Shown here: positions 1 to 5,142 of the stretch, in pieces
Layout of the letters: the number at the start of each line of letters is the position of its first letter
Numbering within the stretch: the first letter of the stretch is position 1
Origin: a virus
Lineage: Duplodnaviria; Heunggongvirae; Uroviricota; Caudoviricetes
Virus record (IMG/VR): IMGVR_UViG_2693429584_000012
Reading direction: 5' to 3' (one strand)
DNA length: 5,142 nucleotides
Notes under the pieces: model-generated
Seen by the model: only the letters and a program-made list of their open reading frames with translations
The model's database searches: none
Told to the model about the DNA's origin: nothing
Position numbers and translations under genes: made by a program

Positions 1-65
1 CTTTCCAGAACCATACGGACTGCCCGTTGACGGACTTCAGGGGAAAAACGAGTATTTTTAGTCAT
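1..65 (-). CDS. IS3-family transposase OrfA, N-terminal fragment (partial; continues past window start)
   Basis: Reverse complement of 1..65 translates from ATG (complement of 63..65) as MTKNTRFSPEVRQRAVRMVLE, which I recognise as the start of IS629/IS1203-type OrfA. No stop within the window. Not in the ORF track because it runs off the edge. Confidence 0.8.
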   Translation of the reverse strand, partial: MTKNTRFSPEVRQRAVRMVLE

Positions 66-119
66 CCTGTTTACCTCTTTCTCAGGAAGTTTAGTCTCCA
101 GGATTCCCGGGGCGGTTCA
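1..119 (-). mobile_element. IS3-family insertion sequence (IS629/IS1203-like), terminal ~119 bp including inverted-repeat end; element continues beyond window start
   Basis: The minus strand of 1..65 encodes a transposase OrfA N-terminus. Reverse complement of 101..119 reads TGAACCGCCCCGGGAATCC, i.e. the element ends with the TG typical of IS3-family termini. Lambda ninB-homologous sequence begins immediately at 120. Identity is recalled from memory, not searched. Confidence 0.8.
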
Positions 120-459
120 AACCATTCAGGAACGCAACCGCAGCTTAGACCAAAACAGGAAGCTATGGGCCTGCTTAGGTGACGTCTCTCGTCAGGTTGA
201 ATGGCATGGTCGCTGGCTGGATGCAGAAAGCTGGAAGTGTGTGTTTACCGCAGCATTAAAGCAGCAGGATGTTGTTCCTAACCTTGCCGGGAATGGCTTT
301 GTGGTAATAGGCCAGTCAACCAGCAGGATGCGTGTAAGCGAATTTGCGGAGCTATTAGAGCTTATACAGGCATTCGGTACAGAGCGTGGCGTTAAGTGGT
401 CAGACGAAGCGCGACTGGCTCTCGAATGGAAAGCGCGATGGGGAGACAGGGCGGCATGA
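120..459 (+). pseudogene. ninB: ninB (lambda Orf146 family) 3' fragment, truncated at its 5' end by the IS insertion
   Basis: Frame 1 from 121 translates TIQERNRSLDQNRKLWACLGDVSRQVEWHGRWLDAESWKCVFTAALKQQDVVPNLAGNGFVVIGQ...[11 protein letters not shown] then stop (TGA 457..459), matching the C-terminal ~112 residues of lambda NinB as recalled. There is no in-frame start codon between the IS junction and the GTG at 241, so the N-terminal ~34 codons are missing from this side. Confidence 0.85.
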
Positions 460-638
460 GACGACAGCGACGAAGTTTCACCGACATCATCTGCGAAAAC
501 TGCAAATACCTTCCAACGAAACGCTCCAGAAATAAACGCAAGCCAATCCCAAAAGAATCTGACGTAAAAACCTTCAACTACACGGCTCACCTGTGGGATA
601 TCCGGTGGCTAAGACATTGTGCGAGGAAAACAAGGTGA
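456..638 (+). CDS. ninE: NinE protein (lambda Orf60 family)
   Basis: ATG at 456 overlaps the ninB stop (ATGA). Translation is [60 protein letters not shown] (60 aa), near-identical to lambda NinE as recalled. The 396 start in the ORF track is an upstream extension inside ninB. Confidence 0.85.
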
Positions 639-805
639 TTGACCAAAATCGAAGTTACGAACAAGAAAGCGTCGAGCGAGCTTTAACGTGCGCTAACTGC
701 GGTCAGAAGCTGCATGTGCTGGAAGTTCACGTGTGTGAGCACTGCTGCGCAGAGCTGATGAGCGATTCGAATAGCTCGATGCACGAGGAAGAAGATGATG
801 GCTAA
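635..805 (+). CDS. ninF: NinF protein (lambda Orf56 family), Cys-rich
   Basis: GTG at 635 overlaps the ninE stop (GTGA) and is preceded by GAGGA at 623..627. Translation is (M)[55 protein letters not shown] (56 aa), matching lambda NinF. The ORF-track start at 593 is a longer, less likely alternative. Confidence 0.8.
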
Positions 806-1418
806 ACCAGCGCGAAGACGATGTAAAAACGATGAATGTCGGGAATGGTTTCACCCTGCATTCGCTAATCAGTGGTGGTGCTCTCCAGAGTGTGGAACCA
901 AGATAGCACTCGAACGACGAAGCAAAGAACGCGAAAAAGCGGAAAAGGCAGAAAAGGCAGCAGAGAAGAAACGACGACGAGAGGAGCAGAAACAGAACGA
1001 TAAACTTAAGATTCAAAAACTCGCCTTAAAGCCCCGCAGTTACTGGATTAAACAAGCCCAACAAGCCGTAAACGCCTTCATCAGAGAAAGAGACCGCGAC
1101 TTACCATGTATCTCGTGCGGAACGCTCACGTCTGCTCAGTGGGATGCCGGACATTACCGGACAACTGCTGCGGCACCTCAACTCCGATTTGATGAACGCA
1201 ATATTCACAAGCAATGCGTGGTGTGCAACCAGCACAAAAGCGGAAATCTCGTTCCGTATCGCGTCGAACTGATTAGCCGCATCGGGCAGGAAGCAGTAGA
1301 GGAAATCGAATCAAACCATAACCGCTATCGCTGGACTGTCGAAGAGTGCAGGGCCATCAAGGCGGAGTATCAACAGAAACTTAAAAAACTGCGAAACAGC
1401 AGAAGTGAGGTTGCATGA
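795..1418 (+). CDS. ninG: NinG (Rap-like recombination-associated protein, lambda Orf204 family)
   Basis: 207-aa ORF starting [52 protein letters not shown]..., near-identical to lambda NinG as recalled. GAGG at 785..788 precedes the ATG at 795. The start overlaps the ninF 3' end. Confidence 0.92.
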
Positions 1419-2080
1419 ATATCTACGAAAGAATTGATGGCAGCAAATACCGAAATATTTGGGTAGTTGGCGATCTGCACGGATGCTACACGAACCTGAT
1501 GAAAAAACTGGAGACGATAGGATTCGACACCAAAAAAGACCTGCTTATCTCGGTGGGCGATTTGGTTGATCGCGGTACAGAGAACGTAGAATGCCTGGAA
1601 TTAATCACATTCCCCTGGTTCAGAGCTGTACGTGGAAACCATGAGCAAATGATGATTGATGGCTTATCAGAGCGTGGAAACGTCAATCACTGGCTGCTTA
1701 ATGGCGGTGGCTGGTTCTTTAATCTCGATTACGACAAAGAAATTCTGGCTAAAGCTCTTGCCCATAAAGCAGATGAACTTCCGTTAATCATCGAACTGGT
1801 GAGTAAAGGAAAAAAATATGTCATCTGCCACGCCGATTATCCTTGTGATAAATACGAGTTTGGAAAGCCAGTTGATCATCAGCAGGTAATCTGGAACCGC
1901 GAACGAATCAGCAACTCACAAGACGGGATCGTGAAAGAAATCAAAGGCGCGGACACGTTCATCTTTGGTCATACGCCAGCAGTGAAACCACTCAAATTTG
2001 CCAACCAGATGTATATCGATACTGGCGCAGTGTTCTGCGGAAACCTCACATTGATTCAGGTACAGGGAGAAGGCGCATGA
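1415..2080 (+). CDS. ninI: Serine/threonine protein phosphatase (lambda PPase, Orf221 family; calcineurin-like metallophosphatase)
   Basis: 221-aa [35 protein letters not shown]...GDLVDRG...GNHE..., carrying the GDxHG / GDxxDRG / GNHE metallophosphatase motifs and near-identical to lambda protein phosphatase as recalled. Its ATG overlaps the ninG stop (ATGA). Confidence 0.95.
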
Positions 2081-2700
2081 GACTCGAAAGCGTAGCTAAA
2101 TTTCATTCGCCAAAAAGCCCGATGATGAGCGACTCACCACGGGCTACGGCTTCTGACTCTCTTTCTGGTACTGATGTGATGGCTGCTATGGGGATGGCGC
2201 AATCACAAGCCGGATTCGGAATGGCTGCATTCTGCGGTAAGCATGAACTCAGCCAGAACGACAAACAAAAGGCTATCAACTATCTGATGCAATTTGCACA
2301 CAAGGTATCGGGGAAATACCGTGGTGTGGCAAAGCTCGAAGGAAATACTAAGGCAAAGGTACTGCAAGTGCTCGCAACATTCGCTTATGCGGATTATTGC
2401 CGTAGTGCCGCTACGCCGGGCGCAAGATGCAGAGATTGCCACGGTACAGGCCGTGCGGTTGATATAGCCAAAACAGAGCAGTGGGGGATAGTTGCTGAGA
2501 AAGAGTGCGGAAGATGTAAAGGCGTCGGTTATTCAAGAATGCCAGCAAGCGCCGCATATCGCGCTGTGACGATGCTAATCCCAAACCTTACCCAACCCAC
2601 CTGGTCACGCACTGTTAAGCCGCTGTATGACGCTCTGGTTGTGCAATGCCACAAGGAAGAGTCAATCGCAGACAACATTTTGAATGCGATCACACGTTAG
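2077..2700 (+). CDS. Q: Late gene antiterminator Q (lambda Q family)
   Basis: 207-aa [67 protein letters not shown]... with a CRDCHGTG...CGRCKGVG zinc-binding motif, essentially lambda Q as recalled. Its ATG overlaps the phosphatase stop (ATGA). Confidence 0.95.
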
Positions 2701-2742
2701 CGCCATGATTGCCACGGATGGCAACATATTAACGGCATAATA

Positions 2743-2790
2743 TTGACTTTTTGAATAACTTTGGGGAAACTTGACACCAATAATGGGCGT
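2743..2790 (+). promoter_or_regulatory. Late promoter pR' with overlapping qut (Q-utilisation) site
   Basis: About 40 bp after the Q stop: TTGACT (2743..2748), a 17-bp spacer TTTTGAATAACTTTGGG, then GAAACT (2766..2771). This aligns position by position with lambda pR' (TTGACT-TATTGAATAAAATTGGG-TAAATT) as recalled. It is followed by TGACACCAATAATGGG, containing a -10-like AATAAT in the position of the lambda sigma70 pause-inducing element. Confidence 0.6.
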
Positions 2791-2912
2791 TTTTTACATG
2801 TCATTGATGAGTCTCAATAACCTGCCGCCGAGTAGTTTTTATGCTCTGAATTGTATTTGTGTAGTAAACATGCTGACTGCAATGTAATAGAGTTTTTTTA
2901 GCCTGTAACCTC

Positions 2913-2962
2913 TTGACGGCATTGAATTGCTTTTGTTATGAGTTGTAAGCCAATGTTATCAT
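2913..2962 (+). promoter_or_regulatory. Candidate sigma70 promoter(s) of the cargo membrane-protein gene
   Basis: Option 1: TTGACG (2913..2918) with an extended -10 TGtTATGAG (2934..2942). Option 2: TTGTTA (2933..2938) with an extended -10 TGtTATCAT (2954..2962). Either would start transcription just upstream of the GGGGTGG Shine-Dalgarno and the ATG at 2980. Predicted by eye only. Confidence 0.35.
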
Positions 2963-2979
2963 CTTGTATTGGGGTGGTT

Positions 2980-3696
2980 ATGAAGGATGGTGCGCTGCTC
3001 AGGAGTTCTTCACTTTTTATTGCCTACATGGGATGCCTTGGATGGGGGAGTGCTTATTTCTATGGATGGGGTACTTCTTTTTACTACGGCTTCCCATGGT
3101 GGATTGTAGGTGCAGGTGTTGATGATGTTGCCAGAAGTTTATTTTTTGCAGTTATCGTCATTGCTATATTTCTTATCGGTTGGGGTATTGGTGTTGTATT
3201 CTTTTTCGCAGTGAAAAGAAAACATTCTATGCAAGAGCTAAATGTATTTCGCCTTTATTTTGCTGTGGAATTATTGTTTGTGCCGGCAATTATTGAGTTT
3301 TCTATATTGAGACAGAAGATTCAGGTACCTCTTTTGCTACTGTCAGCAGCGATTGCGCTGGCGGTTACAATTTCGATAAGATCTTATGGGCGATTTTTAT
3401 CGGTATCATGCTTCTATGATAAGCCATTTATAAAAAAACATTTTTTTGAGATTGTGATGATTGCTTTTGTGGCATATTTCTGGCTTTTTTCATTTCTGAC
3501 AGGATATTACAAACCACAGTTTAAGAAAGAATATGAAATGATTAATTATAATGATGGTTGGTATTATGTTCTTGCTCGTTATGATAATTGTCTGGTTTTG
3601 TCTACTTCTTTCAATGCAGGTAGTAAAAGGTTTGTCATTTATCAATCAGCACAAGATAAGAATCTTCAGGTTGATATTGTAAGGACCAGAATTTAA
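2980..3696 (+). CDS. Hypothetical polytopic inner-membrane protein (cargo/moron gene; about 4-5 predicted transmembrane segments plus a ~65-residue C-terminal soluble domain); function unknown
   Basis: Long ORF in frame 1 ending TAA 3694..3696. The preferred start is ATG 2980, preceded by GGGGTGG 3 nt upstream; the longest-ORF start is ATG 2938, which has no RBS and lies inside the predicted promoter. Hydrophobic stretches include SLFFAVIVIAIFLIGWGIGVVFFFAV, LYFAVELLFVPAIIEFSIL, VPLLLLSAAIALAVTISI and FFEIVMIAFVAYFWLFSFLTGYY. The gene is strongly AT-rich compared with the flanking phage genes. I recognise no homolog. Confidence 0.7.
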   Translation: MKDGALLRSSSLFIAYMGCLGWGSAYFYGWGTSFYYGFPWWIVGAGVDDVARSLFFAVIVIAIFLIGWGIGVVFFFAVKRKHSMQELNVFRLYFAVELLFVPAIIEFSILRQKIQVPLLLLSAAIALAVTISIRSYGRFLSVSCFYDKPFIKKHFFEIVMIAFVAYFWLFSFLTGYYKPQFKKEYEMINYNDGWYYVLARYDNCLVLSTSFNAGSKRFVIYQSAQDKNLQVDIVRTRI

Positions 3697-3829
3697 TTGG
3701 CTGCATAAATAATATTTTAAGTTGCAAGTTGGCTATTCGTAGGAATAGAACCTTAGGCATGCTGAATGCGTTTTCTGAACATTGTTTTATAAACTGTGTC
3801 TGCTTGCTGTTGTGATCCTGCTTTTAGTG

Positions 3830-3940
3830 ATGGTGATGATGGATTTCACCAGCAGGATAATGTTGGTACTGACTGATGGCGCTCTGGTCTGCGGCATTGT
3901 GGTATTGCTGTGGCCGATGATGAAAGAACAGAATGAATAA
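3830..3940 (+). CDS. Candidate small hydrophobic (single-TM) peptide, 26-36 aa depending on start; speculative
   Basis: Frame 2 ORF MVMMDFTSRIMLVLTDGALVCGIVVLLWPMMKEQNE ending TAA 3938..3940. Alternative starts are ATG 3836, 3839 or 3860. It has a hydrophobic core with a charged C-terminal tail. No convincing Shine-Dalgarno; it could be a chance ORF or a gene remnant. Confidence 0.2.
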   Translation: MVMMDFTSRIMLVLTDGALVCGIVVLLWPMMKEQNE

Positions 3941-3943
3941 TTC

Positions 3944-3972
3944 TTGACTTTTTTGTTTACTGTTTATTAAAA
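3944..3972 (+). promoter_or_regulatory. Promoter-like element sharing the ATAAT..TTGACTTTTT core with pR'
   Basis: TTGACT at 3944..3949 followed by a T-rich spacer and TATTAA/TTAAAA -10-like hexamers at 3965..3972. The -35 side resembles the pR' -35 region at 2737..2753. Weak -10; speculative. Confidence 0.25.
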
Positions 3973-4126
3973 AATCAACCGCATGGTGAATCCTCCTTGG
4001 AGGGGCTAAATGATCGAGTTTTAAGGGCACGTAGCGAGTTCTGTTTGATCATTGCAGAACTTAGCGGGAGGCGCCATGCGTACATCACTAATGTTATTTC
4101 CTTCTATCATTTTCCTTGTGAGTTCT

Positions 4127-4153
4127 GGCTGCGCATGGCGCGGCCTTTTTTTT
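4127..4153 (+). terminator. Rho-independent (intrinsic) terminator
   Basis: GGCTGCGC (4127..4134), loop ATG, GCGCGGCC (4138..4145) forms an 8-bp GC-rich stem with one U-G wobble, followed immediately by TTTTTTTT (4146..4153). It lies 87 nt upstream of the nanS-p start. Confidence 0.65.
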
Positions 4154-4239
4154 ATGACCTGCCACTGGCAGATGGTCATCCTGTGATTTGATTCCGCTTC
4201 CGGCTTTTTAACTCTGTTCCTCTACACGGGAGAAATTCG

Positions 4240-5142
4240 ATGTCGATTAAACATTACGATGTTGTCAGGGCGGCGTCGCCGTCAGACCTTGCGGAAAAGC
4301 TGACACACAAACTGAAAGAGGGCTGGCAGCCATACGGCGGATCGGTTGCCATTACGCCGTACACACTGATGCAGGCGGTGGCTATTGAAGGAGAGCCACA
4401 GGTCGGCCCTTCATCTGAGCCGGATTGGTACTACGTCATCGTACTGGCCGGGCAGTCCAATGCCATGGCTTACGGTGAAGGGCTTCCGCTGCCGGATTCA
4501 TACGATGCTCCGGATCCGCGCATTAAACAGCTGGCGCGCCGCAGTACAGTGACGCCGGGCGGGGCTGCCTGCAGATATAACGATATTATTCCGGCTGACC
4601 ACTGTCTGCATGATGTGCAGGATATGAGTACGCTGAATCATCCGAGGGCTGACCTGAGCAAAGGGCAGTACGGCTGTGTCGGCCAGGGTTTACATATTGC
4701 CAAAAAACTGCTCCCGTATATCCCGAATAACGCGGGGATCCTGCTGGTACCATGCTGTCGTGGTGGTTCGGCATTTACCCAGGGCGCGGAGGGGACATTC
4801 AGCGAGTCCACGGGGGCCAGTCAGGATTCGGCACGCTGGGGGGTGGGCAAGCCGTTATATCAGGATCTGATTTCCCGCACAAAAGCGGCATTGCAGAAAA
4901 ATCCCAAAAACGTTCTGCTGGCCGTCTGCTGGATGCAGGGTGAGTTTGACATGAGCGCCGCCACCCACGTACAGCAACCTGCGCTGTTTACAGCCATGCT
5001 GACACAGTTTCGTGCTGACCTCTCCGTGTTTAACGCGCAGTACCATGGTGGCAGTGCTGCAGATGTGCCGTGGGTTTGTGGTGACACGACGTATTACTGG
5101 AAAAATACATACGCTACCCAGTACGACACCGTGTACGGCGGG
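4240..5142 (+). CDS. nanS: Prophage-encoded sialate O-acetylesterase (NanS-p type; DUF1737-like N-terminal domain plus SASA/SGNH esterase domain), 5' partial; continues past window end
   Basis: ATG 4240 preceded by GGGAG at 4228..4232. Frame 1 is open for 301 codons to the window edge: MSIKHYDVVRAASPSDLAEKLTHKLKEGWQPYGGSVAITPYTLMQAVAIEGE...DWYYVIVLAGQSNAMAYGEG..., with the GQSN catalytic-serine block typical of SASA-family esterases. Missing from the ORF track only because there is no stop inside the window. Confidence 0.8.
   Translation, partial: MSIKHYDVVRAASPSDLAEKLTHKLKEGWQPYGGSVAITPYTLMQAVAIEGEPQVGPSSEPDWYYVIVLAGQSNAMAYGEGLPLPDSYDAPDPRIKQLARRSTVTPGGAACRYNDIIPADHCLHDVQDMSTLNHPRADLSKGQYGCVGQGLHIAKKLLPYIPNNAGILLVPCCRGGSAFTQGAEGTFSESTGASQDSARWGVGKPLYQDLISRTKAALQKNPKNVLLAVCWMQGEFDMSAATHVQQPALFTAMLTQFRADLSVFNAQYHGGSAADVPWVCGDTTYYWKNTYATQYDTVYGG

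Follow-up and report, generated by a model that had tools for sequence, protein, structure and literature searches.

IS629 is a 1310-bp insertion sequence of the IS3 family, common in E. coli, that encodes a DDE transposase, OrfAB, made by programmed frameshifting (-1), and that transposes by a copy-out/paste-in pathway through a circular intermediate. IS1203 and IS3411 are isoforms of IS629. The nin5 deletion of phage lambda is viable. In four O157:H7 genomes, 62% of IS629 copies sit in prophages or prophage-like elements (PMC3271280). Many O157 polymorphisms have been attributed to IS629-associated gene inactivation and genomic deletions, and excision of the element is promoted by IEE (PMC9943667, PMC3271280). 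Knockout of a lambdoid prophage gene by IS629 is an ordinary event that is well documented and already known.

Several described copies can be set beside the locus studied here. In the Stx2a phage Stx2_499 (LC567824.1), IS629 interrupts a regulatory gene, and both halves of the gene and a 4-bp target-site duplication (TSD), CCAG, are visible, as in a simple insertion. Two copies in the lambdoid nin region are also simple insertions: IS629 in dam of E. coli 2013C-3264, with the TSD AGG, and an element 97.8% identical to IS629 in ninE of E. coli MLI104K2, with the TSD ATC. Two further copies are rearranged and have no TSD. In E. coli G5 (NZ_CM127462.1), nt 1-222 of ninB are joined to an IS629 copy (99.5% identical); this is a rearrangement, since the element is bordered on its other side by a truncated sitD, an unrelated gene of the chromosome, and there is no TSD. 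In E. coli O145:H28 RM13516, whose prophage is closely related to the one described here, a 5'-truncated O replication gene abuts IS629 and a ypjA-side flank lies beyond. Loss of NinB/Orf itself, as in lambda nin5 and orf (ninB) mutants, is tolerated for lytic growth. The nin5 deletion removes the whole nin block with its terminators, making Q expression N-independent.

The window, by which we mean the whole 5,142-nt stretch of viral DNA analysed here, opens inside an IS629 copy, of which 119 nt (9% of the element) are seen, and passes from it directly into ninB. It resembles Stx2_499 in the sequence of the element over these 119 nt, in the TG...CA ends and in the target, a gene of the prophage early region, but it shows one junction only. 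With the dam and ninE insertions it shares the IS family and the lambdoid nin region, and with the MLI104K2 copy also the antisense orientation, although the target genes are different. G5 has the same gene interrupted in the same orientation, but there the breakpoint lies at ninB nt 222/223 rather than 101/102, and the 5' piece is retained. Whereas nin5 removes the entire block, only ninB is hit in the window, and this prophage may have gained 1.3 kb of foreign DNA between pR and Q.

The first 119 nt match the end of the annotated "insertion sequence: IS3 family IS629" (1310 bp) of Stx2_499 (E 7e-56). They also match its annotated "IS629 transposase OrfA", and OrfA and OrfB are both annotated in that record; reference IS629 copies carry both orfA and orfB. 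The annotated IS boundary in LC567824.1 coincides with window position 119, where the terminus reads ...GGGGCGGTTCA, and the IS629 copy of RM13516 is also 100% identical over this stretch. In a three-copy alignment, the window is identical to two other IS629 copies through ...GGTTCA, and the flanks beyond are unrelated. Reference IS629 starts with TGAACCGCCCCGGG (TGAACC) and ends with CCCGGGGCGGTTCA (GGTTCA), hence the TG...CA ends, and the left inverted repeat in the window forms an imperfect pair with the reference right repeat (Table 1). The transposase genes are directed away from ninB and are antisense to the phage early-right (pR) operon. We assign the element, at the isoform level, to IS629 itself over the 119 nt present; the label "only IS629-like" is ruled out for these 119 nt by their full identity to IS629. 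The sequence-only reading of this DNA had placed the N-terminus of an IS3-family OrfA on the minus strand of 1..65 and a TG...CA-type IS terminus at 119. Both are borne out by the orfA start and by the annotated boundary, and the check set beforehand, a search for an IS3-family match to 1-119, returned IS629.

Table 1. Features of the IS629 end, the truncated ninB gene and the nin-Q block in the window.
Feature	Position	Strand	Basis
IS629 left (orfA-proximal) 119 nt, IS nt 1-119	1..119	-	119/119 identity to annotated IS629, LC567824.1
IS629 left terminal inverted repeat, IS nt 1-25, TGAACCGCCCCGGGAATCCTGGAGA	95..119	-	23/25 match to right end nt 1286-1310
IS629 orfA, first 21 codons, ATG at 65-63	3..65	-	translation MTKNTRFSPEVRQRAVRMVLE
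AAC(C), target bases expected to recur beyond the far IS end if the insertion is simple	120..123		predicted from intact ninB and 3-/4-bp TSDs elsewhere
ninB' pseudogene, ninB nt 102-441; codons 35-146 + stop = 121-459	120..459	+	identity to intact ninB, PF05772, 1PC6
ninE, intact	456..638	+	Pfam NinE PF05322, E 7.5e-42, full length
ninF, intact	635-805	+	ORF, Pfam, near-identical prophage annotation
ninG, intact	795-1418	+	ORF, Pfam, near-identical prophage annotation
Ser/Thr phosphatase, intact	1415-2080	+	ORF, Pfam, near-identical prophage annotation
Antiterminator Q, PF03589-type, intact	2077-2700	+	ORF, Pfam, near-identical prophage annotation

Beyond the terminus, the window is 100% identical to the corresponding part of the intact 441-nt ninB of E. 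coli 2013C-3342 (L001, 2900-3340), the breakpoint with IS629 following nt 101, within codon 34. The translation of 121-459 matches positions 34-131 of the Pfam NinB profile PF05772 (E 2e-43; 147.6 bits against a cut-off of 23.8 bits), with profile positions 1-33 absent. It corresponds to residues 35-146 of lambda NinB/Orf and is identical to PDB 1PC6 at 111 of 112 residues (E 2e-72), the outcome of the comparison with lambda NinB that had been proposed as a check. The earlier counts of about 112 NinB residues kept and about 34 codons lost proved exact. The frame is open from 31 to 459, across the junction, and its first ATG, GTG or TTG in the ORF list is the GTG at 241. What is left of ninB has no ribosome-binding site, no start codon and none of the first 34 codons, whereas a functional NinB/Orf gene would have a start codon, a complete ORF and the elements of the N-terminal fold. 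Orf is a recombination mediator that substitutes for RecFOR, and its N-terminal portion contributes to the RAGNYA DNA-binding fold (Curtis et al., PMC4118853). As read from the DNA, ninB is inactivated: it is a pseudogene because there is no in-frame start codon before GTG 241, and a null one because the N-terminal part of the Orf fold went with the missing 34 codons.

The 72-aa ninB remnant encoded by 241-459 is recorded in 201 blocks, and among the places listed it belongs to a frameshifted or otherwise disrupted ninB with no IS adjoining. The 51-aa ORF that spans the junction (27-182) has no record among exact-protein entries. Positions 1-459 contain no Rfam family or structured RNA, no tRNA and no notable promoter or terminator. 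A different joint was seen in L017 (9203-10219; Logan ERR3330424_168), where an HNH_3/AP2 endonuclease gene (9388-9789) separates a 96-nt 5' remnant of ninB (9203-9297) from a second, divergent ninB start (61-aa ORF, 9791-9976), after which ninB resumes at nt 107 with its ordinary 3' part. The arrangement resembles a homing-endonuclease-type cassette or a mosaic joint, and it lies within ~10 nt of the ninB position at which IS629 abuts in the window.

Megablast of window positions 1-240, with carriers of the junction defined by coverage of at least 80% of the query, found the IS629-ninB junction in none of 5,426 complete E. coli genomes and in none of the phage and plasmid collections. Exact patterns of the junction had no match in GTDB representative genomes, IMG/VR or JGI metagenomes. 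The reciprocal junction, as predicted from intact ninB, is ...CCAATCGTAGTAAC followed by TGAACCGCCCCGGGTTTCC, i.e., ...CCAATCGTAGTAAC(C)TGAACCGCCCCGGGTTTCCTGGAGAG, where TGAACCGCCCCGGGTTTCC... is the right end of IS629 on the plus strand of the window. The corresponding query, ninB ..GTAGTAAC plus TGAACCGCCCCGGGTTTCC (ninB to nt 101-104 plus the IS629 right end), gave only non-equivalent matches in complete E. coli genomes and none in GTDB representatives, JGI metagenomes or IMG/VR. Within the window there is no displaced copy of ninB nt 1-101 and no second IS629 end.

A junction that is unique among all collections searched, in a window whose start lies within a multicopy repeat, a common situation for short-read contigs, could be an assembly artefact: a 119-nt overhang of the IS629 repeat would have been misattached to a ninB contig, with ninB intact in the real genome. 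We regard this as highly improbable because the join coincides precisely with the final base of the inverted repeat of IS629, as transposition yields. Chimeric joins form in shared sequence, and IS629 and ninB share none at the join; moreover, even where a contig breaks off in a repeat, the junction of that repeat with unique sequence is correctly represented.

What lies on the far side of IS629? We slightly favour, at little better than an even chance, a copy that is still a simple insertion in ninB. By the mechanism of the IS3 family, an IS629 circle would have integrated into ninB after nt 101, duplicating AAC or AACC. The DNA to the left of the window would then consist of the remaining ~1.19 kb of IS629, the AAC/AACC duplication, ninB nt 1-104, tR2, ren and the replication genes (O/P). 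The simple insertions in dam and ninE show that two other copies in the nin region have kept this structure. Against a simple insertion, neither junction occurs in any collection searched.

The wider record of IS629 tempers this preference. We surveyed 80 IMG/VR loci encoding IS629 OrfB (L036-L115) together with L002, L003, L024, L029 and L035; these contain 68 distinct full-length IS629-family copies with both flanks readable, mostly in phage or prophage contigs. A TSD is kept in 37 of the 68 (54%; 3 bp in 32 and 4 bp in five), with about one 3-bp flank match expected by chance. It is absent from the other 31 (46%), which counts against a simple insertion here. In the copies without a TSD, the two flanks no longer derive from a single target; one flank has been exchanged by deletion, by inversion or by recombination between IS copies. 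It is because of this division that simple insertion is favoured only slightly for the copy in the window.

The same 31 copies argue for a second reading, in which IS629 inserted at the ninB site, or a copy recombined there, and a later event replaced the far flank, so that IS629 now bounds a deletion or rearrangement. We judge this quite possible, at somewhat less than an even chance. Homologous recombination between two IS629 copies, or excision or deletion promoted by IEE, may have been the route. G5, with ninB nt 1-222 joined in the same orientation to IS629 and then to a truncated sitD, and RM13516, with its truncated O gene beside IS629, are consistent with such events, as are the IS629-linked deletions and IEE-promoted excision described in O157 (PMC9943667, PMC3271280). 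However, nothing within the window points specifically to a deletion, simple insertions slightly outnumber the rest in the survey, and the copies in dam and ninE are simple as well. If the locus is rearranged, ninB nt 1-101, tR2 and ren would have been lost or relocated, perhaps along with the replication and immunity regions, and the segment from nin through Q to the late genes would be left as a non-inducible remnant of a prophage, deprived of its own pR. Overall, the odds are nearly even between a split gene and an IS-bounded deletion or rearrangement, with simple insertion slightly ahead.

The sequence-only reading had gone further. Its core, an IS end abutting a truncated ninB, stands, with the end that of IS629 itself and ninB inactivated. 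Its remarks that ninB is dispensable and that such an insertion is a sign of prophage decay are sensible as background. Unsupported as written is its assertion that the 5' part of ninB necessarily lies beyond the IS, although a deletion or rearrangement was already given there as the alternative that would refute it: the window opens inside the element, the searches returned neither junction, and nearly half of the surveyed copies have no TSD.

Should the copy be a simple insertion, the expected effect would be loss of Orf-assisted recombination with phage viability kept; viability would be expected to survive the loss of ninB because NinB/Orf is an accessory recombination mediator. Expression of Q from pR would then require transcription to pass through IS629. 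A scan of the element found two terminator-like sites in all, against 1.2 expected, i.e., no excess; one of them, a weak site with a 5-bp stem, is on the strand read from pR. Given the lack of an excess of terminator-like sites, inducibility of the prophage despite IS629 is possible if the insertion is simple.

The genes that follow ninB are intact (Table 1), and their order, ninE to Q, is typical of the lambdoid nin-Q block; the ATG of ninE overlaps the ninB stop (ATGA at 456-459). In the window ninB is followed directly by ninE, whereas the best-matching prophages have a dam methyltransferase gene between the two (compare L003, 4337-6176); the dam gene of 2013C-3264 is itself the one interrupted by IS629. 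The window is a mosaic, with 120-2144 at 99.8% identity to one prophage group and 448-5142 at 99.3% to another. NinG has 207 aa here and 200-206 aa in close relatives, the difference lying in a Lys/Glu-rich repeat (window 924-975). The 207-aa variant is rare (30 index blocks, as against 9,212 for the adjacent Q protein), and of the 10 places listed for it, none has an IS, nine have an intact ninB and one (L013) has no ninB. In L013 (4000-4501) and L011 (7342-7833), which have the same NinG variant, a shortened cII (87 aa) lies nearly next to ninF/ninG. Both contigs have undergone a deletion of O, P, ren, ninB and ninE although no IS is present, so this part of the prophage has decayed there in a further way.

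On the 3' side of Q, where Stx phages carry toxin genes, the window has genes for a TfpB-like protein, a DUF3927 protein and a nanS-p-type esterase, and no toxin genes. The first of these encodes a 247-aa multi-pass membrane protein (2953-3696) with the precomputed label PF27470 TfpB, for which our local Pfam copy gave no match. After it come the DUF3927 gene and the 5' part of the nanS-p-type DUF1737/SASA esterase gene (4240-5142), which runs off the window. On the minus strand at 3824-4179, a 132-aa hypothetical gene of relatives (e.g., L025, 11945-12343) is broken into ORFs of 68 aa and 52 aa. Relatives place this gene between the DUF3927 gene and the esterase/holin genes, and RefSeq lists it as a frameshifted pseudogene in RM13516 and 2013C-3264.

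A more extreme outcome, which we think improbable, is that IS629 marks the left edge of a domesticated remnant from which an IS629-mediated deletion has taken immunity, replication and the 5' end of ninB. What persists, ninE-Q, the TfpB-like gene and the nanS-p esterase block, would then be a fixed island of cargo that cannot be induced. Such an island could have an IS629 copy on each side and hence be mobilisable as a composite unit.

What is the significance of this insertion? Only the insertion site is new, being unrecorded in the collections searched. The position of IS629 could serve as a marker for strain typing, because the junction is absent from the 5,426 complete E. coli genomes. For annotation, ninB in this prophage should be entered as an IS629-disrupted pseudogene; beyond that, the insertion has little importance. 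Whether the prophage can be induced depends on the DNA beyond the IS, and the question concerns phage mobility only if there is cargo of interest in the prophage.

Follow-up and report, generated by a model that had tools for sequence, protein, structure and literature searches.

A TfpB-family gene, a DUF3927 gene and the PasD small RNA gene form a probable lysogenic-conversion cassette in the stx-equivalent slot of a lambdoid phage

Introduction

What does a lambdoid phage carry between its late promoter and nanS-p when the Shiga toxin genes are absent? In Stx phage 933W the late region is laid out as Q-pR'-3 tRNAs-stx2AB-STnc100-nanS-p-S/R. On induction, Q-modified polymerase reads through the stx cargo, as is established in lambda and Stx-phage biology. 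We examined a 5,142-nucleotide stretch of caudovirus DNA (IMG/VR record IMGVR_UViG_2693429584_000012; hereafter, the window), in which an initial annotation, made from the letters alone, had placed an AT-rich insert of unrecognised cargo at this position. Coordinates are those of the window, and all features given with coordinates lie on the + strand.

Results

The gene order Q, pR'/qut, nanS-p proposed in the initial annotation was borne out by Pfam matches, ORFs and a conserved promoter/qut segment. The late antiterminator gene Q (2077-2700) is of the lambda type (PF03589 Antiterm, 192.5 bits), and its product is annotated as an antitermination protein in phage 2B8 and in E. coli genomes. 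The late promoter pR' and qut site follow at 2704-2787, with a -35 element TTGACT at 2744-2749; this segment shares 90-92% identity with the annotated promoter/qut of HK97, HK022, mEp234, HK106 and about 100 other phages. On the right, the 5' part of nanS-p (4240-5142, from ATG 4240 and running off the window) encodes a sialate O-acetylesterase with DUF1737 and SASA domains (PF08410, 53.9 bits; PF03629, 49.9 bits), annotated as 'SASA family carbohydrate esterase' in phage 434, 2B8 and EPEC. Q and nanS-p are context, and pR'/qut is backbone.

The AT-rich insert between them is real. In 200-nt windows, G+C was 0.295-0.445 across 2700-4100, about 0.44-0.55 upstream and 0.53-0.60 downstream. A maximum-likelihood two-breakpoint fit placed breakpoints at 2725 and 4265, giving G+C of 0.491, 0.384 and 0.572 for the left, middle and right segments; on a coarser grid, the log-likelihood gain was 43.6, whereas 200 shuffled sequences averaged 4.9 and never exceeded 10.7. 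The block therefore breaks in composition with both flanks (38% against 49% on the left and 57% on the right), as expected of a moron. The estimate of roughly a third G+C suits the large gene (36.3%) but slightly overstates the AT-richness of the whole block. Composition is also mosaic within the block, with a GC3 of 0.305 in the large gene versus 0.585 in the small one.

The interval first assigned to the insert, 2700-4239, does enclose AT-rich cargo but also takes in 2704-2787, the conserved pR'/qut. The cargo proper starts within 2788-2836 and ends at about 4227. The left junction and cassette 5' leader (2788-2979) were set by match limits, with phage 434 homology beginning at 2836. A spacer and the nanS-p 5' leader occupy 4154-4239; Stx-phage nanS-p homology resumes at about 4227, and Stx-phage homology of the window as a whole picks up again only at 4227-4247, the nanS-p start. 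As anticipated, the window contained no tRNA (ARAGORN) and neither a Stx-like ORF nor a Stx-like Pfam match for stxA or stxB.

Database searches recognised the cargo that had seemed unfamiliar: it occurs in phage 434, in EPEC E2348/69 and in many further prophages of pathogenic E. coli. Of the 5426 complete E. coli genomes searched, 682 (12.6%) have it at a coverage of at least 80%, mostly with at least 99% identity; O157:H7 and EPEC are among the carriers. Phage 2B8 matched at 98.8% identity over 2700-4239 and phage 434 at 99.0% over 2836-4239. Among 102 phage records sharing part of the interval, mostly the pR' segment, three had the cassette. The closest known systems are CPT_434_68/69/70 of phage 434 (OL657226), E2348C_0686-0687-pasD2 of EPEC prophage PP2 and E2348C_1012-pasD1 of EPEC prophage PP4. 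All share the three elements of the window, with order and spacing unchanged and a nucleotide identity of 99-100%.

The surroundings of the cassette vary. It follows a lambda-type Q/pR' in the window, 2B8 and PP4 and a Q82-type Q/pR' in phage 434 and PP2, which unlike the window also carry lpxR and ylcG before Q. Its right neighbour is nanS-p in PP2 and phage 434 and a holin gene in PP4. In the window, the PP4-type backbone (lambda-type Q/pR') and the PasD1 allele are joined to a right flank of the PP2/434 type (nanS-p). Comparison of the interval across related prophages indicates that the cassette moves as a unit, because it is coupled to two unrelated Q/pR' types. In HK97 the same Q/pR' type leads directly to holin, with no cargo. 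Cargo in 933W fills the same Q/pR'-nanS-p slot and ends with a homologous sRNA gene, but it consists of an AB5 toxin and tRNAs (stx2AB, STnc100(EcOnc27)/AsxR) rather than two membrane proteins. The slot position in 933W, the empty slot of HK97 and the return of Stx homology at nanS-p agree with the earlier claim of variable cargo in a stx-equivalent slot. No sequenced Stx phage in the collection carried the large gene of the cassette. The block is a lambdoid late-operon accessory cassette: it separates Q/pR' from the lysis genes, and otherwise related phages lack it. It is already known and is ordinary as a discovery, and its PasD component is published. The lambda morons bor and lom are similarly compositionally distinct accessory genes inside the late operon and are autonomously expressed, but the cassette has no homology to Bor or Lom.

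The single large membrane-protein gene that had been predicted was confirmed as ORF 2938/2980-3696. We assign the gene to 2980-3696, supported by the ORF and a 100%-identical protein (P0001). Its product is a TfpB/STM1630-family (PF27470) inner-membrane protein of 238 aa, for which five TM helices are predicted, together with a beta domain of about 55 aa at the C terminus. The upstream in-frame ATGs at 2938 and 2953 are unlikely to serve as starts; in most homologues the first residue aligns with M15 of the long ORF. PF27470, whose family name is TfpB, matched in precomputed annotations of P0001 and of every homologue with E ≤0.001, and PGAP names WP_001299184.1 'STM1630 family protein'. The ORF matched phrog_1521, a function-unknown family, and gave no match in scans of Pfam (a release predating PF27470), NCBIfam or PADLOC. 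The name tfpB may also denote an ORF in the Moraxella pilin-inversion region, an association of which we made no use. Literature searches for PF27470/TfpB, with or without Moraxella, found no functional study.

An earlier AF2 model built from close homologues was poor (pLDDT 62) and was replaced by one from a diverse alignment, which has moderate confidence (pLDDT 79.8, pTM 0.73). Charge distribution and this model suggest a topology with the N terminus in and the C-terminal domain out. Conservation is highest at the predicted periplasmic face, on a TM1/loop surface rich in aromatic residues and glycine. Across the homologues we found no conserved catalytic polar residues or enzymatic motif. 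A Pfam scan of 27 members and a family-profile search of PDB sequences gave no remote relative, and the fold had no relative in the PDB or the viral structure set. The family is small, because an exhaustive HMM search returned only 72 cluster representatives in all; those distant representatives that carry names, from Neisseria and Pasteurellaceae, are all called 'hypothetical protein' or 'transmembrane protein'.

Genomic contexts of the TfpB family are diverse. Homologues adjoin sseJ in Salmonella (STM1630), eltAB on ETEC plasmids, and lpxR in C. rodentium and Stx-like prophages. They are present in 106 Shigella plasmid records, the virulence plasmid pWR100 among them, and in Avibacterium and Neisseria they are single genes flanked by housekeeping genes. 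STM1630 of Salmonella Typhimurium is 46% identical to the window protein over the full 238 aa, has a matching architecture and likewise lies in an AT-rich islet beside a virulence gene. Unlike the window gene, it is chromosomal, outside any prophage late operon, and has neither a DUF3927 partner nor a nearby STnc100/PasD match. STM1630 is listed among SPI-2 co-regulated genes and was picked for study from intra-macrophage RNA-seq data; its deletion gave no phenotype in intramacrophage replication. Within the TfpB-family mRNA, 3112-3142 is an exact match to the motif context published for E2348C_0686, a RIL-seq chimera site with the prophage sRNA PasA in EPEC.

The recurrence of lpxR, which encodes a lipid A deacylase, raises the idea that the TfpB-family protein belongs to an outer-membrane/lipid A remodelling module with LpxR and the PasD/STnc100 sRNAs, in which it might be a membrane partner, a regulator or a substrate-presenting factor. 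lpxR lies near TfpB-family genes in four independent arrangements (phage 434, EPEC PP2; divergently in C. rodentium; convergently in Stx-like prophages, of which one has pmrD as well), and a preprint gives Q and LpxR as conserved neighbours of PasD. Chimeras of PasD2 with lpxR (E2348C_0684), carrying a CUCACAAG site, were recovered by RIL-seq (PMC8550237), and the protein has a conserved aromatic belt where the membrane is predicted to meet the periplasm. However, lpxR is missing from the window and its closest genomic relative (about 9 kb on each side of the matched region), from the 6 kb examined in EPEC PP4, and from beside the STM1630, ETEC plasmid, Shigella plasmid, Avibacterium and Neisseria copies. 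Adjacency within mosaic prophage regions is weak evidence, and the lack of a conserved enzymatic motif also argues against this module, which we regard as improbable. An obligatory partnership of lpxR with the cassette was rejected as a general rule, given the window-type context without lpxR. Literature searches found no study tying phage 434 to lpxR function.

The possible small hydrophobic peptide gene was also substantiated, at 3782-3940 (TTG start per PGAP). It encodes a 52-aa DUF3927 ('TciB-like') protein with two hydrophobic segments, matching PF13064 over residues 7-50 (53 bits against a cutoff of 25) and phrog_1470 (E 2.5e-17), which is labelled 'TciB-like ... resistance to colicin'. 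Genomes and phage 434 annotate it as 'DUF3927 family protein' or 'TciB'. The TciB name is a putative annotation deriving from phage P1: the peptide belongs to a PHROG family named after P1 TciB, but the functions of P1 tciABC are themselves putative and the window has no TerB-like TciA. No experimental paper on TciB or DUF3927 was found in the literature. Neither cassette protein has a sequence or fold relative with an assigned function, and their role can only be inferred.

Toxin, exclusion or defence functions had been suggested for the cargo. Such a reading would make the TfpB-family protein, with or without DUF3927, a superinfection-exclusion, abortive-infection or colicin-tolerance membrane function that shields the lysogen, either by stopping DNA from entering or by collapsing the membrane upon infection, as with SieA/SieB, Imm and RexB. 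The moron position, AT-richness and expression in the lysogen would suit this role, as would a polytopic membrane protein devoid of conserved catalytic polar residues and the colicin-resistance label of its DUF3927 partner. Homologues found as lone single-gene islets, on plasmids and in prophages, also show a pattern typical of immunity and exclusion genes. Nevertheless, PADLOC-DB 2.0 matched none of the four ORFs (0 families at E up to 1), and neither sequence nor fold resembles known exclusion proteins. Many family members are chromosomal, beside virulence genes or among virulence-co-regulated Salmonella genes, and DUF3927 is missing from most TfpB contexts. We consider an exclusion function unlikely, and found no evidence that the proteins are toxins or defence factors.

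The third element is the gene for the small RNA PasD. The interval 3981-4153 is identical to the 173-nt PasD1 allele of E2348/69 (173/173), matching the reference (NC_011601 1060260-1060432) in every alignment column over the sRNA. PasD coordinates, seed and Northern probe are published (PMC8550237 Table S6, Fig. S5). The seed UGUGAG lies at 4117-4122, and the probe complement matches exactly at 4114-4137. An intrinsic terminator with an Hfq-type 3' end occupies 4127-4153 (8-bp stem with 7 G-C pairs, then T8) and is the sole strong terminator in the interval. The initial annotation had seen this terminator but missed that it forms the 3' end of an sRNA gene. PasD (EcOnc13) was mapped as a transcript of 172-173 nt (Pearl Mizrahi et al. 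2021). In EPEC it is Northern-validated, Hfq-dependent, Hfq-bound and very abundant, and in RIL-seq it was ligated to many mRNAs with CUCACA motifs complementary to its seed (PMC8550237). Its published RIL-seq partners, a record of RNA-RNA ligation only, include LEE, bfp and lpxR transcripts. Literature searches for EcOnc13 found no functional study.

PasD has a predicted folding energy of -56.9 kcal/mol (z -2.07) and aligned over the full length (1-206/206) of the Rfam STnc100 model RF02076 with 37.7 bits (E 1e-5). This score falls below the gathering score of 47; by sequence, PasD is therefore a diverged homologue of STnc100/EcOnc27 and not a member of that family. A preprint concurs on the relatedness. 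The two have in common the promoter blocks, a 5' hairpin (GCAUGGUGAAUCC..GGAGGGGC) and a CGGGAGGC element, and they differ in 3' seed and terminator. In 933W, STnc100 (207.7 bits) lies 75 nt after stx2B and ahead of nanS-p, and its promoter blocks and 5' domain are those of PasD. The window showed no antisense gene resembling AsxR. A putative PasD promoter at 3944-3973 (-35 TTGACT 3944-3949, 18-nt spacer, -10 TAAAAA 3968-3973) ends 7 nt before the published PasD 5' end. Its TTG.C and TTAAAAAA blocks also occur upstream of STnc100 in 933W.

Phage 434 annotation offers a different product for this region (3997-4190), a 62-aa 'putative membrane protein' (CPT_434_70); a small membrane protein or lipoprotein could also be read from a 36-aa ORF at ATG 4076, which has a strong SD-like GGGAGG 4 nt upstream and opens with a signal-peptide-like MRTSLMLFPSIIFLVSSGC. 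Between the PasD1 and PasD2 alleles, a 1-nt indel disrupts both reading frames, shortening the 36-aa ORF to 14 aa in PP2 and phage 434 and altering the C-terminal half of the 64-aa frame throughout. Because neither ORF keeps its frame between the alleles, we treat PasD as a non-coding gene, and the lipoprotein ORF at 4076-4186 was rejected. Both ORFs also extend beyond 4153, where the mapped transcript and its terminator end, so neither can be translated from the abundant 173-nt RNA. In the STnc100 family, GGGAGG is conserved as part of the RNA structure, and searches of PHROGs, Pfam and NCBIfam gave nothing significant (lowest E 0.057, far short of the model cutoff). A coding function in place of the sRNA is very improbable.

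Expression of the cassette was assessed from published EPEC data for prophages PP2 and PP4, given as DESeq2 baseMean under the activating condition (PMC8550237 Table S2). In PP2, baseMean was 69 for Q, 226 for the TfpB-family gene, 37 for the DUF3927 gene, 11017 for pasD2, 102 for nanS-p, 3.5 for holin and 3.2 for lysozyme (PMC8550237). In PP4, it was 6 for Q, 147 for the TfpB-family gene, 8652 for pasD1 and 5.4 for holin (PMC8550237). A cassette of identical sequence is thus transcribed in the uninduced EPEC lysogen while the neighbouring lysis genes are silent (PMC8550237).

Promoter-like signals within the insert had been noted earlier. A promoter consensus scan was at chance level (3 sites versus 4.4 expected), and the claim draws instead on the published EPEC expression. 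One candidate internal promoter consists of TTGACG at 2913-2918, an 18-nt spacer and a TG-extended TATGAG at 2937-2942. A search downstream of pR' for a tR' terminator preceding the first gene gave no convincing candidate. No strong intrinsic terminator was found in 2788-2979 or anywhere else from pR' to the PasD terminator, so constitutive pR' transcription could also explain cassette mRNA.

This arrangement would also suit membrane proteins acting as late-lysis accessories (holin, antiholin or timing factors) made solely from Q-antiterminated pR' transcripts. Within the late operon the genes precede holin and endolysin, their products are small or polytopic membrane proteins, and in the window context no strong terminator separates them from pR'. 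In uninduced EPEC, however, their transcripts are 40-70 times as abundant as those of the neighbouring holin and lysozyme genes. The genes are missing from related phages that have the same Q/pR', homologues are found on chromosomes and plasmids distant from any lysis genes, and phage 434 has them in addition to a complete annotated pinholin / SAR-endolysin / spanin set. A lysis role is highly unlikely.

Discussion

We conclude that the AT-rich block is very probably a three-part lysogenic-conversion ('moron') cassette composed of a TfpB-family protein, a DUF3927 peptide and PasD. In this proposal, the protein genes would be transcribed from a promoter within the cassette. PasD would have its own TTGACT-N18-TAAAAA promoter and would end at the interval's sole strong terminator. 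After induction, by analogy with stx cargo, Q-modified RNA polymerase from pR' would pass the PasD terminator and continue into nanS-p and the lysis genes. The TfpB-family protein would act alone, as an envelope-embedded accessory factor useful to host-associated bacteria, with its small beta domain predicted to be periplasmic, and it appears not to be a lysis, structural or enzymatic phage component.

A more specific proposal is that TfpB/STM1630 is an envelope factor of host-associated Proteobacteria that has been recruited repeatedly beside virulence genes (stx-slot prophages, sseJ, eltAB, Shigella plasmids/pWR100, lpxR/pmrD) and that, in prophages, may cooperate with STnc100/PasD-family sRNAs, and with LpxR where it is present, in remodelling the outer membrane or protecting the lysogen. 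We hold this proposal, in full, to be distinctly unlikely.

Phage 434 has carried the cassette since the 1950s, and roughly one complete E. coli genome in eight now contains it; the most abundant product of the cassette is a regulatory RNA. The sRNA position just before nanS-p is kept in Stx phages (STnc100/EcOnc27) and non-Stx prophages (PasD), with the protein cargo swapped. The TfpB/STM1630 membrane protein is widespread in enteric pathogens. If its reading as an envelope factor is true, it would be a membrane protein of a new type, with a fold that has no relative among PDB or viral structures.

Composition and limits of the AT-rich block

The initial annotation had proposed an AT-rich block of variable cargo at the stx-equivalent locus, between Q/pR' and nanS-p, and its account of the flanks was borne out. 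A lambda-type antiterminator gene Q (2077-2700, PF03589) lies upstream, followed by a pR'/qut element (2704-2787), and the ORF beginning at ATG 4240 carries DUF1737 and SASA and is therefore nanS-p. Neither a tRNA gene (ARAGORN) nor a stx-like ORF was found in the window, as had been claimed. The large membrane-protein ORF (252 or 238 aa), the small hydrophobic ORF (52 aa, 3782-3940) and the terminator (strong, intrinsic and the only one in the interval, 4127-4153) were all located. The exception was the proposed promoter-like signals: a consensus scan gave 3 sites against 4.4 expected, so that sequence alone gives no excess over chance.

The compositional break is real. In 200-nt windows, G+C was 0.295-0.445 at about 2700-4100, compared to approximately 0.44-0.55 upstream and 0.53-0.60 downstream. 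A two-breakpoint likelihood fit placed the boundaries at 2725 and 4265 (G+C 0.491, 0.384 and 0.572 for the three segments), with a log-likelihood gain of 43.6; shuffled sequences (n=200) gave 4.9 on average and 10.7 at most. The pR'/qut element is conserved and common to HK97, HK022, mEp phages and others, and on this sequence evidence it is backbone, not cargo. Because 2704-2787 is assigned to the backbone, homology to phage 434 begins at 2836 and homology to the nanS-p loci of Stx phages begins at 4227-4247, the cassette proper extends from about 2836 to 4226. It comprises a gene of the TfpB/STM1630 family (2980-3696), a DUF3927 gene (3782-3940) and the small RNA gene pasD (3981-4153). The cassette is itself a mosaic: GC3 was 0.305 in the large gene and 0.585 in the small gene, suggesting that the two protein genes, although they now travel together, are of separate origin.

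Distribution and mobility of the cassette

The initial annotation had not recognized the cargo; database comparison identified it as a known and widespread cassette. Phage 2B8 was 98.8% identical across 2700-4239 and phage 434 was 99.0% identical across 2836-4239. Of 5426 complete E. coli genomes, 682 had the cassette at a coverage of at least 80%; identity was at least 99% in most of them, and many O157:H7 strains were included. Among the sequenced phages of the collection, the TfpB-family gene was found in none besides 434 and 2B8.

A lambda-type Q precedes the cassette in the window, phage 2B8 and prophage PP4 of EPEC E2348/69. In phage 434 and in EPEC prophage PP2 it is a Q82-type Q, there preceded by lpxR and ylcG. 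The same cassette thus stands behind two types of antiterminator and late promoter and therefore moves as a unit.

In E. coli isolates from humans and cattle, lambda-like prophages matched the whole window at approximately 99.2% identity; one that we examined adjoins ompT/envY. In the window, the ninB-like ORF (to 459) passes directly into ninE (approximately 456-638), as in lambda itself. The closest genomic relatives carry approximately 520 extra bases at this point, because ninB and ninE are separated there by the gene for a phage N-6-adenine methyltransferase (locus L027, 8900-10210, compared with window 240-805).

The terminator is the 3' end of the small RNA PasD

The terminator noted initially is present at 4127-4153, but it is more than a terminator: the small RNA PasD ends in it. 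Mapping by Pearl Mizrahi et al. (PMC8550237) put PasD2 at NC_011601 741157-741328, between E2348C_0687 and an esterase gene, and PasD1 at 1060260-1060432; both were Northern-validated and Hfq-dependent, with an EHEC homologue, EcOnc13. When the window was aligned with both EPEC loci, PasD1 was identical to 3981-4153 at every position, and at all five sites that distinguish PasD1 from PasD2 the window had the PasD1 state. The complement of the published probe matched 4114-4137, and a UGUGAG seed was found at 4117-4122. The Rfam STnc100 model aligned full-length to 3951-4156 with 37.7 bits (E 1e-5), below its gathering score of 47.

Plus-strand frames (3997-4191) are disrupted by an indel of 1 nt that separates the PasD1 and PasD2 alleles, and neither ORF frame is kept. 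Judged by this loss of frames, the PasD stretch is non-coding, and because of the same indel plus-strand protein annotations over it are probably spurious. Public records contain several protein annotations here (L001 4662-4850; L017 3698-3939; L018 4301-4699, in comparison-locus coordinates). Phage 434 has a "putative membrane protein" (CPT_434_70) over PasD, and RefSeq places hypothetical proteins or pseudogenes on the other strand (minus-strand ORF, window 4021-4179); these minus-strand entries may be artefacts as well.

Expression of the cassette in lysogens

To assess expression, we used DESeq2 baseMean values from uninduced EPEC cultures (PMC8550237), in which the cassette is identical. 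In PP2, values were 69 for Q, 226 for the TfpB-family gene, 37 for the DUF3927 gene, 11017 for pasD2 and 102 for nanS-p, with 3.5 for holin and 3.2 for lysozyme. PP4, which has no nanS-p, gave 6 for Q, 147 for the TfpB-family gene, 8652 for pasD1, 5.4 for holin and 3.9 for lysozyme. High values in the cassette and low values in the lysis genes of uninduced cultures showed that the EPEC lysogen expresses the cassette and that this expression is independent of the lysis genes.

The protein genes may be driven by an internal promoter, for which TTGACG-N18-TGtTATGAG at 2913-2942 is a candidate. Alternatively, in the window's context they could be driven by constitutive pR', because no convincing intrinsic terminator was found between pR' and 4127, including any tR' equivalent in 2788-2979. 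PP2 showed similar expression with a different pR', and the phage 434 record annotates a terminator just ahead of the cassette; we therefore favour the internal promoter. Following induction, Q-modified polymerase would pass the PasD terminator and transcribe nanS-p and the lysis genes. The PasD terminator (4127-4153) is the first strong one met by transcription from pR', and it may also serve as tR' in this type of phage. The sequence TTGTTATGAGTTGT at 2933-2946 fits TTGYN6TTGY and is a putative CII-binding site by pattern match only; the phage 434 record marks CII binding at the equivalent position, immediately ahead of its TfpB-family gene.

In EPEC RIL-seq data (PMC8550237), PasD formed chimeras with cesF, tir, bfpB, perB, uspA and aceE, and PasD2 with prophage lpxR mRNA at CUCACA-type sites. 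In the same data PasA, a prophage small RNA whose gene lies beyond nanS-p on the other strand, formed chimeras with the TfpB-family mRNA. The exact sequence of that site is present at window 3112-3142, suggesting cross-talk between cargo elements of one prophage.

Relation to Stx phages

In the Stx2 phage 933W, the gene order is Q, pR', three tRNAs, stx2AB, STnc100, AsxR (opposite strand) and nanS-p. STnc100 (207.7 bits) starts 75 nt past stx2B and directly abuts AsxR (88.1 bits; L020 3600-3859), and STEC papers place STnc100/EcOnc27 at the same position. PasD and 933W STnc100 share upstream TTG.C and TTAAAAAA blocks, a 5' hairpin and a CGGGAGGC element, whereas the 3' seed and terminator differ. 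This pattern fits a 2026 preprint, which traces PasD and STnc100 to one ancestor. No match to AsxR or AgvB was found in the window, although its STnc100-family gene, pasD, is present.

Stx-like prophages with a 68% paralogue of the TfpB-family gene have the order Q, methylase, tRNAs, STnc100, TfpB, lpxR (minus strand) and nanS-p, with pmrD between lpxR and nanS-p in one of them. The 933W-like late region of one such prophage (GCA_946062955.1, L010 3711-7839) contains two tRNAs, STnc100 (80.9 bits) and the paralogue, then a weak AgvB-like match and lpxR, both on the minus strand, and nanS-p; no stx was found in it. Here the TfpB-family gene lies downstream of the small RNA gene, whereas in the window it lies upstream.

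As the window and 933W share the position of the small RNA gene, and PasD and STnc100 are related, the slot consists of exchangeable protein cargo and, after it, a small RNA gene that is conserved but diverging. The reading of this interval as variable cargo was correct, and, promoter-like signals aside, the initial observation was accurate as a whole.

The cassette proteins

The small ORF encodes a DUF3927 protein (53 bits) and belongs to PHROG 1470, "TciB-like", a name derived from putative tci genes of phage P1 and for which literature searches found no experimental basis. Most other TfpB contexts do not contain DUF3927, and the two proteins are therefore not obligate partners.

The large protein starts, in most homologues, at the residue matching ATG 2980, giving 238 aa. 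Precomputed matches to PF27470 (TfpB) exist for the identical protein and for every relative, and PGAP names the protein "STM1630 family protein"; PADLOC and NCBIfam searches gave no match. The family is small, with 72 clusters from an exhaustive HMM search of 1.84 billion representatives, and is found in host-associated Proteobacteria (Enterobacterales, Neisseria, Avibacterium, Gallibacterium, Pasteurella and Actinobacillus). The genes of the family lie in accessory regions, often with links to virulence. Salmonella STM1630 is divergent from sseJ, and a 66% homologue in C. rodentium adjoins lpxR. A 57% homologue lies among IS elements on Shigella plasmids (n=106, including virulence plasmid pWR100, L025 6001-6717) and is named "TfpB protein" in one record (S. 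dysenteriae 1617); another 57% homologue, in an iroBC/bor island, has STnc100 downstream. On ETEC plasmid contigs (L005-L008 3987-6714), a 59% homologue is divergent from the heat-labile enterotoxin genes (Enterotoxin_a/b), approximately 870 bp away, with the STb gene approximately 3 kb from it. The association with toxin loci thus extends beyond the stx slot.

In Avibacterium and Neisseria the gene stands alone between housekeeping genes, suggesting that the protein acts on its own. An AF2 model (pLDDT 79.8, pTM 0.73) shows five long helices and, at the C-terminus, a beta domain of five strands. The best-conserved segment is an aromatic/glycine-rich TM1/loop, AYFYGWGxSFYYGFPWW..DDVARSL, and no invariant polar catalytic residue was found across a wide alignment. 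Few published data bear on STM1630: the gene has been listed as SPI-2-co-regulated and was picked for study from intra-macrophage RNA-seq data, and its deletion left intramacrophage replication unchanged. We consider it more likely that the protein is an envelope accessory factor acting alone than that it serves in phage exclusion, a lipid A module or lysis.

The cassette is known and widely distributed, and its most active component is a published small RNA. What is still of interest is the TfpB/STM1630 protein, for its orphan fold and its function.

Follow-up and report, generated by a model that had tools for sequence, protein, structure and literature searches.

In its textbook form, the Q cassette of lambdoid phages has a terminator right after the late promoter pR', so that lysogens make only a short RNA from it. 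The late cassette of lambda comprises Q, pR', qut, tR' and the 6S RNA, with a pause at +16/+17. Its Q-binding element is a 13-bp site between the -35 and -10 hexamers that is contacted at positions 1–4 and 11–13, and a -35-like element serves sigma region 4 as its site when Q loads (PMC9388147). Both sigma-70 pausing and Q-dependent arrest become stronger in vitro when the -10-like element has the consensus sequence and GGG comes after it (PMC4005639), and the scrunched pause has the consensus T+14 N Y+16 G+17 (PMC9191641). Late promoters of the pR' kind are described as constitutively on in lysogens, their transcripts ending at tR' (Sy et al. 2020, PMC7547250); in Stx phages the PR'-tR' unit makes the StxS sRNA (PMC7547250), and sRNA genes border the cargo site on its 3' side (Tree et al. 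2014, PMC4104026).

We analysed a 5,142-nt stretch of DNA (the window) from a virus of the Caudoviricetes (IMG/VR record IMGVR_UViG_2693429584_000012) that covers the nin-to-late junction of a lambdoid phage; the genes and signals located below are all on its plus strand. Upstream of pR' it carries a NinB-like remnant, NinF, NinG, a Ser/Thr phosphatase and a Q gene of 207 aa, and Q is followed by an intergenic promoter region, an AT-rich cargo block, an sRNA-like element with a terminator and an esterase gene. Judged from its sequence, this arrangement is a variant of the known Q/pR' system, new in its missing proximal terminator. It resembles that of Stx phages in a late promoter that would be constitutive in lysogens and in accessory cargo placed between pR' and the esterase and lysis genes; whereas in Stx phages an immediate tR' yields a short sRNA and leaves stx dependent on Q, the window has no such terminator that we can detect, and a long Q-independent transcript is predicted. 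Its cargo also resembles lambdoid morons, which it matches in candidate promoters of its own, a strong terminator after it, a high A+T content and membrane proteins as products, but differs from them in lying inside the transcription unit of a constitutive late promoter as well, with no terminator between.

The Q gene and the pR' region

The Q gene (2077–2700) is intact and encodes a lambda-type antiterminator (Pfam PF03589 Antiterm, E = 1e-57) that is identical to lambda Q at 203 of 207 residues (98%), and pR' lies directly downstream of it, as in lambda. The -35 hexamer TTGACT (2743–2748) matches the consensus at five of six positions and is followed by a 17-nt spacer, TTTTGAATAACTTTGGG (2749–2765), which should carry the Q-binding element and shares 14 of its 17 bases with the lambda spacer TATTGAATAAAATTGGG; the changes fall at -28, -19 and -18, and -28 and -18 are variable in other lambda-type phages too. 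The -10 hexamer (2766–2771) is GAAACT, and 24 of the 29 bases from the -35 through the -10 are as in lambda. After the -10 the window continues with TGACACC and then AATAATGGG (2779–2787), against a lambda order of TTGACT / TATTGAATAAAATTGGG / TAAATT / TGACTC / AACGATGGG, and is one base longer than lambda from the -10 to the pause element.

This region also holds the remaining parts of a lambda-type late promoter. The -35-like element TTGACA (2771–2776), presumably the site of sigma region 4 in the Q-loading complex, stands where lambda has TTGACT and shares its TTGAC, with 2 nt between it and the pause element compared to 1 nt in lambda. By alignment, +1 is predicted at A2779, and the sigma-dependent pause element AATAAT fills +1 to +6, where lambda has AACGAT; the discriminator-like triplet GGG comes next in both (2779–2787 for the whole element). 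The initial annotation had described a -35 and spacer nearly identical to those of lambda pR', a GAAACT in place of the lambda TAAATT and a -10-like AATAAT at the position of the lambda pause element, and on all three points the alignment agrees with it: the -35 is identical, the spacer differs at three bases and the two other motifs lie where they had been placed.

In BLAST searches, positions 2704–2787 match the annotated pR'/qut regions of HK97, HK022, P22, HK620 and others at 88–94%, and the matches end at 2786–2787, that is, lambda-type homology ends at GGG. Because of these matches and the near-identity of Q, the likeness of pR' to that of lambda reflects homology and not chance. We therefore read positions 2743–2787 as a genuine homologue of lambda pR'/qut, which, as far as sequence can tell, fits the lambda Q/pR'/qut family in every tested respect save one, the promoter-proximal terminator.

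Two further promoter arrangements were considered here and rejected. AATAAT as an independent promoter has no -35-like hexamer 16–18 bp upstream (the best candidate matches at one of six positions), and TTGACA (2771–2776) as the -35 of a downstream -10 finds TTACAT and TACATG at the right spacing, each of which is without a key position. The Sakai prophage Sp4 carries an antiterminator of another kind.

As AATAAT is closer to the consensus than AACGAT, a stronger pause is expected in the window, following the in vitro results for such elements (PMC4005639). The adjoining leader segment, 2788–2819, has neither lambda nor phage 434 homology (the limits are those of the BLAST matches, lambda-type homology ending at 2786–2787 and 434 homology beginning at 2819) and contains a T6 at 2790–2795 (+12 to +17). 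Positions +14 to +17 read TTTT, so T+14 and Y+16 of the scrunched-pause consensus are there and G+17, present in the lambda cassette, is missing. The T+14 N Y+16 G+17 feature tunes the pause and is not strictly defining for the cassette; a near-consensus pause element without G+17, the base that favours on-pathway scrunching, could hold back or arrest a large share of the complexes. With its AATAAT, 2-nt gap to the -35-like element, missing G+17 and altered -10, the window offers natural variants for work on Q loading.

Terminator search and the phage 434 join

In the initial annotation, no hairpin followed by a U-run had been seen between 2790 and 4126, and the first strong terminator had been placed at 4127–4153. 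Both statements hold in three heuristic searches with lambda tR', the annotated phage 434 terminator and the 4127 hairpin as positive controls. A built-in terminator scan returned no site between 2790 and 4126. A constrained-hairpin search at every T-rich tail found no compact hairpin beside a U-run in the same interval: the leader yields long, interrupted pairings only (-1.6 to -8 kcal/mol), and where the coding region has longer pairings, no T-run good enough for a terminator comes after them, compared to -24.3 kcal/mol for lambda tR', -8.5 for the phage 434 terminator and -14.0 for 4127–4145. Finally, a TransTermHP-style scorer that we wrote ourselves recovered all three controls (hairpin/tail scores of -8.8/-4.6, -9.5/-4.9 and -13.8/-5.95) and found nothing in 2779–3190 even at a hairpin score ≤ -2 and a tail score ≤ -2.5, no strong terminator between 2790 and 2940, and background-level matches only in the coding region.

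The first strong intrinsic terminator after pR' consists of a hairpin at 4127–4145 and a T8 at 4146–4153 (roughly +1349 to +1375). It is part of the STnc100-like element described below and is annotated as a terminator in phage 434; at least one terminator, this one, lies between pR' and the lysis genes. RNAfold energies separate it from the leader when compared with shuffled sequences. The leader (2779–2905) folds at -22.0 kcal/mol (z = +0.49) and its part 2840–2902 at -10.4 kcal/mol (z = -0.13), compared to -16.1 kcal/mol (z = -3.2) for the terminator (4115–4156) and -26.9 kcal/mol (z = -5.4) for lambda tR'.

The missing proximal terminator has left a trace. At 2820–2842 the window carries AACCTGCCGCCGAGTAG followed by TTTTTA, which aligns to the annotated terminator of phage 434 (GenBank OL657226) and which we read as its decayed relic. 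At the homologous place phage 434 has an intact, annotated terminator of ACCCGCTGCCGAGTGGGT plus T8, whereas the aligned window sequence is ACCTGCCGCCGAGTAG plus T5, with three substitutions and with four bases missing at the junction of stem and T-run in the alignment. The stem is destroyed: the relic (folded as 2800–2845) reaches only -4.7 kcal/mol (z = +0.31), compared to -13.7 kcal/mol (z = -3.1) for the phage 434 terminator. With the hairpin broken and the T-run shortened, the first effective intrinsic terminator is therefore expected about 1.35 kb downstream. The decayed form is found in all 70 loci of the sub-lineage to which the window belongs.

Homology to phage 434 begins at 2819 and reaches 99% identity from 2836, the first ~17 bases being more diverged. 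Homology thus switches at this place: a lambda-type Q-pR' module adjoins cargo of the 434 type, and the join lies immediately ahead of the terminator, which has since decayed. Phage 434 has the order Q82-like gene, terminator, the same membrane-protein gene, TciB, terminator and esterase; it shares with the window the 3' part of the leader, the membrane-protein gene, TciB, the 4127-type terminator and the esterase, and differs in its Q82-like antiterminator, its different promoter and its intact terminator at the position of the relic. A candidate promoter in phage 434, TTGCAA-N17-TATACT, overlaps the last codons of the Q82-like gene (locus L001, 2418–2507); only ~40–65 nt separate it from the annotated terminator downstream, which would leave phage 434 with a very short leader RNA. 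In another locus, L042, window-type sequence gives way to 434-type sequence right after the relic (GCCCTGAGTTGTACTTGTACGG..., corresponding to window ~2843–2900), which suggests recombination near this point.

Transcription might still end in the leader by other means, through partial termination at the U5 (2836–2840) or the U7 (2893–2899), through Rho acting in the 201-nt untranslated leader, or through arrest or release at the pause and its T6. We regard such a non-canonical stop as quite unlikely. Both U-runs are real, and a weak, imperfect 49-nt pairing of -7.3 kcal/mol abuts the U7 (2844–2899), but neither site passes the permissive cut-offs that recover all three controls, the latter pairing is not terminator-like (z = -0.13) and the fold energies are at the level of shuffled sequence. 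A hairpin before the U7 conserved through compensatory changes was also considered and rejected: a comparison of the window with phage 434 by eye shows a mix of neutral changes and changes that improve pairing, and folding equals that of shuffled sequence. Rho-dependent termination is rated unlikely as well, there being no C-rich, G-poor window: the GC skew is positive throughout, the leader holds 45 G and 29 C, and no rut-like tract was found, C/G exceeding 1 in 1% of 78-nt windows, all beside the 4127 terminator. At the pause, polymerase is delayed, and pausing as such does not normally release it. What favours a stop there is the missing G+17 of the scrunch consensus together with the near-consensus AATAAT and GGG, a combination of the kind that prolongs pausing and arrest in vitro (PMC4005639). 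No tRNA genes of the sort present in Stx phages were found in the leader, nor any Rfam family at E-values up to 1.

We then placed the window among other phages through a pattern scan of IMG/VR, which gave 120 loci with a lambda-type pR', all scored with the same self-written scorer. The first strong terminator lies at about +185 in leaders of the lambda/P22 type and at about +51 in those of the HK97/HK022 type, whereas it lies at +1354 to +1377 in all 15 window-type loci with enough sequence. Over about 100 other lambda-type pR' loci, one of the first two positions is the usual one. For the window itself it is at about +1365, with two protein genes before it and no tR' at ~+190, where lambda has its own. 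As few exceptions exist, a missing proximal terminator is rare among lambda-type pR' loci without being unique to the lineage of the window. The exceptions include L118, L094, L021 and L037, the first two of which also have no normal proximal terminator. In L118, an HNH-endonuclease-like ORF of 163 aa is inserted in the 6S leader (~+160 to +690), ahead of the remaining lambda leader; in L094 the lambda tR' hairpin is reduced to its 3' half (~+100 to +140), followed by apparent tRNA genes; and L021 and L037 have single-base changes in the tR' stem (~+140 to +190), TTTCGTGA and TTTAGGGA for TTTCGGGA, that take it below the terminator cut-off of the self-written scorer and may make these two loci natural tR'-weakening variants.

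Distribution and the GAAACT -10

Positions 2690–2960 are found at ≥ 80% coverage in 572 of 5,426 complete E. coli genomes (~10%), in 556 of the 572 at ≥ 99% identity, and the carriers among the matches listed are mostly O157:H7, O145 and O111. In O157:H7 Sakai the copy belongs to the defective prophage Sp17 at ssrA, where Q is ECs_3501; between the promoter and a point near the end of TciB, Sp17 and the window differ at only three positions. On the minus strand of NC_002695.2, the Sp17 counterparts lie at 3,487,816 (predicted pR' start), 3,487,759–3,487,755 (U5 of the relic), 3,487,702–3,487,696 (U7), 3,487,615 (cargo ATG) and about 3,486,450 (STnc100 terminator). Phage 2B8 (NC_049952) is identical to the window over 2700–2960 and 98.8% identical over 2650–4240. 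It is recorded as Lambda_2B8, a name in keeping with the scheme of Mathieu et al. 2020, who plaque-purified temperate phages from infant E. coli strains; we infer the link from the name.

This distribution bears on whether pR' works at all. Many carriers are defective prophages, such as the O157 Sp17, a 24-kb element interrupted by IS elements, and the promoter could accordingly be a dead relic with no regulatory meaning. We consider this very improbable. A plaque-forming lambdoid phage requires a working late promoter and Q site, so the presence of this exact promoter in 2B8, presumably a plaque-forming phage, argues against an inactive pR'; in addition, 64 of the 70 sub-lineage loci have an identical promoter and leader, and the Q gene is intact.

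The GAAACT hexamer itself predominates in this sub-lineage. It is present in 66 of the 70 loci, the other four (L089 and three of the L005 type) have TAAATT, and no intermediates occur. These four share with the window the spacer variant, the extra base, a GGG(C/T)GTTTTTT leader, the terminator relic and the cargo. All other lambda-type loci have TAAATT as well, and since the same hexamer is found both there and in four relatives with the same leader and cargo, GAAACT is derived. On the same comparison, we judge GAAACT to be later than the terminator-less layout. Across the 460 nt of 2338–2797, the window differs from L089 at 2766 and 2770 only, both within the -10, compared to 3.1% divergence over the whole alignment. 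Near-identity within this segment, between flanks ~3% apart, suggests either a recent recombination of the segment or a focal change of the -10. The clustering of the changes hints at selection or at one mutation that altered several bases, as a post hoc observation on one evolutionary event.

The initial annotation had called this -10 weakened. That is accurate as regards the match to the consensus TATAAT, which falls from four of six positions for TAAATT to three of six for GAAACT; a weaker promoter need not follow, as lambda PL (GATACT) and PR (GATAAT) also have G at -12. Lambda PL is a strong promoter, and the most critical positions of a -10, A at -11 and T at -7, are both kept in GAAACT. 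GAAACT probably lowers the constitutive output of pR' without abolishing it, although the change may also leave that output negligible.

Cargo genes and predicted transcription

Beyond the leader, the cargo region has a G+C content of 29–42% and could be silenced by H-NS. Its first ORF (2980–3696, with alternative starts at 2938 and 2953) encodes a predicted membrane protein of 238 aa that belongs to phrog_1521 (E = 2e-154), a family of unknown function, and has no Pfam match. Both phage 434 and Sakai, where it is intact (ECs_3500), have the same ORF annotated as encoding a membrane protein. It is followed by a TciB-like DUF3927 small membrane protein (3782–3940; PF13064, E = 3e-14; phrog_1470) and by a diverged, shortened STnc100-like sRNA element (3951–4156; Rfam RF02076, 37.7 bits, under the gathering score of 47), which contains the 4127–4153 terminator. 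The first gene past the terminator, of which the window holds the 5' part (4240–5142), encodes a NanS-p-like carbohydrate esterase with DUF1737 and SASA domains (PF08410, PF03629). Full-text literature searches for ECs3498–3501 gave nothing useful, and searches for TciB/DUF3927 returned unrelated papers only.

Because no promoter-proximal terminator stands in the way, pR' transcription into the cargo, a 1.3-kb block of accessory genes, is the simplest expectation. The window would then hold a functional lambda-type late cassette, with Q, pR', Q-binding element and sigma-dependent pause, in a mosaic lambdoid phage that has lost the proximal terminator. In a lysogen without Q, RNA polymerase would start at pR', pause at AATAAT/GGG (at +16 or so), cross the 201-nt leader, the gene for the 238-aa membrane protein and TciB, until the terminator in the STnc100-like element halts it, giving a 1.4-kb counterpart of the lambda 6S RNA that expresses the cargo. 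Q-modified polymerase would pass 4127–4153 and any later terminators into the esterase and lysis genes; late control would be kept, since Q is still needed past 4127–4153. The cargo would be on in lysogens and higher after induction, besides any transcription from its own candidate promoters. To the core of this reading, that Q-independent pR' transcripts cross the membrane-protein gene and TciB and end at 4127–4153, with Q needed beyond, we give an even chance.

The candidate promoters of the cargo lie in 2912–2962, a segment conserved in phage 434 and in the sub-lineage: TTGACG-N17-TTATGA, read directly from the sequence, and TTGTTA-N18-TATCAT with an upstream TG, from a consensus scan. Since in phage 434 this cargo sits behind a terminator that has been retained, it does not depend on pR' and probably has its own promoter; the presence of the same unit behind an intact terminator suggests that it is an autonomous moron in phage 434. 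The loss of the proximal terminator in the window may then be neutral decay, tolerated only because 4127–4153 still shields the lysis genes, with pR' firing weakly in the absence of Q (owing to GAAACT, a long sigma-dependent pause and possibly H-NS) and the cargo transcribed essentially from the 2912–2962 promoters. This alternative is possible, if rather doubtful. Apart from the situation in phage 434 and the candidate promoters upstream of the cargo ATG, it is favoured by the three-of-six match of the -10, by the AT-rich cargo and by the state of the cargo ORF, a homologue of which lies at 12264–13005 of locus L004. Of 57 GAAACT loci that extend far enough to judge it, 44 have this ORF intact, and in 13 it is truncated or frameshifted; in O157:H7 PV15-279, one of the latter, it is a RefSeq pseudogene. 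Truncation in about a quarter of these loci argues against strong selection for cargo expression in those hosts. Against weak firing, however, stand phage 2B8, which has the same exact sequence and needs an active pR' for its late genes, the promoter itself, with five of six -35 positions, a 17-bp spacer and A-11 and T-7 kept, the G that also begins the -10 hexamers of lambda PL and PR, and the four TAAATT relatives, which combine the same terminator-less layout with a standard -10.

A bolder form of the read-through model is doubtful in our view. In it, loss of tR' would have turned an idling late promoter into a lysogenic-conversion promoter, with a 1.4-kb Q-independent mRNA that carries the membrane protein, TciB and an sRNA-like 3' end, and the change from TAAATT to GAAACT would be a compensatory down-tuning of it, selected for since such an mRNA would be produced continuously.

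If read-through from pR' into the cargo does occur, the distance between promoter and terminator in a Q cassette would be evolvable, as seen here in a natural and common variant, and accessory genes could be placed in the constitutive part of a late unit, to be expressed in the lysogen and boosted on induction. As the variant is present in EHEC prophages, it bears on the expression of prophage cargo and of the neighbouring sRNAs STnc100 and AgvB. In Sakai Sp17 (locus L126, 26387–26639) a full STnc100 (144.7 bits), which there supplies the first terminator, is followed by the antisense anti-sRNA AgvB (96.5 bits), and the AgvB part is missing from the window, phage 2B8 and phage 434. Upstream of the cargo, positions 2933–2946 (TTGTTATGAGTTGT) fit the CII-box pattern TTGY-N6-TTGY and overlap both a candidate cargo promoter and the upstream alternative start; the phage 434 record has a CII binding site annotated at the homologous positions.

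Follow-up and report, generated by a model that had tools for sequence, protein, structure and literature searches.

A conserved inner-membrane protein of the STM1630/PF27470 family encoded in the late cargo slot of a lambdoid prophage

In Stx phages, stx occupies the part of the prophage that separates Q from the lysis genes. In the viral DNA analyzed here (the window, by which we mean the whole stretch of 5,142 nucleotides), a cargo slot between a lambda-type Q and a DUF1737/SASA esterase gene holds a gene for a membrane protein. What does such a protein do at this position, and is it made in the lysogen? A preliminary description had presented the gene as the main cargo of a prophage hotspot, encoding an uncharacterised polytopic inner-membrane protein with a candidate role in superinfection exclusion or abortive infection. 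Our analysis bore out the hotspot and the descriptive part of this interpretation; the proposed exclusion or abortive-infection function gained no support from PADLOC or PHROGs.

The cargo gene and its product

The cargo gene (Table 1) has the properties of a moron: it is inserted between conserved phage genes, is not essential, and is replaced by other cargo at this site in relatives, and its base composition is deviant. The slot has other contents in lambda and in O26. The GC content across the gene is 31 to 41%, compared to about 50% in the flanks, which agrees with the atypical composition noted in the preliminary description. Because phage 434B has lost the gene and still grows, we consider it dispensable for lytic growth. 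In a late region organized as in a Stx phage, the equivalent slot is shared by a 68% allele, lpxR, and a pmrD-like gene.

The reading frame was as described before, with 238 aa from the ATG at 2980 and 252 aa if read from an ATG at 2938. We take the 238-aa start to be correct because homologs are 236 to 238 aa long and Met1 is invariant among them. A TAA directly follows the upstream ATG in the ETEC plasmid allele, which starts at a GTG aligned with position 2980. RefSeq and the phage 434 record annotate the start at 2953 (247 aa), which finds no support in the family alignment. The dN/dS values of the family (0.055 to 0.086 for unsaturated pairs) indicate strong purifying selection; given these values and the fact that all 10 copies compared are intact, the gene is more than a chance ORF. 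Disruption of the frame in relatives, which the preliminary description had named as a refutation, was not seen among these copies. It is a genuine gene, and its product is a conserved inner-membrane protein.

Hydropathy analysis of the protein revealed helix-length segments, four of them strong and one weaker and aromatic. An AlphaFold2 model (pLDDT 78.4, pTM 0.71) contained five helices, at residues 10-36, 47-78, 89-111, 116-136, and 155-181, followed by five strands within residues 184-235 (184-190, 193-201, 204-208, 219-222, and 231-235). Both results accord with the four to five hydrophobic segments reported earlier. The three GWG motifs and FYGWGTSFYYGFPWW of the N-terminal region are also present, as is the polar C-terminal domain, although the latter comprises about 57 residues rather than about 65. 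Since the loops at residues 79-88 and 137-154 are rich in K and R, the C terminus was placed outside, which gives a predicted topology of five transmembrane (TM) helices with the N terminus in and the C terminus out.

Conservation is concentrated at the N-terminal end of the protein, in the motif …GWGSAYFYGWGxSFYYGFPWW…DDVARSLF of codons 10-60. The mean column entropy was 0.43 bits in TM1 and 0.51 bits in loop 1, compared to 2.15 in TM4. In the broad family, only A15, A25, Y26, G37, P39, G175, and Y195 are nearly invariant, and no polar or catalytic residue is kept throughout, in line with the earlier observation that the protein has no catalytic motif. Structure searches matched the beta domain to SH3-like folds, and weakly only. 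No fold similarity to any solved structure was found (the predicted-structure libraries covered were viral), and the searches returned no sequence or fold relative of the protein with a known function.

Table 1. Positions of the cargo gene and of surrounding features in the window
Feature	Coordinates	Strand	Basis or description
Lambda-type late antiterminator Q, left slot border	2077..2700	+	Pfam PF03589 Antiterm, 1.2e-57
Putative pR'-type late promoter	2743..2771	+	-35 TTGACT 2743-2748, 17-nt spacer, -10 GAAACT 2766-2771
Remnant of phage 434 terminator hairpin, left end of the module shared with 434	2819..2840	+	434 homology from 2819
Conserved 5' region of the cargo gene	2909..2979	+	Homology with ETEC plasmid allele begins at 2909
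Cargo gene, CDS	2980..3696	+	238-aa inner-membrane protein, STM1630 / PF27470 'TfpB' / PHROG 1521 family
Codons 10-60: TM1, aromatic/glycine-rich periplasmic loop 1 (predicted), start of TM2	3007..3159	+	Highest conservation within the protein
Codons 182-238: C-terminal five-stranded beta domain, about 55-57 residues, predicted periplasmic	3523..3693	+	AlphaFold2
DUF3927/TciB-like 52-aa membrane protein ORF, TTG start	3782..3940	+	Pfam PF13064, 3.4e-14; phrog_1470
First strong intrinsic terminator downstream of pR'	4127..4153	+	8-bp GC-rich stem + T8; -16 kcal/mol, z -2.5
DUF1737 + SASA sialate O-acetylesterase (NanS-p type), right slot border, cut by the window end	4240..5142	+	PF08410, 1.7e-14; PF03629, 4.2e-13

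Transcription of the slot

The 3' end of the Q gene in the window is nearly identical to lambda Q, and the putative promoter behind it aligns position by position with pR' of lambda (TTGACT-17-TAAATT), a constitutive promoter in that phage. Its -10 element, GAAACT, is weaker than that of lambda. The homology to lambda stops at about position 2780, and the 6S RNA and tR' of lambda are missing from the window. Where the module common to 434 and the window begins on the left, the hairpin of 434 folds at -13.3 kcal/mol (z, -3.3), whereas the copy in the window, which is 4 nt shorter, folds at -2.2 (z, +0.2). Across 80 viral loci, the hairpin was broken in all 47 lambda-Q contexts and intact in 30 of 32 Q82 contexts. 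In Q82-type prophages, an intact terminator precedes the cargo gene. Downstream, a strong terminator closes the two-gene module.

Since the 434-type terminator is destroyed in the window, pR' should transcribe the cargo gene in lysogens. Lying between a lambda-type pR' and the first intact terminator, the gene would be transcribed in the lysogen without Q, and these sequence features make its expression in lambda-Q-type lysogens probable. The loss of the terminator suggests a simple route by which a late-operon cargo gene might become a lysogen-expressed one.

The 71 nt upstream of the gene form a conserved block in the alignment with the ETEC plasmid allele, which is 59% identical. They include TTGACG (2913-2918), a promoter-like TTGTTA-18-TATCAT (2933-2962), and a purine-rich GGGGTGG (2971-2977). 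The preliminary description had credited the gene with promoter-like signals of its own and a good ribosome-binding site. Both turned out weaker than claimed: the scan for a sigma-70 promoter was at chance level, with 3 sites compared to 3.7 expected, and GGGGTGG is only moderate as a ribosome-binding site. A CII-dependent promoter was also considered and rejected, the match to TTGYN6TTGY at 2933-2946 being not above chance.

In all viral loci whose downstream flank was long enough for scoring, the DUF3927/TciB ORF comes after the cargo gene. The plasmid and chromosomal settings lack this ORF, and its E. albertii copy carries a frameshift. We dropped the idea that the two genes form a unit because the pair co-occurs only in close phage modules. 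Further downstream, the terminator lies within a doubtful 36-aa ORF (4076-4186), the frame of which differs in 434.

Distribution and neighbors of the family

The family is small, uncharacterised, and already catalogued. The protein matched phrog_1521 with an E value of 2e-154, all 104 homologs carry the precomputed Pfam tag PF27470 'TfpB', and the PGAP name of an identical E. coli copy is 'STM1630 family protein'. Pfam and NCBIfam releases without the PF27470 model gave nothing informative for the protein or for 57 family members, and no named relatives emerged when the Neisseria/Pasteurella subgroup served as the seed of a search. The literature on PF27470, CP0168, the protein accessions, and the PHROG identifier contained nothing relevant that we could find.

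A profile search of 1.84 billion representatives recovered 72 family clusters. The family was found in animal-associated Enterobacterales, Pasteurellaceae, and Neisseriaceae only, apart from Veillonella and Acinetobacter MAG contigs, which are attributable to contamination or mis-binning. In alignments, members from all three groups have a common architecture of about 235 to 250 aa, consisting of a TM1 with AY.Y..G...Y.G.P, further TM helices, and a C-terminal beta domain. The gene is present in 692 of 5,426 complete E. coli genomes, mostly STEC, and in 3 of 50,697 phage records.

Many genomes carry the family gene as a single-gene insertion, and two copies per genome occur in A. actinomycetemcomitans and in many STEC. 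The settings comprise the Q-to-lysis slot of lambdoid prophages, ETEC plasmids, Shigella pINV, the Salmonella chromosome, and Glaesserella; no conserved partner gene was found in any examined context, and the gene travels alone. Its carriers are thus prophages, virulence plasmids, and genomic islands, and the bacteria are pathogens of gut and mucosa. Copies are fixed on Shigella pINV, where the gene neighbors the T3SS region, and on ETEC LT plasmids. The gene lpxR adjoins the 100% allele in 434 and O157:H7 and a 66% allele in C. rodentium, the third lpxR-linked allele besides the 100% and 68% ones; it is missing from the window and from the O26 copy. Other neighbors are cdtABC in Glaesserella, bor/iss, and probably iroBC. 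The family gene adjoins eltAB on 19 plasmids, mostly from porcine ETEC, and a search for phage remnants between eltA and the family gene found none, the one match being IS related. Host-interaction neighbors recur beside different alleles.

Read from the sequence contexts, this distribution favors an envelope factor that would act non-enzymatically in host interaction. The evidence from association is weak, since horizontally acquired, AT-rich genes cluster on grounds that have nothing to do with function.

In Salmonella, the ortholog is found at the same locus in the subspecies enterica, diarizonae, and arizonae, with a dN/dS of 0.068 between enterica and diarizonae. It adjoins an sseJ-like gene for a 408-aa lipase (Sif+GDSL). 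From the neighbors and the PGAP name, we infer that the enterica ortholog examined is STM1630 and that the lipase is SseJ. Expression of STM1630 clusters with SPI-2 genes (PMC2639726). A transcription start site and a -10 box of its own have been reported for STM1630, and its promoter is inactivated in invasive ST313. Deletion of STM1630 left intramacrophage replication unimpaired; the only reported phenotype is hypermotility, observed in one screen and not among the phenotypes pursued at re-testing.

Candidate functions and comparison with known systems

Our best explanation, which we put forward tentatively, is that the cargo gene is a stand-alone lysogenic-conversion (moron) gene, transcribed in the lysogen, whose product alters the envelope in the animal host by binding an envelope component. 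The conserved elements predicted to face the periplasm, namely, the nearly invariant aromatic/glycine-rich loop after TM1 and the small SH3-like C-terminal beta domain, would bind a conserved envelope component on the periplasmic side of the inner membrane; such binding, rather than any enzymatic activity, would change envelope behavior in the animal-host niche. The protein would then fall into the functional class of the companion cargo LpxR, PmrD-like, Bor/Iss, and NanS-p and would be no dedicated anti-phage device. Both the non-enzymatic binding and the role in host interaction are what we infer for the protein. It is conceivable, though rather doubtful, that the STM1630/PF27470 family represents a new single-gene envelope module whose invariant aromatic loop in the periplasm acts on some conserved machine of the envelope. 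Horizontal transfer would have brought this module into virulence-associated elements, namely, the Q-to-lysis slot of EHEC prophages, ETEC LT plasmids, Shigella pINV, and the SPI-2 regulon of Salmonella. Such a module might block the entry of macromolecules (phage DNA or bacteriocin) or control lipid A or outer-membrane remodeling with LpxR and PmrD.

Other readings place the same features differently. HK97 gp15 and P22 SieA are exclusion proteins that block the transfer of phage DNA across the inner membrane, and the loop and beta domain of the cargo protein might likewise stop incoming phage DNA there, for instance, if they occupied a host channel or the insertion site of the tape measure. 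Such superinfection exclusion would suit a prophage-slot gene that is dispensable for lytic growth and probably expressed in lambda-Q lysogens, a small inner-membrane protein that stands alone and whose conserved parts are predicted to face the periplasm, and the single-gene insertions and duplicate copies noted above. However, PADLOC assigned no family (0) to the protein and nothing recurrent among the 57 family members, and the matches among PHROGs were to families of unknown function, with no annotated exclusion PHROG. The periplasmic motif is nearly invariant instead of diversifying, with a low dN/dS; the Salmonella ortholog is vertically inherited and under SPI-2-type regulation; other copies are fixed on virulence plasmids; and only three phage records hold the gene. 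A phage-defense role in general sits poorly with a family almost confined to animal-associated bacteria and repeatedly flanked by host-interaction genes, and we regard exclusion as unlikely. Abortive infection, in which a latent channel or membrane-disrupting effector like RexB would depolarize the cell once infection is sensed, is consistent with a polytopic prophage membrane protein that has no enzyme motif. It appears very improbable, given that a sensor partner gene is absent from every examined context, that no Abi family recurred in PADLOC (AbiC in 2 of 57 members, with an E value of 0.014 only), and that Salmonella stably keeps the gene as a regulated core gene. The single insertions across mucosal and gut bacteria that carry pore-forming bacteriocins and CDI or T6SS effectors would also fit a stand-alone orphan immunity protein against a membrane-targeting toxin of this type, the variable middle helices beside the conserved core setting specificity. 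Yet a cognate toxin gene adjoins in no context, and the architecture is unlike that of colicin immunity proteins, which have three to four TM helices; we give this reading little chance.

The 'TfpB' label of PF27470 on all family members, the size near that of TfpY/TfpZ (235 to 245 aa), and the type IV pili that family-carrying taxa possess point to an accessory protein that would bind membrane-anchored pilins or pseudopilins and modulate assembly in the manner of TfpY/FimB-like proteins. This seems quite improbable: a pilin gene adjoins in 0 of about 15 distinct contexts, the architecture departs from that of TfpY-like proteins (see below), and among approximately 20 full-length clusters of the 72 that were checked by name, none is from Pseudomonas, Dichelobacter, or Moraxella. 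The A. baylyi 'TfpB', a PilB-like ATPase, was ruled out as a relative and is unrelated. Finally, a gene that adjoins eltAB, cdtABC, and an sseJ-like gene and sits at the stx position in prophages might aid the production or release of neighboring AB5-type toxins or effectors (LT, CDT, and, by position, Stx). We ruled this out as the main reading because about 55 of 74 eltAB plasmids lack the gene. No Stx-converting phage is named among the three phage records, the window and phage 434 carry the gene and no toxin gene, and an accessory role for toxins is extremely unlikely.

An orphan family is common to the mobile virulence DNA of four major enteric pathogens and the classic phage 434. If a phenotype were defined, thousands of genomes could be annotated together, and one of the commonest non-toxin occupants of the slot that elsewhere holds Shiga toxin would be explained.

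Among known systems, phage 434 encodes a 'putative membrane protein' (CPT_434_68, OL657226), the same as WP_001302581.1 of STEC prophages, that is 100% identical to the cargo protein. The module is also the same in 434 (cargo gene, TciB/DUF3927, small ORF, and SASA esterase, the last annotated as 'SASA family carbohydrate esterase'), with 98.9% DNA identity from window position 2819 onwards. Ahead of the gene, 434 and O157:H7 have a Q82-type antiterminator and an intact terminator, as well as lpxR, whereas the window has a lambda-type Q and pR' and a destroyed terminator. STM1630 (SL1344_1560), the hypothetical Salmonella Typhimurium inner-membrane protein encoded beside sseJ, shares family, length, and architecture at 46% identity; it differs in being chromosomal and vertically inherited, with its own reported transcription start site and SPI-2-type co-regulation.

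Lambda RexB, P22 SieA/SieB, T4 Imm, and HK97 gp15 are, like the cargo protein, small inner-membrane proteins that prophages encode and that the phage can do without. They have no homology to it detectable with PADLOC or PHROGs, and its family is mostly non-phage, whereas the known exclusion and Abi membrane proteins are, to our knowledge, phage restricted and devoid of a C-terminal beta domain. TfpY/TfpZ/FimB-like proteins resemble the cargo protein in size, inner-membrane location, a C-terminal domain that contains beta structure and is periplasmic, as predicted for the cargo protein, and the absence of a recognizable enzyme domain (Qaderi et al. 2025, PMC11841053). In TfpY-like proteins, three TM helices are combined with a large periplasmic domain of two three-stranded sheets; these proteins are encoded beside a pilin gene and promote pilus assembly (PMC11841053). 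Compared to this published description, the cargo protein has five TM helices in the model and one 55-residue, five-strand domain, and its gene is beside no pilin gene in the contexts examined. Other cargo between Q and the lysis genes (stx, LT-II, the porin Lc/NmpC, NanS-p esterases, and LpxR) shares the slot and the logic of transcription from pR'. These products are secreted, outer-membrane, or periplasmic proteins with known activity, whereas the product of the cargo gene is an inner-membrane protein.

The target gene and its family

The reading frame proposed in the preliminary description, from the ATG at 2980 to the stop at 3696 (238 aa), was recovered intact. This start is correct because family members are 236 to 238 aa long with an invariant first methionine, and because in the ETEC plasmid allele a TAA directly follows the upstream ATG and the start is a GTG aligned with 2980. 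The longer forms, a 247-aa start used by RefSeq and in phage 434 and a 252-aa version, are unsupported by these same comparisons. The protein contains the GWG motif three times, as well as FYGWGTSFYYGFPWW, and hydropathy analysis reproduced the polar tail and hydrophobic segments (four strong, one weaker). Base composition was atypical, as had been stated, at 31 to 41% GC against about 50% in the flanks. A Shine-Dalgarno-like GGGGTGG is present, but it is moderate rather than good, and the claim of an own promoter was not borne out by promoter-like sites, which occur at chance level (3 versus 3.7 expected). Possible disruption was checked in 10 copies from prophages, plasmids and chromosomes, and all 10 were intact. 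The dN/dS values were 0.055 and 0.086 against the E. albertii and Escherichia sp. copies, and 0.068 for the family gene between two Salmonella subspecies. The target gene is under strong purifying selection.

Local copies of Pfam, NCBIfam and PADLOC gave no informative match for the protein. In PHROGs it matched phrog_1521 (function unknown) at an E value of 2e-154. Its sequence and that of CPT_434_68 from the classic phage 434 are 100% identical; expert annotators using HHpred labelled the latter no more than "putative membrane protein." PGAP, in its latest naming, calls it "STM1630 family protein," and PF27470 "TfpB" is the precomputed Pfam label on every homolog. When 1.84 billion representative proteins were searched exhaustively with a profile, only 72 clusters emerged. 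Named members, hypothetical in every annotation, come solely from animal-associated Enterobacterales, Pasteurellaceae and Neisseriaceae, two MAG contigs aside. These two, labelled Veillonella and Acinetobacter, look like contamination or mis-binning: the former (L011, "MAG: Veillonella sp.") matches window 1302-4356 at 99.7% identity and is almost certainly a fragment of an E. coli prophage that was mis-binned, and the "Acinetobacter sp." protein P0069 may be similar contamination. The family yielded no relative, by fold or by sequence, with a known function, and the literature searched held no functional study of any member. Gene and family are already catalogued, though uncharacterised, and the object is not new. 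Of the 5,426 complete E. coli genomes, 692 contain the target (679 of them at 99% identity or more), usually in two copies per genome; carriers are mostly O157:H7, O26, O103, O111 and O145.

The late-regulatory region and terminator loss

The window covers the late-regulatory region of a lambdoid prophage and is, by sequence comparison, a mosaic of an O26-like lambda-type Q and a 434-like nanS-p right flank. In O26 and 434, ninB and ninE are separated by a DNA adenine methyltransferase gene that is missing here (448-683).

Features of the late-regulatory region (window coordinates unless another contig is named)
Feature	Position	Detail
NinB C-terminus, NinF, NinG, NinI phosphatase	in window	
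Lambda-type Q	2077-2700	
pR'	-35 2743-2748; -10 2766-2771	TTGACT; GAAACT (lambda comparison)
AT-rich stretch	after Q, before esterase	
DUF1737/SASA (NanS-p type) esterase	from 4240	
Intact terminator hairpin, phage 434 (L002)	4880-4905	upstream of cargo module
Intact terminator hairpin, O157:H7 (L044)	~4330-4365	upstream of cargo module

Across lambdoid prophages at least three Q types precede the gene: lambda-type here and in O26, Q82-type in 434 and O157:H7, and PF06530-type in prophages of Yersinia and for the 68% E. coli allele (percentages denote identity to the target). The target gene travels alone. A DUF3927/TciB-like 52-aa membrane ORF with a TTG start (3782-3940) always lies 3' of it in the phage module; this ORF is confined to close phage modules, does not occur in the plasmid or chromosomal contexts, and is frameshifted in E. 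albertii. Further downstream, a 36-aa ORF with a lipoprotein-like signal (…LVSSGC; 4076-4186) encloses a strong terminator. It is probably not a conserved gene, since 434 has a 1-nt indel there and a different, 62-aa frame is annotated.

Identity to lambda extends across the 3' end of Q and pR' and ends just past the start site, and the lambda 6S RNA and tR' are absent. Homology to 434 begins at 2819, the exact site of the annotated 434 terminator. The folding energy of this hairpin is -13.3 kcal/mol for 434, -13.7 for O157:H7 and -9.1 for E. albertii; in the window (2819-2840), O26 and L011 the hairpin carries a 4-nt deletion and folds at -2.2 kcal/mol. Among 80 viral contigs encoding the identical protein, the hairpin was broken in all 47 lambda-Q contexts; it was intact in 30 of 32 Q82 contexts, with one broken and one not scorable. 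As the copies are identical, this split may reflect one ancestral event. Such a Q-type-linked loss of the upstream terminator appears undescribed in the literature searched.

The lambda pR' is constitutive and outside CI control. With the deletion, the cargo genes would come to lie in the leader that pR' transcribes without Q. Because the hairpin is broken and the first good terminator past this promoter lies at 4127-4153 (-16 kcal/mol), transcription of the target and of the TciB-like ORF should proceed independently of Q in a lysogen, if pR' behaves as in lambda. A conserved 71-nt block upstream of the target, common to the 59% allele, hints that the gene also has a promoter of its own. A CII-consensus match at 2933-2946 was not above chance. 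Within Q, TTGCGAGCACTTGC (2364-2377, minus strand) fits the CII-binding consensus and lies where lambda has its paQ antisense promoter, consistent with a lambda-like paQ in this prophage.

Genomic contexts across pathogens

The late region of the 68% allele comprises Q, an N6_N4 methylase, two tRNAs, the family gene, lpxR, a pmrD-like gene, a nanS-p-type esterase, DUF1378 and DUF826. In 933W-type phages, stx usually lies between the tRNAs and nanS-p, a layout matching this region. The lipid A deacylase gene lpxR lies 0.2 to 1.4 kb from three alleles (the 68% allele P0019, C. rodentium and 434/O157:H7), and the pmrD-like gene occurs together with it in prophages whose late region resembles the Stx phage layout. 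The three genes may form a recurrent envelope-remodelling cargo set.

The 59% allele occurs on 19 ETEC plasmids, most of them porcine, where it is divergent from eltAB and 867 bp from eltA. A total of 106 Shigella plasmids carry the gene, among them the invasion plasmid pCP301 (CP0168) and that of M90T; the conserved invasion-plasmid allele (56%) sits amid IS elements about 5.5 kb from spa40 and is annotated hypothetical. Rep3 plasmids carry a 39% allele. On complete E. coli chromosomes, a 57% allele lies between probable iroBC and bor/iss. The Salmonella chromosomal gene adjoins one for a 408-aa Sif+GDSL lipase, which we take to be sseJ, and at the equivalent site in C. rodentium the neighbour is lpxR. 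Members from Pasteurellaceae and Neisseriaceae are single insertions flanked by housekeeping genes, and the Glaesserella parasuis copy has a cytolethal distending toxin gene (CdtA/C domain) as its neighbour. Aggregatibacter actinomycetemcomitans has two paralogous copies per genome (about 29 to 30% identity), one between ribA and a GDP-mannose dehydratase gene and one between an aminotransferase gene and mdh. This cross-pathogen pattern appears undescribed in the literature searched.

Expression of the Salmonella ortholog STM1630 groups with SPI-2 genes (PMC2639726). It is lower in the invasive ST313 strain D23580, where two SNPs disrupt the -10 box. The deletion mutant showed no replication defect inside macrophages; it was hypermotile in one screen (PMC4219756), but re-testing did not include it among the mutants taken further (PMC4534456).

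Candidate functions

A host-interaction envelope factor is the best-supported reading, one we hold tentatively, because envelope and innate-immunity neighbours recur (LpxR with three alleles, PmrD-like, Bor/Iss and NanS-p) and the family is restricted to animal-associated bacteria. Such a protein would act by non-enzymatic means on the periplasmic side of the inner membrane. The preliminary description characterised the protein correctly; its suggestion of superinfection exclusion or abortive infection found no echo in defence-family homology, of which the family has none. Phage defence also fits poorly with the invariant periplasmic motif, the low dN/dS, the Salmonella ortholog, which is vertically inherited and under virulence regulation, and the copies fixed on virulence plasmids. 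We regard exclusion of phage DNA entry as unlikely and abortive infection as very unlikely.

The Pfam name "TfpB" suggests a pilin or pseudopilin accessory; genomic context and architecture speak against it, no pilin gene adjoined the family gene in any context examined, and we consider this role improbable. Immunity to a membrane-targeting competitor toxin seems equally improbable. That the protein is a toxin accessory is barely credible, given that about 55 of 74 eltAB plasmids lack the family gene, many of them from human isolates, with homology ending about 250 bp upstream of eltA. Members of the family occur widely among important pathogens. Among known systems, we place the target with the prophage moron-encoded inner-membrane conversion proteins.

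What the first reader, a model, noticed from the sequence alone, without database searches (positions are those of the whole stretch)
3827..3940. GTGATG microrepeat followed by a small hydrophobic peptide ORF downstream of the membrane-protein gene
3827..3841 reads GTGATGGTGATGATG (a tandem hexamer run), which creates several in-frame ATG/GTG starts. It leads into an ORF encoding MVMMDFTSRIMLVLTDGALVCGIVVLLWPMMKEQNE: a single hydrophobic helix with a charged tail, the general shape of small membrane peptides and type I toxins. No terminator separates it from the upstream membrane-protein gene, so the two could be co-transcribed. It could also be a chance ORF or a remnant of a degraded gene. 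The repeat could act as a slippage-prone tract.
Basis: seen in the sequence. Interest (0 to 1): 0.4.

Follow-up and report, generated by a model that had tools for sequence, protein, structure and literature searches.

The report
Orphan TciB-like small membrane protein gene
The small hydrophobic ORF is a real, already-annotated phage gene of the DUF3927/TciB family that here has lost its usual TerB partner gene, and the GTGATG "repeat" is just five codons inside its first membrane helix.

Summary
The open frame starts at TTG 3782 and ends at TAA 3940. It encodes 52 aa with two hydrophobic segments. RefSeq annotates exactly this ORF as WP_000499454.1 "DUF3927 family protein", and the phage 434 genome calls it "TciB". 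It scores 53 bits on Pfam PF13064 (cut-off 25) and 63 bits on PHROG 1470 "TciB-like".

In P1, N4-like phages, other lambdoid phages and 12 of 12 other Enterobacterales loci, this gene starts on or next to the stop codon of a TerB-family gene (P1 tciA-tciB). Here TerB is absent. A 252-aa membrane-protein gene and an 85-nt spacer lie upstream instead. No candidate start has a Shine-Dalgarno sequence. Substitutions in this lineage look relaxed, although helix 1 has stayed strongly hydrophobic.

GTGATGGTGATGATG encodes V16-M20. It is no more than chance as a tandem repeat (1 seen, 1.2 expected) and is length-invariant in nearly all copies. Nothing supports a type I toxin.

The ORF's stop lies 3 nt before the -35 of the known Hfq-dependent sRNA PasD (3981-4153).

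Verdict: an ordinary, known family member. Its function is untested, and it may be decaying.

The parts
3782..3940 (+). tciB-like / DUF3927 ORF: TTG start, 52 codons, TAA stop. Product MFYKLCLLAVVILLLVMVMMDFTSRIMLVLTDGALVCGIVVLLWPMMKEQNE
   Evidence: ORF list. RefSeq CDS WP_000499454.1 'DUF3927 family protein' at the same position in E2348/69 and strain 2014C-3061. Phage 434 CDS 'TciB'. Pfam PF13064 53 bits, PHROG 1470 63 bits. Gapless alignment with P1 TciB and others from residue 1.
3827..3841 (+). GTGATGGTGATGATG = codons 16-20 (V M V M M), the end of hydrophobic segment 1. Not a significant tandem repeat.
   Evidence: Homologues have LVVMV, SVLV or VVAI at the same columns.
3794..3841 (+).
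   Evidence: Kyte-Doolittle 11-residue means up to 3.7. Conserved as a hydrophobic helix in all family members, with dN/dS 0.16-0.35 among TerB-linked members.
3842..3856 (+). D21-F-T-S-R25, the family's invariant DFT motif between the two hydrophobic segments
   Evidence: Invariant D21 F22 T23 in alignment A2.
3857..3916 (+). Hydrophobic segment 2 (residues 26-44) with conserved L30, D32-G33, L35 and W44-P45, followed by the polar tail MMKEQNE
   Evidence: Core dN/dS 0.23-0.29 against the E. coli TerB-linked paralogue.
3697..3781 (.). 85-nt AT-rich spacer between the upstream gene and the ORF. No SD, no terminator, and no similarity to terB 3' ends.
2938..3696 (+). Upstream AT-rich (36% GC) multi-pass membrane-protein gene (PHROG 1521, function unknown). 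The likely real start is ATG 2980 (SD -6.4 kcal/mol); RefSeq uses 2953. It occupies the place held by terB in other family loci.
2933..2962 (+). Sigma-70 promoter-like site (TTGTTA-18-TATCAT with TG) that could drive the membrane-protein gene plus the ORF as a lysogen-expressed moron
   Evidence: Consensus scan only. RNA-seq levels in the EPEC lysogen are higher than Q and the lysis genes. This is an inference.
3944..3973 (+). Probable PasD promoter: -35 TTGACT (3944-3949) starts 3 nt after the ORF's stop; -10 TAAAAA (3968-3973); TSS G3981
   Evidence: Read from the sequence against the published PasD2 5' end (PMC8550237 Table S6). This is an inference.
3981..4153 (+). PasD sRNA (173 nt, Hfq-dependent, STnc100-related) with an intrinsic terminator at 4127-4153. 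It forms the 3' boundary of any transcript through the ORF.
   Evidence: Identical to E2348/69 PasD2 except for one inserted T. Northern probe site at 4113-4136. Rfam STnc100 37.7 bits, below the gathering score of 47. Terminator scan.

Best explanation
The ORF is the tciB-like (DUF3927) gene of a lambdoid prophage. It runs from TTG 3782 to TAA 3940 and encodes a 52-aa protein. The layout is a short N-terminus with one positive charge (K4), hydrophobic segment 1, the DFTSR motif, hydrophobic segment 2 ending in WP, and a polar tail. This is most likely an inner-membrane helical hairpin.

Elsewhere, the family gene sits immediately after a TerB-family gene (P1 tciA-tciB) and is translationally coupled to it, often in the slot between the Q antiterminator and the lysis genes. 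By inference, TciB is the small membrane partner or anchor of the cytoplasmic TerB-like protein. That module is credited, by homology only, with tolerance to membrane-damaging agents such as colicins, tellurite and phage.

In this prophage lineage (also phage 434, 2B8, and EPEC/STEC prophages) recombination replaced terB and everything upstream of the start codon. A 252-aa membrane-protein gene plus an 85-nt spacer now lie there. The tciB reading frame stayed intact, but it lost the coupled start and the SD.

I think it is still transcribed with the upstream gene as a moron, and by Q-antiterminated late transcription. It is probably translated only weakly from TTG 3782, and it evolves under relaxed constraint.

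The GTGATG tract is simply codons 16-20 of helix 1.

What is shown: family membership, the homologous start position, the TerB linkage elsewhere and its absence here, the missing SD, and low-level transcription in EPEC.

What is inferred: the hairpin topology, the TerB-anchor role, co-transcription, and weak translation.

My estimates: TciB homologue 0.95; 52-aa product made from 3782 about 0.55; untranslated relic about 0.3; internal start about 0.15.
For: Family membership:
- Pfam PF13064 at 53 bits (cut-off 25), covering residues 7-50.
- PHROG 1470 'TciB-like' at 63 bits.
- RefSeq and phage 434 annotate the same 159-nt CDS.

Start position:
- Gapless alignment from residue 1 with P1 TciB, Pollock, TR2, LMessi and Klebsiella phage proteins. 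M1, K4, L14, D21, F22, T23, L30, D32, L35, W44 and P45 are invariant.

TerB linkage elsewhere:
- A TerB gene (PF05099) ends on or next to the tciB start in P1, Pollock, TR2, LMessi and the Klebsiella phage.
- The same holds in the E. coli MTVK-class prophage copies, which have a GTGA overlap and GGAG 8 nt upstream.
- It also holds in 12 of 12 other Enterobacterales loci.

Selection on the N-terminal helix:
- It is under purifying selection among TerB-linked members, with dN/dS 0.16-0.35.
- The window's helix 1 kept its hydrophobicity despite 21 of 57 nucleotide changes. Only 3.8% of random substitution sets stay stop-free and without polar or Pro residues, and 0.1% reach the observed hydropathy.

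Recombination boundary:
- DNA homology to the TerB-linked paralogue begins inside the ORF at about 3805-3812 and continues through the PasD promoter.

Expression and prevalence:
- EPEC RNA-seq BaseMean is 36.7 for this CDS, 226 for the upstream gene, 69 for Q and 3.5 for the holin (PMC8550237 Table S2).
- There is no terminator between the two genes.
- The locus is present in 690 of 5,426 complete E. coli genomes. An intact CDS is annotated in all 50 sampled records.
Against: - No candidate start has an SD. The anti-SD duplex energy is +0.4 kcal/mol at TTG 3782 and at best -3.9 at ATG 3839, with too short a spacing. Neighbouring genes score -5.9 to -8.6 and the TerB-linked paralogue -6.4.
- TTG is a weak start codon.
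- The N-terminal 19 codons differ from the nearest paralogue with dN/dS of about 1.1-1.4 and no third-position excess (8/6/7). The conserved R6 is replaced by C.
- Within the window class, one common allele differs by 5 nonsynonymous and 0-1 synonymous codon changes, including L5P.
- AlphaFold2 gives one continuous helix (residues 2-51, pLDDT 85), not a hairpin.
- There is no experimental function for any family member. P1 tciB is dispensable for P1 plaque formation in a CRISPRi screen (PMC10695390). The 'Tci' name comes only from TciA's similarity to TerB (P1 record notes).
- No TerB-TciB fusions exist to support physical interaction.
Confidence: 0.8

Rival explanations
1. Untranslated relic. 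The tciB frame is a leftover of a TerB-TciB module. It persists because the block from mid-ORF through the PasD promoter and 5' stem is carried along as one recombination unit. The ORF's 3' end abuts the sRNA promoter, and no protein is made.
For: - TerB, the coupled start and the SD are all lost.
- Substitution pattern is neutral-like in the N-terminal part and within the window class.
- High DNA identity to paralogues runs continuously from about 3812 across the stop codon into the PasD promoter and 5' stem.
- PasD is about 300-fold more abundant than the ORF transcript.
- Related alleles carry in-frame duplications in helix 2 and stop-loss read-through forms.
Against: - The frame is intact in every copy examined: 81 IMG/VR loci, 50 of 50 sampled E. 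coli genomes, and alleles L181-L185.
- Helix 1 hydrophobicity is retained far beyond the neutral expectation.
- The core has dN/dS of 0.23-0.29.
- Most copies are at least 99% identical, so an intact frame is weak evidence either way.
Confidence: 0.3
2. One reading: translation starts inside the ATG/GTG cluster (3827-3839). This would give a single-helix peptide of 33-37 aa that acts on its own.
For: - ATG is a stronger start codon than TTG.
- GGUGA at 3832-3836 pairs weakly with the anti-SD (-3.9 kcal/mol for ATG 3839).
- The N-terminal codons show no amino-acid-level constraint in this lineage.
- The 36-aa fragment still contains the conserved core (51 bits on PF13064).
Against: - The SD-like GGUGA ends 2 nt before ATG 3839, which is too close. 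The other internal starts have no SD.
- Every homologue starts 19-20 residues before DFT, and no family member is a single-helix form.
- Helix 1 hydrophobicity is maintained.
Confidence: 0.15
3. Type I toxin-antitoxin toxin, or another self-standing membrane-depolarising toxin or holin-like peptide.
For: It is small and hydrophobic with a charged tail, sits in a prophage, and lies near the lysis region.
Against: - No antisense RNA family hit and no antisense promoter-like site over the ORF.
- The only adjacent sRNA, PasD, is on the same strand, downstream and trans-acting.
- No homology to Hok, Ldr, TisB, Ibs, Zor or holin families; the only hit is DUF3927.
- The family is coupled to TerB, not to an antitoxin RNA.
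- Related loci have their own class II holin downstream.
- No PADLOC hit.
Confidence: 0.03
4. Slippage-prone contingency tract: changes in GTGATG repeat number switch the ORF or its start codons on and off.
For: Rare in-frame length variants exist at this spot: VMVMMMMDF (P0011) and VVMVVMVDF (P0062).
Against: - Only 2.5 units, no more than chance, and not found by Tandem Repeats Finder.
- Identical tract in all 81 window-class IMG/VR loci. Gapless over the full 221 nt in 49 of 50 sampled E. coli genomes.
- The variants seen are multiples of 3 nt, so they do not switch the frame.
Confidence: 0.02

Closest known systems
Bacteriophage P1 TciB (P1_gp075, YP_006541.1), Pfam DUF3927 (PF13064), PHROG 1470
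   Same: - Same length class (52 against 54 aa), with gapless alignment from residue 1.
- Same K4, hydrophobic helix, DFT, LxDG, hydrophobic helix, WPxxK layout, at 42% identity.
- Both are phage accessory genes of untested function.
   Different: - P1 tciB overlaps the stop of tciA (TerB-like) and is followed by tciC.
- The window copy has no TerB gene upstream, a TTG start, no SD, and C instead of the conserved R at position 6.
Phage 434 CPT_434_69 'TciB' and E. coli RefSeq WP_000499454.1 'DUF3927 family protein' (for example E2348C_0687 in EPEC E2348/69)
   Same: - The same gene: identical or 98% identical protein.
- Same neighbours: Q, 247-252-aa membrane protein, this ORF, PasD, SASA/NanS-like esterase.
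   Different: Only the flanks differ. 434 and E2348/69 carry a Q82-like Q gene and lpxR, whereas the window carries a different Q type.
TerB-linked tciB paralogues in E. coli lambdoid prophages (MTVKLRL... class, for example L148)
   Same: - 60% identical protein.
- DNA is highly similar from mid-ORF through the downstream sRNA promoter and again before the esterase gene.
- Also followed by an STnc100-family sRNA.
   Different: - The paralogues start with a GTG overlapping the terB stop (GTGA), with GGAG upstream.
- Their downstream sRNA is a canonical STnc100 (94-105 bits) rather than PasD-type (38-40 bits).
Type I toxins (Hok/Gef, Ldr, TisB, Ibs, Zor)
   Same: Small hydrophobic membrane peptide encoded on a mobile element.
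   Different: No sequence homology, no antisense RNA partner, two hydrophobic segments, and a family context coupled to a TerB protein gene.

Membership tests
DUF3927 / TciB-like (Pfam PF13064, PHROG 1470) | Profile HMM score above the curated threshold | tested here: met
   PF13064 at 53 bits against a cut-off of 25, E 3.4e-14. PHROG 1470 at 63.4 bits, E 2.5e-17.
DUF3927 / TciB-like (Pfam PF13064, PHROG 1470) | About 50-55 aa, 19-20 residues before an invariant DFT motif, then LxDG and WP motifs, and two hydrophobic segments | tested here: met
   Gapless alignment A2 with invariant M1 K4 L14 D21 F22 T23 L30 D32 L35 W44 P45. Hydropathy profile. 75 representative clusters, nearly all 45-65 aa.
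DUF3927 / TciB-like (Pfam PF13064, PHROG 1470) | Typical context (not part of the Pfam definition): start codon overlaps or abuts the stop of a TerB-family gene | tested here: not met
   The context is present in P1, Pollock, TR2, LMessi, the Klebsiella phage, E. coli MTVK-class copies and 12 of 12 other Enterobacterales loci. In the window the upstream gene is a 252-aa membrane protein with no TerB domain, 85 nt away.
DUF3927 / TciB-like (Pfam PF13064, PHROG 1470) | [quoted passage not shown] | not testable with these tools
   The name is by homology of the neighbouring TciA to TerB (P1 record notes). P1 tciB is non-essential in a CRISPRi screen (PMC10695390).
Type I toxin-antitoxin toxin | Antisense or overlapping RNA antitoxin | tested here: not met
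   No Sok-like or other antisense family in the Rfam E-value scan of the window. No minus-strand promoter-like site over 3782-3940. The EPEC RIL-seq/RNA-seq annotation lists only PasD2, on the same strand downstream.
Type I toxin-antitoxin toxin | Homology to a known toxin family | tested here: not met
   The only Pfam hit is DUF3927. No PADLOC hit.
Type I toxin-antitoxin toxin | Toxicity on expression | not testable with these tools
   Needs inducible expression.
Simple-sequence contingency (slippage) locus | Repeat tract longer than chance, with length variation among close strains that shifts the frame | tested here: not met
   2.5 units, with 1 run seen against 1.2 expected, and Tandem Repeats Finder silent. 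No length variation in 81 IMG/VR loci. Gapless full-length matches in 49 of 50 sampled genomes. The rare variants are in-frame.
Class II holin | Holin family profile match and position at the head of the lysis cassette | tested here: not met
   No holin Pfam hit. Related loci carry a separate PF04971 holin downstream of the esterase.

The most novel reading that the evidence does not exclude
The orphan TciB may not be a relic. It could have been re-partnered with the AT-rich 252-aa membrane protein that replaced TerB. The two would form a lysogen-expressed two-gene membrane moron, for example for superinfection exclusion or colicin/envelope-stress tolerance. Its transcript would run into, and share a terminator with, the virulence-linked sRNA PasD. 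More broadly, TciB-family hairpins would then be the membrane-active component of phage TerB modules.
Probability: 0.15. Interest if true: 0.45.

Novelty: already known. Interest (0 to 1): 0.2.

Why it matters
The practical value is a corrected annotation. The product is a 52-aa protein with two hydrophobic segments, of the TciB/DUF3927 family. It is not a 36-aa single-helix peptide or a toxin.

The family itself is small and unstudied. There are only 75 clusters at 50% identity among 1.84 billion representative proteins, no solved structure and no tested function. It is tightly coupled to TerB-like genes in very different phages.

The orphan copy sits in about 13% of complete E. coli genomes, mainly EPEC and STEC. 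It lies directly against the promoter of the Hfq-dependent sRNA PasD. Its transcription and its 3' end are therefore relevant to anyone mapping PasD/STnc100 expression.

Nothing here is surprising to a phage specialist.

Tried and rejected
- AlphaFold2 on an 18-sequence alignment gave a single 50-residue helix (pLDDT 85). This does not settle the topology, so no fold search was run.
- A PDB sequence search with the family profile found nothing.
- A PADLOC scan of the ORF, the upstream protein, a TerB partner and P1 TciB found no meaningful hit.
- I searched 1.84 billion representative proteins for TerB-TciB fusions. The few long hits (P0086, P0117, P0127, P0130) are gene-calling read-throughs in other frames, not fusions.
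- NCBIfam gave only a sub-threshold hit to 'podovir_small' (16 bits against a cut-off of 32), which I rejected.
- The P1 genome paper (PMC523184) is not held, so the origin of the Tci name rests on the GenBank notes and my own recollection.
- A literature search for 'tciB' returned only unrelated uses. 'DUF3927' appears in 2 papers, neither about function.
- A precomputed Pfam label 'PF27470:TfpB' for the upstream protein could not be verified. The local Pfam copy has no hit and the literature use of 'TfpB' is ambiguous.
- The first IMG/VR scan returned 80 near-identical copies that were useless for dN/dS. A second scan with an alignment was needed.
- Pairwise dN/dS rests on 19 and 27 codons and is therefore noisy.

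Full report
**Setting.** The window is the late-regulatory region of an E. coli lambdoid prophage. The gene order is as follows.

| Coordinates | Feature |
|---|---|
| 1 to about 119 | end of an IS3-family element |
| 241-459 | 72-aa ORF read as the 3' part of ninB |
| 396-638 | 80-aa ORF read as ninE |
| 593-805 | 70-aa ORF read as ninF |
| 795-1418 | ninG |
| 1415-2080 | Ser/Thr phosphatase |
| 2077-2700 | Q antiterminator (PF03589) |
| 2938-3696 | AT-rich 252-aa membrane-protein gene |
| 3782-3940 | the small ORF |
| 3981-4153 | an sRNA (PasD) |
| from 4240 | DUF1737 + SASA (NanS-like) esterase |

The ninB, ninE and ninF labels for 241-805 are my reading from gene order in a closely related genome; I did not test those three ORFs individually.

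The best full-length matches are STEC and bovine E. coli chromosomes at 99.2% identity.

**Checking the observation.** Positions 3827-3841 read GTGATGGTGATGATG.

No terminator-like site lies between the upstream gene and the ORF. The only one in 2600-4400 is at 4127-4155.

Two points need correcting.
- The frame is open from the TGA at 3776-3778. The first start codon is TTG 3782, which gives 52 aa.
- As a tandem repeat the tract is unremarkable. One period-6 run of at least 12 nt is seen, against 1.2 +/- 1.1 in simulated sequences. Tandem Repeats Finder does not report it at score 30.

**What it is.** The 52-aa product matches Pfam DUF3927 (PF13064) at 53 bits against a cut-off of 25, over residues 7-50. 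It matches PHROG 1470, [quoted passage not shown], at 63 bits.

RefSeq annotates exactly this 159-nt CDS, TTG start included, as WP_000499454.1 "DUF3927 family protein". This holds in EPEC E2348/69 and in the genome closest to the window. The curated phage 434 genome calls the same gene "TciB".

The segment is present in 690 of 5,426 complete E. coli genomes, almost always at 99% identity or more. An intact DUF3927 CDS was annotated in all 50 records sampled across the ranking.

**Where the protein starts.** I aligned the window protein with seven other sequences:
- P1 TciB
- two N4-like phage proteins (Pollock, Salmonella TR2)
- phage LMessi
- an unannotated Klebsiella phage ORF
- E. coli paralogues

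The alignment is gapless from residue 1. Every member has 19-20 residues, forming a hydrophobic helix with K4, before an invariant DFT motif. The LxDG and WP motifs are also conserved.

TTG 3782 is therefore at the exact homologous position of the ATG/GTG starts elsewhere. The GTGATG tract encodes V16-M20, the end of helix 1. It is not a cluster of alternative start codons.

Among TerB-linked members the N-terminal helix is clearly under purifying selection. One pair shows 12.5 synonymous against 1.5 nonsynonymous differences, and dN/dS ranges from 0.16 to 0.35.

**The conserved partner, and its absence here.** In the following loci the tciB start overlaps or abuts the stop codon of a TerB-family gene (GTGA, TAATG, TGATG, or TAA-ATG).
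- P1, Pollock, TR2, LMessi and the Klebsiella phage
- the E. coli MTVKLRL-class prophage copies
- 12 of 12 loci from other Enterobacterales genera

PF05099 (TerB) was confirmed for three representative partners. This is the classic signature of translational coupling. In the E. coli paralogue there is also a GGAG 8 nt upstream.

The window copy is the exception.
- Upstream lies a 252-aa multi-pass membrane protein with no TerB domain (PHROG 1521, function unknown), then an 85-nt AT-rich spacer.
- DNA homology to the TerB-linked paralogue begins only at about 3805-3812, inside the ORF.
- It then runs at high identity across the stop codon and the downstream sRNA promoter.

The first 16 codons are still recognisably homologous. 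By hand count on the sequences they are about 58% identical without gaps.

**Is it still expressed and constrained?** The evidence points both ways.

Against:
- No candidate start has a Shine-Dalgarno sequence. The anti-SD duplex energy is +0.4 kcal/mol at TTG 3782 and at best -3.9 at ATG 3839, where the spacing is too short. Neighbouring genes score -5.9 to -8.6 and the TerB-linked paralogue -6.4.
- Codons 2-20 differ from the paralogue with dN/dS of about 1.1-1.4 and no third-position excess. The conserved R6 is C here.
- A common allele within the window class differs by 5 nonsynonymous and 0-1 synonymous codon changes.

For:
- The frame is intact in every copy seen.
- The core has dN/dS of 0.23-0.29.
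- Helix 1 kept its hydrophobicity despite 21 of 57 nucleotide changes. Only 3.8% of random substitution sets stay free of stops and of polar or Pro residues. Only 0.1% reach the observed hydropathy.
- In published EPEC RNA-seq, per-nucleotide levels are similar for the CDS (BaseMean 36.7 over 159 nt) and the upstream gene (226 over 717 nt).
- Both lie above Q (69 over 690 nt) and far above the holin (3.5) (PMC8550237 Table S2).

That pattern fits a lysogen-expressed moron, possibly driven from the promoter-like site at 2933-2962.

**Mechanism.** No member of this family has a tested function. P1 tciB is dispensable in a CRISPRi essentiality screen (PMC10695390). The "Tci" name derives from TciA's similarity to TerB.

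From the anatomy I infer a small inner-membrane hairpin that partners the cytoplasmic TerB-like protein. Hydropathy shows two hydrophobic segments. AlphaFold2 returned one long helix, which does not decide the topology.

No fusions, solved structures or defence-system matches were found to sharpen this.

For the orphan copy I favour weak translation of the 52-aa form as part of a transcript shared with the upstream membrane-protein gene. A hitchhiking relic is the main rival.

**Rivals rejected.**
- Type I toxin. There is no antisense RNA and no antisense promoter. There is no homology to toxin families. The only nearby sRNA is on the same strand, downstream and trans-acting.
- Slippage switch. 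The tract is invariant in 81 IMG/VR loci. Best matches are gapless over the full 221 nt in 49 of 50 sampled genomes. The rare variants (+6 and +9 nt) are in-frame.
- Holin. There is no profile match, and related loci carry their own class II holin.

**Neighbouring sRNA.** Window 3981-4153 is PasD. It is identical to E2348/69 PasD2 except for one inserted T, which makes it 173 nt like PasD1. The published Northern probe site is at 4113-4136, and the terminator is at 4127-4153.

Rfam scores it as a sub-threshold STnc100 at 37.7 bits against a gathering score of 47. This agrees with the recent proposal that PasD and STnc100 share an ancestor (bioRxiv 10.64898/2026.05.13.724894).

The likely -35 (TTGACT, 3944-3949) starts 3 nt after the ORF's stop codon. 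TerB-linked tciB paralogues in E. coli are followed at the same spot by canonical STnc100 at 94-105 bits.

**Verdict.** The finding is a real gene, but an ordinary and already-annotated one. The useful corrections concern the start codon, the second hydrophobic segment, the TerB-module ancestry and the lack of any repeat-driven or toxin behaviour.

Noticed in passing
window 3981-4153 (+), promoter about 3944-3973: This is the Hfq-dependent sRNA PasD (EHEC homologue EcOnc13). It is identical to E2348/69 PasD2 except for one extra T. Rfam sees it only as a sub-threshold STnc100 (37.7 bits against 47). Its -35 starts 3 nt after the DUF3927 stop codon.
   Followed up: yes
L148 1622-1799, L139 1619-1791, L084 1673-1839, L183 1373-1545; window 3812-3995 and 4125-4240: In E. 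coli prophages tciB is regularly followed, about 11 nt after its stop, by an STnc100-family sRNA. The tciB 3' two-thirds, the sRNA promoter and the 5' stem form one conserved DNA block. The sRNA's central part is swapped (PasD-type against STnc100-type). No such sRNA was found after tciB in the other Enterobacterales loci or in phages LMessi and Klebsiella 5 LV-2017.
   Followed up: partly
proteins P0048, P0066, P0071, P0072, P0068, P0045, P0041: E. albertii and some E. coli alleles carry in-frame tandem duplications inside or next to helix 2: EAGGWRL x2-3, CGIVGLWD x3, LLWP x2. Others are stop-loss forms that read on into the sRNA region (84 aa). This suggests decay or unusual indel activity in this small gene.
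   Followed up: no
window 2933-3696: The upstream membrane-protein gene is very AT-rich (36% GC, against 51-57% for Q and the esterase), which marks it as a foreign moron. ATG 2980 has the only good SD (-6.4 kcal/mol) and lies just downstream of an extended -10 promoter-like site (2933-2962). The 252-aa (ATG 2938) and RefSeq 247-aa (ATG 2953) starts are therefore probably too long. A precomputed label 'PF27470:TfpB' could not be verified.
   Followed up: partly
window 3997-4191 (+) and about 4021-4262 (-): Phage 434 annotates a 62-aa 'putative membrane protein' on the plus strand, and RefSeq annotates a frameshifted pseudo-CDS on the minus strand. Both lie over the PasD sRNA and its terminator and are probably spurious calls. 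The minus-strand ORF 3824-4030 ends in HHHHH only because it reads the GTGATG tract backwards.
   Followed up: no
window 1 to about 119: The left end of the window is the terminus of an IS3-family insertion sequence (minus-strand transposase start MTKNTRFSPEV...). It is present in 3,553 of 5,426 E. coli genomes. The closest relatives of this prophage have an intact NinB and an extra N6-adenine methyltransferase gene here instead.
   Followed up: partly
window 933-960: A 9-bp tandem repeat, GAAAAGGCA x3.1, lies inside ninG and encodes (EKA)n in a charged linker. It is one of only two tandem repeats that TRF reports in the window.
   Followed up: no
L168 (JAIITD010000172.1, 'MAG: Veillonella sp.'): A 3-kb contig binned as Veillonella carries this E. 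coli prophage segment with the identical ORF. This is almost certainly a binning contaminant.
   Followed up: no
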